Source: a virus. Taken from it: DNA of 64,000 bases. Position 1 is the first letter of the stretch, and each line of letters starts with the position of its first letter. The notes below the pieces were generated by a model. That model made no database searches. It saw only the letters and a list, made by a program, of their open reading frames with translations, and was not told the origin of the DNA. Where the stretch lies: IMG/VR virus record IMGVR_UViG_3300035157_001159, positions 1 to 64,000 of that record; one strand, given 5' to 3'. Position numbers and translations under genes: made by a program. Shown here in pieces: positions 1 through 64,000 of this stretch.

Positions 1-1267
<1,267 letters not shown>

Positions 1268-1287
<20 letters not shown>

Positions 1288-1864
1288 TGCTCAATTAGAT
1301 CATCTTAATGAGATGAGAACAAAGGAATATGAACAGACTATTGAATGGGCAAAGGTAAAGGATAAGGAGGGATATAATGTTGTTTGGTTGGAGACTATTT
1401 CTAATACAGAACCATCATATTTAAAAGGTCAATTTCCATGCTATTGTACAGATAATCATAATCCAAATTATCAAAATAAAGGATCTAATCTTGGAATGGC
1501 GATGAGAAAGTTCTTTGATGATTGTGAAGTTGATGATGACTATGCGATATATCTAACAGGAAGATATCATTTTACAAAGAATACATTTTTTGATATAATG
1601 GAAGCTAATCCTGATTGTGATTTTTACGGTATGAATGATGGTAATGATCAATATTTTACTGGATGTTTTGCTATGAAAAAGAAGTATATGATTGATTGGT
1701 TAAATAAAACTAATTGGCATAATGTGAATACTAATATGATAAACTTTGAACAAACATTGTGGGATTACGTTAAAGAAAACTCACTATATACATGTGAAGT
1801 AGAGGACATGTATATGGATTGTAATGTATTTGGGGCAGGAACTCCTGTTAGATTAACACGATGA
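1268..1864 (+). CDS. hypothetical protein, possibly GT-A-fold glycosyltransferase
   Basis: Overlaps both neighbours in the glycan operon; LTGRY motif. Confidence 0.5.
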
Positions 1865-2670
1865 TATCATTTAATAGTTTAGGTAATTTAGGTAGATTGG
1901 GTAATCAGATGTTTCAGTATGCCTCTTTAAAGGGCATAGCAAGAAATCGTGGTTTTGAATTTACTATACCAGAAAGGGAAAAATTTGGTCAGAGGGATAT
2001 CAATGTTAGAGAAGATCCCTTTAATATATACGAAGTCTTTTGTGAGCTTAAACCAGATAAAATAGAAGAATCTTCAAACGAAGTTCTTATGGAAAAGGTT
2101 CATGGATTTGACGAAGATCTATTTAATAATTGCCCTGATAATGTAGATCTGTTTGGGTATTATCAATCACCTAAGTATTTTGAGAACATTGAAGATGAGA
2201 TCAAAAGAGAGTTTACTTTTGATGCTAAGACTGTTCATCCAGCAAAAAAATTATTAGATGATCTTGAAATTGGTGATGAAGCAATTTCTCTTCATGTTAG
2301 AAGGGGTGATTACATATATAATCCTAACCATCCAGTTCAATCTATAGAATATTATGAAGAAGCAATTAATATGTTATCACCTTCAAGTGATATTCCTGTA
2401 ATTGTTTTTTCTGATGATTGGATGTGGTGTAATGAACAGAAGTTCTTTGAAGATGATAGGTTTTTAATATCATCTAATAATGAACCAGATTTTGATATGT
2501 GTTTAATGACTATGTGTAATTATCATGTGATAGCAAATTCATCATTTTCTTGGTGGGGTGCTTGGTTAGGAAATAGTCAAAAAATAATCGCACCAAAAAA
2601 TTGGTTTGGTGCTGAATGTGTATACAAAGAGGTTGATGACATGGTGTTTGGAAATTGGAGTTGGTTATGA
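1861..2670 (+). CDS. alpha-1,2-fucosyltransferase (GT11)
   Basis: GRLGNQMFQYA, SLHVRRGDY and ANSSFSWWGAWL GT11 motifs. Confidence 0.92.
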   Translation: MISFNSLGNLGRLGNQMFQYASLKGIARNRGFEFTIPEREKFGQRDINVREDPFNIYEVFCELKPDKIEESSNEVLMEKVHGFDEDLFNNCPDNVDLFGYYQSPKYFENIEDEIKREFTFDAKTVHPAKKLLDDLEIGDEAISLHVRRGDYIYNPNHPVQSIEYYEEAINMLSPSSDIPVIVFSDDWMWCNEQKFFEDDRFLISSNNEPDFDMCLMTMCNYHVIANSSFSWWGAWLGNSQKIIAPKNWFGAECVYKEVDDMVFGNWSWL

Positions 2671-3611
2671 TTAATTTGTGGTATGATGAGAGGTATTGGA
2701 ACGCAACAAAATATGAGCGTTCTATTACGAAACATGATGTGGATACGGATGTTGATGGTAATCCTATACCACGACTTGTACCTAATCCAAGACTTACTGG
2801 TCCTGAAAAGGTTGTTATTAATACGATTAAATTATTAGAACTTGCTGGAGTTACCTATACTGTTAATGAGAATAAGTATAGAAATAATCTTATGCTACAG
2901 TATGATAATCGTCAGGCACAGAATCATGCTAAACTGGAAGCAGAAACTTGTGTAATTGGTCCTCAAGTATGGGTCTTTGATCATAATGGAAGATACTTGG
3001 CTAGAAATCCTGATTGTTATCATAAGTTAATTGCTCCATCTAAATGGGTAAGTGATTTCTTTATTAAAAAATGGTATCTACCTCCCAGTGTTATAGGTAC
3101 TTGGGCTGTAGGTATAGATGAATATGATAATAAAAGAGATATTCAATATGATTGTCTTTTATACACAAAACGTAGATCTGCTGAAGAGGTACAAGCAGCT
3201 AAAGATTTCTTAAAGAAGAAAAAGTTAACTTATAAGACTATTGAATATGGTCTTTATAACGAAGAAGAATTTTTAGAGTTGGCTAATCAAGCTAAATTTT
3301 GTTTTCTTGTTAACGGTACTGAGAGTCAAGGAATAGCAGTACAGGAAATTATGTCTTTAGGTGTTCCTTTATTTGTATGGGATCTATCTGAATGGCATGA
3401 TATGGGAGAACAGTGGGTGGTTCCTGCTACTTCTGTTCCTTATTGGGATGATAGATGTGGAGAAAAATTCTATACTCAAAAGAGTATGTCTAGAACATTC
3501 ACTAAGTTTAATAAGAAATTAAAGGCTGGTGAGTATGATCCTAAGTCTTATGTGAAAGAAAATTTATCACATGAAGTTTCTGCTAAAAATCTTTTGAGTC
3601 TTTGGGATTAA
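2667..3611 (+). CDS. GT-B (GT4-like) glycosyltransferase
   Basis: ESQGIAVQEIMSLGVP (E-x7-E); ATGA overlap with upstream stop at 2667-2670. Confidence 0.7.
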   Translation: MINLWYDERYWNATKYERSITKHDVDTDVDGNPIPRLVPNPRLTGPEKVVINTIKLLELAGVTYTVNENKYRNNLMLQYDNRQAQNHAKLEAETCVIGPQVWVFDHNGRYLARNPDCYHKLIAPSKWVSDFFIKKWYLPPSVIGTWAVGIDEYDNKRDIQYDCLLYTKRRSAEEVQAAKDFLKKKKLTYKTIEYGLYNEEEFLELANQAKFCFLVNGTESQGIAVQEIMSLGVPLFVWDLSEWHDMGEQWVVPATSVPYWDDRCGEKFYTQKSMSRTFTKFNKKLKAGEYDPKSYVKENLSHEVSAKNLLSLWD

Positions 3612-4307
3612 ATGAAAATATGTATATTAACAATTGCCACTAACAAATACATTCAATTTGTTGAGGAGTTGTATAATAATATTGAGGAACACTTTCTCAA
3701 TGGTCATGATATAGAAGGTATTATTTTTACAGAACATGAGGTAGAGGTATCTGATAATATTAAGGTATCTCAGATTGAACATGAACCTTGGCCTATGCCT
3801 ACCTTGAAAAGGTATAATTATTTTATGAAAGAAGCAGAGCATATTTCTAAGTATGACTACTGCTTCTATTTTGATGTTGATATGGGATTGGTTGCTAAGG
3901 TCGGTGATGAAGTCCTAAGTGATCTTGTTGCTACCATGCATCCCTATCAATCATTTTCTCCTAAAGAACAGAGAACATATGATCGTAATCCAAAATCATT
4001 AGCTTATGTTTCACCTGGTGATGAAGGTGAGCATTATTATGCTGGAGGTTTCAATGGTGGATCTACTAAAGAGTTTCTTAAAATGTCAGAGGTTATTGCT
4101 AATAGGGTGACAAAAGAGTTGGAACATGATATCATAGCATTATGGCATGATGAATCTCATATGAATAGGTATCTAATAGATAACCCACCTAGTCTTACAT
4201 TGACTCCATCTTATTGTTTTGCTGAAGAGCAGATGGGAAATCCAAATTATCCTTTTGAACCAAAGATCATTGCTCTTAAGAAAAATCATAATGAATTAAG
4301 AAATTGA
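3612..4307 (+). CDS. GT6 glycosyltransferase (ABO/alpha-1,3-Gal(NAc)-transferase family)
   Basis: IATNKY, FDVD (DXD), YYAGGFNGG and WHDESHMNRY motifs. Confidence 0.92.
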   Translation: MKICILTIATNKYIQFVEELYNNIEEHFLNGHDIEGIIFTEHEVEVSDNIKVSQIEHEPWPMPTLKRYNYFMKEAEHISKYDYCFYFDVDMGLVAKVGDEVLSDLVATMHPYQSFSPKEQRTYDRNPKSLAYVSPGDEGEHYYAGGFNGGSTKEFLKMSEVIANRVTKELEHDIIALWHDESHMNRYLIDNPPSLTLTPSYCFAEEQMGNPNYPFEPKIIALKKNHNELRN

Positions 4308-4308
4308 T

Positions 4309-4965
4309 ATGTATAGTTATAGAGCATGTTTAGGACAAATAGAATTTCCTTCATATTATAAACCAGTTGTATTTGATGTTGGGTGTAATATTAATGAGAT
4401 ACCATCTCACTGTGGAACTCTTGATGATTTTACTGAGTTATTTTTATCTCAATATTCAAAGTCTAAGGCATATGGAATAGATCCTTTATATTGGCAAGCA
4501 TATGAGGATAAGTGGAAAGATGATGAAAGAGTTACGGTAGTTAAGAAAGCACTTACTGATACTATAGGAACATGTACTTTATATACTCCTGGATCAGATA
4601 ATCCAATAGAAGCACATGCTATCTCTTCATTATATAATAGGGAATGTTTTTGTGAAGGTATAGCAGAACATAAAGTTGAATGTACTACACTTGAAACTTT
4701 ATTTGATGAATTGGATTTAGAGATAATAGATTATCTTAAGATAGATGCTGAAGGTGCTGAATTAAGTATTCTAAAGGGATCTGAGTCTTTACTTAAAAAG
4801 GAAAAGATTAGTTGTATTCAGTTGGAATATGGTGGTGCTTATGAGGATGCTGGTTATACTATTAAAGATGTGGTAGAATATTTGGGTAGTAGTGGATATA
4901 AGGAGTTCTTTAGAACTAATGATGAATTATTATTTGCACACGAATCTGATATTCCACCAGATTAA
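4309..4965 (+). CDS. FkbM-family SAM methyltransferase
   Basis: VFDVGCN, IDYLKIDAEGAE motifs. Confidence 0.85.
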   Translation: MYSYRACLGQIEFPSYYKPVVFDVGCNINEIPSHCGTLDDFTELFLSQYSKSKAYGIDPLYWQAYEDKWKDDERVTVVKKALTDTIGTCTLYTPGSDNPIEAHAISSLYNRECFCEGIAEHKVECTTLETLFDELDLEIIDYLKIDAEGAELSILKGSESLLKKEKISCIQLEYGGAYEDAGYTIKDVVEYLGSSGYKEFFRTNDELLFAHESDIPPD

Positions 4966-4982
4966 ATTATTGGAGATTAAAA

Positions 4983-5630
4983 ATGAGAAAGATTGATCTG
5001 AGAGATATACCAGTCATCTATATGAATCTTGAGCAGCATACTGAAAAGGATGCTAATATGAAAAAGATTTTATTTCAATGTGGGTTTAAAACTATACTTC
5101 GTTTAGAGGGTGTTGCTAGACCAGATAATCCTGTTGCTGGATGTTCTTCTGCTCACCATAAAGCATTGATAGAAATAGATCCTCCATTTATAATTTTTGA
5201 AGATGATTGTCAAATTAAAAATTTTAGACCTGAAGTTGAGATACCTGAAGATGCTGATGCTGTATATCTAGGAATATCTTCTTGGGGTAGAATGAATGGG
5301 CATTCTGGTCCTTATGTTCAGTATGATCAAGTGAAGGATGATCTCTATAGGGTTTATAATATGTTAGGTGGTCATGCCGTGTTATATCTAACAGAAGACT
5401 ATATTAAGATGTGTCAGAAGGTTACTTATCATGCTGGATATGTAATTGAAGATTATCAAGACATTGGATTTGCTGAGATACAAAGATGGTTTAATGTATA
5501 CGCATTTGATGATCCTTTCTTCTATCAGACTAGTGGGTATCATGGAACTGTGGAAGCATTAACAAGTTATCCTACAGAAGAGTGCTTTGCATTTAATAAA
5601 AATTATTTCTTACCTGAAAAAATATCATGA
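4983..5630 (+). CDS. GT25-like glycosyltransferase
   Basis: YMNL, GCSSAH, IIFEDD motifs. Confidence 0.7.
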   Translation: MRKIDLRDIPVIYMNLEQHTEKDANMKKILFQCGFKTILRLEGVARPDNPVAGCSSAHHKALIEIDPPFIIFEDDCQIKNFRPEVEIPEDADAVYLGISSWGRMNGHSGPYVQYDQVKDDLYRVYNMLGGHAVLYLTEDYIKMCQKVTYHAGYVIEDYQDIGFAEIQRWFNVYAFDDPFFYQTSGYHGTVEALTSYPTEECFAFNKNYFLPEKIS

Positions 5631-6535
5631 AGACTAAATCTTTAGTTACTGGTGGTGCTGGATTTATTGGATCTAATTTAGTAGATAAACTCTTAACTAT
5701 GGGTCATGAAGTCATAGTTATAGATAATCAATTCTCTGAGGCTCATGATGAATTCTATTGGAATTTTCATGGACAAAACTATCGTATGGATATTAGAGAT
5801 TATTCTCTTACACGTAAATTATATGATGGGGTGGACTATGTATTTCATCTTGCTGCAGAAGCAAGGATACAACCTGCTATAGAGAATCCTATAGAAGCAG
5901 TTAGTATTAACTCTGTAGGAACCTGTACAGTTCTTCAGTGTGCTAGAGAGGCAGGTGTAAAGAGAGTAATGTATTCTTCAACATCTTCTGGTTACGGTAT
6001 GAATGAACCTCCTAATGTGGAGACACAAGATGATGATTGTTTAAATCCTTACTCAGTATCTAAAGTTAATGGTGAGAAGTTATGTAAAATGTATACCAGT
6101 TTGTATGGATTGGAGACGGTATGTTTTAGATACTTTAATGTATATGGTAATAGGCAACCTCTGAAGGGGCAGTATGCTCCTGTGATAGGTATATTTCTAA
6201 GACAACTGGCTGCTGGTGAACCATTGACTATTGTTGGTGATGGAGAGCAGAGAAGAGATTTTACTCATGTAGATGATGTTGTTAATGCTAATATAAAAGC
6301 AGCACTAGCAAACATAGATGATAAATGTTTTGGGCAAGTTTATAATGTAGGAACTGGTTTGAATCATTCTATTAATGAGATTGCTGCTATGATATCAGAT
6401 AATGTAATTCATATTCCACCACGACCTGGTGAAGCTAAGATCAGTCTTGCTAACAATACTAAACTTAGAGAAACTTTTGATTGGGAACCAACAGTTAAAC
6501 TTGAAACCTATCTTGTTGGTATGTTAAATGGCTAA
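5627..6535 (+). CDS. NAD-dependent NDP-sugar epimerase/dehydratase (GalE/WbpP-like)
   Basis: TGGAGFIGS, YSVSK (YxxxK), RYFNVYG, GDGEQRRDF. Confidence 0.9.
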   Translation: MKTKSLVTGGAGFIGSNLVDKLLTMGHEVIVIDNQFSEAHDEFYWNFHGQNYRMDIRDYSLTRKLYDGVDYVFHLAAEARIQPAIENPIEAVSINSVGTCTVLQCAREAGVKRVMYSSTSSGYGMNEPPNVETQDDDCLNPYSVSKVNGEKLCKMYTSLYGLETVCFRYFNVYGNRQPLKGQYAPVIGIFLRQLAAGEPLTIVGDGEQRRDFTHVDDVVNANIKAALANIDDKCFGQVYNVGTGLNHSINEIAAMISDNVIHIPPRPGEAKISLANNTKLRETFDWEPTVKLETYLVGMLNG

Positions 6536-7958
6536 GTATGTAAATGAAATTGTTATAGTAGGTGGAGGAACTTCTGGGTGGCTTGCCGCTAAAACTTTGT
6601 CTAGTAAAATTTCATTTACTAAAGTTACTTTGATTGATAAAGAAATTTCTGAACCAGTAGGTGTAGGAGAGGCAACTCTTGTAGGGTTCAAACCATTTTT
6701 AAAAGAAGTTTGCTTTTTTTCGGATTATGAAATAAATGAATGTTTACATTATTGTGAATCTGTAAGAAAGAATGGTATTTTATTTCCTGATTGGGGGATA
6801 GATGGAAATGATATATGGCATCCTTTTTATTTTGCAAATATGTTTTCTAATTGTATCGATAAACCATTATTGATTGATGCTTGGTCATTACAAGATGTTA
6901 TTGATATTAAAGAAATAATGCCTGATAAGATGAAAGAGAGTGATACATTTGCTGAACATATTAATGCTTTAAAACTTGTTGAGTATTTAAAAAATAATTT
7001 ACTTAATAATGATAGTCATACTAAGATTAATTATATACAATCTGCAGTTAAGGATATTGCTAGAGATGATAATGGAATATCTTCTTTAACATTGGAAGAT
7101 GGTAGTATTGTTGGTGGGGATTTGTTTATAGATTGTACTGGTTTTAAAAGTATTCTTAAAGATAATAGAGATAGAGTAGATCTATCAGATCGTTTATATG
7201 TTGATACTGCTATTGCTGGACATATTGACTATCTTGACAAAAAAGAAATTGTTCCATATGTTTCTTGTCCAGCAGTTGATCATGGATGGATATGGAAAAT
7301 TCCTTTAAATACTAGAATGGGATCTGGTTTAGTTTTCAATAGGAATATAACTGATATTGAGGAGGCAAAGAAATATTTTTGTCAGCATTGGGATAATAGA
7401 ATATCTCTAGATGATCTAACTGTTATTGATTGGACTCCATACTATGATAATAATCAATGGGATAAGAATGTTATTTCTATTGGATTATCTGCTGGATTTA
7501 TAGAACCACTTGAAAGTACTGGAATTGAAATGATATTGAGAGGGTTGAGACAATTATCTGATATTATTGGATCTAGATGGTATAATGATATGGCTATTAG
7601 ATATTTTAACAATTATATGATAGATCAATTTGATACTGCTGTTGATTTTGTTAATATGCATTATTCAATATCAACAAAGAATACACCTTTTTGGAGTTAT
7701 GTGAGAGATAAGTATCTATCTTCTGAAACCTTAAAAATATTCTCTGATAATTTAAGTAGTCAAGAACCTTCAATATACGAATTTCCAAGTAATCACTTTA
7801 TAGGTGCTGGTAGTTGGATACATTGGATGGTACAATTAGGATATCCTATATCTAAGAAAGAATATCTTATAGGTAAAAAAAAGATACGGGATCAAGAAAT
7901 TAAAATAGATACTAATATAATGGATATATTAAAGAATGTAATTGGATGGATACATTGA
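6528..7958 (+). CDS. flavin-dependent tryptophan-halogenase-family protein
   Basis: GGGTSG, GVGEAT, conserved Lys (RKNGI), FIDCTGF, GWIWKIP, FIEPLESTG. Confidence 0.88.
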   Translation: MAKYVNEIVIVGGGTSGWLAAKTLSSKISFTKVTLIDKEISEPVGVGEATLVGFKPFLKEVCFFSDYEINECLHYCESVRKNGILFPDWGIDGNDIWHPFYFANMFSNCIDKPLLIDAWSLQDVIDIKEIMPDKMKESDTFAEHINALKLVEYLKNNLLNNDSHTKINYIQSAVKDIARDDNGISSLTLEDGSIVGGDLFIDCTGFKSILKDNRDRVDLSDRLYVDTAIAGHIDYLDKKEIVPYVSCPAVDHGWIWKIPLNTRMGSGLVFNRNITDIEEAKKYFCQHWDNRISLDDLTVIDWTPYYDNNQWDKNVISIGLSAGFIEPLESTGIEMILRGLRQLSDIIGSRWYNDMAIRYFNNYMIDQFDTAVDFVNMHYSISTKNTPFWSYVRDKYLSSETLKIFSDNLSSQEPSIYEFPSNHFIGAGSWIHWMVQLGYPISKKEYLIGKKKIRDQEIKIDTNIMDILKNVIGWIH

Positions 7959-8747
7959 ATGGATAAGAATAAAGCACTACACAAACTTAAAGGTCTTCCT
8001 CACGTATATTGTATTAATCTTGATGGTGAACCAAATAGATGGGAATCTATGGAGACAATGCTTAAGTATTGGGAAGTAGAAAACTATACTCGTATCTCTG
8101 CTTATGATGGTAGAGAAGATGATCTGGGTGATATTCTTAAGGGTAGGTATCCTGATCAAATGTCTGGTGGTGAGGTTGGATGTACTACTTCACATCTTAA
8201 AGCAATGAAGGAGTTTCTTAAAACTGATGCTCCTTGTGCTATCATTATGGAAGATGATTGTGATCTTGGACCAGTAGCACATTGGGGATTTACTTGGAAA
8301 GATTTTTACGCAAAGGTTCCATATGATTATGATGTAATTCAACTTGCTATTATTAATCCAGCACAGATGTATGTTCAATTACATCGTAGGTTTGTAAATG
8401 ATTTCTCTACAGCATGTTATATGATTACAAGACATCATGCGGAAAAACTTGTTAGGTTACATTGTAGAGGTGATAAGTATAAGTTGGATCAAGGTGTCTT
8501 GCCTAGAGCAGTGGCAGATGATTTAATATACAATTCAGGAAATACTTTTTCCATACCACTATTTCTTTATAAGATTGAGTTAGGATCTTCGATACATGAC
8601 ATACATGTAAATGTATTTCATAAATCAAGTTATGAAGGTCTATGGCAGTTTTGGAGATCAGATGCTCAGAATATAGATGATTGGAATCCAATGTTTTCGT
8701 ATGATCCGTACTTTAATCGTATCCCACCTGGTTTTGAAGGTAAGTAA
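7959..8747 (+). CDS. GT25 glycosyltransferase
   Basis: CINLD, GEVGCTTSHL, IMEDD motifs. Confidence 0.82.
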   Translation: MDKNKALHKLKGLPHVYCINLDGEPNRWESMETMLKYWEVENYTRISAYDGREDDLGDILKGRYPDQMSGGEVGCTTSHLKAMKEFLKTDAPCAIIMEDDCDLGPVAHWGFTWKDFYAKVPYDYDVIQLAIINPAQMYVQLHRRFVNDFSTACYMITRHHAEKLVRLHCRGDKYKLDQGVLPRAVADDLIYNSGNTFSIPLFLYKIELGSSIHDIHVNVFHKSSYEGLWQFWRSDAQNIDDWNPMFSYDPYFNRIPPGFEGK

Positions 8748-8763
8748 TATAAGGTAACTTTAT

Positions 8764-8786
8764 GGAGGTCATTAGACCTCCTTTTT
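8764..8786 (+). terminator. intrinsic terminator ending the glycan operon
   Basis: GGAGGTC-ATTA-GACCTCC then TTTTT. Confidence 0.85.
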
Positions 8787-8804
8787 ATTGTTCGGGTTCC
8801 CCTA

Positions 8805-8842
8805 TTGTAAAGTTTTATGTATAACTTTATAATTACTAAATA
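8805..8842 (+). promoter_or_regulatory. sigma70-type promoter for hli cluster, plus late-like CTAAATA
   Basis: TTGTAA 8805-8810, 17 nt spacer, TATAAT 8828-8833. Confidence 0.6.
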
Positions 8843-8869
8843 ATTTTGTTACTATTCTTAACACAATAA

Positions 8870-9079
8870 ATGACTTCTACGACTTCCAAGAAGTATACCA
8901 CAACTGAGTATGGTAAGCAGAACATGTTTGCTGCTCAACCTCCTATGGAGTATGTGGAGAACTATCAAGGATATTGGAAGAATGCTGAGTTACTCAATGG
9001 TCGCCTAGCGATGATTGGTTTATTCGCAGCAATCCACAACTACGCCATCTTCGGATGGGTAATTCCAGGCATTGCCTGA
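8870..9079 (+). CDS. hli: high-light inducible protein
   Basis: AELLNGRLAMIG chlorophyll-binding helix; TEYGKQNMFA N-terminus. Confidence 0.93.
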   Translation: MTSTTSKKYTTTEYGKQNMFAAQPPMEYVENYQGYWKNAELLNGRLAMIGLFAAIHNYAIFGWVIPGIA

Positions 9080-9159
9080 ATCTTATAGGTCTTTTACACC
9101 GCCAGTGTTGACCTCTGGCTACTTTTTAACCCTCAATCTAATAAAAGGAGAAAACAACA

Positions 9160-9267
9160 ATGACACCAGAAGCAGAAAAGTTTAATGGTTGGATGGCAAT
9201 GATTGGATTCGTTGCAGCAATGGGAGCATATCTCACAACAGGACAAATCATTCCAGGTATATTCTAA
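9160..9267 (+). CDS. hli: high-light inducible protein, 35 aa (not in ORF track)
   Basis: MTPEAEKFNGWMAMIGFVAAMGAYLTTGQIIPGIF; AAGGAG SD upstream. Confidence 0.93.
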   Translation: MTPEAEKFNGWMAMIGFVAAMGAYLTTGQIIPGIF

Positions 9268-9380
9268 TGAAAAACGAAAATATATTTTTAAGAGCACAAG
9301 GTCGTGCAGCAATGATGGGATTCCTAGTTATCTGTGGAACCTATGCATTTACAGGACACATCATTCCAGGTATCTACTAA
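9267..9380 (+). CDS. hli: high-light inducible protein, 37 aa
   Basis: MKNENIFLRAQGRAAMMGF...TGHIIPGIY; TAATG coupling. Confidence 0.85.
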   Translation: MKNENIFLRAQGRAAMMGFLVICGTYAFTGHIIPGIY

Positions 9381-9526
9381 TGTCAAAAACTACAAAGAAC
9401 AATGAAACAAATCAAGTTGACTTCTCCATCGCTGAGAAGTGGAATGGTATTGCTGCTATCGTTGGTTGCGTTGCTGCCTTCGCTAGTTACAGCTTCACTG
9501 GGCAACTCATACCTGGTTTAGTATAA
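9380..9526 (+). CDS. hli: high-light inducible protein, 48 aa
   Basis: AEKWNGIAAIVG...TGQLIPGLV; TAATG coupling. Confidence 0.85.
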   Translation: MSKTTKNNETNQVDFSIAEKWNGIAAIVGCVAAFASYSFTGQLIPGLV

Positions 9527-9529
9527 ATA
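9522..9529 (+). promoter_or_regulatory. T4-like late promoter
   Basis: TATAAATA 32 nt upstream of the ORF at 9561. Confidence 0.65.
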
Positions 9530-9560
9530 CCTACTCGTAGCAATTTACAGAAAGAAATCA

Positions 9561-9749
9561 ATGGGCGACTTATCAGCCGCAACAGATACAATTTCACCTC
9601 TAACAGCAGTCCTATGGTGTTTCTACCCTATGGCTGCTTTAGTTTTAGTGGAACTTATTTTAAGAGCATTTAATAATGATGATGACGATGATGATGGAGG
9701 TAAGGGTATTAGAATAACACAACCACTTCCAGTACCTTCTGGTGTTTGA
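9561..9749 (+). CDS. small membrane protein with poly-Asp tract
   Basis: One hydrophobic helix followed by NNDDDDDDGGKG. Confidence 0.7.
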   Translation: MGDLSAATDTISPLTAVLWCFYPMAALVLVELILRAFNNDDDDDDGGKGIRITQPLPVPSGV

Positions 9750-9791
9750 AGGTACAATTACCTATATAATATAAGTTAAGTATTTTTACTC

Positions 9792-9872
9792 ATGCCACAA
9801 GCAATTTTTATTGGACTGTTAGGTGTATATCTATATTTTGGTGATTCCCTTACACAATTCTTATTTGCGTAA
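9792..9872 (+). CDS. 26-aa hydrophobic peptide (not in ORF track)
   Basis: MPQAIFIGLLGVYLYFGDSLTQFLFA; TATAAT a short distance upstream. Confidence 0.45.
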   Translation: MPQAIFIGLLGVYLYFGDSLTQFLFA

Positions 9873-9908
9873 TAAGTAAAATAAATAACATCGACTTGTT
9901 AAATTTAA

Positions 9909-10202
9909 ATGGCTTATTCCATTACACTCCGTTCACCTGATGGAGAAGAGAATGTTATTCAGTGTGAAGAAGATCAATATATTCTAGAAGCAGCAGAGGA
10001 TGCTGGTATAGATTTACCATCATCTTGTAGAGCAGGAGCATGTTCCTCTTGTTTAGCAAAAGTATTAGAAGGAAGTGTTAATAATGATGAGCAATCATTC
10101 TTGGATGATGAACAGTTAGAAGAAGGATGGTCTCTTATATGCGTAGCGACACCAGAATCAGATTGTGTTATTCTAACAGAACAAGAGGATAATCTAGACT
10201 AA
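9909..10202 (+). CDS. petF: plant-type [2Fe-2S] ferredoxin
   Basis: [13 protein letters not shown]...LICVA. Confidence 0.96.
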
Positions 10203-10218
10203 TAAAATAAATATTGCT

Positions 10219-10443
10219 ATGTTATTTCCAAAGCGATATGCAAGTTGCCCTTGGCCTGATTCGAGGTATAGAGAGTATATGAACGGACGACTTAAAAAGA
10301 TCGATATGAAAGCCCGTCTTATGCAAATTAAGAAGGGGATCGATGATGAGACTTGGTATCCTAATTGGGATGGTAAGGAAAGATGGGCAGCTCAACAAGC
10401 ACTTAACAATGCTTTAGATGTTCTTGATGAATACGACTACTAA
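10219..10443 (+). CDS. hypothetical protein (alternative start 10279)
   Basis: ORF fills the gap after petF; ATAAATA just upstream. Confidence 0.65.
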   Translation: MLFPKRYASCPWPDSRYREYMNGRLKKIDMKARLMQIKKGIDDETWYPNWDGKERWAAQQALNNALDVLDEYDY

Positions 10444-10464
10444 ATATCTAAAAAGTATACTTTT

Positions 10465-12690
10465 TTGATGTCGTATTTTAAGAGAGCAAGAAATTTTAAA
10501 AAGGGTTCTTCAAAAATTCTTGATGAGAAGATTGCGAAAGCAAATCAAGAATTTAAGAAAACTGGTGTTTTAGAATATGAACTTTATGAAGATGATCTTC
10601 ATGAAGTTAGAGGAATGGGTACGAGTGGAATGTATTATGCTGATAAAGAGATACCAGCAATTCCTGCTGAGTATACTCCTGTACCAGATCCTAATGGTGT
10701 TACGCAGCCTGGATATACTCCACCTAATGGTGGTTATGATGCTAATGATCCTAGTACATGGGATAACGCATTTACAGATACTAGTTGGTTACGTAATCCA
10801 AATGAGGTTGCTGGAGAAACTAACAGGCAAGCAGTATTGGGACTACCAGATAGTATGAGAACTGCTGCTCAACAGTCAAGAGGTGGTGCTGAACAGTCTG
10901 CTAGGTATCCAGATGCAGCAGGAGAAGGAGGTGGTTTTGTTATTGCTGGTCCATATTGGGGAACTGCTCTTGGGTATCTTGGATCAGGTGGGGAATGGAG
11001 ACAAGTATGTAGTGGTGGATTAATAGGTGGTACTAATGTTCCTCATGAAGGATCTAGAGGATATGGTGGATATTATAATGGACTAACTGATGAAGAGTTT
11101 GCTAATGCTGTGTGGTTTTGGGAGACGTATCAAGATTTAATTGCGGAGCATGGTATTAATAATATTCCTACCGTAGCAAGTTCTATGTGGATACCTTGGA
11201 GTTATTTTTGGCATGGTAGTGCTGCTCCAACCTATGAGGAATATCCTTACACAAAAAGAGATGGAATGGTTCTTACTGGATGTAGTATAGTTACTCAGGG
11301 GAATAAGTATGAATCTTCACCATATGTTCCTCCTTGGAATCAAGTAGTATTTCAGGATGATCTTGGCAATCCTAATAACTTACCAATCAAACCAGTTGAT
11401 GAAATATTAGAAGATTTATATGAAATTATTTCAGGACCTCTAGGTGATATAGCAGGACCAGGATATGGACCTGGTGATGATCCATTAGACTGGGCTGATG
11501 AGGATATTCCTGATGAAAATGATCCTGAAGTAAATCCTAATGATTGGGATTGGACTGCTGATACTGGTGGAGAAGGTGATGTTGCTTGGGGTAAACCTAA
11601 AGGACCACCACCAACAGATAGTAAATTGCCTCGTGGGGCAGATATGAATGTTATTAATTACTATAATAGTAGTGGAACTATGGGTGCGAAACCTGAAGGT
11701 TGGACAGATCAAGATGTTAGGGATTATCTAAACAATAGAGATCAAGGATTCCCTCAACAATCATCTACTGGAAATTCGGATTTAGGAAATATTGCTTCTA
11801 ATGATCCTCGTGGTGATGCTGTTCCTATAGATCCAACGACTGGTCAACCTTATCCTTACGGACCAAGTCAATTCCCTGGAGGTAATCCTCAAGCAAGTAC
11901 TGGTGGTGTAAATCAGACTAGTTCTGATGGAAATAGTTGGGCTACAGCAGCTCAAGACTCACTAGGTGGTGGTTATAATGTTGCTAATTCTTATGCTGGT
12001 GGAAGTGGATTGGATGGTGCTTTTATTGATTGGAGTGGAAGAGGTGATTTTGTCTCACCTTCACAACTTGATAAGATGTTGAAAGATCCATCTAGATTTA
12101 ATTTGACTCCATCAGAAATAAGAATACTCCGTGCTCTGAATAGTGATTACATACCTCAAGGTCAAGTATTAACTGAGAAGAATCATCTAAGAGAATTGAG
12201 GCAGAAGAAAAGAGGAATGGTAAATATGAAACAAAAGACAGCTAGTAACAAAGCTGGTGGTAAAGTAGGAAAGATTAAGATAGAAGGACCAAAAGATCAT
12301 CTCACAATAAAAGCAATTGATATGTTGAGGAATCATTATTTAACTCCTAAAGAAAAGAATGAATATGCCTTCAGAGTTGGTGAGATTAATCGTTGGATAA
12401 GAGAGAAACCAAAAGAGTATGCGATATGGAAGGTAAGATATCCTAAAAAAGATCCTAGACTTGCTGAGTTAAATTGGCAATTGGATCAGAAGTTAAGATC
12501 GTCTGCTATGTATTTGGAAACTAGATTCCCAGAGAATCAAAAACTTTATGGAAAACTTAAGAAGAAGATAAAGATTAATATTGATCTTACAAACCCTGAT
12601 AGATTTAAAAAAGAAAAAGCAGAAATTGTATACCCAAAACTATTAAATGTTTCAAGAGCAATAAAGACGCAAAACTTAGGACCTTTATAG
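10465..12690 (+). CDS. large hypothetical protein: basic ends, acidic Gly/Pro-rich middle
   Basis: 741-aa ORF; CTAAATA late-like box at 10440. Confidence 0.8.
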   Translation: MMSYFKRARNFKKGSSKILDEKIAKANQEFKKTGVLEYELYEDDLHEVRGMGTSGMYYADKEIPAIPAEYTPVPDPNGVTQPGYTPPNGGYDANDPSTWDNAFTDTSWLRNPNEVAGETNRQAVLGLPDSMRTAAQQSRGGAEQSARYPDAAGEGGGFVIAGPYWGTALGYLGSGGEWRQVCSGGLIGGTNVPHEGSRGYGGYYNGLTDEEFANAVWFWETYQDLIAEHGINNIPTVASSMWIPWSYFWHGSAAPTYEEYPYTKRDGMVLTGCSIVTQGNKYESSPYVPPWNQVVFQDDLGNPNNLPIKPVDEILEDLYEIISGPLGDIAGPGYGPGDDPLDWADEDIPDENDPEVNPNDWDWTADTGGEGDVAWGKPKGPPPTDSKLPRGADMNVINYYNSSGTMGAKPEGWTDQDVRDYLNNRDQGFPQQSSTGNSDLGNIASNDPRGDAVPIDPTTGQPYPYGPSQFPGGNPQASTGGVNQTSSDGNSWATAAQDSLGGGYNVANSYAGGSGLDGAFIDWSGRGDFVSPSQLDKMLKDPSRFNLTPSEIRILRALNSDYIPQGQVLTEKNHLRELRQKKRGMVNMKQKTASNKAGGKVGKIKIEGPKDHLTIKAIDMLRNHYLTPKEKNEYAFRVGEINRWIREKPKEYAIWKVRYPKKDPRLAELNWQLDQKLRSSAMYLETRFPENQKLYGKLKKKIKINIDLTNPDRFKKEKAEIVYPKLLNVSRAIKTQNLGPL

Positions 12691-12692
12691 GG

Positions 12693-12726
12693 TTGACAAA
12701 CGCTTAACATTTCGTTATAATAAATA
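12693..12726 (+). promoter_or_regulatory. psbA promoter: consensus sigma70 with overlapping late box
   Basis: TTGACA 12693-12698, 17 nt, TATAAT 12716-12721; ATAAATA overlapping. Confidence 0.88.
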
Positions 12727-12757
12727 CATCGAGGTGAGCAATTCCTCACCTATCAAT

Positions 12758-12855
12758 ACCCTCTAACCGAGATCATGGGGGTTACATCTCTCATATCCAC
12801 TAGTGAAGGGATTAGTGGAAATACCGTATCGCTCTACCCTTTGAGCCCTACTAAA
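12758..12855 (+). ncRNA. PhotoRC-II-like cis-regulatory RNA in the psbA 5' leader
   Basis: Stems ACCCTC/GGGGGT, CCACTAGT/ATTAGTGG and GCTC/GAGC with loop pairings GAGAT/ATCTC and AGGG/CCCT (two pseudoknots); location fits the known cyanophage psbA motif. Confidence 0.75.
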
Positions 12856-12868
12856 CTTTATTGTCCTC

Positions 12869-13951
12869 ATGACAACTCTTCAAAAAAGAGAACAGGGTCT
12901 TCTACAAGGATGGCCTCAGTTCTGCGAGTGGGTTACAAGCACAAACAACCGTATCTATGTTGGTTGGTTCGGTGTCTTGATGATCCCTTGCCTATTAGCG
13001 GCTACAACCTGCTTCATCGTAGCATTCATTGCTGCTCCTCCTGTCGATATTGACGGAATCCGTGAGCCAGTTGCTGGTTCATTCATGTATGGTAACAACA
13101 TCATTTCTGGTGCTGTTGTACCTTCTTCCAACGCAATTGGATTACACTTCTACCCTATATGGGAAGCTGCTACTCTAGATGAGTGGCTCTACAACGGTGG
13201 TCCTTACCAGTTGGTAATCTTCCACTTCCTCATCGGAATCTCTGCTTACATGGGCAGACAGTGGGAACTATCATACCGTTTAGGTATGCGTCCTTGGATC
13301 TGTGTTGCTTACTCAGCACCTGTATCTGCTGCTTTCGCAGTATTCCTTGTATACCCATTCGGTCAGGGTTCATTCTCAGACGGAATGCCTTTAGGTATCT
13401 CTGGAACATTCAACTTCATGTTCGTATTCCAAGCAGAACATAACATCCTTATGCACCCATTCCATATGGCTGGTGTTGCTGGTATGTTCGGTGGAGCATT
13501 ATTCTCTGCTATGCATGGTTCTCTTGTTACATCTTCACTTATCCGTGAAACCACTGGGTTAGATTCTCAGAACTATGGTTACAAGTTCGGACAAGAAGAA
13601 GAGACATACAACATCGTTGCTGCTCATGGATACTTTGGTAGACTTATTTTCCAATATGCTTCATTCAACAACAGCAGAAGTCTTCACTTCTTCCTAGCAT
13701 CATGGCCTGTTATCTGTGTATGGTTAACCTCTATGGGTATCTGTACAATGGCATTCAACCTTAACGGTTTCAACTTCAACCAGTCAGTCGTAGACTCATC
13801 AGGTAAGGTTGTTCCTACTTGGGGTGATGTTCTTAACAGAGCAAACCTTGGTATGGAAGTTATGCACGAGCGTAATGCTCACAACTTCCCACTTGACTTA
13901 GCATCTGCTGAGACAAGCGAAGTAGCACTTGTTGCTCCTTCAGTTGGTTAA
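12869..13951 (+). CDS. psbA: photosystem II D1 protein
   Basis: Full 360-aa D1: [37 protein letters not shown]; uninterrupted. Confidence 0.99.
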
Positions 13952-14025
13952 TGGAACTCATCGTAATCGCAGTTGCTATAGCAGCAACTGCATTCGGTGC
14001 GTATCAGATGACACCTAAGAATTAA
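13951..14025 (+). CDS. 24-aa single-helix peptide coupled to psbA (not in ORF track)
   Basis: TAATG overlap; [24 protein letters not shown]; lies before the terminator. Confidence 0.55.
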   Translation: MELIVIAVAIAATAFGAYQMTPKN

Positions 14026-14036
14026 TATGATATAAT

Positions 14037-14061
14037 AGGAGGGTTAATACCCTCCTTTTTT
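14037..14061 (+). terminator. intrinsic terminator of the psbA transcript
   Basis: AGGAGGGT-TAAT-ACCCTCCT then T-run. Confidence 0.85.
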
Positions 14062-14062
14062 A

Positions 14063-14641
14063 ATGTCAATAAGAAAGAAAGAATTAAGTTTATTCCCTAC
14101 ACCAGTATCTTTATTTGATCTTTCTAATTTGGAGTTAGAATTAATTTCTGAATATATTGAGAGTGTGGGTAAACAAGAATTTCATTTATTGGATAATGGT
14201 AAGAGTGATTATAGATTAAATCCTAATTTTTTAAATGCTTCTGAGCTATCTGATTTGAAGGAATCTATAGAGTATTGTGTTGAGGATTATTGTCAAAGAA
14301 TGGGATTTACTCGTCTTAAAATCTCTGGTAGTTGGTCTAATATAACTGAGATTGGTGGTAGATTAGAGTTACATCGTCATGAGCGTTCTATAGTTAGTGG
14401 TGTATTTTATCCTGAACTCAATACTTCAGTAACTCCTTTACTTTTTAAGAATCCTATTTGGCATTATAAAATGGCTGAGGACTATGATTTTAATATTCAA
14501 TCACAGTATCCATCTTTCTTTGATTTAATACATATTAGTTCTGGAATGTTAATACTATTTCCTAGTTGGTTAGAACATAAGACTGATAAAGAAATTGGTA
14601 GAAGATTATGTATTAGTTTTAATACTGATATTGATAAATAA
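14063..14641 (+). CDS. putative 2OG-Fe(II) oxygenase (TIGR02466-like)
   Basis: LFPTP, HRHE...SGVFY, LFPSWLEH...RLCISFN. Confidence 0.82.
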   Translation: MSIRKKELSLFPTPVSLFDLSNLELELISEYIESVGKQEFHLLDNGKSDYRLNPNFLNASELSDLKESIEYCVEDYCQRMGFTRLKISGSWSNITEIGGRLELHRHERSIVSGVFYPELNTSVTPLLFKNPIWHYKMAEDYDFNIQSQYPSFFDLIHISSGMLILFPSWLEHKTDKEIGRRLCISFNTDIDK

Positions 14642-14660
14642 TTTTAACTCGCAATAGTTC

Positions 14661-15032
14661 ATGACTATTCCTCATACTCCGAAGGCTTATGTGTTTAACT
14701 TACAAACTACAAGTTCATCAGAAGCAAAGCGGTTATGGAGGCGAGATATAAAAGAAAATTGGGATTATGAGTGTGCATACTGTGGTGATGATAATCATCT
14801 TACTATAGATCACATAGTTCCAAGAGCAAAAGGTGGACCAGACTTTACTAAGAATGTTGTCTGCTGTTGTCATTCATGTAACCAAGATAAGGGGCATGAG
14901 GACTGGGAAGAATGGTTCTTCAGTCAGAAATTTTTCTCACTAGAAAGATACCATAAAATTAGAAAGTGGATGCAACCTGATCCTCCACAGGATCTTTTTC
15001 AGTATCGTCCCAGAAGGAATAATTTAACTTGA
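14661..15032 (+). CDS. HNH endonuclease (McrA-like, zinc-binding)
   Basis: CAYC...TIDHIVPRAKGG...NVVCCCHSCNQDK. Confidence 0.88.
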   Translation: MTIPHTPKAYVFNLQTTSSSEAKRLWRRDIKENWDYECAYCGDDNHLTIDHIVPRAKGGPDFTKNVVCCCHSCNQDKGHEDWEEWFFSQKFFSLERYHKIRKWMQPDPPQDLFQYRPRRNNLT

Positions 15033-15088
15033 ATAAATAAATTAGCAGTATATACTGCTTTTTATAGGTACATACCGAATGAATATAA

Positions 15089-17566
15089 ATGGGAACTCCA
15101 TTAAGGATTAAAAGGTCGGCTGTCCCTGGAAAGGTTCCAGCAGTTACCGACTTACAATTAGGTGAATTAGCTCTTAATACTTATGATGCTGAGCTATACA
15201 CACTACGCTATCGTCCAGGTATCGGGACAGAAGTTGTTAAGATAGGTGGTGCATCCGTACAAAATATTTTATATGTTAATAAAAATGGAGACGACAGCAA
15301 TACAGGACTCACACTCGCAGACGCAAAAGCAACAATCAAGGGAGCAGTCGGAATTGCTTCAGAAGGAACTACTATTAAAGTTGCTTCTGGAACTTACATA
15401 GAAGATAATCCAGTTAAAGTTCCACCTCAGATTAGTATAGTTGGTGGAAGTTTAAGAGAAGTAAGTATAATACCTCAAAACGCAGATCAAGATTTATTTC
15501 ATGTATCACCAGGTGTCTTGATTAGTGATTGTTCTTTCACAGGAACAATGGATGTTGGAAAAGCAATAGTTGCTTTTGATCCAGATAAGATTCAATATAG
15601 TGATCAGTCACCATATATTCTTAATTGTACTAACTTTGTTACCAATAGTATTGGTATGAAGATTGATGGTAGTCATCAGATTGGACCATTTAAAGCAATG
15701 GTTACTGACTCCTTCACTCAATATAACCAGAACGGTATAGGTGTTTCTATTACCAATGAGGGATATGCTCAGATAGTTTCCATGTTTACTATCAATACAG
15801 ATGCTGCTGTTTTTACTGGATCTGGTGGGCAATGTGATCTTACAAACTCTAACTCTTCATTTGGTAATTATGGATTAATTGCTGAAGGTATAGGACCTCA
15901 TCAATACACAGGAACCATTGCTTCAACAGCAGCACCTAATGCTGATAGATTTGAAATTAATATGACTGCTCCTGATTATAGTATTCGGGATGCTATCTAT
16001 GATAATGTAACTGGACTTACTACTATTTCAACATACACTAATCATGGATTTAATGTTGGAATGGGTGTTACTTTAAATAGATTGGGTTTTGGTTGTACTG
16101 AGGGTGATTACGCACATATATTCCAATATGGATCTTCATCAAGCAATTCAATTAATATTACAGGTGGTAATCAGGTAACACCAACTGCTGCTGCTTATAA
16201 TCCAACATCTGGTTATCTAGCATTGACAATTGCTGGTCATGGATTGTCTGGATCAACAAATCATACAATTTCTACTGCTACATATACACCTACTACTGGA
16301 CTTTTATCCGTAACCATTAATGGTCATGGATTTAATAATGGTGATTATATTAGATTTGATCAAGAATCAATAACTTTTACTTGTGCTAAAGATAGTCATG
16401 CTACAGAACATTCTTATCCTAGAATAACTGATCCTGTTTATAATAAGTGGTTACAAATATCAAATAAAACTTTAAATACTTTTGATGTTAATGTTGGAAT
16501 CTCTGAAGATACTACAGAACATTGGTTTAAATCAGCTTCTAATAATGGTATTACGAAAGCTAATGATACTCTTACTATTGATGCTAACTCTTTAGTATTT
16601 ACTTGTGCTAAAGATAATCATGCTACAGAGCATTCTTATCCGAGGACAACTGATCCTTCATACAATCAAATTTTGGGTGTAGAGACTGTTAGTACTGATG
16701 TACTAACTATTAATGTTGGTGTAGCAACTCATGAACAATTCCCAGATAAGTATGGTAATGTATTTACTGTAGAGGAGATTATTGATGATAAGAATTTTAC
16801 CACTTATGTTGGACCTAATAGATTCTCTCATGACTATTTGGGTGGTGGTAAAGCATCGATGAATTTGATAAGACCTTTTGATGGAAAGGTAATTTATTTT
16901 GACGATTTATATAATACTATTGGTAGAATAAAGATTACAAATCCAGGTAGTGGATATAATAATCCACCAACGATTACTATAGATCCACCTAGTACTGCTA
17001 ATACTTGGGGTGTTAAAGCAACTGCGTCTGCTACTATAATAGGAGATCATCTTGATGAAGTTACAATTATCTCTAGTGGTAGAGGATATACTTCTCTTCC
17101 TGAGATTGTATTTTCAACTCCAGATGTAGGAATAAATACAGCAACAGCTACAATAGAATTATTACCTTCTTATTATTCAGTTAAAACATCTACTCCAATA
17201 TCATCTGGAATTTGTACTGTTACCATTAATGAGAATGTACCATACGCTGTTGGTGTTGGATCAACGACACCATTCTATAGACAAAGTAGAATATTAGCAT
17301 CCAGTCATTCATTTGAGTATATTGGTAGTGGGACTGATCCTATTAAATCACTTCCTTCTCGTGGTGGTGTTCCTATACAGGAGAATGAAGTTGATAATCG
17401 TGATGGTGGATTGGTAATTTACACTAGTACTGATCAAGGTGGAAACTTTAGGATAGGTGAGGGTGTAAAGATAGATCAAATCTCTGGAACAATTACAGGT
17501 AATTTTTATTCTAAGAGTTTATTCGCAAATGTTACACCATTAATTCTAGCACTAGGAGGAGAATAA
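15089..17566 (+). CDS. virion structural/tail-associated protein with internal repeats
   Basis: IKRSAVPGKVP..LQLGELALN N-terminus typical of cyanophage fibres; duplicated FTCAKDxHATEHSYPRxTDP; NPGSGY repeats. Confidence 0.75.
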   Translation: MGTPLRIKRSAVPGKVPAVTDLQLGELALNTYDAELYTLRYRPGIGTEVVKIGGASVQNILYVNKNGDDSNTGLTLADAKATIKGAVGIASEGTTIKVASGTYIEDNPVKVPPQISIVGGSLREVSIIPQNADQDLFHVSPGVLISDCSFTGTMDVGKAIVAFDPDKIQYSDQSPYILNCTNFVTNSIGMKIDGSHQIGPFKAMVTDSFTQYNQNGIGVSITNEGYAQIVSMFTINTDAAVFTGSGGQCDLTNSNSSFGNYGLIAEGIGPHQYTGTIASTAAPNADRFEINMTAPDYSIRDAIYDNVTGLTTISTYTNHGFNVGMGVTLNRLGFGCTEGDYAHIFQYGSSSSNSINITGGNQVTPTAAAYNPTSGYLALTIAGHGLSGSTNHTISTATYTPTTGLLSVTINGHGFNNGDYIRFDQESITFTCAKDSHATEHSYPRITDPVYNKWLQISNKTLNTFDVNVGISEDTTEHWFKSASNNGITKANDTLTIDANSLVFTCAKDNHATEHSYPRTTDPSYNQILGVETVSTDVLTINVGVATHEQFPDKYGNVFTVEEIIDDKNFTTYVGPNRFSHDYLGGGKASMNLIRPFDGKVIYFDDLYNTIGRIKITNPGSGYNNPPTITIDPPSTANTWGVKATASATIIGDHLDEVTIISSGRGYTSLPEIVFSTPDVGINTATATIELLPSYYSVKTSTPISSGICTVTINENVPYAVGVGSTTPFYRQSRILASSHSFEYIGSGTDPIKSLPSRGGVPIQENEVDNRDGGLVIYTSTDQGGNFRIGEGVKIDQISGTITGNFYSKSLFANVTPLILALGGE

Positions 17567-17570
17567 TAAA

Positions 17571-17900
17571 ATGGCTTTACCATTAAATGTATTTCAAACA
17601 ATAACATACGTAGCACCAGCAGCTAAGGTTGGAATTTACACTGCCCCAGTTGGATATAGTGGTGTTATTTTAAGTTGTCAAGCAACGAATGTAGATTCTA
17701 CTACTCATACAGTTTCATTAGATCATGTGAGAGGTGCTACTCATACAGAAATTGTGAAGGAAATGCCTATTCAGGGGCACGATAGTATGGGATTGACTCA
17801 AGGTAAATTGGTTCTTGAGCCTGGTGATTCACTTAAATTATCTGCTAGTAATGCAAATCATGTGAAATTTATTGCAAGTATCCTAGAAACCCTTAATTAA
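17571..17900 (+). CDS. small virion structural protein
   Basis: Resembles 45360..45680; GGAGGAG SD. Confidence 0.7.
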   Translation: MALPLNVFQTITYVAPAAKVGIYTAPVGYSGVILSCQATNVDSTTHTVSLDHVRGATHTEIVKEMPIQGHDSMGLTQGKLVLEPGDSLKLSASNANHVKFIASILETLN

Positions 17901-17909
17901 TATCAAGTA

Positions 17910-20900
17910 ATGGCAAGGTTCAGAAGCGGAAGAGTCCCACATCAACATATCGGTATAACATCGTTTACCGATAATAAACTTGTCCTTGATGTTATAGGAA
18001 ATGCTAATATTAGTAATGATTTAGATGTTGGTGGTGATTTAAGAGCTCCTAGTATTATTGTTTCTGGTACTGCTCCTGCAGAGTTTGATGATGTCAGAGC
18101 AAGAAATTTAAGAATAAGTGGAATTGCTACCTTCCTTGGTAATGTTTCTATAGGTGGTACTTTAACTTATGAAGATGTAACTAATATAGATTCTCTTGGT
18201 ATTGTTACTGCTAGGACTGGTATTGATATACTTTCTGGTCCATTAGGTGCTGGTGGTACAGATGGAAAAGAAGGACAATATTTAAAGAGTGTTGGATATG
18301 GTGTAACTTGGTCTGATTTTCCTCAGTTAAGGGCAAGCACTACTTTTGTAATGAGTGCTGGTCAGGTATTAATTAATCATTCATATAATTCTGTTTTTGT
18401 TGATGTTTTCTATAATGGAGTTAAGTTATTAAGGAACACTGAATTTACAGCAAATAATGGTACTCAGATAGTTTTATTATCACCTGCTTTTGATGGTGAT
18501 ATTGTAGAAGTTATTTCATATAATACTATTAACACCACGGGAGGTGGTGGTGGCGGTGGCGGTGGTGCTCAAGTAAGTGTAGGTGACACCGCACCAAATG
18601 ATGCTGCTAGTGGTGATCTTTGGTGGAAATCTAATGAAGGTCAGTTAAAGATATACTATAGTGATGAAGATAGTTCACAGTGGGTTGATGCTGCTGCTGG
18701 CGGTGGAGGTGGCGGTGCTGTTTCATATACATTAACACCTGCAACTGATTCTGTATTGGGTGGTATTAAAGTAGGAACTGGATTAACAATTACTGCTACT
18801 GGAATTTTAAGTACTACTGGTAATAATAGTGGTGGTGGAGGATCTGGTACTTTAGAAGGTTTAAGTGATACAACTATATCATCTCCACAAACAGGACAGG
18901 TTTTAAAATATGAAGCTGGGCAGGGATGGATTAATGATTCTGCTTCTGGTGGTTTATCTGATATAATTTCTGACACTACTCCTCAGTTAGGTGGTGATCT
19001 TGATATAAATGGTAAGAAAATTGTAACAACTTCTAATTCCCATATACTATTCCAACCAAATGGAACTGGTAAGGTGGGTATTGGTAATATTACTGTTCCA
19101 TATTCACTATTTCATATTAAGGGATCTACTCCTGGTATTACATTACAGAGATCTGCTGATAGTGAAAGTTCGTTTATAGCTTTTCGTACTGTTTCTGGTA
19201 CTGTTGGTGGAAATATAGTACATGAGTCTAATGGAAATGATATAACATTTGGGTCTCTTGATAATTCTAATATTTTACAAGAACGCATAAGGTTATCTTC
19301 TACTGGAGTTAGACTAGCAGGTATTACTACTGTTAATGGTAATGTTGATATTAATGGTAATTTAGATGTTAGTGGTTCTTTAAATGGTGTTAGTTATATT
19401 ACTTCTGGTTCTTATGGATCTACCAAAACAATTGATGTAAAGGTTGTAACTAAGACATCAGCACATAGATATTTTGGAACTGGTAGTGCTAAAGGATATA
19501 CTTTAGATGGATTGGAATCTCCTTTCTTAACTTTAATTCCTGGTATAACATATAGATTTGATCAAGGTGATACTTCTAATGAGACTCATCAATTAAGATT
19601 TTATTTAGATTCTGGTAGACTTACTGAGTATACAACTGGTGTTACTTTTAATGGTAATGCTGGAACTGCTGGTGCTTATACTGAAATAGAAGTTAGTGAT
19701 TCTACTCCAATAGGTCTTCATTATCAATGTGTGAATCACCCACTGATGGGTAATTCAACTCAATCAAATGCAAATGGAATTAATAGCCCATATGATGCTG
19801 TTCTTGGTGGTAAGCTACAAGTAGCAGATCTTGCTACATTTGAGGGTATTGTTGATGTTAATAACATCATGAAAGCAACGACTGTTGTTTCTGAGAACAT
19901 TATTCAAAACTCTGTTGTTTATGCTGGTCTTGGTGGACAGCTTAGAGGAGATAATCATCTTCTTTATGATGAGAATTCCTTTAAGGTATCTGGTAAGAAT
20001 TTTCAAGTAACTGGTGCTCATTCATCATTTGATACTGTAGTTGTTTCTGGAATTGCTACATTTGCTGGTATTACTACATTTACTAGTGAGAATGTTTATA
20101 TTGACGAATCATTATACATTAAGAAAGAACTTTGGGTTACTGGTGTTAAGATTACTGGTGGTGACGAGGGTGCTGATCCACCTTCATATGGTGCAGATAT
20201 TGTAACTAGAAATTTAAAAACAACTGGTATTGTAACTACTGTTGGTCCTGTTAATTTTGAAAGTAATGTAACATTTGATAGTACTTATGACGCAATCTGG
20301 GATAAGAATGCAAGTAAGTTAATGTTTATGGATGGTGCTAGAGCAACCTTCGGTGATTCTGATGATCTAGAAATTATTCATACAGCAAATAAAAATATTA
20401 TTCATAGTGTTGGTGCTGGCACTACTATTGAATCTCAAATTAACACCAGTACTATTCATGAGATTAATCAATCTGGTATAGTTGTTAGTGGTGTAGCAAC
20501 AGCAACTAAGTTCTCTGGTGATGGATCTGGATTAACTCTCCTTCCAACTTTAAATACTTTAAGTGATGTTACTGCTCCTACTCCATCTGATGGAAATGTT
20601 TTAAAATGGAATGATAGTGTTGGTAAATGGCAGGCTCAAGCTGATGCTACTGGTGGTGGCGGTGGCGGTGGCAGTGAAACTGTAATTGTTCCTGTAGCAT
20701 ATGCTAAAGTTAATCAGGATACTGCTGGCACAGGCACTAATATGACATGGGGTGCTTATAATAGTTCTAATGGTGAAATGATATTCACCTTTGTAGGTGC
20801 TCAATCAGATGCAAACTATTATGTATTAGCAGAAAGGGAACAGTACGATACTCATACTGTTAGTATAACCAATAAGACAACAACAGGATTCAAGGCAACA

Positions 20901-23000
20901 TGGTTAGGTAATTCTGGTACAAACCCATTAGCACCTAGTATCTTTGGTGGTGTTCTTATAGTTTATGCTTCAACACCTACTAAGAATGTTGGTGCTGCTT
21001 TAGAGGATGTTACTGTTACTGTTGCCTCACCAGGAACAAATAATCTTCAGTATAATAATACAACTGGTTCTTTTACATTCACACCATATCTTCTACCTAC
21101 AGCAACCGCAAGTGATTTAGGTGGTGTTAAGGTTGATGGTACTACTATTACTATTAGTAATGGAGTCATTACAGCATCTGCTGCTGCTCCAAGTGTTTCT
21201 GCTCTTACTGATACAACAATATCTTCTGTAAATGATGGAGATATCCTTAAGTGGAATGGTGCTAAATGGGTTAATGATCCACTATCAAATAGTACAGGTG
21301 TTCCTAGATATACTGCTGTATCTAATTTCCCTGCGGCTGCTGCGAATCAGGGTCAATTAGCATTCTCTGATAATAATAAGTCATTATATCTTTCTGATGG
21401 AACTGATTGGACAGGACAGAGGGTAGTAACTACTGATTTCCAATCATCTGATTTCGCATCTATATTAGATAATTTTGAAAAGACTTATACAATTTCTGCT
21501 ACTAGTTATTCTGGTGGAAGTGGTTCATATAATAATGCTAGAAAGAGGATAAAGTTATCTGATAGTGAAACAACTCCTAATGTATCTCAGTTCGTTCTTC
21601 ATGCTGGTACTGGATTATCAATATCAGCTACAACAAATGCTCAGAGTGAAACTGAGATTGGATTATCTGTAAATTCTGGAAGCTTTAGCATGACTGCTGA
21701 AGACTCAAGTGGAGAATCAAATTCTATTCTAAGACTGACTGATAATCTAGCAAGTTCAAATGCTAATACTGATATTACATTTGCTGGTGGTAATGGATTA
21801 GTTATTTCCAGAACTGACGCTAATACTTTATTATTCACACAAGCTGATGCTAGTGGTACTGATTATACTGATACTGAAGCAAAGGCTGCTGCAGGTGCTG
21901 CTCTAGCACAAGGAACTCACGCAAGTATTAATGGTGGAACAGTAGGGTTCCAATATAATTCTGTTAATAAAACAATTGGAATGACACTTACTGGTGCTAC
22001 TTCCAATGAGAATACAACTTATGATCTTCTAGGTAGAAACACTACAACTAATGAAGCCTATATTGATTTAAAGGATAGTGATAATAATACAGATAGCATT
22101 CATTTCCAAGGTTCTAACGGAACTACAATTTCTTGGGATGCTACTTACAAGAGAATTACAATTGATAGTGCCACAGTTACTACTCCAGATTGGAATGTAA
22201 ATGGTGGTACATCTGCAAATCCTACAGGAACTGCTGGTGGCATTTTAAACAAGCCAACACTAAAGGATATAGCAACAACTGGAAAAATTAAGGATGCTAG
22301 TGACTTTGATGGAACTGCTTCTGATGATAATAATTCATTAAGATGGAACAATACACAACAGAAATGGATAGCATCAACAAATAATCTTGCTGATCTTTCC
22401 GATGTTTCTAATGCTACACCAGCAGACGGTCAAGTATTGAAATGGGATGATACAAATTCAGTATGGAAACCAGATACTGATGAGTCTGGTGCTAGTGGAT
22501 CAACAGCATTTAAGGGATTAAGTGATACACCTAATGATTATACTAGTTACGCTGGTAAATTCTTAAAGGTTAATTCTGCTGAGAATGGATTAGAGTTTAC
22601 TGATGCTGCTGGTGCTTCTACTATAAATGATGTTAATGCTACAACAGCTACTACTGTTGCTAATAATGCTTATGCTGAATTGGATATTACAGGTGAAACT
22701 GTATATACATTATTTAAAATTAAGCCAAGTGTTGCTTCATGGGTTAGATTATATGTTGATGATGCTTCAAGACAACTTGATGCTACAAGAAGTGAGGGTA
22801 GCGACCCAGTACCAGGAAGTGGAGTTCTTGCTGAAGTAAGAACTACGGGAGCAAATCAAGAGGTGTTAATAACACCTGGTGTTATGGGATTTAATAATGA
22901 TTCTCCAACAAGAACTAAGAAAATTTATGTAGCAATAAATAATAGGAGTGGTAGTGCCACAACCGTAACCGTGACGTTAACCATACTAAAATTAGGATAG
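17910..23000 (+). CDS. long tail-fibre-like protein, 1696 aa
   Basis: Repeats such as LSDxxxxxPxxGQVLK, GGTLTYEDVTN, DTTPQLGG; poly-Gly linkers; one cupredoxin-like module. Confidence 0.82.
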   Translation: MARFRSGRVPHQHIGITSFTDNKLVLDVIGNANISNDLDVGGDLRAPSIIVSGTAPAEFDDVRARNLRISGIATFLGNVSIGGTLTYEDVTNIDSLGIVTARTGIDILSGPLGAGGTDGKEGQYLKSVGYGVTWSDFPQLRASTTFVMSAGQVLINHSYNSVFVDVFYNGVKLLRNTEFTANNGTQIVLLSPAFDGDIVEVISYNTINTTGGGGGGGGGAQVSVGDTAPNDAASGDLWWKSNEGQLKIYYSDEDSSQWVDAAAGGGGGGAVSYTLTPATDSVLGGIKVGTGLTITATGILSTTGNNSGGGGSGTLEGLSDTTISSPQTGQVLKYEAGQGWINDSASGGLSDIISDTTPQLGGDLDINGKKIVTTSNSHILFQPNGTGKVGIGNITVPYSLFHIKGSTPGITLQRSADSESSFIAFRTVSGTVGGNIVHESNGNDITFGSLDNSNILQERIRLSSTGVRLAGITTVNGNVDINGNLDVSGSLNGVSYITSGSYGSTKTIDVKVVTKTSAHRYFGTGSAKGYTLDGLESPFLTLIPGITYRFDQGDTSNETHQLRFYLDSGRLTEYTTGVTFNGNAGTAGAYTEIEVSDSTPIGLHYQCVNHPLMGNSTQSNANGINSPYDAVLGGKLQVADLATFEGIVDVNNIMKATTVVSENIIQNSVVYAGLGGQLRGDNHLLYDENSFKVSGKNFQVTGAHSSFDTVVVSGIATFAGITTFTSENVYIDESLYIKKELWVTGVKITGGDEGADPPSYGADIVTRNLKTTGIVTTVGPVNFESNVTFDSTYDAIWDKNASKLMFMDGARATFGDSDDLEIIHTANKNIIHSVGAGTTIESQINTSTIHEINQSGIVVSGVATATKFSGDGSGLTLLPTLNTLSDVTAPTPSDGNVLKWNDSVGKWQAQADATGGGGGGGSETVIVPVAYAKVNQDTAGTGTNMTWGAYNSSNGEMIFTFVGAQSDANYYVLAEREQYDTHTVSITNKTTTGFKATWLGNSGTNPLAPSIFGGVLIVYASTPTKNVGAALEDVTVTVASPGTNNLQYNNTTGSFTFTPYLLPTATASDLGGVKVDGTTITISNGVITASAAAPSVSALTDTTISSVNDGDILKWNGAKWVNDPLSNSTGVPRYTAVSNFPAAAANQGQLAFSDNNKSLYLSDGTDWTGQRVVTTDFQSSDFASILDNFEKTYTISATSYSGGSGSYNNARKRIKLSDSETTPNVSQFVLHAGTGLSISATTNAQSETEIGLSVNSGSFSMTAEDSSGESNSILRLTDNLASSNANTDITFAGGNGLVISRTDANTLLFTQADASGTDYTDTEAKAAAGAALAQGTHASINGGTVGFQYNSVNKTIGMTLTGATSNENTTYDLLGRNTTTNEAYIDLKDSDNNTDSIHFQGSNGTTISWDATYKRITIDSATVTTPDWNVNGGTSANPTGTAGGILNKPTLKDIATTGKIKDASDFDGTASDDNNSLRWNNTQQKWIASTNNLADLSDVSNATPADGQVLKWDDTNSVWKPDTDESGASGSTAFKGLSDTPNDYTSYAGKFLKVNSAENGLEFTDAAGASTINDVNATTATTVANNAYAELDITGETVYTLFKIKPSVASWVRLYVDDASRQLDATRSEGSDPVPGSGVLAEVRTTGANQEVLITPGVMGFNNDSPTRTKKIYVAINNRSGSATTVTVTLTILKLG

Positions 23001-23007
23001 AAAAAAC

Positions 23008-25791
23008 ATGGCAGTAACTACCAATACAGTATCTGTAGGAACTGGAGACAATTGGACTAATTCACAATTATTAGACGCTATGGAATCAGCGTTCCAAGCA
23101 TGTGGACTTCATGGTGGTACTGCTAGATATGGAGTTCCTACTGCCTGTCTTGCTCCTGGTTTATCGTCAACTTCAGACAATCCTTCTGATTCTTCTACTA
23201 CTGGTGGTGTAGGTTCTGAAGCGTGGAAGACAGCAGCTCCTGCATTATCATATAGGACTAATCATGCTAGAAATTATGACGTAACACAAAAGACTGGGAA
23301 TACTGCTTGGATTATAAAAGAATATTGGCAACCAACTGGTGCGTCAAATGCTAATGATACATTAACTGTTCCTGCTAATTCCGCATTAACGACAGGAAAG
23401 GAAGTTGTTTGGTGTCCAGGACAATCAGATCAATCTTATAATATTTCTTTACTTACTTTAGGGCAAACCTATTGGGTTATACGTGTAGATGCTACAACAA
23501 TTAAATTAGCAACGTCTTCTACTAATGCTTTAAATGGAACTGCACAAAATATAGGTGGTGATGCTCCTACTGGTGGATGGACTGTAAATACAAGATTATA
23601 TGAACCAGCAGGTGCTACTTCAGAGAATAAAAAGATATCTGTTATAATGGGGGATACTATAAATTTACATTTTCCAAACAATGATGGAAGAAGTTTTAAA
23701 ACATATCAACAAGATTTACCAGGTGGTGATACTTTAGATAGTGATAAAGAATGGACGTATGATAATAGATCTAACCTACATTCACCAGGTATAGCATGGG
23801 GTAGTGATTGGTCTTATTTTCCTAATGAACAGAATACTAGTGGTACTGAGTGGTATGTGGGTAATCCATCTTCAACTGGTGATATAAAACGTTGGAGAGT
23901 TAGTACTAATAATGGGTTAAATCAAACTGATAAGGTAAAAACTACTGATTCAAATGGAGTAACACTATCGTTTAGTGTTGATAAACCTGCTCATATGAAT
24001 CAAGGAGGTATTATTGAGGCCGCATGGGGGACTAATACATATGACCTGGAACAAAGAAATTATAATATTGACAGAGGATGGTACACATCTAGTCCAAAAG
24101 TATATTCATACATTCATCCAACTCATTCTGCTATGAAGGGTGAGATTGAGATACTTCCTGGATATAATAATGGGTATAATTATATTAATCCTTTCTGGGA
24201 TGTTGAAATACCTAATACTAATGGTGGTGGAAGTGATGCTGGTGCTACAAATTTATTCTTAAGAGTTCGTAGATGGCATGGTTATAATAATTCTACACAT
24301 GGTGGTCGTATCAAAGATGTACAGGTTATAAATGTAGCATCAACTGCTACTAATCCATATAATTCTGGAACTGGATTAGGTGGTGGATGGAAGAGTTCGA
24401 CAAATCATTCTTTTACTATACTTGGTTCAAAGATTGGTGGTGTTGATGGTACAGATGATCTTGTTTTTGGTGAAAACACTGCAGAAACTTCTACTGGTGC
24501 TAGTGATGGAAAACCTTCTTTGATTTGTACAGATTTTGGTGGAGCGAATGATGGTAAGTTTTTCTTAAAATCAAAGCATGGTAGGTTCGCAGTTCTGAGA
24601 GTAGTTAATGATGCTACTAAGAAGTATGGAACCACCTTCTATTCATTCTCATTAGCTGATGGTCCTGGTGATGCTTATCAGAATACTATGTTCATTAATT
24701 CTGGTACTTATGTTGAAGTAATGAATTGTATGGGGATACATCATAATAAGAATGAGGGTGGTTTTGGTGATGATGATATCTTTGAGTATGGTTATTTTTG
24801 TGGTGTAATGGGTGAAGAGAGACAATATGCTCCTTATTGTGCTGTACATAATGGATATGTTAATATGGATGATTATCTAGAAACATCCAATCAAATTAGC
24901 TATGGATCTTTTTATCGATTCTGTAAGCCAACTAATTCAAATGACGCTGCATTAAAAATACATTGGTATAAAGGAAACAATGCCCAAGATCCTAATTTTT
25001 CTATATTGTCTTTTGTACAAACAGTTAATACAGAAGCTATTACTTGGTTTACTTTTAGTATTCCAAAAGGACCTCAATTTATGAATCCAAATCCTGGAAT
25101 TGATTATGATGAACTCTATAATGGATCAATTACTCGATTTGGTCATGATAGAGAAACTAATTATTATTCAAGTGAAGTTAAGAATGGATGGGATGATTCT
25201 GTTTTTGTTACTGCTACTCGTATCCCAGGATGGACAGCTGATTCAAAAAGTACAGTAAGTGATCCTCCTACACTATACACAAAATGTAGAGACGCAATGT
25301 GGGGTTATTTAAGAACTTATAGAGGACTTACTAATAGTGGTTGGACTAGTGCTGGTGGTAAGGCAGAAGTAGTATCTCGTTGGCAACCTTCTATAGCAAC
25401 TTATAAAAGAGGTAATGATTATGATTGGAATAGTCATGGTACATTTTATTATAGGAATTCTGATATTGATAAGATTAGTAGTGCTACGTCTTCCGCAAAC
25501 CAAACAACTGGTGTTTCTGCCACCTCAGATTATTATAGACCAGTAAAAGGTATTCCTCTTCAGTCAAATCTTGTTCCTTGTCCATATTATCTACCAGATG
25601 ATTTTGTATTAATTCATATAGGTGCTTCACCAGGAGATACTGAATATAGGCAGGGTGATACTATAACAGTTATATCTGGTGTTGAAGTTTACCAAATAAT
25701 ATATGCTTGTTATAATCAAGCTGAGTATGATTATGATGAAGCTGCTTCAAATTTAGTTAATGGTGTTCTTCTCTGTGCGAGGATTACTTAA
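23008..25791 (+). CDS. virion structural protein
   Basis: 927 aa, Thr/Gly/Asn-rich, within the fibre operon. Confidence 0.7.
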   Translation: MAVTTNTVSVGTGDNWTNSQLLDAMESAFQACGLHGGTARYGVPTACLAPGLSSTSDNPSDSSTTGGVGSEAWKTAAPALSYRTNHARNYDVTQKTGNTAWIIKEYWQPTGASNANDTLTVPANSALTTGKEVVWCPGQSDQSYNISLLTLGQTYWVIRVDATTIKLATSSTNALNGTAQNIGGDAPTGGWTVNTRLYEPAGATSENKKISVIMGDTINLHFPNNDGRSFKTYQQDLPGGDTLDSDKEWTYDNRSNLHSPGIAWGSDWSYFPNEQNTSGTEWYVGNPSSTGDIKRWRVSTNNGLNQTDKVKTTDSNGVTLSFSVDKPAHMNQGGIIEAAWGTNTYDLEQRNYNIDRGWYTSSPKVYSYIHPTHSAMKGEIEILPGYNNGYNYINPFWDVEIPNTNGGGSDAGATNLFLRVRRWHGYNNSTHGGRIKDVQVINVASTATNPYNSGTGLGGGWKSSTNHSFTILGSKIGGVDGTDDLVFGENTAETSTGASDGKPSLICTDFGGANDGKFFLKSKHGRFAVLRVVNDATKKYGTTFYSFSLADGPGDAYQNTMFINSGTYVEVMNCMGIHHNKNEGGFGDDDIFEYGYFCGVMGEERQYAPYCAVHNGYVNMDDYLETSNQISYGSFYRFCKPTNSNDAALKIHWYKGNNAQDPNFSILSFVQTVNTEAITWFTFSIPKGPQFMNPNPGIDYDELYNGSITRFGHDRETNYYSSEVKNGWDDSVFVTATRIPGWTADSKSTVSDPPTLYTKCRDAMWGYLRTYRGLTNSGWTSAGGKAEVVSRWQPSIATYKRGNDYDWNSHGTFYYRNSDIDKISSATSSANQTTGVSATSDYYRPVKGIPLQSNLVPCPYYLPDDFVLIHIGASPGDTEYRQGDTITVISGVEVYQIIYACYNQAEYDYDEAASNLVNGVLLCARIT

Positions 25792-26102
25792 TGACTGCTC
25801 ATGATTTAACTAATTCTATGTCATCTGGTGCTGCTTTATATGGCAATTTTCGAGATACTAATAATAGAAATATTAATGTTTCTAGAGAAGGTGGTGGTGT
25901 TAATATTGCGTATGAAGAGATGAGTCCTATAGATGAGGACAATGTTAGGACTAATTTTAGTTCTATTGTTAGGAGGATAAGTCCTACAGCTGTCCTTGAG
26001 GCATTTACTATGAATAAGTTATCAAGTTCTATTCGTGGATGGATAACTGGTCGAAGACCTGCTACGGGGCAACAATATCCTAGAGGATATTACAATAAAT
26101 AA
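25791..26102 (+). CDS. hypothetical protein
   Basis: TAATG-coupled to the upstream gene. Confidence 0.65.
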   Translation: MTAHDLTNSMSSGAALYGNFRDTNNRNINVSREGGGVNIAYEEMSPIDEDNVRTNFSSIVRRISPTAVLEAFTMNKLSSSIRGWITGRRPATGQQYPRGYYNK

Positions 26103-26124
26103 CATCTGGAGGATGATGTAAAGT

Positions 26125-26619
26125 ATGGCCATACAATTTCCACAAGGTCCTGTTATTGGACAGGTTCATAATGAATCTGGTAAGAGTTGGGTTTTTGATG
26201 GGTTTACTTGGGTTGTTCAATTACAACTTCCTATTGGTTCGGCAACTACTCTTGGTGCTTTCAGAGTAGGAAGTGGTTTAGGGGTTGATCCTCAGACTGG
26301 AATTTTAACTGTTACTGATGCTCCAGCACTTGCTGGAATATCTACTAGTGGATCTACTGCTTTTAATGATTTAACTGTTACTAATTTAAATGTAACTGGT
26401 ACTCGTTTTGGTGAACTTGCTGGTGGAGAAAGCACAGTTGGGAGTAGTGGATTTTTATATAATGTAATATCATTTCCAAGAACAATTAGTGTTACTGAAC
26501 ATACATCAGTCACTCCAAATATGCTTGATGATATAGCATATGTTAAACATGAGGAAGTGTTAATTAATGAAGATGTAGATTTAACTATATCTGATGGAGA
26601 CTTTATAATATTTCATTGA
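26125..26619 (+). CDS. small fibre-like structural protein
   Basis: MAIQFP...W.FDG..W N-terminus; ATTLGAFRVGSGL repeat also seen in 17910..23000. Confidence 0.65.
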   Translation: MAIQFPQGPVIGQVHNESGKSWVFDGFTWVVQLQLPIGSATTLGAFRVGSGLGVDPQTGILTVTDAPALAGISTSGSTAFNDLTVTNLNVTGTRFGELAGGESTVGSSGFLYNVISFPRTISVTEHTSVTPNMLDDIAYVKHEEVLINEDVDLTISDGDFIIFH

Positions 26620-26630
26620 TCTATGATCAG

Positions 26631-26638
26631 TATAAATA
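26631..26638 (+). promoter_or_regulatory. T4-like late promoter
   Basis: Intergenic TATAAATA. Confidence 0.75.
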
Positions 26639-26660
26639 CAATTAACATTGGTAATAAGTA

Positions 26661-28196
26661 ATGTCTAGGCTTAGAGCAGATAAATTTGTTAATAAGGCCG
26701 CTGCTGGTGCACCAGAATTAACTTATGGAGCAAACATACCAGTTAGTGGTACTCTTACTGGTGATGGGGGAGTTAATATAAGTGGAGTTTGTACTGCTGG
26801 TAAATTTGTAGGAGATGGATCGGGACTATCAGGTGTTACCGCATCTGGTACAGGTATTGTTTGTTTAGAGGATGAATCTCTAGTTGGTACAGCAGGTACT
26901 TTTAATTTTGGAACAAATATTTCAGTAAGTCCAGTTTCTGCTGGTGTTGCAACAATAACTTCAGTTAATACAGATACAAATACTACTTATGGTATGCTAC
27001 CTGTATTGGATGGTAGTAATGTTAAATTAAGATTAGCTGGATCAGATGGATCTGAAGATGATACTCTATTAACAGCAGGTACAGGTATTTCTTTTGCTGG
27101 ACTTACTGCTAATGGATTCACAATAGAAAGTTCAATAGTTGGTTTATCAAATGTTGTAGAAGATACTACTCCTCAACTTGGTGGTAATTTAGATCTTAAT
27201 AGTAAAATTATTGAAGGTACGGGTACTATTAATATTACGGGTGGTGTATCAGCGACTATATTTACTGGTGCTTTTAATGGTGCTGCTAATGGATTAAGTG
27301 GTACTCCAGATATTGCTGTAAGAAATATTGTTGCTGCTGCTGCGACCTTCACTGGTGACGTAAGCATTGGTGGAACTCTAACTTATGAAGACGTAACTAA
27401 TGTTGACGTATTGGGTATATCCACATTTGCTAATGATGTTTATTTTGAATCAAATTACAGTGGCCTTGATGCTGATGCCATGTATTGGGATACGAGTAAT
27501 GGAGCACTTCAGTTCCAAGACTCTGTTAAGATATACATGGGTCCAACTTCCACATCAGTTGCTTCGACTCAACCAGGTCCTGGTGCTGGATTAGAAATAG
27601 AAGGAAATTCTAGTTATGGACTTATAAAAGGAACAAATAATATATTAATTAGAGCTGCTCAGTATGGTGGTAATGGTGAAGTTGAAATTCAAGGTGCTAC
27701 TAGTAACAAGGGTATAAAAGTTACAGGTGGTGCTGGAGTACAGATATACTATAATGATAATGAAAAAATAGTTACTACTAACACAGGAGCGATAGTTACT
27801 GGAGTATTAACTGCTACTACATTTAGTGGTCCTGTTGTTACTGATGATTTAACTATAGGTTCAACGGTTGGAATCGCAACCTCAGGTGGAGTGTTTACAG
27901 CAGTTCCTGGAGCACCTGAAGATTTAAATATTTTCCCTGTTGCTACTGAAGATTATAAGTCTATTGAGTATACGGTTCATTTCACTAATGGAAATAATAT
28001 ACAAGCACAGAAGATCCTAGTGATGCAGAATGGATCATCCGCATATTATACTGAGTATGCGATTATGTCTAATCCAAATAAGATAGCATCTCTTGGAGCA
28101 ATAGTTAGTGGTGGTAACTGTAAATTACAAGCAACACCTGAATCTGGTATAAGTGGTGTAACCACCTTTAGATTAGTTAGACAAACTATACTATAG
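26661..28196 (+). CDS. tail-fibre-like protein
   Basis: Shares GGTLTYEDVTN and EDTTPQLGGNLDLN motifs with 17910..23000. Confidence 0.75.
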   Translation: MSRLRADKFVNKAAAGAPELTYGANIPVSGTLTGDGGVNISGVCTAGKFVGDGSGLSGVTASGTGIVCLEDESLVGTAGTFNFGTNISVSPVSAGVATITSVNTDTNTTYGMLPVLDGSNVKLRLAGSDGSEDDTLLTAGTGISFAGLTANGFTIESSIVGLSNVVEDTTPQLGGNLDLNSKIIEGTGTINITGGVSATIFTGAFNGAANGLSGTPDIAVRNIVAAAATFTGDVSIGGTLTYEDVTNVDVLGISTFANDVYFESNYSGLDADAMYWDTSNGALQFQDSVKIYMGPTSTSVASTQPGPGAGLEIEGNSSYGLIKGTNNILIRAAQYGGNGEVEIQGATSNKGIKVTGGAGVQIYYNDNEKIVTTNTGAIVTGVLTATTFSGPVVTDDLTIGSTVGIATSGGVFTAVPGAPEDLNIFPVATEDYKSIEYTVHFTNGNNIQAQKILVMQNGSSAYYTEYAIMSNPNKIASLGAIVSGGNCKLQATPESGISGVTTFRLVRQTIL

Positions 28197-28204
28197 TGTG
28201 AAAC

Positions 28205-30649
28205 ATGGTAGGTATTGGAACGACAACAATAACTCCTAAATTTCAGGAGTGGTTAAAAACACAACCTAAAGAACCTGTAGGTGATGTAAAAAAGAAATAT
28301 GTTGTTACTTGTAATGAACCAAAAGATTGGACAAGTATACATCAAGTATTACTTAAGGATGGTACTTTAGAAGACAATATCCCAAACCAATCTGTACAAT
28401 GTTCTGATGTTAAGCAACATAGTTCCACTAGAGGAACTTATATATTAAATGAAACTGAGGTTGCTGATTTACGTAAGCATCCAAAAGTAAAGGATGTTAA
28501 TATTGACACTGCTTCTTATCCTGGTACTTATATGCCAGATCCAGCAGCGATTTCAGATGCTGTAGTACAAACTTCAAGATACGCAAATACTGTTAAAAAT
28601 TATAGGGGTGATCCTGCCACCTTCCTTCCTGCTAGTCCAGGAGCATCAGAGAAAGATCGTACTAGTTATCAATTGATGAGGTGTCAGCAGAAGAGTAATC
28701 CTTGGGGAAACAATGTTAACCAAGTATTAGATGATAAACCTGCTCTTTATGGATCTGGTAAGGATGTTGATGTTATAGTTGCTGATCAGGCTGCTTGGTT
28801 AGGTCATATAGAATTTCAAAATAATTTAGGAGGACCAACTCTTTATGAGGGTGGAAATACTTTAACAAGGAAAAATATATCTACTACTTCAGGATCATGT
28901 GATGTATTAGATCTTGTATTGGATGCTCCATATTATATTGATCCTGATTATTTTAATGCTAATCCTGCAGGAAGATTAACTACTCGTTGGGATGGTACAA
29001 CTGTTCCTCTTGAGTCTGTTGCTTTAGGATGGTGGACTGATGGTTCTAAGAGATCGGCAATATTTGCTAATATAGGAACTGTTGATCTTGCTAGTAGTGG
29101 ATATACTAGAGATAGATGTAATGGTAGTAATGTTACGATGCCAACTCATGGTAGTAATGATTATCATGGAACACCATGTGCTTCTTTAGCTTACGGTAGA
29201 AATTATGGTTGGGCATTCAATGCTAACAAATGGTATATTAATGCTTATGGTACATATTCAACAGGAGTAGAAAAATATTTTGACATTGCAAAAATATTCC
29301 ATCAGAATAAACCAATTAATAATACTTATGGTACAAGGGATGCTACAATAAGTAGTAATAGTTTTGGATATAGAAAGGATCTTCCAAACCAAGCATATCA
29401 TTTTTACCGTAAAGGACTTTCTGGACTACTAACTCAAAGTTATTCTATAGATGTAACTGCTGCTGGATCTGGTGCTTATACACTTTCGGGAACTGATAAG
29501 GCTGGAAATGTTAGTGGTAATAATCCAACAATTACATGTAACGCAGGAGATACTCTTAACTTTGTTGTTGATGCTACAGGACATCCATTTTGGATAAAGA
29601 CTACTGCTGGAACAGGAACAGGAAATCAAGCAACTGGTGTTACTAATGGTGGTACAGTATCAGGAACAGTTACTTGGACACCAAGTGCTGCTGGAACATA
29701 TTATTATCAGTGTGAATATCATGGTGGTATGGTTGGGCAGATTGATGTTGGTAATTCACAGGCTGCTGGTACTCAATATACTGCATTGAGTCAAGTACCT
29801 TTTATGGATAATTTTTGGCAGGGTGCTATAAGATTTGAGTATGTTGGAAATAGTTTGGTTACTGCTGGTGATGAAATGATTGCTGCTGGTGTTATTTTTG
29901 TTTGTTCTTCGGGTAATACAAATCAGAAATTGGTTAAGGCAGATCACCCAGATTATAATAATTATTGGTCAACTGCTGGTGACGGTTCTTATGCCAATTC
30001 TCAGACATTTGCTTGGGGTTTTCAAACATATAATAGTATTAATAGACAGGGATTTCCTGGAATGATAGGTAAGACAAGCGAAAATGTATATAGAACTATA
30101 CCTGTTGGTGCTATGGATACTGATTTAGAATCAACTTCAGGGACTGGGCAAGAGAGAAAAATTGTTTATAGTAATATGGGAAACTTAGTTCCATTTTATG
30201 CTCCTGCTTATGATGTTCTTTCTGGATGTGATAGTAATACTAACACAAGATATAATAGATATGATGCGTATTATACTATAAATGGTAATCAGTCTGTTGA
30301 ATCTGAGGATTGTAGATTTGGTGGTACTAGTGCTGCTTGTCCTATAGCATGTGGATTGATTGCTACTAAACTTCAATATAATAGGGAATGGTCTGTTGAG
30401 GATGTTTTAGATTGGGTTACTAATCAGGTTGGCACTTTGGATGCTGCTGATTTTTTTACTGGAACAGAATCTCAAACCTTTAATGATTCAGAATGGACTG
30501 ATCAGAATAATACTCAAGGTGGAGAACCTATTATAATCTGGGATGCTGCTACAGGAAATGAGACAGAATCTGGTGATGAGAAAATACAATTAAGATTTAG
30601 GAATGCTGGTGGTATCCAAATAAGTGGAGTCAACTTTATAAATACCTAA
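28205..30649 (+). CDS. subtilisin-like (S8) serine protease with inserted cupredoxin-like domain
   Basis: DVDVIVAD (Asp), HGTPCAS (His), SSGN (oxyanion), FGGTSAACP (Ser); insert GHPF...YQCEYHGGM. Confidence 0.82.
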   Translation: MVGIGTTTITPKFQEWLKTQPKEPVGDVKKKYVVTCNEPKDWTSIHQVLLKDGTLEDNIPNQSVQCSDVKQHSSTRGTYILNETEVADLRKHPKVKDVNIDTASYPGTYMPDPAAISDAVVQTSRYANTVKNYRGDPATFLPASPGASEKDRTSYQLMRCQQKSNPWGNNVNQVLDDKPALYGSGKDVDVIVADQAAWLGHIEFQNNLGGPTLYEGGNTLTRKNISTTSGSCDVLDLVLDAPYYIDPDYFNANPAGRLTTRWDGTTVPLESVALGWWTDGSKRSAIFANIGTVDLASSGYTRDRCNGSNVTMPTHGSNDYHGTPCASLAYGRNYGWAFNANKWYINAYGTYSTGVEKYFDIAKIFHQNKPINNTYGTRDATISSNSFGYRKDLPNQAYHFYRKGLSGLLTQSYSIDVTAAGSGAYTLSGTDKAGNVSGNNPTITCNAGDTLNFVVDATGHPFWIKTTAGTGTGNQATGVTNGGTVSGTVTWTPSAAGTYYYQCEYHGGMVGQIDVGNSQAAGTQYTALSQVPFMDNFWQGAIRFEYVGNSLVTAGDEMIAAGVIFVCSSGNTNQKLVKADHPDYNNYWSTAGDGSYANSQTFAWGFQTYNSINRQGFPGMIGKTSENVYRTIPVGAMDTDLESTSGTGQERKIVYSNMGNLVPFYAPAYDVLSGCDSNTNTRYNRYDAYYTINGNQSVESEDCRFGGTSAACPIACGLIATKLQYNREWSVEDVLDWVTNQVGTLDAADFFTGTESQTFNDSEWTDQNNTQGGEPIIIWDAATGNETESGDEKIQLRFRNAGGIQISGVNFINT
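30637..30644 (+). promoter_or_regulatory. T4-like late promoter
   Basis: TATAAATA just upstream of 30661. Confidence 0.75.
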
Positions 30650-30660
30650 AAAACTTAACT

Positions 30661-31170
30661 ATGGCACAAAAAGGTTTTGGTGTAAAGGAGTTAAATATAG
30701 CAGCGGCTGCTTCTGGTAATCCTGCCATAGAAGCTGTTACTGATGAGTTAGATTTAAAAGCTGCTAAGATTGGTATAAGCACCGATATTCAAGTTGGTAG
30801 AAATGTAAATGCTGTTGGTATATTAACTGCCTCTTCTGTCAATGATGATGCAGGTAATGTTAGACAGATAGTTAGTAATTCTAAGTCATCTACCTATCAG
30901 ATAGTAAAGGGTGATGTTGGTGAATTAATTAATACTACTGCTGGTGTTACGATTCCAGCAAACCTTACTCCAGCATTTACTGCTGGAGATGCGATTACAA
31001 TTTATAATAATAGTGCTAGTGATATTACAATAACTCAAGGTTCATCAGTTACAATGTATCAAGCAGGTACTTCAAATACTGGTAACAGGGTTCTGGCACA
31101 GAGAGGAGTTGCTACTGTATTATGTGTAGGAACTAATACGTTTACAATTATTGGCGGTGGTCTGAGTTAG
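30661..31170 (+). CDS. short fibre/adaptor structural protein
   Basis: Beta-rich C-terminus ending TIIGGGLS; first gene before three Gly-rich genes. Confidence 0.7.
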   Translation: MAQKGFGVKELNIAAAASGNPAIEAVTDELDLKAAKIGISTDIQVGRNVNAVGILTASSVNDDAGNVRQIVSNSKSSTYQIVKGDVGELINTTAGVTIPANLTPAFTAGDAITIYNNSASDITITQGSSVTMYQAGTSNTGNRVLAQRGVATVLCVGTNTFTIIGGGLS

Positions 31171-31181
31171 GGGGATTTAAA

Positions 31182-34142
31182 ATGCCCATACAACAGGCAC
31201 TACTTCACGAACCACCAGCAGCAACAACTGTTGTTGGACAGCAAGAATATACATCACCAGGATCCTATAGTTGGACTTGTCCATCTGAGGTGAATGAAGT
31301 TCATGTTGTATGTATAGGTGGTGGCGGTGGTGGTCAAACACAAGACTTCGCAGCAGGTGGAGGTGGTGGACTTGGATGGAAAAATAATATTCCAGTAAAT
31401 CCAGGTCAAGTTTATTCTGTTGTAGTTGGTAATGGAGGAACTCAAAATACTTCTGGTGGAACTGATGGTGGAGATTCATATTTTATAAACCCAACTACTG
31501 TTAAAGGTGGTGGTGGAAAAGGTAATAATCAAGGTGGTGGAGATTTTGTTGGTGATGGTGGTGGTACTGGTGGTGATCATCAAGTATATGGTGGAGGCGG
31601 TGGAGCTGGTGGATATTCTGGAAATGGTAATTCACAATCTGGTGGTGCTGGTGGATATGGTTCTGCTAATGGTTTAACTGGTGGTGGTGCTGGTGGTGGG
31701 GGAGTAGGAATATATGGTGAAGGTACTAGTGGTTCTAATTCTCCAGTTAATAACACCAGTGGTCAATCCATGCCTGGTGGTGGTGGAGGATCGGGTGGAA
31801 ATAGTGGTACAAGTGGAACTGTACCAAGTTTTAGTGGTGGATATTATGGTCTAGTTGCTGGTGGTCCTGGTGGTAATTATGGTGGAGGTGCTGGTGGAGG
31901 TTCTGGTTCCCAATACGGTACAATTCTTGCTGGTAATGGTGGACAAGGTGCTGTAAGAATTATATGGGGTGTTGTTAATGGTGTCAGTAGAGCATTTCCA
32001 AATACATTAACTTCTAATCAAAACTCTTCATCAACCTATGCTCTTAATGCCCCTAATAATGTAGATGAGGGTAGTAGTTTTACAACAAATGTCACTACTG
32101 GAAATGTTTCTGATGGAACAACTTTATATTGGAGATTGACTGGTATAGATTCTTCTGATTTAACTTCTGGATCTTTAACTGGTTCAGGAACTGTTTCATC
32201 TGGTGGATTTAGTTTTTCTCATACTGTTGCTGCTGATATTTCAACTGAAGGTGAAGAAGTTATTTACATTGCATTATATACTGATGCTGGATATACTACA
32301 TTAGTGGCAGCAGCAAACGTAGTTATAAATGATACTTCATTTGATCCTGTTGGTGAATCAATATACACTGAAGAAGGATCCTATAGTTGGGTTTGTCCTG
32401 CGAATGTGACAAGTGTATCTGTTGTTTGTGTTGGTTCTGGTTCTACTTCAGTTACAAGTAATAATGGTAATGAGGGATGTTCTGGTGGTGGACTTGGATA
32501 TATTAATAATTATTCTGTAACACCAGGACAAACTTATGCTGTTCAAGTAGGAGGACCAAATGGACAAAATAATGCTCCTTGGGTAAGTGGAACAGGAAGT
32601 ACATATTATGAAGGTCCAGCTGATTCATTCTTTGTCAATAGAACTACTGTAAAAGGTGGTGGTGGTTGGACTAATTCAAATGGTTATGGTGGGTTTAGTG
32701 TTAATCGTGGAGATTTTGTTGGTGATGGTGGTGGTAATGGTGGCGGTGGTGGTAGTAGATATGGTGGTAGTCAATACGCTTCTGGAGATGGTGGAGGCGG
32801 TGGAGCTGGTGGATATTCTGGAGACGGTGGATCTGGTGGAAGAGCAGGATGGTCATATTATCAATATGCTGGACTAGCAGGATCACCTGGTACTGGTGGT
32901 GCTGGTGGTGGCGGTGGCGGTGGCGGTAGTGCTGGAGGTGGTGCTCCTGGTGGTGGTGTAGGAATATATGGTGAAGGTGGAAATGGTGAAGGTGGAGTAA
33001 GATATGGTGGTGGACCTGGTGGATATGGTCCTGGTAAAGGAGGTGGTGGATCAAAAGATCCTTATGGTGATGGTGGACATGGAAGTAGTATAGGTGGTCA
33101 AGCAATACAAAATGGTGGTGATATTTTTAGTTATCCTGGTGATTCTCAACGAAGAGTAGCTGGTAATTATGGTGCTGGTGGAACACCGTGGACAATTTCT
33201 GCTAAAGGTGCTGTAAGAATTATGTGGGGAAGTGGAAGATCATTCCCAAATAATGCTCTTGCTGAAGCTACTAATAGGGCTGAGACTCAAGTTACTGGTG
33301 GACAACAATTTACTACAGCAGGAACATTTACTTGGACATGTCCTGTAGGTGTAACTTCTATATCTGCAGTTGCTATTGGTGGTGGTGGCGGTGGTCAATC
33401 ATCAGGTAATTATCAGGGACAACCTGGATATGATGGACAAGGTGGAGGTGGTGGTGCTTTGGTATATAGAAATTATATTCCAGTAGTAGCAGGACAGGAT
33501 TATAAAGTTGTTGTTGGTGCTGGAGGTGCTGCTGCTCAAGGTGTTGGTAATTTAAATGCTGGACAGACTGAAGCTCAGAGAGGTGGTGATACTACTTTTG
33601 GTATAGATGGTGTAAATATTTTACTTCATGCTGAAGGTGGAGCTGGTGGAGTTAAAAGAACAAATCTTAGTTTAAGGATGGGTGGAAGACCAATGACTGG
33701 AATTGGTTATAGTGGTGGTGATGGTGGTCAAGCAACTGGATGTTCTGCTGGTGGAGGTGCTGGTGGATATAGTGGTGAAGGTGGTGAAGGTGGATATGCA
33801 AATACTGCTGGAACTAATGGTGCTGGTGGTGGAGCTGGTGGTGGCGGTGCAAGTTATTATGGAGGTAGTGGTGGCGGTGGAGGTACTGGTTTAAACGGTG
33901 AAGGTACTAGTGGTGCTGCTGGATCAGGTATAAATGGTGGTGGCGGTGGATCAGGTGGTAATACTGGTTCTAATGGTCAAACCTATGGTGGTAATAATGG
34001 TGCTGGCGGTGCTGGTGCATCTCCTGGTGGAGGAGGTGGTGGTGGATATTCCAATCCAGGTGGTTCAAATGGTGCTGGTGCTGTAGGTGGATTAAGAATT
34101 ATCTGGGGATCTGGTCGAACATTCCCATCAAACGCAACTTAA
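31182..34142 (+). CDS. Gly-rich modular adhesin-like protein (3 modules plus Calx-beta/Ig-like domain)
   Basis: Three modules running from G.Y/F.W.CP to G.VRI.WG..R.FP; VDEG...EGEE...VVINDTS domain. Confidence 0.78.
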   Translation: MPIQQALLHEPPAATTVVGQQEYTSPGSYSWTCPSEVNEVHVVCIGGGGGGQTQDFAAGGGGGLGWKNNIPVNPGQVYSVVVGNGGTQNTSGGTDGGDSYFINPTTVKGGGGKGNNQGGGDFVGDGGGTGGDHQVYGGGGGAGGYSGNGNSQSGGAGGYGSANGLTGGGAGGGGVGIYGEGTSGSNSPVNNTSGQSMPGGGGGSGGNSGTSGTVPSFSGGYYGLVAGGPGGNYGGGAGGGSGSQYGTILAGNGGQGAVRIIWGVVNGVSRAFPNTLTSNQNSSSTYALNAPNNVDEGSSFTTNVTTGNVSDGTTLYWRLTGIDSSDLTSGSLTGSGTVSSGGFSFSHTVAADISTEGEEVIYIALYTDAGYTTLVAAANVVINDTSFDPVGESIYTEEGSYSWVCPANVTSVSVVCVGSGSTSVTSNNGNEGCSGGGLGYINNYSVTPGQTYAVQVGGPNGQNNAPWVSGTGSTYYEGPADSFFVNRTTVKGGGGWTNSNGYGGFSVNRGDFVGDGGGNGGGGGSRYGGSQYASGDGGGGGAGGYSGDGGSGGRAGWSYYQYAGLAGSPGTGGAGGGGGGGGSAGGGAPGGGVGIYGEGGNGEGGVRYGGGPGGYGPGKGGGGSKDPYGDGGHGSSIGGQAIQNGGDIFSYPGDSQRRVAGNYGAGGTPWTISAKGAVRIMWGSGRSFPNNALAEATNRAETQVTGGQQFTTAGTFTWTCPVGVTSISAVAIGGGGGGQSSGNYQGQPGYDGQGGGGGALVYRNYIPVVAGQDYKVVVGAGGAAAQGVGNLNAGQTEAQRGGDTTFGIDGVNILLHAEGGAGGVKRTNLSLRMGGRPMTGIGYSGGDGGQATGCSAGGGAGGYSGEGGEGGYANTAGTNGAGGGAGGGGASYYGGSGGGGGTGLNGEGTSGAAGSGINGGGGGSGGNTGSNGQTYGGNNGAGGAGASPGGGGGGGYSNPGGSNGAGAVGGLRIIWGSGRTFPSNAT

Positions 34143-34154
34143 GGAGAGAGAGAT

Positions 34155-37100
34155 ATGTCAATACAACAAATGTTAATTAGTGGTGATACTGGAACATCAG
34201 CTGAAAGTTATTGGACGAATACTATTACAAATGGTACGTCTTCAGATGTGACTGTTTATGGACATGCTTTTGATAGTGAAGGTAATTTTTATGTTTGTGG
34301 TAGATCTGTTATTAGTGGTGGCATGACTGATGGATTCATTTATAAACTTGATAAGAATGGAACATTAATGAAATCAGTACATCTAGATGACCCTAATAAA
34401 GGTATTACATTTAGTGCTATAGCTATTGATTCTTCCAATGATGTTTATGTCTATGCTGGATATGGAACAATTGCTAAGTATAATTCAGATTTAGATTTAC
34501 AATATTATAAAAAGAATAACTGGGGCAATGGATATCAATTCGATGAGGGTGATTCCATTTCTAATGGTAATTGTATGACCCTTAGTGGTACTACATTAAC
34601 AGTTGCTGGTAGACAACAGGGAGGAACTCTTGGTCTCTATGCTACCTTTGAAACTAGTACAGGAATAATTCAGACCAAGTATTACGCCTATCTCAATTCA
34701 GGTACTGTTAATTATCAAGGTGGTGGAATAGCTAATGGTCAGATATATCTTTGTGGTTATGATATAAATCCATCTTACACAAATGGCAATGCTTATTGGA
34801 TAGTGTCTATTAATGGTGTATCAAATACTTATAGATTTTATCAGAGTGGTACTAGTGGTGCTGCTAGATGTATAGTTAGAGATTCTGGTGGTAGTTATTA
34901 TATTGGTGGTAATATGGGTGGTTATCCTATGATCACCAAAGTGGTAAGTTATAATGAAACCAATACAAATCAAGGTACTGCATGGTGGAGAAGAGGTAAT
35001 AATCCTGGTCCTGCTTATACTGATCTTGCACTTGATTCTGAAGGTAATGTTTATGGTGTTACTCAAACTTATAATGGTGCTAGTGGATGGTTGATTAAGA
35101 TAGATCCTAATGGAAATGTTATATGGTCACGACAATTTAATAATGGTGATAATATTAATAAAATAACTATTGATTCTGATGATAATATATGGTTGACTAT
35201 TAATAGAAATCAGAGTAATAATCCTGGTGTTTCTATTATCGCTAGATTAACATCTGATGGGCATGGTGCTGGATATTGTAATTATAGTATAGGATCTTAT
35301 GCTCACAGTTCTTTTTCATATCAACTTCAAGATTTTGGAAATATTCAATATAACTGGTGGAATAACACACAAAATGGTGCTTCTATCTGGGGTGGATTAG
35401 TAAGTAGTGATCCTAGTAAGACTGCTTCAACGATTACTCCTTCTTCTAATGAATGTGAAATAGTAGATGTTGTTGGTCAAGCAACTTTTATAGAAACAGG
35501 AACACATAATTGGATCTGTCCTCCTGGTGTCTATCAAGTTTCTGCTGTTTGTGTTGGTGGTGGAGGTGCTGGTAATGGTGATAATCAATCTGGATCAGGT
35601 GGTGCTGCTGGTGGTGGAGGTCTTGGATGGAAAAATAATATTCCAGTAATACCTGGACAATCTTATACATTAGAAGTCGGTAGTGCTGCTACTGGTGGAT
35701 CAGGTAATGATGGTGGAGATTCATATTTTATAAATGCGACTACTGTACAAGGTCGTGGTGGACAAGGATCAACAAATACTAATGGTCAACCTGGTGGAGG
35801 ATATGTAGGAGATGGTGGTGGATATGGTGGAGCTGGTGGAGCTGGTGGTTCAACATATGAAGGTGGTGGCGGTGGAGCTGGTGGATACACAGGTAATGGT
35901 GGAAATGGTGGATTTGGAAATGGATCGACACATCCTGGTAGTACTTCTCTGTCTGATAGACAAGGTCAAGATGGATCTGGTGGCGGTGGCGGTGGAGGAG
36001 GATATGGTGGTGGATATACTGGAGGTGGTGTAGGAATTTTAGGTACTGGAGCTTCTGGTTTAGGTGGTGCATATTCTCCACCATCAGGTGTTCCATTTGG
36101 AAGTGGAACTGCTGGATCTGGTGGATCTGGAACTTCATATGGTGGTGGTGGATCTGGTGCTGGTGCTCAAGGTGGTAGTGGTGCTGTAAGAATTGTGTGG
36201 GGTAGGGGTAGATCTTATCCAAATACTAATACTGGTAATGTAAATGACAGAGTAGGGCAACAAGATTATACATCAGCAGGAACATATAGTTGGACTTGTC
36301 CTGTTGGTGTACATCATGTTTCAGTAGTTGCTGTTGGTGCTGGTGGAGCAAGTTCTGGATATAATGCTTTCTCTGGATCTTATGAAGAAGGAAATGGTGG
36401 AGGTGGTGGAGGTCTTGGATATAATAATTATATTTCTGTAACAGAAGGACAATCTTATAGTGTTGTTGTTGGTGCTGCTGGACAAGTACAAACTTTACCT
36501 TCAAGTGCTGGTGGAAGTAAAACTAATTCTTCTGGTGATTCATATTTTATAAACACATCTACCGTTAAAGGTGGTGCTGGAGAAAATGCTCTACCTGGTT
36601 CTAATGGTAATGGTAATGGTGGAAATTTTGTAGGAGACGGTGGTGGTTCTGGTGGTGCTGGTGGATCTGGAGATGCTACTTATGGTCCTGGTGGAGGTGG
36701 CGGTGCTGCTGGATATACTGGTAATGGTGGATCTGGTGGTGGTGGATCAACGACCAGTAATGCTGTTGGTGGATCTGGTGGTGGTGCTGGTGGTGGAGCT
36801 CATGGATATATTAATTCAACTAATTTTACAAATGCTGCTGGAGGAGGTGGTGTAGGTCTTGAAGCAAAAGGAAGTAATGGTGCTGGTGGATCAATTGATA
36901 ATGGTGCTTTGCAACAGGAATGGACATCGTCAGGAACATATAGTTGGACTTGTCCTGATGGTATAACATCTGTTTGTGCGGTGTGTGTTGGTGCTGGTGG
37001 TGATGGTGGAGGTAATAAACATGGAGATGGTGGAGGTGGATTGGGATGGAAGAATGATATACCAGTGACACCAGGTCAATCTTATACTGTAGTTGTTGGT

Positions 37101-38684
37101 AATAAAAATTCAGGTGGTGGAGATTCATATTTTATAAACTCAAGCACTGTAAAAGGCGGTGGCGGTGGTACTGGTAGTGCTAGTGCTGGTGGTTCTGCAG
37201 GAACTGGTGGAACTTTTGTAGGAGACGGTGGTGGTAATGGTGGTAATGGTGGATCACAGAATCAAAGTACTGGTGGATCTGGTGGTGGCGGTGGAGCTGG
37301 TGGATACTCAGGCAATGGTGGAAATGGTGGAACGGGAACAAGTTTTGGAGCAAGTTTTGGTAATCAAGGTAATGGTGGTGCTGGTGGTGGAGGTGCTGGT
37401 GCTTCTTGGGAAGGTGGTGCTGGTGGTGGTGTAGGACTACAAGGCGAAGGTACTGATGGTGCTGGTGCTGGTACATATGATGGACAAGGTTCTCAATCTT
37501 ATGGACATTGTGGAAAGGGTGGATCTGGTGGTGCTCCACAAACTTTTGCAGCATTCCCTGGTTTAGGACCTGGTTCTGGTGGCGGTGGTGGTAATGGTAT
37601 TGCTGGATCTAATGGGGCAGTAAGACTTATATGGGGAACTGGAAGAGCATTTCCAGCAACAAACACAACAGATCAATTTGAGACAGCTACTATAGGACAT
37701 GGTGGTGGTGGATCTGGTGGTGCTTCATTTGGTACTGGTGTTGGAATATCTAGTATTATGGGAGGAGGTCTTCATGGTGGTGGATCTGGTGGTGCTAGTA
37801 ATCAAACTGTTAATGGAGGAGTATCTGATGGAGTATCTGGATCTGATGGTGGTGTAAGAATTATATGGGGATATAATAGATCATATCCACAGAATAATAC
37901 TGGTACTGGTGAAAATGGTCAACCAGAAACTGGTTCTGCTGAATGGACAACACAAGGAACACATAGTTGGACTTGTCCTGATAATGTAACATCAGTATGT
38001 GCTGTTTGTATTGGTGGCGGTGGAAGCGGATCTGTTCATGAAAATTCTACCTCTGGTGGTGGAGGAGGTGGAGGTGGTCTTGGATATAAAAATCATATTT
38101 CTGTAACACCAGGACAATCTTATACTGTTGTAGTTGGTGGAGATTCATATTTCATAGACGCAACTACTGTTAAGGGTGAGCGTGGATTAAATGCTGATCA
38201 AGCAGGAAGTGCATTTACAGGTGGAACTGGTGGTGGATATGTAGGAGACGGTGGTGGTAACGGTGGTACTGGTGGAAACAGTGACGGAACAGATGGTGGC
38301 GGTGGCGGTGGAGCTGGTGGATATTCTGGTAATGGTGGTAATGGTGCTGCTGGATATGTTCAAGGAGCAAATTCTGGATTTGATGGACAAGGTGGAGGAG
38401 GTGGTGGAGGATCAAATGGATATGATGGAGGAACTCCTCATGGTGGAGGAGAAGGTGGTGGAACTGGTATTCTAGGTCAGGGTAATAATGGGACTGGTGG
38501 AGTAAATTATGGAACTAATTTTGGTAATGGTACTGCAGGATCTGGTGGTTCAGGTAAATCATATGGCGGTGGAGGACGTGGTGCTGCTACTGGTTCTGGT
38601 CCAAGTAGTGGTGGAACTGGTGCTGTAAGAATTATATGGGGACCAGGAAGATCATTCCCAAGTAATAACGCTGGAGATATATAA
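34155..38684 (+). CDS. Gly-rich modular adhesin-like protein (beta-propeller plus 4 modules)
   Basis: N-terminal DSxGNxY repeats; four WxCP modules. Confidence 0.78.
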   Translation: MSIQQMLISGDTGTSAESYWTNTITNGTSSDVTVYGHAFDSEGNFYVCGRSVISGGMTDGFIYKLDKNGTLMKSVHLDDPNKGITFSAIAIDSSNDVYVYAGYGTIAKYNSDLDLQYYKKNNWGNGYQFDEGDSISNGNCMTLSGTTLTVAGRQQGGTLGLYATFETSTGIIQTKYYAYLNSGTVNYQGGGIANGQIYLCGYDINPSYTNGNAYWIVSINGVSNTYRFYQSGTSGAARCIVRDSGGSYYIGGNMGGYPMITKVVSYNETNTNQGTAWWRRGNNPGPAYTDLALDSEGNVYGVTQTYNGASGWLIKIDPNGNVIWSRQFNNGDNINKITIDSDDNIWLTINRNQSNNPGVSIIARLTSDGHGAGYCNYSIGSYAHSSFSYQLQDFGNIQYNWWNNTQNGASIWGGLVSSDPSKTASTITPSSNECEIVDVVGQATFIETGTHNWICPPGVYQVSAVCVGGGGAGNGDNQSGSGGAAGGGGLGWKNNIPVIPGQSYTLEVGSAATGGSGNDGGDSYFINATTVQGRGGQGSTNTNGQPGGGYVGDGGGYGGAGGAGGSTYEGGGGGAGGYTGNGGNGGFGNGSTHPGSTSLSDRQGQDGSGGGGGGGGYGGGYTGGGVGILGTGASGLGGAYSPPSGVPFGSGTAGSGGSGTSYGGGGSGAGAQGGSGAVRIVWGRGRSYPNTNTGNVNDRVGQQDYTSAGTYSWTCPVGVHHVSVVAVGAGGASSGYNAFSGSYEEGNGGGGGGLGYNNYISVTEGQSYSVVVGAAGQVQTLPSSAGGSKTNSSGDSYFINTSTVKGGAGENALPGSNGNGNGGNFVGDGGGSGGAGGSGDATYGPGGGGGAAGYTGNGGSGGGGSTTSNAVGGSGGGAGGGAHGYINSTNFTNAAGGGGVGLEAKGSNGAGGSIDNGALQQEWTSSGTYSWTCPDGITSVCAVCVGAGGDGGGNKHGDGGGGLGWKNDIPVTPGQSYTVVVGNKNSGGGDSYFINSSTVKGGGGGTGSASAGGSAGTGGTFVGDGGGNGGNGGSQNQSTGGSGGGGGAGGYSGNGGNGGTGTSFGASFGNQGNGGAGGGGAGASWEGGAGGGVGLQGEGTDGAGAGTYDGQGSQSYGHCGKGGSGGAPQTFAAFPGLGPGSGGGGGNGIAGSNGAVRLIWGTGRAFPATNTTDQFETATIGHGGGGSGGASFGTGVGISSIMGGGLHGGGSGGASNQTVNGGVSDGVSGSDGGVRIIWGYNRSYPQNNTGTGENGQPETGSAEWTTQGTHSWTCPDNVTSVCAVCIGGGGSGSVHENSTSGGGGGGGGLGYKNHISVTPGQSYTVVVGGDSYFIDATTVKGERGLNADQAGSAFTGGTGGGYVGDGGGNGGTGGNSDGTDGGGGGGAGGYSGNGGNGAAGYVQGANSGFDGQGGGGGGGSNGYDGGTPHGGGEGGGTGILGQGNNGTGGVNYGTNFGNGTAGSGGSGKSYGGGGRGAATGSGPSSGGTGAVRIIWGPGRSFPSNNAGDI

Positions 38685-38687
38685 AAC

Positions 38688-40199
38688 ATGGCAATACAAC
38701 AAGCATTTATGGTACTCGGAGTAGTACCACCTGGATACGAAACATATACTAATGTAGGATCATATTCTTTTATTGTTCCTCCTGGATTTACTGAGGTTTC
38801 TATAGTCTCAGTTGGTGGAGGTGCTGGTGGTGGAGGTGGATATGGATCTGCTGGTGGTGGATTAGTTTGGTCTGATAATGTTTCTGTAACTCCTGGTGAG
38901 GTTTTAGATATAAATGTTGGTGCTGGTGGAACAGGATATAGTCCAAGCATTAGTGGTACTCCTAATCAAGGACAAACAAGTTATGTTAAGAGACGAAGTA
39001 ATGGTGAATACCTTGTAAAATCTTATGGCGGTGGTTCAATAAGCCAAAGTAGTTTAGGTGGAGGTGGAGAATTTTTCTCTGGTAATGGAAGAGTTTTAGA
39101 TGGTGGTGATGGTGAATATACTCTACCTGGAGAACCTACAGTTCCTCCACAACACAATTCAACAGGAGCAGCATTTAAATCTGCAACTTGGGCTGGTTCA
39201 TCTACTCCTTCTGGTAGAGGTGGTGGTGGAACTGCATTAATATCAGGAACAACTGGTAATGATGGTGGATTTTATACTGGCAATACTGGTGCGGCTGGTG
39301 GTAGATATGGTGGAGGTGGTGCTGAAGGACCTGCAGGTGTTGGTAATTTTGGTGGTACTGGTGGAGATGGTGGAGTTAGTATTGCTTGGGGTGCTCCATA
39401 TTTAATAGGAGATGGTTTTCCTAGAATAGATGGTAACTATAGTACTTACTTTAGGGGTAATCAATATGATGATTATTTTGATTACACTCCAGGAACTTCT
39501 GGTGTTTTTCAACTTGGATCAGGAAACTTTACTATAGAATTTTGGCACAGGACTGGTGTTGTTGATCCAAATGGTAATACGTCAGGTAGTAATACTGGTA
39601 GGCAAAGATCATTTGCTGTTTTCATTGAAGGTTATAAAGCAAGTCCTTTAATTTCTCAAACGTGGGCAATTCAAGCAAACAGTCTTGGTCAGAAGATGGT
39701 ATGGATTGAGGGTGGTAATCTTGCATTTGAAACTACTACAGATACTATGACTAATGCTGCTTTGAATCAAACTGTTAAATGGAGACACTATGCTTTCGTT
39801 AGGAATGGTAATAACTTAGATTTTTATCTTGATGGTGTGAAAGATACTAGTATCAATAGTGGTAATGGTTATACTACATCATTGAACGATACTCAAACTG
39901 ATGCTATAAGGATTGGAAATTGGACTGCTAATACAGATTATAATATTCATGGATGGATGTCTAATGTTCGAGTAACAAAAGGTGTTGCTGTTTATACTTC
40001 AAACTTTGATGTTTGGGATAATTGGAATAACCCTAATCAAGTTGCTTTGTTACCACCTTTAACTGAGATAACTGGAACATCATTACTTGATTTTAATAGT
40101 ACATCTCTTAACACTGCCTACTGGGGTCCTGGTAACTCAACAGGTACAGTGTCGCAAAATGGAGGACCTACCTCTTCAACTAATAGCCCTTATAGTTAA
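38688..40199 (+). CDS. Gly-rich module plus LamG/concanavalin-like lectin domain
   Basis: NFTIEFW, WRHYAFVRNG, FYLDG, GWMSNVRVTKGVAVY. Confidence 0.78.
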   Translation: MAIQQAFMVLGVVPPGYETYTNVGSYSFIVPPGFTEVSIVSVGGGAGGGGGYGSAGGGLVWSDNVSVTPGEVLDINVGAGGTGYSPSISGTPNQGQTSYVKRRSNGEYLVKSYGGGSISQSSLGGGGEFFSGNGRVLDGGDGEYTLPGEPTVPPQHNSTGAAFKSATWAGSSTPSGRGGGGTALISGTTGNDGGFYTGNTGAAGGRYGGGGAEGPAGVGNFGGTGGDGGVSIAWGAPYLIGDGFPRIDGNYSTYFRGNQYDDYFDYTPGTSGVFQLGSGNFTIEFWHRTGVVDPNGNTSGSNTGRQRSFAVFIEGYKASPLISQTWAIQANSLGQKMVWIEGGNLAFETTTDTMTNAALNQTVKWRHYAFVRNGNNLDFYLDGVKDTSINSGNGYTTSLNDTQTDAIRIGNWTANTDYNIHGWMSNVRVTKGVAVYTSNFDVWDNWNNPNQVALLPPLTEITGTSLLDFNSTSLNTAYWGPGNSTGTVSQNGGPTSSTNSPYS

Positions 40200-40229
40200 T
40201 GTGATAAATAAGTAAAAATAGTCATATAG

Positions 40230-40955
40230 ATGGCAAGAAACAGAGAATTTTCTCAACTTGGATCCTTTGTAGTTGTTGATGACAACAACGGTAATATTGC
40301 TATTACCAGTACATCAACACCTTACGTTGGTATTGGGACCACAAATCCGATTCATAAACTTGACGTAGCTGGAATTGCTACATTCAGAGAAGATGTTTAT
40401 ATTGGTGGTGGATTAACTGTTGCCCAAAATATTGATTTTCTTGGTGGTCTTTTTCAGAATGGTGTCCAATTTAATCCTAGTGCTGGAGTTGGTATTGGAT
40501 CAACAACAGTTAATCCAAATTCAGGTATAATCAATCCAAGAATTGGTGTAGGATTTACTGATTTAAGTTTTGTTGGTGAAGGTCTTAGTGTTACTGGATA
40601 TGGTAGTACCATTGTTATTGATTTTACAGACCTTGTTTCTAAATCAGAAGCTACAGTACCAGGTCTTACACTTATAAACACTAGTACTAATTTAAGTGCT
40701 AATGTAAGTTATTCTGCTGATACAACAGCAGCAGTTTTTACAGCAACTCTTCCTGCAAATAAGCAGGCTGGCGATTTTGTTGAACTCCATGATACCGAAT
40801 CTAATTGGGACATAAATAATCTTATGGTTGCAACTCAAAATAATGAGCAGTTTAAAAATTATGAAGGCGTGATTGATTCTCCTTTAGCATGTGATGTCGC
40901 TGGTGCTGCTGTAAAATTAGTTTGGACTAATACTTACTGGAGGGTATTTGCATGA
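40230..40955 (+). CDS. tail-fibre-like structural protein
   Basis: VGIGTTNP.HKLDVAG repeat; GATAAATA at 40203. Confidence 0.7.
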   Translation: MARNREFSQLGSFVVVDDNNGNIAITSTSTPYVGIGTTNPIHKLDVAGIATFREDVYIGGGLTVAQNIDFLGGLFQNGVQFNPSAGVGIGSTTVNPNSGIINPRIGVGFTDLSFVGEGLSVTGYGSTIVIDFTDLVSKSEATVPGLTLINTSTNLSANVSYSADTTAAVFTATLPANKQAGDFVELHDTESNWDINNLMVATQNNEQFKNYEGVIDSPLACDVAGAAVKLVWTNTYWRVFA

Positions 40956-41323
40956 CAATGTTTTTAAGTGAGAGTATAGACTCTTCCAATGGTGGAGGAG
41001 GTCTTTTAATATCACAACAAAATAGTTTTTATGTTCATGCTCTGAGAAGAGATGCTGATGGTATGTTGCAATATACCAAAGTTAAGAGTACTGAAGCTGG
41101 AGTACAGGATTTTCATCGTTTAGATGGAACTGCTTACCCAGATTTTTTAGATGGTGGTGATTATGTTGAAGAAACCACTGAGGTAAAGACACATTTAAAT
41201 CACCCACAAGATAAATACCAACAGTTCCGATTTGATTTTAGACGCACGTCTTATTACATCGATAGTGATGGATATTTAGTAGCAAAATTTGGTGATTATG
41301 ATTATTCTGTAGGACCAAAATAG
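40952..41323 (+). CDS. hypothetical virion protein
   Basis: ATGA overlap; YYIDSDGYLVA C-terminus. Confidence 0.65.
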   Translation: MTMFLSESIDSSNGGGGLLISQQNSFYVHALRRDADGMLQYTKVKSTEAGVQDFHRLDGTAYPDFLDGGDYVEETTEVKTHLNHPQDKYQQFRFDFRRTSYYIDSDGYLVAKFGDYDYSVGPK

Positions 41324-41337
41324 GAGTTTAACAAACA

Positions 41338-44300
41338 ATGGCTGAATTTAGACTTGGGAGGCTAAAATTTTCTTGGAAAGGCAACTGGGCTACCAGTACT
41401 GCTTATGTAATTGATGATATAGTAAAGTTTGGTGCGAATACATATGTTTGTACTCAGAACCATACTTCCACAAATAGCGAGAATCTTTTTTATAATGATG
41501 ATTCTGCTAAATGGTCCTTACATACGGAGAGTATAGCAAGTAAAGGTGAATGGGTATCTGGTGCTTATTATAAGATTAATGATATTATTAAGTATGGTAA
41601 TAGTCAATATAGAGTAAAGGTAGGTTTCTCTACAACCACACTTGATACTACTAATACAACTCAATTAGAAGAATATATTTCATCATTTAATTATGAAGAT
41701 AGTTGGGATTCGGCAACAGCATATCAAGTTGGTGACGTTGTAGCATACGGTGGTTATACTTATGTTGCTACTAGTGATCATACAAACAAACCACCAGCTT
41801 ATAATCTAGCTAATGATTGGGACATTCTAACAACAGGATTTAATGTTGTAGGTACTTGGGATACTGGTACTGATTACACTCAAGGTAATGTTGTAATCTA
41901 TGGTGGATTTACATACGTTGCGATTTCAACTAGTACTAACGTTGCTCCAAGTTCTAGCACTGCTAAGTGGAGCTTAGTATCTAAAGGTTTTGAGTGGAAA
42001 GGTAACTGGGATGCTAACACTACCTATCTACCAGGTGAAGTTGTCAAACGATTAAGTAATAGTTATGTTGGTATTGTTACTACTAACGTTAACTTAAATC
42101 AAGACCCTTCAACTGATGGTCCAGGTAATTACTGGAACGTTTTGATTGAAGGTGCTGACACCAATGTGATGACAACATCTGGTGACTTGGTTTACTATAC
42201 TACTGGTGCTACTAGACTACCAACTGGAACAGATGGTAAAGTATTAACAGTAAACAGTAGTGGATTACCTAATTGGGAAACCAGTAATGTTACACATCCA
42301 GTTTATTATGTAACTGAGGAAGGATCTGATAGTAATGATGGTTCAAATATTAGTAGATCATTTGCTAGTCTTAAACATGCTTGTGGTATTGCTACTGGAC
42401 CAGCAACAATCTATGTAAAGGCTGGTACATATGAAGAGTCATTACCTATTGTAGTTCCAACTGAAGTATCAATTGTTGGTGATAACCTAAGAACATCTAG
42501 AATTAAACCTCAAGCTGGTGATGCACATTATCAAGTAGTTACTTTAGCAAGTGTACCACAACCAACATTTACAATAACTAATGCTAACTATAATACTGCT
42601 AATGGTAATTTATTATTAACTATAGGTACTCATACACTTAATGTAAATGATAAAGTTAAACTTGCTGAAGAGTCGATAGTATTCAGTTGTAATTTCAATG
42701 GTGCTACTGGTTCTGCTGCTCAGAAAGCATATCCAAGAGCAACTGGAGCAAATACTCCTAGTGGTGCTGACTATGCTTATGATAAAGCTCTTACTGTTAT
42801 AGCAGTAACATCTAACACTATTACTATAAACGTTAATAAGGAACCTGGTCAAGCAATTAGTATTAGTAATACTCACCAATTTGTTTCTGCTACTGGTAGT
42901 GGTCTCAGTAAGGCAGCACCTTATATTTCTTATGGTACTACCATTTCTAATGGTGCTGGAACAAAGACTGCTAGTATTTTAGAAGCAAGTTATGATGAGA
43001 AGACTGTTCATATAAGACCAATGACTGGTGGATTATGGACAACATCAGATACATGGGAGAACCTTGGTAATGATATTGCTATAACAAATGTAGAACAGAG
43101 ATCAAATGCTGAATCTGTAATGTTCTTCATGAGTGACAAAACTATGTTGAAAGACCTTTTAATGGAAGGTATGACTGGTTTTGTTAAAGCAGGACAGGTA
43201 CTACAAAATACAGCTCAAATCGCAGATACTATTGTAACTGGTACTGGATTCTTCCCTGATTTGGTTGGAACTACTGTAACTGGTACTGGTGTTGCTGAAG
43301 GAACTAAAGTTATTAACTTTATTAGTGCTACACAATTAGAAGTTGATAAGAATCAAACAGTTTCTTCTACAACATTAACATTCACTGCATCTCCAGAAGA
43401 CCTTAATAACGCAACTATTAAAGGTGTCTTTGTTCAGATGAACCCTGAGACTCCGATTACTAAATCTCCATATATCTCTAACTGTTCTTGTCAATCAGTT
43501 GGTGGTGTTGGAGCAATTGTAGATGGTAATGTTCATAGACAATTTGCTGATGATGGTAATACTCCATCTAACAAATCAATTGTTATGGACTCCTTCACAC
43601 AGATACATGATGATGGTGTAGGATTCTGGATTACTAATAACGCTGCTGCTGAATTAGTTTCATCATTCACTTATTATTGTCACGTTTCTTATTGTGCTAC
43701 TCGTGGTGGTAGGATAAGATCTCTTGCTGGAAACAGTTCTTGGGGTAACTATGCGATTGTAAGTTCTGGATTTAACCAACAAGAGAAGCATAGAGCAGGT
43801 CAAATTGAAGGACTGATGTTAGAGTTTGAAAAAGACTCTAAAGTAATAGGTGGTGATGGTTCTGCTGTGAATGATTTCCAAGTTGGTGAAAGAATTAGAG
43901 GTAATACTTCAGAGTCAATAGGATATATTAACTCTATTCAGGGTGGTGATAAAACTCTTATTTACTATTCTTTGATTACTGCTGGACCTGCTGGTGTTGG
44001 TACTGGATTTGTTCAGAATGAAACTATAACAGGTTTGACAAATGGTACAACTGCTACTCTACATCCAACTGGTTCAACTGCTAACAGAGGTCAATCAGGA
44101 TTTACGATTGTTGCTTCTGGATTAAGTACTTCACCAACTCTTACTGCTAATGGTAGTATAGAATTTGTTACTGGATCTGGTAACGGTGGATTTAATAATT
44201 CTACAATTACTGGTGCTGATCCGTTTACATTTGTGATTGATGGTGTAAGTCAGACTGGTGCTGATGGACGTGGTTCATTAACTGTTGATAGAGCACAGTG

Positions 44301-45315
44301 GTCAACATCTGGTGCTGCTCATACTGGAGGAACTAAAGCTTTAGTTCATTATCCAGTTGGATCTGGGCAAGCTACATTCTTGACTCCTGCTGCTTCTGGT
44401 GATACTACTATTAACGTTAATACAATTTCTGGATTTAACCCTGGAGAGTATGTATTGAGTCCATCGAAAGAGTTGATGAAGATTGTAAGTCTCAACTCAG
44501 CAACTCAGATGACTGTAACAAGAGCACAAGATGGTGCTGCTGCTGCTTCAGCATATAATATTGGAGAACAATTAGTTTCTATTGGTGCTACTAGTTTGTT
44601 GACTAATAGTGTTGAGCTTTGGAAGGATTGTACTTCTACTGATACTGATATCAGAGTTGTAACTCCTACTCCATTCACTAAGAATGATTTCTATAAGATT
44701 GATAATGAGTTTGTTAAAGTAGTTGGACTATCAACAGATGCTACTGGTATTACTGTGTTAACTCTTGTTGAAGAGAAAGCTGCTAAATGTTTTGATGAAC
44801 AGAACATTAAGATTCGTTATCTCTATAGTCAAGCAAGACTAACAGGACATGACTTCTTACAAGTCGGTACAGGTGGAACAGTTACAACTAACTGGCCTGA
44901 TGTACCTACGGTAGACCCAATTCAGTCACAAGAAATTACTGAAGGGTTCCCTGGACGTGTATTCTATGTTTCAACTGACCAAGATGGTAACTTCCGTGTT
45001 GGTAAGTACTTCCGTGTTAACCAGGCAACTGGTTCCGCAACATTGAATGCTAGTGCGTTCGATCTATCTGGTCTAACTTCACTACAATTGGGTTCAATTG
45101 GTGCTCAGTTAGGTGCTCAAATTAATGAGTTCTCAACTGATGGCACAATGTCACAGAACAGTCCTAATAAGTGTCCTACACAATCAGCAGTTAGAACTTA
45201 TGTTGGTATACAGACTGTTGGTACATTACAGGACGCAGTAAGTCGTGCTGATGCTGGAATCAAAACATCATTTGAATCCGTTAGTGCACCTGCTTTCTTT
45301 ACTGCAACTAGTTAA
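41338..45315 (+). CDS. large virion protein with N-terminal CBM5/12-like repeats; paralog of 15089..17566
   Basis: About five W.xxTxY..xDxVxYGG.TYV repeats; shared SIVG..LR and STDQ.GNFR motifs. Confidence 0.78.
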   Translation: MAEFRLGRLKFSWKGNWATSTAYVIDDIVKFGANTYVCTQNHTSTNSENLFYNDDSAKWSLHTESIASKGEWVSGAYYKINDIIKYGNSQYRVKVGFSTTTLDTTNTTQLEEYISSFNYEDSWDSATAYQVGDVVAYGGYTYVATSDHTNKPPAYNLANDWDILTTGFNVVGTWDTGTDYTQGNVVIYGGFTYVAISTSTNVAPSSSTAKWSLVSKGFEWKGNWDANTTYLPGEVVKRLSNSYVGIVTTNVNLNQDPSTDGPGNYWNVLIEGADTNVMTTSGDLVYYTTGATRLPTGTDGKVLTVNSSGLPNWETSNVTHPVYYVTEEGSDSNDGSNISRSFASLKHACGIATGPATIYVKAGTYEESLPIVVPTEVSIVGDNLRTSRIKPQAGDAHYQVVTLASVPQPTFTITNANYNTANGNLLLTIGTHTLNVNDKVKLAEESIVFSCNFNGATGSAAQKAYPRATGANTPSGADYAYDKALTVIAVTSNTITINVNKEPGQAISISNTHQFVSATGSGLSKAAPYISYGTTISNGAGTKTASILEASYDEKTVHIRPMTGGLWTTSDTWENLGNDIAITNVEQRSNAESVMFFMSDKTMLKDLLMEGMTGFVKAGQVLQNTAQIADTIVTGTGFFPDLVGTTVTGTGVAEGTKVINFISATQLEVDKNQTVSSTTLTFTASPEDLNNATIKGVFVQMNPETPITKSPYISNCSCQSVGGVGAIVDGNVHRQFADDGNTPSNKSIVMDSFTQIHDDGVGFWITNNAAAELVSSFTYYCHVSYCATRGGRIRSLAGNSSWGNYAIVSSGFNQQEKHRAGQIEGLMLEFEKDSKVIGGDGSAVNDFQVGERIRGNTSESIGYINSIQGGDKTLIYYSLITAGPAGVGTGFVQNETITGLTNGTTATLHPTGSTANRGQSGFTIVASGLSTSPTLTANGSIEFVTGSGNGGFNNSTITGADPFTFVIDGVSQTGADGRGSLTVDRAQWSTSGAAHTGGTKALVHYPVGSGQATFLTPAASGDTTINVNTISGFNPGEYVLSPSKELMKIVSLNSATQMTVTRAQDGAAAASAYNIGEQLVSIGATSLLTNSVELWKDCTSTDTDIRVVTPTPFTKNDFYKIDNEFVKVVGLSTDATGITVLTLVEEKAAKCFDEQNIKIRYLYSQARLTGHDFLQVGTGGTVTTNWPDVPTVDPIQSQEITEGFPGRVFYVSTDQDGNFRVGKYFRVNQATGSATLNASAFDLSGLTSLQLGSIGAQLGAQINEFSTDGTMSQNSPNKCPTQSAVRTYVGIQTVGTLQDAVSRADAGIKTSFESVSAPAFFTATS

Positions 45316-45327
45316 TGATAACTTCTT

Positions 45328-45335
45328 TATAAATA
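45328..45335 (+). promoter_or_regulatory. T4-like late promoter
   Basis: Intergenic TATAAATA. Confidence 0.75.
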
Positions 45336-45359
45336 CAAGAAAAGGAACATCTTTTAAAA

Positions 45360-45680
45360 ATGGCATCTGGAATTTTGGGGCAAGCTGCTCCTTCTGCTAG
45401 TACTAATACTTCTGTTTACACAGTTCCTGCGTCAACTCTTTCTGTTGTTAATATAAACGTTCTTAATCGTTCAACATCTAATCCTGTTGATGTAAGAATT
45501 GCTCTAGCGACAGGTAATACTCCAGCAAACTCGGAGTATATTGAGTATGATGTTACGGTTCCTGCGAAAGGAGTTGTTGAAAGAACAGGTATAGCATTAA
45601 ATGCTGGTAAGATAGTTGTAGTATATTGCTCAACTGGCGACACTAGTGTCAGTGTTTATGGTTTAGAACAAGCTGCTTAG
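45360..45680 (+). CDS. small virion structural protein
   Basis: MASGILG..VYTVP..EYIEYD; similar to the repeats in 56047..57504. Confidence 0.72.
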   Translation: MASGILGQAAPSASTNTSVYTVPASTLSVVNINVLNRSTSNPVDVRIALATGNTPANSEYIEYDVTVPAKGVVERTGIALNAGKIVVVYCSTGDTSVSVYGLEQAA

Positions 45681-45689
45681 AGGAATAAC

Positions 45690-45980
45690 ATGGGTAGATA
45701 CATTGGTTTAATTATCAATAAAGGAAAGGGTGGAGGAGGACTAGGTCCTACTGAACCTTTTACTAGATCATCAGGTATTACTACAGATAGTAATAATAAT
45801 GTTACTGCTGTAACCTTAGGTGATGTAGCTTATTCTGATATAAAGTATGATGCTAATGCGTCTACGGTTGGTTTAATCACTGGATTCACTGAAAATATTG
45901 GAGGTGTATCCAAAAAGTGGAGGCTTACATATGAAGCTGGCACTAATTTGGTAACTGTTGTTGAGGAGGATCCAAACTAA
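45690..45980 (+). CDS. hypothetical virion protein
   Basis: GAGG SD; coupled to the next gene. Confidence 0.65.
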   Translation: MGRYIGLIINKGKGGGGLGPTEPFTRSSGITTDSNNNVTAVTLGDVAYSDIKYDANASTVGLITGFTENIGGVSKKWRLTYEAGTNLVTVVEEDPN

Positions 45981-47083
45981 TGGCAATTGATGTTTTAACC
46001 TATAATGCTTTACAAGAAGTAAATCAAGAACTTAGAAAAGAACTTGCTGATCTAACCCAACAAGTCACCGATGCTGGTGGCGGTGGTGGCGGTGGTGCTG
46101 GTGTACCACTTCAAACACAGTGTGATGTAGTAAGAAAGGTTGCTGAAGCAGGATACATGCTTAACGCCAACCAGTGGTGCTTGATACCTACTACTATGGG
46201 TGCATGTCCATTATGTCCTGATGGTGGTACAGCATTTACTAATGGATTTGCTGTTTGTGATACTACAGGATATTATCGTTGTGGTGCTAGCTGTACTTGG
46301 ACTGTTCCATCTGGTGTGACTTGTGCTCGTTTCCAAATCTGGGGTGCTGGTGGAGGTAGTAATGAGTCTAGGTGTTGTGGATTCGCCCCTTCAGGATCTT
46401 CAGGTGCTTATGCTTCTGTTATTATTCCAGTTTCTGCTGGTAGTCAATATACATTATGTGCTGGTTGTGCTTATTGTTGCTATGCTTATGGGGATGGATA
46501 TAACCAAGCAAGAGGGGATACATCTTATGTTCAGGGAACTAACTTAAATAACTTCTGTGCTCTAGGTGGTTGGTCTGGATGTATGTTTAAAGAGATTGAG
46601 GATAGAGCAGATCAGTATGGAGTTAAGATAGGACAGTTCTGTTATTGTAGATATCTTGGTGGATGTATTTGTAGAAGTGGTGCTTGGGTATGTGCTGAGT
46701 ATGAAACACAAGGACAAGGATATCCAGAAGGACATTGCTCAGGAGCTCATCCAGCTTGGGTTTCTCGTTGTGTATGTTTCTATGGAACTTCTACTGGTGG
46801 TAGTGGTGTATATGGACACAGAGGAATGTGGTCATATATAAGTGTTGATAATTACATGCCAGCGTTGGGATGGATTTCTACAATGTATGGTTATCCACAA
46901 TACTGCTGTGGTAGAGGTGGATGTTGGGTATGTAATAACTGTGGTGGATTCTGCCAGAGTGCTTGGCAAACTGGTGTTAGACCGATGCCTGGTGCTGGTG
47001 GGTGGATGACATCTTCCTGTGGTGGTAACTGTACTTGTGGTGACGCAGGTAGAATGGGCATGGTTTGTGTTTGTTATAATTAA
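45980..47083 (+). CDS. Cys-rich fibre/adhesin-like protein
   Basis: N-terminal coiled coil, poly-Gly linker, more than 30 Cys. Confidence 0.75.
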   Translation: MAIDVLTYNALQEVNQELRKELADLTQQVTDAGGGGGGGAGVPLQTQCDVVRKVAEAGYMLNANQWCLIPTTMGACPLCPDGGTAFTNGFAVCDTTGYYRCGASCTWTVPSGVTCARFQIWGAGGGSNESRCCGFAPSGSSGAYASVIIPVSAGSQYTLCAGCAYCCYAYGDGYNQARGDTSYVQGTNLNNFCALGGWSGCMFKEIEDRADQYGVKIGQFCYCRYLGGCICRSGAWVCAEYETQGQGYPEGHCSGAHPAWVSRCVCFYGTSTGGSGVYGHRGMWSYISVDNYMPALGWISTMYGYPQYCCGRGGCWVCNNCGGFCQSAWQTGVRPMPGAGGWMTSSCGGNCTCGDAGRMGMVCVCYN

Positions 47084-47094
47084 TTTGTACACCT

Positions 47095-47102
47095 TATAAA
47101 TA
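47095..47102 (+). promoter_or_regulatory. T4-like late promoter
   Basis: Intergenic TATAAATA. Confidence 0.75.
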
Positions 47103-47123
47103 AGTAAAAGTAGACTGATAGCA

Positions 47124-47837
47124 ATGGCAAAAATTACACAATCATTTACTTACGCTCTGCCAGAGGAAAATTATGTCGCTGGTATTTCGACTACTAAGAC
47201 TGGAACCTATACTTACATAGGACCAGATGAGTTTGATGTGGAGATAGATGGTGAAGGTTATATCATTAATTTTGATTTGTTGGAGTATCCTGATCCCGAA
47301 AGAAGGAAAACTATCAAGGCTACTGAAGCTTCTCAGTTACCTATAGCATATCTTGCTAGACATCATTATGATGAAGAAGGTTTTGTTTGGACAGAAAATT
47401 ATGTTCAAGAAACTATGGATAATGGTGATATATACAATAGGTTGGATAATCCAGACTTAGAAGATGTATATATGACCCCAAGATGGGATGAATCACAAGG
47501 TAAGTGGATTGTAGAACAGATATTGAAAGAACAACGTAATAATGCACAGGCAGAGGCGAAGAGAAGAAAGTCTTATGTAGAGACTTATTATTCACAATAT
47601 GATTTTGGAACCGATGTTAATGCTAAGATAGATGCTTATCTTGTAGGAATTACATCCTTTATAGCTGCTAATCCACCATATAAGACTTGGAAGTATACTA
47701 CTCAACCAACTCCTCCAGATATTCCAAAGATAGATGCTGATATTATGAAGGCATTCAGTGGATTACCATTACCACATAGTTATGCTTTAGGTGGTGGACC
47801 TGTTTTGACATTTCCTGGCGAAACTGCGGAGGGTTAA
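47124..47837 (+). CDS. hypothetical protein, possible fibre assembly chaperone
   Basis: Acidic 237-aa ORF between the two Cys-rich paralogs; role inferred from position only. Confidence 0.55.
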   Translation: MAKITQSFTYALPEENYVAGISTTKTGTYTYIGPDEFDVEIDGEGYIINFDLLEYPDPERRKTIKATEASQLPIAYLARHHYDEEGFVWTENYVQETMDNGDIYNRLDNPDLEDVYMTPRWDESQGKWIVEQILKEQRNNAQAEAKRRKSYVETYYSQYDFGTDVNAKIDAYLVGITSFIAANPPYKTWKYTTQPTPPDIPKIDADIMKAFSGLPLPHSYALGGGPVLTFPGETAEG

Positions 47838-47843
47838 TTACAC

Positions 47844-48980
47844 ATGGATGTATTAGTTTATAGTGCTCTTAATGAGCAGTCATCTCTTAAGAAGCAGATT
47901 GCTGCCAAGCAAAAAGAATTATTTGATTTGAAGGCAGATGCTGGTGGTGGTGGTGCTGGTACTTATGAAGAAGCACCTGTTGAAGCATGGACTGCTGCTT
48001 GTAAGTGGTTATGTATGGATGGTTCTGGATGTAACTTAGAACGTTATCTGAACTGTTGCCCAGCTGATACCACCAAGTGGACTTGTATCTATGAAGGTGC
48101 AGATTGGACTGGTAATACGAAGGTTTGTAACACTACTGAGAGTGGTAATTGTGGTAAAAACTGTACTTGGGTTGTTCCTTCTGGTGTAACTAGAGCTAGA
48201 TTTCAATTGTGGGGTTCTGGTGGTGGAGCAAACCATGCATCTAGATGTTGTGGATGGACACACTTTGGATCTACTGGTGCTTATCTTTCAGTTATTATTC
48301 CAGTAACTGCTGGACATTCTTATACAGTTTGTGCTGGTTGTGCTTATTGTTGTTGGGGTGGTTCTCAATCTGGTTCTAATAGAATACCAGGATGTCCAAC
48401 ATATGTTACTGGATGTGGATTATGTTATGTTTGTGCTCAAGGTGGTGATGGATCACAGGGTGAGTATTGGGGAACTAGATTAGGTGGAGAGAATCCTTGC
48501 TATCAACCATGTCATAATGGTAGTTACAGAGAAGTTCGTGTTTGTCAGTATGGTGCATCAATATGTAAAAATAGTGGTGGATATAGTGGAAACTTCCCTG
48601 CAATGGCTGGTTCAATCTATGCTGGTACGTTAAATATAGATCCAGCAGCAGCAGATTTGGATGGATCGGGTACTCCTACACACACAAAACTAACTCCAGA
48701 GAACTTAATTTATGGTATCCGTGGAATATGGGGTGGTTGGTGTCACCATACAAATAATTATGGTTGTAACTGCCATGCTCCAATATATGGATTTGAGAAT
48801 ACTTCACAATGTGTACAGGGATGGTCATCAAACTCATGTTGTGGTGGTGGATGGAGATATACTAGTGGATATCTACAAGTTCCTGGTGCTGGTGGATGGA
48901 CTTCAAGTTCTTCTAGTGGTTGTCAGAACCATTGTGGAGACATGGGTAGATTTGGAATGGTTTGTATTCAGTGGAAGTAA
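47844..48980 (+). CDS. Cys-rich fibre/adhesin-like protein, paralog of 45980..47083
   Basis: Shared CTW.VPSGVT.ARFQ.WG, SRCCG, CAGCAYCC, GD.GR.GMVC. Confidence 0.75.
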   Translation: MDVLVYSALNEQSSLKKQIAAKQKELFDLKADAGGGGAGTYEEAPVEAWTAACKWLCMDGSGCNLERYLNCCPADTTKWTCIYEGADWTGNTKVCNTTESGNCGKNCTWVVPSGVTRARFQLWGSGGGANHASRCCGWTHFGSTGAYLSVIIPVTAGHSYTVCAGCAYCCWGGSQSGSNRIPGCPTYVTGCGLCYVCAQGGDGSQGEYWGTRLGGENPCYQPCHNGSYREVRVCQYGASICKNSGGYSGNFPAMAGSIYAGTLNIDPAAADLDGSGTPTHTKLTPENLIYGIRGIWGGWCHHTNNYGCNCHAPIYGFENTSQCVQGWSSNSCCGGGWRYTSGYLQVPGAGGWTSSSSSGCQNHCGDMGRFGMVCIQWK

Positions 48981-49052
48981 ACCAAAATCAACTTTTAATT
49001 TCAAAAATGGCGGAAAAAAAACTCCGCCATTTTTTTTGTCTGTAGGGTCGAT
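48981..49052 (+). repeat. structured intergenic repeat, copy A (contains terminator-like hairpin)
   Basis: ACCAAAATC..., stem AAAAATGGCGGA/TCCGCCATTTTT, then TCTGTAGGGTCGAT; second copy at 60287. Confidence 0.8.
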
Positions 49053-49088
49053 AGGTAGTAATATCATTACATAACATTCTTTTCTTTG

Positions 49089-49117
49089 TTGACTATATAT
49101 TAAAACAATGCTACAAT
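49089..49117 (+). promoter_or_regulatory. sigma70-type promoter of the heptose/carbamoyl cassette
   Basis: TTGACT, 17 nt, extended -10 TGcTACAAT. Confidence 0.8.
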
Positions 49118-49141
49118 ATTAAACATTGAGGTTTGAGTTGA

Positions 49142-50410
49142 ATGAAAAAAGCTTTCTTTATTAATGGTGGTAGTGGACGTGTACTTTGTTCCATGCCAGC
49201 ATTAGAAAAATACGCTGAGAAAGATGACGATTTTATAATCGTTGCTGAATCTTGGGGTGAACTATACTTTTTAAATGAGAAATTAAGAGATAAGGTATAT
49301 CAAATGGTTCATAAAGGACTATTTGAAACTATGTTGACTGATCGAAAGATAATATCACCAGAACCATATAGAGTTAATCAATACTTTAATCAAAAATGTA
49401 ATCTCATTCAAGCATTTGATATTGAAATCAATGATCTTGATGATGTTAGAGATCCTGGTCCTATTAACCTATCTCTTAGTAAAGAAGAGCAGATAACTGG
49501 ACATAATGTAGTAGCAGAAGTTAAGCAAACTTTAGGTAAAGATAAAACAGTAGTTTTTCAACCATTTGGTCAGGGAAGTAAGAAGGAAGGAAACTTCATT
49601 TTTGATCCTACTGGCAGAAGTTTTGAAGTTTCAAATGTTATTCAAGTAATAGAAGAGTTAAGAAAAAATTATTCTGTTATTTTAATGACTGAGATAGAAA
49701 TTCCAGGATGGGAAGGACTTGGTGTTGCTTGTCCTACTGGAATGGATCTTAATAAATGGGCAGGAGTAATTAATGCTGCTGATTATTTTGTAGGTTGTGA
49801 TAGTGTGGGACAACATTTTGCTCATGCTATGGGTAAACCTGCTACTGTTGTGGTAGGGTCAACTTATCCTGAAAACATTTCATATCCAGAAAGTAAGAAA
49901 TTTACTATTATTGATAATGCTGAAGGGAAGAGAAGATATAGTCCTATAAGATTGACATATGATTTATTTACTGAAAGGAATAATGAAGCTTTAATGTGTT
50001 TTGATAGTAGTGTTGTTAAAAAGATTGCAAAATCAATCAAAGATAAGATAGGTGTAAGCACTACAAATAATAAAACAATGGGACTAACTTCTCCCCCAAG
50101 AAATACTTTAAATCAAAGTAAAGCATATGCTACACCTAAACCAGGAGCAGGAGGAGGATTTAAATCTAATATTAAAGAACTTAAACCTAGTACTAAAGAA
50201 CCAGTAAAATTTAAATCAAAATCAAAATTAACATCATCTAAGACAGAAGTATTAGAACCTTCTAAAACTACTCCTTTAGCAATGAAACCGTTATCTTCTG
50301 GTAGTAGTAAGGGTGTTAAATATAATGGCTTCCAACAACCATTAAAGCCATCTTCAAAGAAGAAACCAATTGATCAATTGTTGGAACTTGAAGTTAATTC
50401 TAAATCGTAG
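49142..50410 (+). CDS. GT9-like (heptosyltransferase-fold) glycosyltransferase with Lys/Ser/Pro-rich tail
   Basis: GGSGRVLCSMPAL N-terminus; ADYFVGCDSVGQHFAHAMGKP matches the GT9 DS..xH.A.A.GxP motif. Confidence 0.68.
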   Translation: MKKAFFINGGSGRVLCSMPALEKYAEKDDDFIIVAESWGELYFLNEKLRDKVYQMVHKGLFETMLTDRKIISPEPYRVNQYFNQKCNLIQAFDIEINDLDDVRDPGPINLSLSKEEQITGHNVVAEVKQTLGKDKTVVFQPFGQGSKKEGNFIFDPTGRSFEVSNVIQVIEELRKNYSVILMTEIEIPGWEGLGVACPTGMDLNKWAGVINAADYFVGCDSVGQHFAHAMGKPATVVVGSTYPENISYPESKKFTIIDNAEGKRRYSPIRLTYDLFTERNNEALMCFDSSVVKKIAKSIKDKIGVSTTNNKTMGLTSPPRNTLNQSKAYATPKPGAGGGFKSNIKELKPSTKEPVKFKSKSKLTSSKTEVLEPSKTTPLAMKPLSSGSSKGVKYNGFQQPLKPSSKKKPIDQLLELEVNSKS

Positions 50411-50416
50411 GGTATT

Positions 50417-52234
50417 ATGAGTATTATTCTTGGATGTTCTCGTGGTCATAATTCTAGTACCACATTGATGGTTGATGGTGAGATTGTATTTTATCTAGAA
50501 GAAGAACGTTTATCTAGATTTAAAAGAGATGGAACACCATTATTGGGTTTATTAAAAGCCTTTGAATATGTAGATCATATAGATCATTTAGTCGTAACTC
50601 ATACACATAGGCATGGTCCTAAGTGTGATTGGACTGGTGAGGATTTATATCAGGGTTGGATAAGGAAGCTTACAAAGCAGACTAAGATGGATGCTGGACC
50701 TAGAATTACTTTTATTGATACGATACATCATGAGGTTCATGCTAGTTGTGCTTTTTTAAACTCTGGATTTAAATCTGCTGCTTGTTTAAGTGTTGATGGT
50801 GCAGGAAGTTTCTTGGGATGTGAGTTGACTGATGATACTATCTTTGAATTTGAAACTATTTTTAAAGCAGCGTATGATCCTCATTTAAAATTTGATGTTG
50901 TTTATAAGCATCTTGGTACTTCTGATGCTATTGGTGTTAAGAATGTTGGTGAAAATAAGGAATTATTCATTACAGAATATCCAGGTCTTACAAAAGCATA
51001 TGAAGCGATAACTGAATATTGTGGATTTGATGCTATTGATGCTGGAAAAACTATGGGTCTATCTCCATATGGAAAGGAGAATCCTGATCTTCCAGAATTG
51101 TTTAGAGATGGTTGGGTCAATAGAGAATTTTTTGTTCCAAATTATCCCAATAATTCTCATATTAATATTCAAAGATATCCTATCTTAAGTAAGGATGCTG
51201 AAGATATTATTGCATTACATGAAAAAGATAAAACAAAACCACCAGTAAAAAGAGAAAAATATGGATTGAGTTCACCATATACTAATGATAAGACTTCTAG
51301 ATTTTTTAGAGGTGGGTGTAAGGAATATACACAAGTACAAAAAGATTTAGCATATAAGATTCAGAAAGAAACTGAAAATGCTATGATAAAGTTAATTCAA
51401 AAGGCTCATGATTTAACTGGTGAAAAGAATATAGTTATTTCTGGTGGTTATGGATTGAATTGTGTATCTAATTATCAGTATTTAAAACATTTTCCAGATT
51501 TAAATATCTATGTTGAACCAATATCACATGATGGTGGAACTTCTATAGGTGCTGTTAGAAAAGTTTGGGCACAAGAAGAAAAAATAACTAGTCCACCACC
51601 AAGAGTAACTTCAATTTATTATGGTCCACAATATGATCCAGATACTTATTTGGATGAATATGATCACTTGGATGTTGTTGATACTTCTTATGATGATGTT
51701 GCTAAACTAATTCGTGATGGTAGCATTGTTACAATCTTCCAAGGAAGGTCTGAAGGTGGACCTAGAGCACTTGGTAATAGATCTATTTTATTTGATCCTA
51801 CTATTAAGAATGGTAAGGATCTTGTTAATGAGGTAAAACATAGAGAGTTCTTTAGACCTTTTGCTTGTTCTATTAAGAAGGAAAAAGTTAATGAATGGTT
51901 TGATCTTCAGGGTAGAGAAGATTCACCTCATATGATGTATGCTGTTGAATGTTTACCTGGTGTTCAAGAAAAGATTCCATCAGTCATTCATGTTGATGGT
52001 ACATGTAGGATTCAAACTCTCACTAAAGATGAGAACAAACATTATTACAATCTTATAGATTCTTTTGAAAAGTTAAGTGGTGTTCCAATACTTTTTAATA
52101 CTTCTTTTAATCTTGGTGGAGAACCATTAGTAGAAACAATTCATGATGCTATTAATACTTTATATAAGAGTAAGATTGAATATATGTATCTTCCTGAGAT
52201 ACAAAAGTTAGTAAAGATTCCTAATGCAGAATGA
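50417..52234 (+). CDS. NodU/CmcH-family carbamoyltransferase
   Basis: EEERLSRFK, HHEVHA, GKTMGLSPYG, SGGYGLNC, GPRALGNRS, NTSFN. Confidence 0.92.
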   Translation: MSIILGCSRGHNSSTTLMVDGEIVFYLEEERLSRFKRDGTPLLGLLKAFEYVDHIDHLVVTHTHRHGPKCDWTGEDLYQGWIRKLTKQTKMDAGPRITFIDTIHHEVHASCAFLNSGFKSAACLSVDGAGSFLGCELTDDTIFEFETIFKAAYDPHLKFDVVYKHLGTSDAIGVKNVGENKELFITEYPGLTKAYEAITEYCGFDAIDAGKTMGLSPYGKENPDLPELFRDGWVNREFFVPNYPNNSHINIQRYPILSKDAEDIIALHEKDKTKPPVKREKYGLSSPYTNDKTSRFFRGGCKEYTQVQKDLAYKIQKETENAMIKLIQKAHDLTGEKNIVISGGYGLNCVSNYQYLKHFPDLNIYVEPISHDGGTSIGAVRKVWAQEEKITSPPPRVTSIYYGPQYDPDTYLDEYDHLDVVDTSYDDVAKLIRDGSIVTIFQGRSEGGPRALGNRSILFDPTIKNGKDLVNEVKHREFFRPFACSIKKEKVNEWFDLQGREDSPHMMYAVECLPGVQEKIPSVIHVDGTCRIQTLTKDENKHYYNLIDSFEKLSGVPILFNTSFNLGGEPLVETIHDAINTLYKSKIEYMYLPEIQKLVKIPNAE

Positions 52235-52640
52235 TATTGTTTGGTGTAATGGCACATTCGATATTCTTCATCCAGGACACCTAGAATTATTCAAGGTTGC
52301 TAGATCTTTAGGAGACAAAGTAATAGTTGCTACAGATACAGATGAAAAGATTCGTGCTGACAAAGGAGAGCATCGCCCTATAAATGATCTTCATTATAGG
52401 GTTGCTATGCTTGAGGCAATCAAGTATATTGATGTTGTTCACACATTTGGTAGTAGGAAAGAATTAGAAGATTTAATTGAACTATATCAACCCGATATAT
52501 TATTACTTGGTGATGATTGGAGGGATGGTGATGTAGTTGGTTGGGAAAATGCTGGTGAGGTAAGACATCTTCCTAGAGTTGGTGGATATGCCAGCAGTAA
52601 TGTCATCAAAAAGATTAATGAAAGTATTGTTACTGGGTGA
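52224..52640 (+). CDS. heptose-1-phosphate nucleotidyltransferase (HldE/RfaE domain II)
   Basis: NGTFDILHPGH, KGEHRPIN, GDDW. Confidence 0.88.
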   Translation: MQNDIVWCNGTFDILHPGHLELFKVARSLGDKVIVATDTDEKIRADKGEHRPINDLHYRVAMLEAIKYIDVVHTFGSRKELEDLIELYQPDILLLGDDWRDGDVVGWENAGEVRHLPRVGGYASSNVIKKINESIVTG

Positions 52641-53361
52641 TAGTTGTGAGGATGAGTATATCTATGGTAGATGTACTAGGTTAAGTCCAGAAGCTCCTGT
52701 ACCTGTCTTAGACTATGCTAAGATACAAACTAAACCTGGTATGGCAGCTAATGTATGCTTAAATCTTCAGTCATTTAATATGGAGATTACATTCTTAACT
52801 AATCCTGAGAAGATTGTAAAGACTAGATTTATTGATGAGAAATCAAATCAACATATTCTTAGAGTTGATAATGAAGAGAGAGTAAAACCTTTATTAGTTC
52901 CTGTAGCAACAAATAGTTTTGATGCTATTGTGATATCAGATTATAATAAAGGGTATCTATCTACAGAAAAGATATTTGAGATTGTGGAGAGTGCATCTTG
53001 TCCCGTGTTTATTGATAGTAAGAAGTCTATACTTCCTAACAAACCCAATTGCTTTATTAAGATAAATGATGTAGAATATGAGAAATTAGATGACTATAAG
53101 ATAGACAATCTAATAGTAACAAAGGGATCTCAAGGATGTATTTACAATAATACATTATATCCAGCAGAGAAAGTCAATGTTTATGATGTTGTCGGTGCTG
53201 GAGATACTTTTCTTGCTGGTTTAGTATATGGTTATCTAACATATAATGATATAGAACAGGCATTAATGTTAGGTAATAGAGCAGCAGCAGTTGCTGTTCA
53301 GCAATTAGGAACTTACGTTTTACAACAGGAGGACATTCATGAGATACTGTATAGATATTGA
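52618..53361 (+). CDS. heptose-7-phosphate kinase (HldE/RfaE domain I, PfkB family)
   Basis: RLSPEAPVPV, ISDYNKG, DVVGAGDTF; ATG at 52618. Confidence 0.88.
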   Translation: MKVLLLGDSCEDEYIYGRCTRLSPEAPVPVLDYAKIQTKPGMAANVCLNLQSFNMEITFLTNPEKIVKTRFIDEKSNQHILRVDNEERVKPLLVPVATNSFDAIVISDYNKGYLSTEKIFEIVESASCPVFIDSKKSILPNKPNCFIKINDVEYEKLDDYKIDNLIVTKGSQGCIYNNTLYPAEKVNVYDVVGAGDTFLAGLVYGYLTYNDIEQALMLGNRAAAVAVQQLGTYVLQQEDIHEILYRY

Positions 53362-53686
53362 TGGTACTATTTGTACACCAACTGTTGGTAGGGATTACCA
53401 TAAAGCAGAACCGTGGAAAGATAGAATCGAGGTACTAAATAAACTTTACGATGAAGGTCATTATATAATTTACTTTACTGCTAGAGCGATGGGTAGGTTC
53501 TCGGAAGAACCACACTCTATTGCTTCTGTAAAAGCAGAAGGAGTTTTATTTGATCTTACAAGAGATCAATTAGATGAGTGGGGAGTTAAATATCACGAAT
53601 TAATTATGGGTAAACCACATGCTGATTACTTTATAGATGATAAAGGATGGCAATGTGATTCATTCTTTGAGAGTCATGGAGTATAA
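53339..53686 (+). CDS. HAD-superfamily phosphatase
   Basis: DIDGT, FTAR, GKP, IDDK. Confidence 0.82.
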   Translation: MRYCIDIDGTICTPTVGRDYHKAEPWKDRIEVLNKLYDEGHYIIYFTARAMGRFSEEPHSIASVKAEGVLFDLTRDQLDEWGVKYHELIMGKPHADYFIDDKGWQCDSFFESHGV

Positions 53687-54297
53687 TGCCTGATTATTTT
53701 TATAAAGATATTAATAATATATCTGTACCAGAGTTTCATACAACTTGGTTTAATAATATTCCAAAATTGATTGGAGATGATATATTAGAACGTGTTGAGG
53801 AGTATGTTAGTAGAAAAGATTTAGAACAGGCTGCTACAGTTGGTGGTGAAGGTAGTGATATTAGACGTTCAGAAATATGTTGGTTAGTAGATACGGATTA
53901 TAGAGATTTAATTACTCCAGTTTATGATGAGATTTCAAGAATTGTTAGAGATGTTAATGATGATCTTTGGGGATATAATATTCGTGGATGGGAAGGACTT
54001 CAATACAGTAAATATGATTCAGAATATAAAGGACATTATGATTGGCATATGGATATTTCTCCTAGACAATTAGAAGGATTGCAGAGAAAGGTTTCATTTT
54101 CAATAGGTCTTTCTAAAGATTATTATGAGGGTGGTGAATTTGAATTTATGATAAGTAGAGACACTCAACATAGTTTTAAACTTAGTAGGGGAGATATGTT
54201 AGTTTTTCCTTCTTTTTTACTACATAGAGTAACACCAGTTACTAGTGGTATTAGAAATGCATTAGTTGGTTGGGGATTAGGTACTAATTTTGTATGA
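53686..54297 (+). CDS. 2OG-Fe(II) oxygenase (prolyl-4-hydroxylase-like)
   Basis: WHMD, YEGGEF, FPSFLLHRVTPVTSGIR. Confidence 0.88.
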   Translation: MPDYFYKDINNISVPEFHTTWFNNIPKLIGDDILERVEEYVSRKDLEQAATVGGEGSDIRRSEICWLVDTDYRDLITPVYDEISRIVRDVNDDLWGYNIRGWEGLQYSKYDSEYKGHYDWHMDISPRQLEGLQRKVSFSIGLSKDYYEGGEFEFMISRDTQHSFKLSRGDMLVFPSFLLHRVTPVTSGIRNALVGWGLGTNFV

Positions 54298-54650
54298 ATG
54301 ATGAAGATATAAAATTTGTTCCCAAGGGTTGGGGTTATGAGAAGTGGATATGTAATACTTCTGAATATTGTGGCAAGCTTTTATTCTTTGCCAAAGGTAT
54401 GAGATGTTCTTGGCATTATCATTTATTAAAAGATGAAACCTTTTACCTACAGTCAGGTAAGATACATCTCTTCTATGGTTTTGATAATGACATTTCATTA
54501 TCTGATAGTATAGTTTTAGAACCAGGTGATAAATTTCATATTGAAAGGAAGATGAGACATCAGATGGTTGCTCTTGAAGACTCTGAATTATTTGAGTTTT
54601 CTACACAACATTTTGATTTGGATTCACATAGAGTCTTCAGGGGAGATTGA
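54294..54650 (+). CDS. cupin, sugar isomerase-like
   Basis: VPKGWGYE, SWHYHLLKDETF, RHQM. Confidence 0.8.
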   Translation: MNDEDIKFVPKGWGYEKWICNTSEYCGKLLFFAKGMRCSWHYHLLKDETFYLQSGKIHLFYGFDNDISLSDSIVLEPGDKFHIERKMRHQMVALEDSELFEFSTQHFDLDSHRVFRGD

Positions 54651-55210
54651 TGTTAGATACTTTAACACATAAATGTTATTCATTAATAGATCCTCCAAAT
54701 ATAGAAGAGATATTAATGAGTATAGAAAATTCAGAATTAACTGAAGATCAGGAATTTGAATGGACTGATTATTGTTCTGTTAAAACTGAGAGATTGGACT
54801 TAATGGATACATTCTTTCCGTTATTTGGACCTTCATTGGAGATATTTTTTAGTGAATTGGAATTGGATATGAGTAATCTCCGTGTGTATTGTCCTGAAAT
54901 TTGGAGGAATACTTATAGTAGAAATTATTTTCAAGAGATTCATGATCATATTCCTTCACATTTATCTGGAGTTCTTTTTTTAACTGATGAACAAGAAGGT
55001 GATGGTAGATTTTTCTTTTATAATGAAGGTTGTACAGAAGTTTCTAGGGAATGGAGAGAGATTGGTTTTGGTTGGGATAGAAAATTTATAAAAGCTGAAA
55101 GAGGTAAACTTTTATTATTTCCATCGTATATGCTACATGGAGTAGCGGCTCATAAATCAGATAATATTAGAAAGACTGTAGCATTTAATCTAGTATTCAA
55201 AACAGATTAA
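54647..55210 (+). CDS. putative 2OG-Fe(II) oxygenase (TIGR02466-like)
   Basis: QEIHDH, LFPSYMLHGV, RKTVAFN. Confidence 0.8.
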   Translation: MMLDTLTHKCYSLIDPPNIEEILMSIENSELTEDQEFEWTDYCSVKTERLDLMDTFFPLFGPSLEIFFSELELDMSNLRVYCPEIWRNTYSRNYFQEIHDHIPSHLSGVLFLTDEQEGDGRFFFYNEGCTEVSREWREIGFGWDRKFIKAERGKLLLFPSYMLHGVAAHKSDNIRKTVAFNLVFKTD

Positions 55211-56015
55211 GATACTGTGCTATGTTTATAAATTGATAGTCCCATACCTTCTCTGCTATAGTTAGGTATTGATACTTTCCTTTTAGGTGTTCTGGGAATG
55301 GAATGTATTCTATTTCTCCATTATATTTTAATGCTATAAGTTCACCAACAGTTTTGAAACTAACTGGACTACTGGTTCCAAGATCATAGATACCAGATGG
55401 TTTATCATTATTAAGAACGACTTCTACTATATCTCCAACCCAGATAAAATCTCTTAGGTACTTACCTGATCCTTCAAACAGTTTTAGTTTACCAGTATCT
55501 TTTATTTGTTGTGTGAATTTATGAACAGGACTTGCTTGATCTCCTTTTTTATCTTCTCCTTCTCCATACACATTAAAGTATCTGAAACTCTGGATAGATG
55601 AGAATTTATCTAAGTTGTCTTGTATGTAATAATCAATCTGTAACTTAGTAATTGCGTAGTAATTTAATGGAGATATTTTATTAGGAGTAGTTGCGAATAA
55701 ACTCTTTCTAGTATTACCATATACTGATGCTGATGAGGCAAACTTAACGTCTATTTGATGCTCTATTGCCCTCTCAAACAGTTCTATAGTGAACCAAACG
55801 TTCATCCTATGGAGTTTATCTATATCTCTTTCTGTCGTGTCTGAGATCGCTCCTTGGTGTAGTATAAGGGATACTTTATCCCAGTCCTTAAAGTATGCTA
55901 TCCAATCCCAACAATCATGTTCATCAACTGTAACGATTTCTTCATCAGAATGTTCTATCAGATACTTAAGAAAGTTCTGACCAATGAAACCTTTTGAACC
56001 TGTTAATATAATCAT
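55197..56015 (-). CDS. hldD: ADP-L-glycero-D-manno-heptose 6-epimerase
   Basis: TGSKGFIG, HQGAISDTTE, ASSASVYG, FRYFNVYG, RDFIWVGD. Confidence 0.88.
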   Translation of the reverse strand: MIILTGSKGFIGQNFLKYLIEHSDEEIVTVDEHDCWDWIAYFKDWDKVSLILHQGAISDTTERDIDKLHRMNVWFTIELFERAIEHQIDVKFASSASVYGNTRKSLFATTPNKISPLNYYAITKLQIDYYIQDNLDKFSSIQSFRYFNVYGEGEDKKGDQASPVHKFTQQIKDTGKLKLFEGSGKYLRDFIWVGDIVEVVLNNDKPSGIYDLGTSSPVSFKTVGELIALKYNGEIEYIPFPEHLKGKYQYLTIAEKVWDYQFINIAQYLNLF

Positions 56016-56046
56016 AGATAAATACTTAAAATTATTGTGTGTTTAA

Positions 56047-57504
56047 ATGGCCTTTGGACTCTTAGGTACTATTATACCACCAACTAAACAAAATACTACT
56101 TGGTACACTGGAACTGCTGATAAATTGACAGTTGGTAAGATATCTGTAACCAGTAAAAATCCTGATAAAGCATTGATTCGTCTTGGATATTTAGATGGTG
56201 GTGAGATAAGATACTTTGAGTATAATAAACTTATTAGGTATCAAGAAACTTATGAAACTCAGGACATACATTTGGGTTCTGGTCAAAGTCTAGTAGTAAG
56301 ATCTGATAGAACTAATATTAATTTTTTATATTATGGGCAAACAGTTAGTGATTATTTAAATCCAATAAAGTCTGGTGTTTTAAATAATATAATTTCAACT
56401 AACACAACACCAAAAACTATATTCGTTGCTCCTTCTGGGTCTAGAGTGAGTGCTACACTTTCAATGTGTAATTTAGGTTCTGATATTAGTAGAGTTAAGA
56501 TTGGTATATCTGATGGTGATCTAGGTTCTTTTGATAGTAGAGAATATATTGAATATAATATAACAATTAAACCAGGACAGACTTATACAAGAACAGATCT
56601 TAAATTACAAGAAGGACAAACTTTAGTAGGATCATCTGATGATGGATCTAATATAAGTTTTCTCTGTCATGGTAGATTATATTATGCCATAACTGGATTG
56701 CCAGATAGTGATGATCTAATCGTTTTAGGTAATGCTAGAATTAGTGGCAATGTTGGTATTGGTATAACAGCTTCTGAGAATACAAAGTTTCATGTTGATG
56801 GAAGTAGTATACTGACTGGTGATGTTAATATTACTGGTGGTAATTTAGATGTTGCTAAGTCACTAACTGTAAAGGGTGATGATACAAATCTAAATTCTAA
56901 TAAGGTTAGGATTAAGGATTCTAATATAGAACTAGGATATGTTCTTCCTGGTGCTTTTACTGGTGATATAGTAGCTGGCACTAATGTAATCACAAATGTT
57001 GGTGATACTTCTGGTATTGCCATAGGAATGATTATAACAATACCTAATCCAAATCAAGTTACTATTCCTGCTGATACTAAAGTTACAAATGTTTCTGGTA
57101 CAACTGTTGAAGTTGATAATAATTTCCAAGGAACTGGAAGTGATTCAGTAACTTTTGATACTGCTGGTGCTAGTAATCAAACAGCAAATGATGGTGGAAT
57201 TACACTTAAGGCTGGTTCTGATATTGATAAGACTATAAAATGGCAGATAGATAATTCACAATTTAATTTTAGTGAAGGTATAAACATTCCTGCAGGTAAA
57301 CAGTATACTCTTGATAATGTGGCTGTGTTAACTCATGATCAGGTATTAGGGATGGGTATTACTATGCATTATCCAACAACATATAATCCTACTAATATCA
57401 GTACCGAACATTTACCAACACAAAAGAGTACTGATGATTTAATACATGCTAGACAAAGAGACGTTAGCTTATCAGCATTTTTTGCTGCTGGTATAGATTT
57501 TTAA
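56047..57504 (+). CDS. virion structural protein with two N-terminal repeats and a fibre-like region
   Basis: Two EY.EY repeat domains similar to 45360..45680; GATAAATA at 56017. Confidence 0.72.
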   Translation: MAFGLLGTIIPPTKQNTTWYTGTADKLTVGKISVTSKNPDKALIRLGYLDGGEIRYFEYNKLIRYQETYETQDIHLGSGQSLVVRSDRTNINFLYYGQTVSDYLNPIKSGVLNNIISTNTTPKTIFVAPSGSRVSATLSMCNLGSDISRVKIGISDGDLGSFDSREYIEYNITIKPGQTYTRTDLKLQEGQTLVGSSDDGSNISFLCHGRLYYAITGLPDSDDLIVLGNARISGNVGIGITASENTKFHVDGSSILTGDVNITGGNLDVAKSLTVKGDDTNLNSNKVRIKDSNIELGYVLPGAFTGDIVAGTNVITNVGDTSGIAIGMIITIPNPNQVTIPADTKVTNVSGTTVEVDNNFQGTGSDSVTFDTAGASNQTANDGGITLKAGSDIDKTIKWQIDNSQFNFSEGINIPAGKQYTLDNVAVLTHDQVLGMGITMHYPTTYNPTNISTEHLPTQKSTDDLIHARQRDVSLSAFFAAGIDF

Positions 57505-57546
57505 GTTATAATTGCTACCTAAATAATTTTTTAAAAACTATAAGAA

Positions 57547-57795
57547 ATGAATTTTACGATTTATTCTAAGAGTGGTTGTCCATACTGTGAAAAAGTAAAA
57601 CAAGTAATGTCGTTGACAAAACTAAGTCATGTGGTGTATAATTTAGAGGATGATTTTACACGAGAGGATTTTTATGCTGAGTTCGGTCAGGGATCAACCT
57701 TTCCACAGGTAGTTTGTGATGACACGGGACAAAGACATAAAATCGGAGGATGTACTGAAACAGTTCAATTTCTTAAGGAAAAGAAAATCGTCTAA
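57547..57795 (+). CDS. nrdC: glutaredoxin
   Basis: CPYC, TFPQV, IGGC. Confidence 0.92.
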   Translation: MNFTIYSKSGCPYCEKVKQVMSLTKLSHVVYNLEDDFTREDFYAEFGQGSTFPQVVCDDTGQRHKIGGCTETVQFLKEKKIV

Positions 57796-57801
57796 GGTAA
57801 G

Positions 57802-57809
57802 TATAAATA
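57802..57809 (+). promoter_or_regulatory. T4-like late promoter
   Basis: TATAAATA after nrdC. Confidence 0.65.
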
Positions 57810-57913
57810 AACCAGATTATGATATTAATCGTGGGTTTGAATTCATCTTAACAGGAGGTAAACAGAAAACCAAACCATTACATATTACCACACTCAAAAT
57901 AGGAGGACGAGAC

Positions 57914-58138
57914 ATGTTAGCAATAAGTTTAGTATTTGGATCTTTTCTAACGGTATTGTTTCTCATAGTGGGAGCCATTGGTGGTTGGGTTGCTAGAGAA
58001 TATATGATGAACTATCAGGAGGTTCCTAGAATACATCCTGAGATGTTTGATGGTAATGGAAACCTAGTTCCAGATGAAATTGTAGCATTCAGATTTGAAA
58101 ATTATGACAACGACCAAGAAGAAGACAACGACGACTAG
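57914..58138 (+). CDS. small membrane protein
   Basis: AGGAGG SD at 57901; one TM helix, HPEMFDGNG, acidic tail. Confidence 0.75.
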   Translation: MLAISLVFGSFLTVLFLIVGAIGGWVAREYMMNYQEVPRIHPEMFDGNGNLVPDEIVAFRFENYDNDQEEDNDD

Positions 58139-58718
58139 AAAGAAGTCAACAACAGCAACTAAGAAACCAGCAACACCACAAAAGGTTCCTGATTTACCAG
58201 TAAATCCTTTTGTATTTGAGGTTTTAAATGCTGCTTCTAAGATGAGAAGTAAAGCATTAAAAGTAGAAGTTCTTCAAAAATATTCTCATCCATCATTAAA
58301 AGCAGTTTTTATATGGAACTTTGATGAGTCTGTTATTTCTCTCTTACCTGAAGGTGAGGTTCCTTATGCCAATAATTTAGAAGATGAAACAGCTACAGGA
58401 ACTCTATCTGAAAAGATTGAGGATGCTGTTAGTAAGATGGGTGAATTGAGAACTACCTCTTTAGGGTCTCAGGATCAAGGTAAGGCAAGTATTAGAAAAG
58501 AATTTCAGAAGTTTTATAACTTTATAAAGGGTGGTAATGATGGATTAAGTGGTATTCGTAGAGAGACCATGTTTATTAATATTCTTACTGGATTACACCC
58601 ATTGGAAGCAGAGATTTTAATTTTGATAAAAGATAAAAAATTGACTGATAAGTACAAGATTACAAAGGAAATAGTTTCAGAAGCATATCCAGATATTACT
58701 TGGGGTGGTAGATCATGA
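58104..58718 (+). CDS. conserved T4-like phage hypothetical protein
   Basis: WNFD...LPEGEVPY, RRETMFI..L.GLHP.EAE. Confidence 0.78.
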   Translation: MTTTKKKTTTTRKKSTTATKKPATPQKVPDLPVNPFVFEVLNAASKMRSKALKVEVLQKYSHPSLKAVFIWNFDESVISLLPEGEVPYANNLEDETATGTLSEKIEDAVSKMGELRTTSLGSQDQGKASIRKEFQKFYNFIKGGNDGLSGIRRETMFINILTGLHPLEAEILILIKDKKLTDKYKITKEIVSEAYPDITWGGRS

Positions 58719-59098
58719 CAAAACAAGTGGGTGAAGCACAAGCACCAACAAAAGAAGATAAGAAATTGGATCCTAAACCAGAACCTAAGTTTGATCCTTG
58801 GTCTAAAGAAGAAAGAGAATCTTCCAAACAAAAATATTGTTGTGAGATTTTAGTTTCTAATGGTAGTTTAGAAGATGTTAGCATCACTCAAGCACCTAAC
58901 GATGCTCTTATAGTAACATATACAATTAATCAAAAGACTCATTTGGATTTGACAAGAGGAGCAAGGACAAAAGTTTTTGATATGTATTGGGATAAGTTTA
59001 AGAGTGGGTTGAAGAAGATAGATTATGGTAATGGTACTATAAGTCCTAAGTTGTGGGGATATCAGTCTACACCTGCTAGAAAGAAAAAAAGAAAGTAA
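58715..59098 (+). CDS. hypothetical protein
   Basis: ATGA overlap; PKLWGY, basic tail. Confidence 0.7.
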   Translation: MTKQVGEAQAPTKEDKKLDPKPEPKFDPWSKEERESSKQKYCCEILVSNGSLEDVSITQAPNDALIVTYTINQKTHLDLTRGARTKVFDMYWDKFKSGLKKIDYGNGTISPKLWGYQSTPARKKKRK

Positions 59099-59100
59099 TT

Positions 59101-59691
59101 ATGCATTCATTTGATTTATTCCCAACTAAGTTGTGGATGGATAAGTTAGATATTGATGAGACAATCATTTTAGACAAATTGACAAAGTGGATTGATAATG
59201 GAGGAGCAGTTCTTCATGATAATAGATCAATGAGTGCTAAAGGTGATGGTTTTAATTGTGATGAATTATCTGAAGCAATAAAGGAGAACATACCTAGACC
59301 TGAAGGGATGGATGTGCCTGAAACTTATATACATTATTGGGCTAATTTTAATCCACCAGGTGCTTTTAATCATAGGCATCATCATACTGATACTGTTATA
59401 CTTTTATCGGGTGTATATTATCTTAAGGTTCCACCAAATTCTGGACGTATTACATTCTTTGATCCTAGAGGACTTACAATAAATTCAATGGGAGATTCTA
59501 GATTCTATAAATTTGAACCAGAAGTTTCTATAGATCCACAACCAGGCATGATAGTTTACTTTCCTTCATGGTTAGAGCATGAGGTTGAAACTAATCAAGG
59601 TGAAAGTGAAAGAATTTCAATAGCATTTAATATTGTTAGTAAGTATGAATTGGATAGATATAAGGCAATGGAAGATAGTTTAACGACATGA
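59101..59691 (+). CDS. putative 2OG-Fe(II) oxygenase (TIGR02466-like)
   Basis: RHHH, LSGVYYLKVP, FPSWLEH.V, RISIAFN. Confidence 0.85.
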   Translation: MHSFDLFPTKLWMDKLDIDETIILDKLTKWIDNGGAVLHDNRSMSAKGDGFNCDELSEAIKENIPRPEGMDVPETYIHYWANFNPPGAFNHRHHHTDTVILLSGVYYLKVPPNSGRITFFDPRGLTINSMGDSRFYKFEPEVSIDPQPGMIVYFPSWLEHEVETNQGESERISIAFNIVSKYELDRYKAMEDSLTT

Positions 59692-60287
59692 CTTGTTTTG
59701 AATTGTTTCCAACTAAAATATGGGTGGAAGAATTAGACCTTGATACTTCAGTAATATTGGATAAGATTATTGATAATGGACAGCAAAGAAAAGATTTGGT
59801 TGGTATTGATGGTTTATGTCAAGCATTAAAGGATAAAATATCTAAATGTGAAGATTTAGAATTGCCTGAGATGTATCTTCATTATTGGGTTAATTATAAT
59901 AAACCAGGTGATTATAATTATAGGCATCATCATACTGATAATGCTGTATTTCTTTCTGGTGTTTATTATCTTAAGGTTCCTGAAGATTCTGGTCGTATTA
60001 TATTTTATGATCCTAGAGTACGTTCATTGGGTGCGATGTCGGATAATAAGTATTATGTGTATGAACCAGAAGTTAGTGTACAAGCACAGGCAGGTACGGT
60101 AGTTTATTTTCCTTCATGGTTGGAACATGGGGTTGAGACTAATGAAAGTAATGAGGATAGGGTATCTATAGCGTTTAATCTTATTAATAAGGATGAGTTA
60201 GATAGGTATAAAGATATGGAGAACTTTTGTTATAAGAATGCGATTGCTACTAGACCTGATGGTAGAGTGGAATATTTTGCCACCTGA
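59688..60287 (+). CDS. putative 2OG-Fe(II) oxygenase, tandem paralog
   Basis: Same motifs, clearly similar to the upstream gene. Confidence 0.85.
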   Translation: MTCFELFPTKIWVEELDLDTSVILDKIIDNGQQRKDLVGIDGLCQALKDKISKCEDLELPEMYLHYWVNYNKPGDYNYRHHHTDNAVFLSGVYYLKVPEDSGRIIFYDPRVRSLGAMSDNKYYVYEPEVSVQAQAGTVVYFPSWLEHGVETNESNEDRVSIAFNLINKDELDRYKDMENFCYKNAIATRPDGRVEYFAT

Positions 60288-60358
60288 CCAAAATCGAACT
60301 TTTTTTCCCATATATCCCGATAAAAAATCGGGGTATTTTTTTGCTCTGTAGGGTCGAT
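60287..60358 (+). repeat. structured intergenic repeat, copy B
   Basis: ACCAAAATC..., stem ATATCCCGAT/ATCGGGGTAT, then TCTGTAGGGTCGAT. Confidence 0.8.
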
Positions 60359-60379
60359 GTAACAAAATTACATATTAAT

Positions 60380-60408
60380 TTGACTAAATAGTTGAAATGT
60401 GTTAGTAT
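60380..60408 (+). promoter_or_regulatory. sigma70-type promoter
   Basis: TTGACT, 17 nt, extended -10 TGtTAGTAT; CTAAATA overlapping. Confidence 0.75.
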
Positions 60409-60416
60409 TAACACAA

Positions 60417-60461
60417 CGTTCATCTCCCGTATAGGAGACGCAAGTAAGCCGACTCGGAACG
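60417..60461 (+). ncRNA. glutamine-riboswitch-like aptamer 1
   Basis: P1 CGTTC/GAACG, A, P2 TCTCC/GGAGA, CGCAAGTA; starts just after the predicted TSS; upstream of a DUF4278-like gene. Confidence 0.72.
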
Positions 60462-60464
60462 GAT

Positions 60465-60655
60465 CGTTCATCTCATGAACATTTTATTCGCTGCTGTTAC
60501 ATCAACCGCATTTACAGGTCTTTTGACTTGTGAACAAGCGAATGGTATTATCGAAAAGATAAAACCATCTTTTAGCCATAGATCTGAGATTGTGCAAATG
60601 ATCAAGGATTCTAGTGAAGAATGTGATTGGGACGCAAAAGCCGACTAAAGGAACG
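60465..60655 (+). ncRNA. glutamine-riboswitch-like aptamer 2, split by an ORF
   Basis: CGTTCATCTCA ... TGGGACGCAAAAGCCGACTAAAGGAACG. Confidence 0.6.
60475..60648 (+). CDS. 57-aa ORF nested in aptamer 2 (not in ORF track)
   Basis: MNILFAAVTSTAFTGLLTCEQANG...EECDWDAKAD. Confidence 0.65.
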   Translation: MNILFAAVTSTAFTGLLTCEQANGIIEKIKPSFSHRSEIVQMIKDSSEECDWDAKAD

Positions 60656-60688
60656 GATTAAAAACCCTACTACTTTGGAGTAAAGCCA

Positions 60689-60829
60689 ATGGCAAAAGTC
60701 ACTTACCGTGGAAATTCTTACGATACCGAAGAGTATCGTGAAATGCTCATAGCAGAGCATAACAAGAACAGAAACTACGATTTAATGTATCGTGGTCTTA
60801 AAGTTTCTAAGAAACTTCATGCTGTTTAG
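60689..60829 (+). CDS. DUF4278-like small protein, 46 aa (not in ORF track)
   Basis: MAKVTYRGNSY...LMYRGLKV (two YRG motifs); GGAG SD. Confidence 0.82.
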   Translation: MAKVTYRGNSYDTEEYREMLIAEHNKNRNYDLMYRGLKVSKKLHAV

Positions 60830-60852
60830 TTCCACAGAACAAAAAGAAAGAG

Positions 60853-60888
60853 GAAGGGGTTGAACCCCTTCTTTTTTTATGTTATAAT
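60853..60888 (+). terminator. intrinsic terminator overlapping the next sigma70 promoter
   Basis: GAAGGGG-TTGAA-CCCCTTC plus T-run; TTGAAC, 17 nt, TGtTATAAT. Confidence 0.8.
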
Positions 60889-60908
60889 ATATTCAAATTA
60901 ATTTAATT

Positions 60909-61070
60909 ATGGCAAGTAGAGGAAAACGATTAATTAAGTTGTTGGAGGGATTAGTTGCTCAGGAACATCTTTATACAGATGAAGAATTGAAGTCTATGAA
61001 AAGTCAAATAAGGGTACTTAAAGAAGAACTTGCTATTATTGACAATAAGTTATCAAAGGGATTTAAATGA
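60909..61070 (+). CDS. 53-aa helical hypothetical protein (not in ORF track)
   Basis: MASRGKRLIKLLEGLVAQEHLY...SKGFK; ATGA overlap with thyX. Confidence 0.72.
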   Translation: MASRGKRLIKLLEGLVAQEHLYTDEELKSMKSQIRVLKEELAIIDNKLSKGFK

Positions 61071-61702
61071 ACGTTAAATTTGTAAGTATCACTCCCGATG
61101 CTGAGAAGATGATGGCGTATATCGCTAGGGTATCAAATCCATCAAATCAGCAAAATGAGAATTATTCGGGGTTATTAAAGTATTGTATTAAACATAACCA
61201 TTGGAGTGTATTTGAACAATCCTCAATGACTTTGGAGATCGAGACGACGAGGGGACTAGCGGCCCAAATTTTAAGACATAGGAGTTTCACATTTCAGGAG
61301 TTTTCTCAGAGATATGCTGATACAAAACTCTTAGATACTCAAATACCTGTACCAGATCTTCGTAGTCAGGACTTAAAGAATCGTCAGAATAGTAATGATG
61401 ATATTCCACAGGAGAAAAAAGAGGAGTATCAGGCACTAATTGCAAGACACTTTGAGGATTCAATGAATCTTTATAATGCTCTGTTAGAAAACGGAGTCGC
61501 AAAGGAATGTGCTAGATTTGTGCTTCCACTTGCCACTCCAACCCGTCTGTATATGACTGGTTCGTGCCGTTCTTGGATTCACTACATTAATTTGAGATCT
61601 GCACACGGTACACAGAAAGAGCATATGGATGTTGTGGAGAAGGCAAGATCCATATTTGTAGAACAATTTCCTTCCGTTTCCGAAGCACTTGAGTGGGTTT
61701 AA
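61067..61702 (+). CDS. thyX: FAD-dependent thymidylate synthase
   Basis: HWSVFE, RHRSFTFQEFSQRY, ECARFVLP. Confidence 0.95.
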   Translation: MNVKFVSITPDAEKMMAYIARVSNPSNQQNENYSGLLKYCIKHNHWSVFEQSSMTLEIETTRGLAAQILRHRSFTFQEFSQRYADTKLLDTQIPVPDLRSQDLKNRQNSNDDIPQEKKEEYQALIARHFEDSMNLYNALLENGVAKECARFVLPLATPTRLYMTGSCRSWIHYINLRSAHGTQKEHMDVVEKARSIFVEQFPSVSEALEWV

Positions 61703-61704
61703 TT

Positions 61705-62073
61705 ATGGCAATTAATGATGACATCAAAATCACTATCAACCTCAATGAGTTGGTAGAAGTAAGAGCAAAACTCTTGACTCAGTATGAAGATTACGCAAAT
61801 GCGGTAGCAACTGGTGAGTATCTTGATGAAAATGATATAGATAGAATAGCAGTTAAATTAAGAGATACACTTACTTGGGATTCACTCTGGTTCATGGTAG
61901 ATGGTGCTATCTTAGATTATATGGGATTAAAAGATCCGAATAAAGCTCACTATGGTGAAACTGCTGGTGATGAACCTGCTAAAACGTATGAGAAGAATAG
62001 ACAACAATTTAAGATGGTTAAATTGGAATCACCCTCATGGACAATTGAAGTACCTGTGAGGAAGAATAAATGA
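61705..62073 (+). CDS. hypothetical protein
   Basis: ATG 61705 just after the thyX stop. Confidence 0.7.
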   Translation: MAINDDIKITINLNELVEVRAKLLTQYEDYANAVATGEYLDENDIDRIAVKLRDTLTWDSLWFMVDGAILDYMGLKDPNKAHYGETAGDEPAKTYEKNRQQFKMVKLESPSWTIEVPVRKNK

Positions 62074-62261
62074 TTGCTAAGAAAAAACCAAATCTTGAAT
62101 ATATAAAGGACGTTCCTCAATGGGAAAAATTGTATCTCAAAGAAATGAGAGGTAGTTTATCTGAACAGCAGATAGAACTTCTTGAAGGGCGAGATATCAA
62201 AGCTCATGAAGGAATGATCTACGGTCAAATGTATGGTGATTGGAAACGGAGGAGAGAGTAA
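62070..62261 (+). CDS. hypothetical protein
   Basis: Coupled at both ends. Confidence 0.68.
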   Translation: MIAKKKPNLEYIKDVPQWEKLYLKEMRGSLSEQQIELLEGRDIKAHEGMIYGQMYGDWKRRRE

Positions 62262-62623
62262 TGCCTTTATATCCAGTAGTAAACAAAAAAACAGGTGAAG
62301 AAAAGGAACTTGTGATGAAAGTTGCTGAATATGAAAAATGGAGAGAAGAAAATCCTGATTGGGATCGGGATTGGGTGAAAGGAGTAGCTAGTACAAGAAA
62401 CTTTGCTCGTAATCCTGAGGATTATAGTTCAGATGCTATCTGTGATGATTTCGCATATGATGATAAAAACGATAGTCTTTCATCTTCACGTTTCTTGACA
62501 AAAGATGGTCAAATACATGGAAAAAGATTTACTCCACCACCACCTCCAAAATCAGGGGGTCATGATCCTTGGGTAAGACCAAATAGAACACCAACAAGAC
62601 AACAAGGAGATTCAGTAAAGTAA
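62261..62623 (+). CDS. hypothetical protein, paralog of the next gene
   Basis: YPVVNKKTGE..W.E.NPDW.RDW. Confidence 0.7.
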   Translation: MPLYPVVNKKTGEEKELVMKVAEYEKWREENPDWDRDWVKGVASTRNFARNPEDYSSDAICDDFAYDDKNDSLSSSRFLTKDGQIHGKRFTPPPPPKSGGHDPWVRPNRTPTRQQGDSVK

Positions 62624-62624
62624 C

Positions 62625-62879
62625 ATGGCAACGTATCCAGTAGTAAACAAAAAAACAGGCGAACAGAAACAAGTCGCAATGAGCATCCATGATTGGTCTA
62701 AGTGGTGTGAAGATAATCCAGATTGGACTAGAGATTGGTCTGATCCATCAACATTGCCTGGTACTGGTGAAGTTGGTGAATGGAAGGATAAATTGAGAAA
62801 GAAAGCACCTGGTTGGAATACTATTTTGAAGAGAGCACAAAACGCAGCTCCAAGAAATCCTACTATAAAGCAGGTTTAA
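62625..62879 (+). CDS. conserved cyanophage protein upstream of phoH
   Basis: MATYPVVNKKTGEQK...GEVGEWKDKL...PGWN. Confidence 0.75.
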   Translation: MATYPVVNKKTGEQKQVAMSIHDWSKWCEDNPDWTRDWSDPSTLPGTGEVGEWKDKLRKKAPGWNTILKRAQNAAPRNPTIKQV

Positions 62880-62880
62880 T

Positions 62881-63633
62881 ATGCCCAGAAAAAAGAAGGT
62901 TGAACAACCTATCGGGGTTGGATTGACGACCAAACAAATAAAAAGAAAGAAACCAATTAATACTGATTATCTTGTTGATATTAATCCATTAACAGATAAT
63001 CAGCAAAGATTGTTTGATTCTTATAAAGAGGGAAAGCATCTCATTGCTTATGGTATTGCTGGTACAGGTAAAACTTTTATTACCTTATATAATGCAATAA
63101 AAGATGTTCTTTCTACAGATACTCCATATGAGAGAATCTACTTGGTTCGTTCATTAGTATCTACTCGTGAAATTGGGTTTTTACCTGGTGATCATGAAGA
63201 TAAAGCAGATATTTACCAGATTCCATATAAGAATATGGTGAAGTATATGTTCCAGATGCCTTCTGATGCTGACTTTGAGATGCTTTATGGTAACTTAAAG
63301 GCACAGGAAAGTATTAAGTTTTGGAGTACCTCGTTTATTCGTGGAACTACCTTAGATAATGCAATCGTGATTGTTGATGAGTTTCAAAACCTTAATTTCC
63401 ACGAATTAGATTCTATCATCACTCGTGTGGGTGAAAACTCAAAAATTATGTTCTGTGGTGATGCTAGTCAAACTGATTTGACTAAAACAAATGATCGTAA
63501 TGGTATTGTGGACTTTATGACTATCTTGCGTAAAATGCCTTCTTTTGATATAATAGAGTTTGGTGTTGAGGACATTGTTCGTTCTGGACTTGTCAAAGAA
63601 TATATTATTGCCAAACTTGAGAACGGAATGTAA
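62881..63633 (+). CDS. phoH: PhoH-like ATPase
   Basis: GIAGTGKT, IGFLPG, RGTTLD, DEFQN, GDASQTD. Confidence 0.95.
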   Translation: MPRKKKVEQPIGVGLTTKQIKRKKPINTDYLVDINPLTDNQQRLFDSYKEGKHLIAYGIAGTGKTFITLYNAIKDVLSTDTPYERIYLVRSLVSTREIGFLPGDHEDKADIYQIPYKNMVKYMFQMPSDADFEMLYGNLKAQESIKFWSTSFIRGTTLDNAIVIVDEFQNLNFHELDSIITRVGENSKIMFCGDASQTDLTKTNDRNGIVDFMTILRKMPSFDIIEFGVEDIVRSGLVKEYIIAKLENGM

Positions 63634-64000
63634 TGTTTAATCATGTTGATTTAGATCTCCAACCTCTTGAAAGAGAGCATATTGATGGAGTTCGTTATTA
63701 TAAGATTCCTGATGAGGATGAACTCGTCAAAATGGTTTCTATTACCTCAGTAACTAGTCATTTTAATAAAGAGATTTTTGTTAAGTGGAGAAAGAGAGTT
63801 GGTAATGAAGAAGCAGATAAGATCACGAAAGCAGCAACAGGTCGTGGAACCGACATGCATACGCTTACAGAGCATTATCTAAAGAATGAAGATTTGCCTG
63901 AAGTGCGTCCCATTTCAGACTTTTTATTTAAGATTGCCAAGGGTAAATTAAATAAAATAGATAATATATACGCTCTGGAAGGACCGCTATATAGTAAAGA
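63633..64000 (+). CDS. phage exonuclease (PD-(D/E)xK fold), runs off the window
   Basis: MFNHVDL...SITSVT...WRKRVG.EEA...RGTDMH; usual position after phoH. Confidence 0.82.
   Translation, partial: MFNHVDLDLQPLEREHIDGVRYYKIPDEDELVKMVSITSVTSHFNKEIFVKWRKRVGNEEADKITKAATGRGTDMHTLTEHYLKNEDLPEVRPISDFLFKIAKGKLNKIDNIYALEGPLYSK

Follow-up and report, generated by a model that had tools for sequence, protein, structure and literature searches.

Architecture of the leader

The leader lies on the contig of a T4-like marine cyanophage, within the 64,000-nt stretch of DNA analysed here (the window). It belongs to one unit, in which a promoter is followed by two glutamine-aptamer copies 3 nt apart, a DUF4278-like gene and a terminator (Table 1). 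A preliminary description of this DNA had placed a promoter and a terminator around a single unit, and both are present where it put them. The promoter matches 9 of 12 consensus positions; the scan returned 4 promoter-like sites where 2.5 are expected, so this site is read as a consensus match only. In related loci, a TATAAT box is located 7-8 nt upstream of the first CGTTCA.

Table 1 Features of the leader and its flanks (window coordinates)
Feature	Position	Strand	Remarks
Terminator-like hairpin of the upstream unit	60312..60336	+	10-pair stem and T run; sets the 5' boundary
Sigma-70-like promoter	60380..60408	+	TTGACT 60380-85, 17 nt, TAGTAT 60403-08, with TG
CGUUCA of copy 1	60417..60422	+	Predicted outer helix: CGUUC supplies its 5' strand, partner 60651-60655
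P2 hairpin of copy 1, short form without gene	60423..60438	+	UCUCC, CGUAUA, GGAGA (Rfam alignment); stem strands TCTCC 60423-27 and GGAGA 60434-38
Copy 1 3' half	60439..60461	+	Groove strand CGC 60439-41, core, GGAACG 60456-61
Linker GAU (GAT in DNA)	60462..60464	+	Predicted linchpin: G60462 with C60635
Copy 2 5' half	60465..60475	+	CGUUCA 60465-70 and 5' stem strand UCUCA 60471-75
Nested 57-codon gene (phrog_504)	60475..60648	+	Cys19 and Cys50; 5' and 3' ends pair, lengthening the stem
Copy 2 3' half	60628..60655	+	3' stem strand UGGGA 60628-32, groove strand CGC 60633-35, core with nested stop UAA 60646-48, GGAACG 60650-55; after TGGGA reads CGCAAAAGCCGACTAAAGGAACG (60633-55)
Core hexamer CUAAAG, containing the nested stop codon	60645..60650	+	Candidate anti-SD, partner 60673-60678
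Base after the last GGAACG	60656	+	G60656, predicted linchpin partner of C60441
CUUUGG and SD GGAG (60677-80) of the DUF4278-like gene	60673..60680	+	
DUF4278-like (IF17-like) gene, 46 codons, taken as the regulated gene	60689..60829	+	phrog_5049; Pfam DUF4278 below cut-off
Intrinsic-terminator-like hairpin and T run, end of the unit	60853..60878	+	Hairpin 60855-70

The anatomy of the second copy agrees with the preliminary description. The two copies are separated by the three bases GAT, and the second is split by about 150 nt as described, its stem strands (60471-75 and 60628-32) being 152 nt apart. The A of the ATG at 60475-77 is the last base of the P2 5' strand of copy 2, and the end of the nested open reading frame, W-D-A-K-A-D-stop, is encoded wholly within the copy 2 3' half. 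The complete sensor RNA is about 240 nt long.

The two copies and the glutamine riboswitch families

Copy 1 (60415-60465) scores 35.3 bits against the Rfam family Glutamine (RF01739), barely reaching the gathering score of 35, and 26.6 bits against Glutamine-II (RF01704), under the 33 of that family. This double match accords with the mixed type I/type II core that had been proposed. The proposed arrangement of two glutamine-aptamer copies in a single leader ahead of a DUF4278-like gene is likewise supported. Copy 2 (60465-60655) has no Rfam match in a cmscan of 60300-60950 at E up to 10, which is to be expected, its 152-nt loop being longer than the model permits. Orthologues of copy 2 in the short form score at or around the RF01739 threshold: 40.3, 37.1 and 35.4 bits pass, while 33.9, 33.5 and 33.3 fall just under it. 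In addition, the short-form copy 2 of locus L083 scores 33.2 bits on RF01704 and so reaches the threshold of 33. A search of phages P-HM1 and P-SSM4 with RF01739 gives no match, and both hairpins of both phages hold genes. Since covariance-model scans miss such split forms, glutamine riboswitches of cyanophages are under-counted.

The P1 strands CGUUC and GAACG each occur twice and do not change in the aligned relatives, hence they show no covariation. The assignment of 5' to 3' P1 strands therefore relies on indirect evidence, namely the linchpins and nearest-neighbour folding treated below. The P2 stems do covary. Among the leaders with two short hairpins (33 of 34 unique leaders aligned, L113 omitted), 5/5 P2 pairs of copy 1 and 4/5 of copy 2 are changed on both sides.

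Layout of the leader in related viruses

Related viral loci were collected by parsing 124 junctions. Six chance 15-mer matches (L005, L022, L042, L051, L068 and L098) were dropped, leaving 118 loci, 111 of them complete. Hairpin loops in the 118 loci measure either 11-43 or 138-225 nt, with nothing between. The complete loci fall into four layouts, named by the loops of copy 1 and copy 2: short/long (40), short/short (39), long/short (20) and long/long (12). The long/long class, in which both copies are split yet conserved, includes P-HM1 and P-SSM4, whereas in S-PM2 two copies with short loops precede a DUF4278-like gene. The linker between the copies is 3-5 nt long in 130/130 cases and begins with G in 129. 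Among cellular genome contigs, the exact 3' half of copy 2 occurs in only two records, a 3.8-kb MAG contig and a 189,106-base Prochlorococcus single-cell contig, which is exactly as long as one of the viral contigs; host forms differ in sequence, so exact matching is no measure of nested genes in hosts.

The nested open reading frame is a gene

All 88 long loops in the related loci contain an ORF with an ATG start, which begins +9 to +13 from CGTTCA in 86 of them. The nested ORF of the window (60475-60645) matches the phrog_504 profile with E 8.7e-9, as do 37 of 60 nested proteins with that family. phrog_504 occurs once in this phage record, and in P-SSM2, P-HM1 and P-SSM4 it is confined to the nested position. 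The nested genes of relatives have 49-69 codons, apart from four longer forms that are read-through or frameshifted. Exactly two cysteines are found in 85 of 86 unique nested peptides, the exception being L031, a probable frameshift. M1, C19 and C50 are invariant in the alignment of nested proteins, which holds 60 of 82 unique proteins; L033, L055 and L079 (read-through) and 19 of 30 copy-1 proteins are omitted from it, and L031, retained in the ORF and cysteine counts, was left off the list that feeds it.

The protein itself matches no Pfam family. In the protein atlas it falls only into unnamed viral clusters (scores 0.84-0.87), and a homologue search returns 12 proteins, none of them named. 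An AlphaFold model of moderate confidence (pLDDT 66) contains helices at residues 19-28 and 36-46.

The 152-nt insert could instead be an untranslated, structured expansion of the hairpin in which the open frame is incidental. Its interior is unusually stable (z -3.66), the ORF carries no annotation in the P-SSM2 RefSeq record, and there is no good SD sequence before the ATG at 60475, the nearest GGA lying 11 nt upstream. Against this, the frame is open in 88/88 long loops where the chance that one given frame of a shuffled loop stays open is 0.026. The median dN/dS is 0.14-0.25 and third positions account for 45-57% of the differences. The two cysteines are kept across families sharing 13-63% identity, and relative L038 has AGGAGG 5 nt upstream of the nested ATG. 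The untranslated insert is thus the least credible of the explanations weighed here. Judged from its evolution, the nested ORF is a real gene under purifying selection as a two-cysteine protein, and the preliminary description was right to see a genuine gene in the hairpin of the second copy.

The stem of copy 2 probably closes around the gene

The two strands of the split copy 2 stem remain complementary across the ORF. On average 4.91 of 5 positions are paired, compared with 3.64 when the partners are shuffled, and 0 of 5000 shuffles reach 4.91. The alignment-tool count gives 100% pairing, with 3/3 countable pairs changed on both sides; MAFFT split the 5' stem columns, so only 3 of the 5 stem pairs can be counted by the tool and the others were counted by script. 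Alignment of homologues, which had been proposed as a check on covariation of P1 and P2 and on conservation of the frame, thus bears out P2 and the frame, whereas P1 is invariant. A circularly permuted aptamer, composed of the copy 1 3' half, the linker and the copy 2 5' half, was considered and rejected: the neighbouring stem strands that it would join pair at 3.09/5, as against 4.91/5 across the gene.

Folding of copy 2 of the window together with its gene places P1 and P2 both in the MFE structure at no cost. The native interior favours closure: the stem probability is 0.83 with the native interior and 0.17 with a dinucleotide-shuffled one, and the native value is higher in 54/54 cases. For the long forms of copy 1 the corresponding values are 0.56 and 0.25, with the native higher in 25 of 32. 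Particularly, the first and last approximately 20 nt of the nested coding sequence pair with each other and lengthen the copy 2 stem. The ORF ends pair better in cis than when swapped; a mean as high as the native one arises in 0 of 5000 permutations. Inside the ORF, RNAalifold finds no clear shared structure in two ORF-containing family alignments of 19 and 13 sequences (-5.7 and -6.3 kcal/mol).

These observations bear on the view that copy 2 is a relic, broken by a small selfish gene, with decaying half-sites and copy 1 as the sole glutamine sensor. Such a history would fit the failure of Rfam to detect copy 2, the 39 of 111 complete relatives without any insert, and the presence of one insert family in copy 1 of some contigs and copy 2 of others (42% identity, E 1e-18), as expected for a moving cassette. 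The half-sites, however, show no decay. CGUUC and GGAACG are invariant in 46 aligned split copies, the two stem strands covary although the gene lies between them, co-evolution has kept the coding ends able to pair, and native interiors favour closure in 54/54 cases. Moreover, 12 of the 111 loci conserve both copies even though each is split. We consider a relic very improbable.

The two copies probably fold as one strand-swapped sensor

In type II aptamers, a groove-strand base pairs with the base after GGAACG, forming the linchpin (PMC6698751). When the groove strand of copy 1 is matched with the base after copy 2, this linchpin can form in every one of 100 unique leaders, as C:G in 67 and as G:C in 33. 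The covariation is confined to this combination of copy 1 strand and base after copy 2; the pair of the C60635:G60462 type is G:C in 33/33 aligned leaders. Counted with the alignment tool in 33 aligned leaders, the swapped linchpins pair in 33/33 and 33/33, and the canonical ones in 20/33 each. The same nested gene families accompany both linchpin states. The linchpin covariation is that of one column pair with two states, and it may reflect few independent events. In the window alone, all four linchpin bases are C/G-compatible under both the swapped and the canonical fold, so the strand swap rests on the relatives.

The swapped arrangement would exchange the P1 strands, the first CGUUC (60417-21) joining the last GAACG (60651-55) in an outer helix that spans the gene. 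The inner GAACG (60457-61) and CGUUC (60465-69) would pair into a hairpin whose cap is the 3-nt linker, and each groove strand would cap the helix of the other copy through C60441:G60656 and C60635:G60462. Nearest-neighbour folding gives the outer helix a probability of 0.94 in the window. It is favoured in 104 of 105 leaders, with a probability of 0.81-0.88 versus at most 0.03 for the canonical P1 helices.

The published view is different. It classes 157 glutamine doublets as pseudo-cooperative (PMC9481103), which for this leader would mean two independent tandem aptamers, each with its own P1 (60417-21:60457-61 and 60465-69:60651-55) and the gene in the second hairpin. Copy 1 by itself matches Rfam as a complete aptamer and can fold canonically in transcription before copy 2 exists, and its canonical linchpin in the window, like that of copy 2, would be C:G. 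Across the relatives, however, both canonical linchpins are mismatched (G.G and C.C) in 33 of the 100 unique leaders, while the swapped partners pair in all 100. Moreover, the 3-5 nt linker leaves no room for a separate expression platform, and the only SD-masking platform found lies after copy 2, rather than one for each aptamer. The canonical P1 probabilities given above also disfavour independent folding, which we regard as improbable, though it is the strongest of the competing explanations. Of the tandem aptamers described earlier, the two copies hold and their independence probably does not.

From the linchpin covariation, the short linker and the folding preference for the outer helix, we infer that the two copies probably fold as one strand-swapped double sensor. 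Taken with the predicted closure of copy 2, this leads to our main reading, that the two aptamer copies of the leader (60417-60656) together make up a single glutamine sensor, with the P2 of copy 2 closing around a real 57-codon gene. We give it a probability of about 0.7.

The downstream gene and its expression platform

The gene at 60689-60829 matches Pfam DUF4278 (PF14105) with E 2.8e-4 and 21.6 bits, under the cut-off of 25.3, and is therefore termed DUF4278-like; its P-HM1 orthologue scores 28.8 bits and passes. Both proteins match phrog_5049, with E 2.7e-17 for the window gene and 7.9e-18 for the orthologue. The IF17-like protein is a relative of the host glutamine-synthetase inhibitor.

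The published glutamine riboswitch is an ON switch that competes with a structure occluding the ribosome-binding site (PMC6212724, PMC6698751). In leaders of the window's type, the segments corresponding to 60645-50 and 60673-78 show 6/6 complementarity in 60 of 67. In the window, this pairing is contained in the MFE structure of 60633-60705, with a pair probability of 0.39-0.54. The SD-masking test is weak for this leader type, the SD being unpaired at 0.45 versus 0.40, with a rise in only 10 of 68. For this reason the hexamer 60645-50, despite its high complementarity, is kept only as a candidate anti-SD. Leaders of the other type have a fully masked SD, which is freed only when the 3' end of the sensor is withdrawn (from 0.00 to 0.36, 31/31).

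A further possibility is that the half-sites serve mainly as recombination or RNA-processing sites around exchangeable small-gene cassettes, comparable to the promoter-stem-loop cassettes of T4-type phages, and sense no ligand. The occurrence of four layouts with either hairpin filled or empty agrees with such a role, and so do the insertion of at least three PHROG families, the appearance of one family in both positions and the identical short repeats that flank each gene. This role would leave unexplained the stem covariation across the gene, the linchpin covariation, the Rfam-level match of the unsplit copies and the SD-masking platform, and we think it highly unlikely as the main function. 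Cassette exchange and sensing are compatible with each other.

A model for coupled sensing and translation

By analogy with type I and type II glutamine riboswitches, the strand-swapped fold would bind glutamine. Glutamine would stabilise the outer helix against the pairing of the 3' part of the sensor with the SD region (60645-50 with 60673-78), and translation of the IF17-like gene would thereby go ON, as published for the gifB leader. Closure of the sensor would need the nested gene to be transcribed and free of ribosomes. In the closed sensor the nested start codon would be held inside the stem, so ribosomes would translate the nested gene chiefly on RNA that is nascent or unfolded, and this translation would be mutually exclusive with glutamine sensing. 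In addition, a ribosome stopping at the UAA 60646-48 would also cover the candidate anti-SD.

The predicted competition follows from the position of the start codon and the first codons, which lie in the stem and its extension. On this anatomy, glutamine sensing and translation of the nested gene probably compete on one RNA. A wider reading, which we advance tentatively and hold rather less probable than its negation, is that the strand-swapped sensor would read two inputs, glutamine and the ribosome occupancy of the nested gene, and give reciprocal outputs. Nascent or unfolded RNA would yield the Cys-pair protein, and the closed, glutamine-bound RNA the IF17-like protein. The coding sequence would then be shaped by both protein and stem, with hydrophobic start codons pairing with Lys/Glu end codons, and the hairpins would be docking sites for the exchange of small-gene cassettes among cyanophages. 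If true, this exchange would offer a general way to place genes under metabolite control without a separate leader.

Relation to known systems

Two of the precedents to which the preliminary description appealed are borne out by the literature: tandem glnA aptamers are known (PMC2864571), and this riboswitch is linked to DUF4278 (PMC6212724). The phage leader shares with Glutamine-I (RF01739; Synechocystis gifB/IF17 leader, PMC6212724) the CGUUC and GAACG strands of P1, the variable hairpin after CGUUCA, the ACG(C/G)A groove strand and the GGAACG 3' strand, as well as the position before a DUF4278 gene. The published ON logic, in which a masked ribosome-binding site is freed (PMC6212724), fits the phage platforms. 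The phage form differs in that an entire protein-coding gene (49-69 codons) sits in its variable hairpin, the copies lie 3-5 nt apart with P1 strands that appear swapped, the third helix is reduced and part of the core is type II-like (CGCA).

With Glutamine-II (the Downstream-peptide motif, RF01704; PMC6698751) the phage leader shares the CGC groove strand, the C:G linchpin to the base after GGAACG, the marine picocyanobacterial host group and the DUF4278-like partner gene. As far as the account in PMC6698751 extends, neither a nested gene nor a double arrangement is described for that family. Conversely, no counterpart of the type II pseudoknot hairpin at GGAACG was identified in the phage leader.

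Other systems resemble parts of this arrangement. The tandem glycine riboswitch depends on interdomain contacts, and each of its domains keeps its own closing helix. Two homologous domains, a short linker, a single platform and, on the proposed fold, a dependence on such contacts are common to it (listed in PMC9481103) and to the phage leader. In the latter, the closing helices appear exchanged and a gene is embedded. Group I introns of T4-type phages carry ORFs in peripheral loops while the fold is kept, and these ORFs encode homing endonucleases that move the intron. They share with the phage leader a gene in the loop of a structured phage RNA and inserts that look mobile, whereas in the phage leader the hosts of the genes are riboswitch hairpins, the products are Cys-pair proteins of 49-69 aa, and the aptamer core contains or adjoins the start and stop codons. 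In the MS2 maturation gene, long-distance pairing of the start region limits translation to nascent RNA, and no ligand is sensed. Common to MS2 and the phage leader is a gene start whose pairing partner lies far downstream, so that ribosomes could load only before that partner exists or on unfolded RNA. Unlike in MS2, the closing helix of the phage leader belongs to a metabolite sensor, and a comparable kinetic window would apply by analogy.

To our knowledge, a translated gene has no precedent as the hairpin of a riboswitch aptamer. If the main reading is true, a single RNA would couple ligand sensing to translation in a novel manner, and selection would act on the same bases both as protein-coding sequence and as sensor stem. 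The literature searched describes no gene inside a glutamine aptamer and no strand-swapped tandem form; the supplementary lists of PMC2864571 and PMC6212724 (Table S1) may hold phage examples. Tandem glutamine riboswitches have been published as independent units, a view that the strand-swapped fold, if right, would revise at least where phages are concerned. For the biology of the cyanophages, the arrangement would mean that nitrogen status controls both an IF17-like protein and a family of small Cys-pair proteins in the infection of the ocean's main phototrophs.

Anatomy of the leader

The source record, a viral contig, has 88,617 bases and an estimated completeness of 35%. The best DNA matches of region 60300-60950 are T4-like myoviruses of Prochlorococcus and Synechococcus, with 99 phage records matched, six of them at 80% query coverage or more. 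The window also carries a PhotoRC-II RNA, a known cyanophage element linked to psbA.

Features of the window
Feature	Coordinates	Strand	Description
PhotoRC-II RNA	12746-12832	+	Rfam 53.9 bits, gathering score 39
Upstream region	60287-60408		In order: terminator-like hairpin, putative inverted repeat ATGTAA-N5-TTACAT, promoter-like site
Upstream terminator-like hairpin	60312-36		Upstream boundary of the unit; consensus match only
Promoter-like site	60380-60408		Sigma-70-like TTGACT, 17 nt, TAGTAT; consensus match only
Copy 1	60415-60465		Complete; Rfam Glutamine 35.3 bits (gathering score 35), Glutamine-II 26.6 bits (gathering score 33)
Outer helix	60417-21 with 60651-55		Predicted; first CGUUC with last GAACG
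Copy 2, 5' half	60465-75		CGTTCA-TCTCA, 3 bases after copy 1
Nested ORF	60475-60648		57 codons; begins on last base of the 5' stem strand
Promoter-like site in nested ORF	60523-60551	+	TTGACT, 17 nt, TATTAT; 10/12 consensus match
Copy 2, 3' half	60628-55		TGGGA-CGCAAAAGCCGACTAAAGGAACG; holds the ORF end W-D-A-K-A-D-stop
Core hexamer with platform hexamer	60645-50 with 60673-78		Candidate anti-SD helix
DUF4278-like (IF17-like) gene	60689-60829
Downstream terminator-like hairpin	60855-70		Hairpin and T run at the end of the unit; consensus match only

The sequence statements of the preliminary description are all correct. The claimed promoter and terminator are present as consensus matches, copy 1 of the aptamer is complete, and copy 2 is divided between two distant halves, with the nested ORF starting and ending in them as had been claimed. 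The element's core indeed combines the two glutamine riboswitch types. For copy 2, an Rfam search allowing E values of up to 10 gave no match. Judged by its sequence, its gene context and the covariation of its hairpins, the element is a glutamine riboswitch. The promoter-like site within the nested ORF is probably a chance occurrence, four such sites being found against 2.5 expected.

Layouts in related phages

In S-PM2, both copies are short-looped, lie 3 nt apart and are followed by the same small gene. P-SSM2 has the layout of the window, and in P-HM1 and P-SSM4 both hairpins are filled by a gene. Scanning viral contigs with the 15-base junction yielded at least 120 loci. These loci, four phage records and the window gave 124 parsed junctions, of which six were dropped as chance hits in unrelated DNA, leaving 118. 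Among the matches listed, 111 loci are complete: 40 short/long (loop classes of copy 1/copy 2; the window's class), 39 short/short, 20 long/short and 12 long/long. Loops among these matches measure 11-43 nt or 138-225 nt, with none intermediate. Where copy 2 of relatives is of the short form, Rfam scores of 40.3, 37.1 and 35.4 bits pass the threshold, 33.9 and 33.5 fall just under it, and in one contig such a copy reaches the Glutamine-II threshold. These relatives' sequences identify the split copy as an aptamer whose loop has been filled.

In the viral contig L040, the double sensor precedes a 28-codon ORF unlike DUF4278, and the viral contig L117 contains two double sensors with about 500 nt between them. 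A phage-type sensor is also carried by a 189,106-base contig of a Prochlorococcus single-cell assembly (L128), presumably the genome of a phage that had infected the cell. In P-SSM4 (L004), a manA RNA (215-400, 184 bits) lies directly upstream of the split glutamine leader and overlaps the annotated CDS PSSM4_169.1 at 270-443; either the CDS is mis-called, or here too a gene and a structured RNA overlap.

The nested ORF is a gene

Conservation of the nested frame, a check proposed in the preliminary description, is evident: among the matches listed, an open ATG frame is present in each of the 88 long loops, 33 of which belong to copy 1 and 55 to copy 2; the chance that one given frame of a shuffled loop stays open is 0.026. 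The distance from the C of CGTTCA to the ATG is 9-13 nt in 86 of these 88, which puts the start codon within the 5' stem strand or immediately behind it. L031, probably frameshifted, and L038, whose nested gene has its own AGGAGG, are the exceptions. Within length groups, the nested ORFs show a median dN/dS of 0.14-0.25, with 45-57% of differences at third codon positions. Exactly two cysteines occur in 85 of 86 unique nested peptides among the matches listed, and when 60 of the 82 unique nested proteins are aligned, no column other than M1, C19 and C50 is invariant. On this sequence evidence, the nested ORF is a gene.

The nested protein of the window matches phrog_504 (E 8.7e-9). The 60 aligned proteins divide into phrog_504 (37), phrog_13397 (5), phrog_6471 (5) and no family (13). 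In the complete genomes of P-SSM2, P-HM1 and P-SSM4, the nested protein is the sole phrog_504 match; phrog_504 was found neither in S-PM2 nor in the complete viral contig G001, the record of locus L071, with a gene in copy 1 only. One nested family sits in copy 1 or in copy 2 depending on the contig (42% identity, E 1e-18), so the inserts have moved from hairpin to hairpin. The AlphaFold2 model, of moderate confidence (pLDDT 66), is a two-helix hairpin with one cysteine at the start of helix 1 and the other just after helix 2.

Individual nested ORFs show further variation. The phrog_504 ORF of P-SSM2 (L001 772-921, NC_006883.2) lacks annotation in the RefSeq record. In copy 2 of L033, a near relative of the window's gene lacks the usual core stop and continues 12 codons to a TAA overlapping the Shine-Dalgarno (SD) sequence of the DUF4278-like gene. 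The nested gene in copy 2 of L038 begins 21 nt into the loop, its AGGAGG lying 5 nt before the ATG. The nested ORF in copy 1 of L031 appears frameshifted: the frame of the ATG in the usual position encodes a family-like N-terminus but soon ends. A pseudogene or an error of assembly may account for this.

The aptamer stem closes across the gene

The stem covariation that the preliminary description had proposed to look for in homologs is present across the gene in split copy 2. Over 46 unique split copies, pairing of the five positions that follow CGTTCA with the five that precede CGCA reaches 4.91/5, compared with 3.64/5 for shuffled partners, and the observed value was reached in 0/5000 shuffles. 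At each of the three positions that vary, between three and six base combinations occur, including three to four standard pair types, and the three alignable stem pairs are 100% paired, all three changed on both sides. Pairing with the strand of the neighbouring copy reaches only 3.09/5, and this alternative was rejected. The residue before D-A-K-A-D (I, W, K or E) tracks the stem sequence rather than any visible need of the protein.

Folding predictions are in line with this closure. The minimum free energy (MFE) fold of window 60465-60655 includes P1 (the CGUUC/GAACG helix) and the stem at zero extra cost (z -3.66). The ensemble probability of the copy 2 stem is 0.83 with the native interior versus 0.17 with a dinucleotide-shuffled one, native being higher in all 54 unique split copies; for copy 1 the values are 0.56 and 0.25 (native higher in 25/32). 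Moreover, pairing between the first and last 22 nt of each ORF is stronger within a contig than when one partner comes from another contig (-8.9 vs -6.6 kcal/mol in copy 2; -10.4 vs -7.8 kcal/mol in copy 1), the native mean being reached in 0/5000 permutations, and the coding ends therefore extend the stem. That the protein starts hydrophobic and ends rich in Lys/Glu may be partly due to this extension. RNAalifold recovered no shared structure inside the ORF.

The two copies probably swap strands

In the glutamine-II structure, the third base of the groove strand (CGC) forms a long-range pair with the base after GGAACG, and type I has an equivalent pair, according to PMC6698751. For this linchpin pair, the partner may lie in the same copy (canonical) or in the other copy (swapped). 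Among the matches listed, 100 unique leaders combine the third groove base of copy 1 and the base after copy 2 as C/G (67) or G/C (33), with no exceptions; copy 1 is followed by G in every leader, and the third groove base of copy 2 is C in 98 and A in two. Aligning 33 of the 34 unique short/short leaders, swapped partners match in 33/33 for each pair, one pair with 13 double changes, compared with 20/33 for each canonical pair; these are counts of leaders, not of independent changes. Both linchpin states occur with the same nested gene families and so are not a single clade effect.

The linker between copies is 3-5 nt in 130/130 cases among the matches listed, 84 of them from loci fetched by a pattern without the linker. 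In nearest-neighbour folding, the outer helix has a probability of 0.81-0.88 versus at most 0.03 for the canonical helices, and is favoured in 104/105 leaders (0.94 in the window). The MFE of the window's whole leader is likewise the outer-helix fold. The strand-swap reading rests on the relatives, because the window's four linchpin bases suit either fold. Overall, the two copies probably swap strands.

Expression platform and proposed working

Two leader types are found downstream of copy 2. In the first, CUCUUUA directly after GGAACG pairs with UAAGGAG (27 unique leaders), and the SD is predicted to be fully masked (31 leaders). It is predicted to become accessible only on withdrawal of the 3' end of the sensor together with the linchpin base (0.00 to 0.36, 31/31). 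This platform agrees with the mechanism proposed for gifB in PMC6212724.

In the second type, that of the window, the nested stop lies within the core hexamer CURAAG, and this hexamer is complementary to an SD-overlapping one in 60/67 unique leaders. A platform C occurs only with a core G (10/10), and a core C only with a platform G at full complementarity in 7/8, the eighth pairing at 5/6. In the window, this helix appears in the MFE of 60633-60705 with a pair probability of 0.39-0.54. When the platform is included, the outer helix drops to 0.39 and the SD is 0.42 unpaired. The SD-masking test for this leader type showed a weak effect (0.45 vs 0.40).

From the anatomy, coding status and fold conservation shown here, we infer how the sensor would work. 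It could close only once the nested gene is transcribed and free of ribosomes, and closure would bury the nested start codon. The closed sensor would bind glutamine and turn on the IF17-like gene. A ribosome terminating at 60646-48 would cover the candidate anti-SD.

Three features set the phage element apart from both described glutamine riboswitch types: a gene embedded in it, an apparent swap of strands, and a core with traits of both. Glutamine doublets are classed as pseudo-cooperative in the text of a 2022 tandem-riboswitch review (PMC9481103), where the words nested, interlock and phage do not occur. No such nested or strand-swapped form is described in the portions of the literature searched. 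Split forms of this kind are missed by standard scans.
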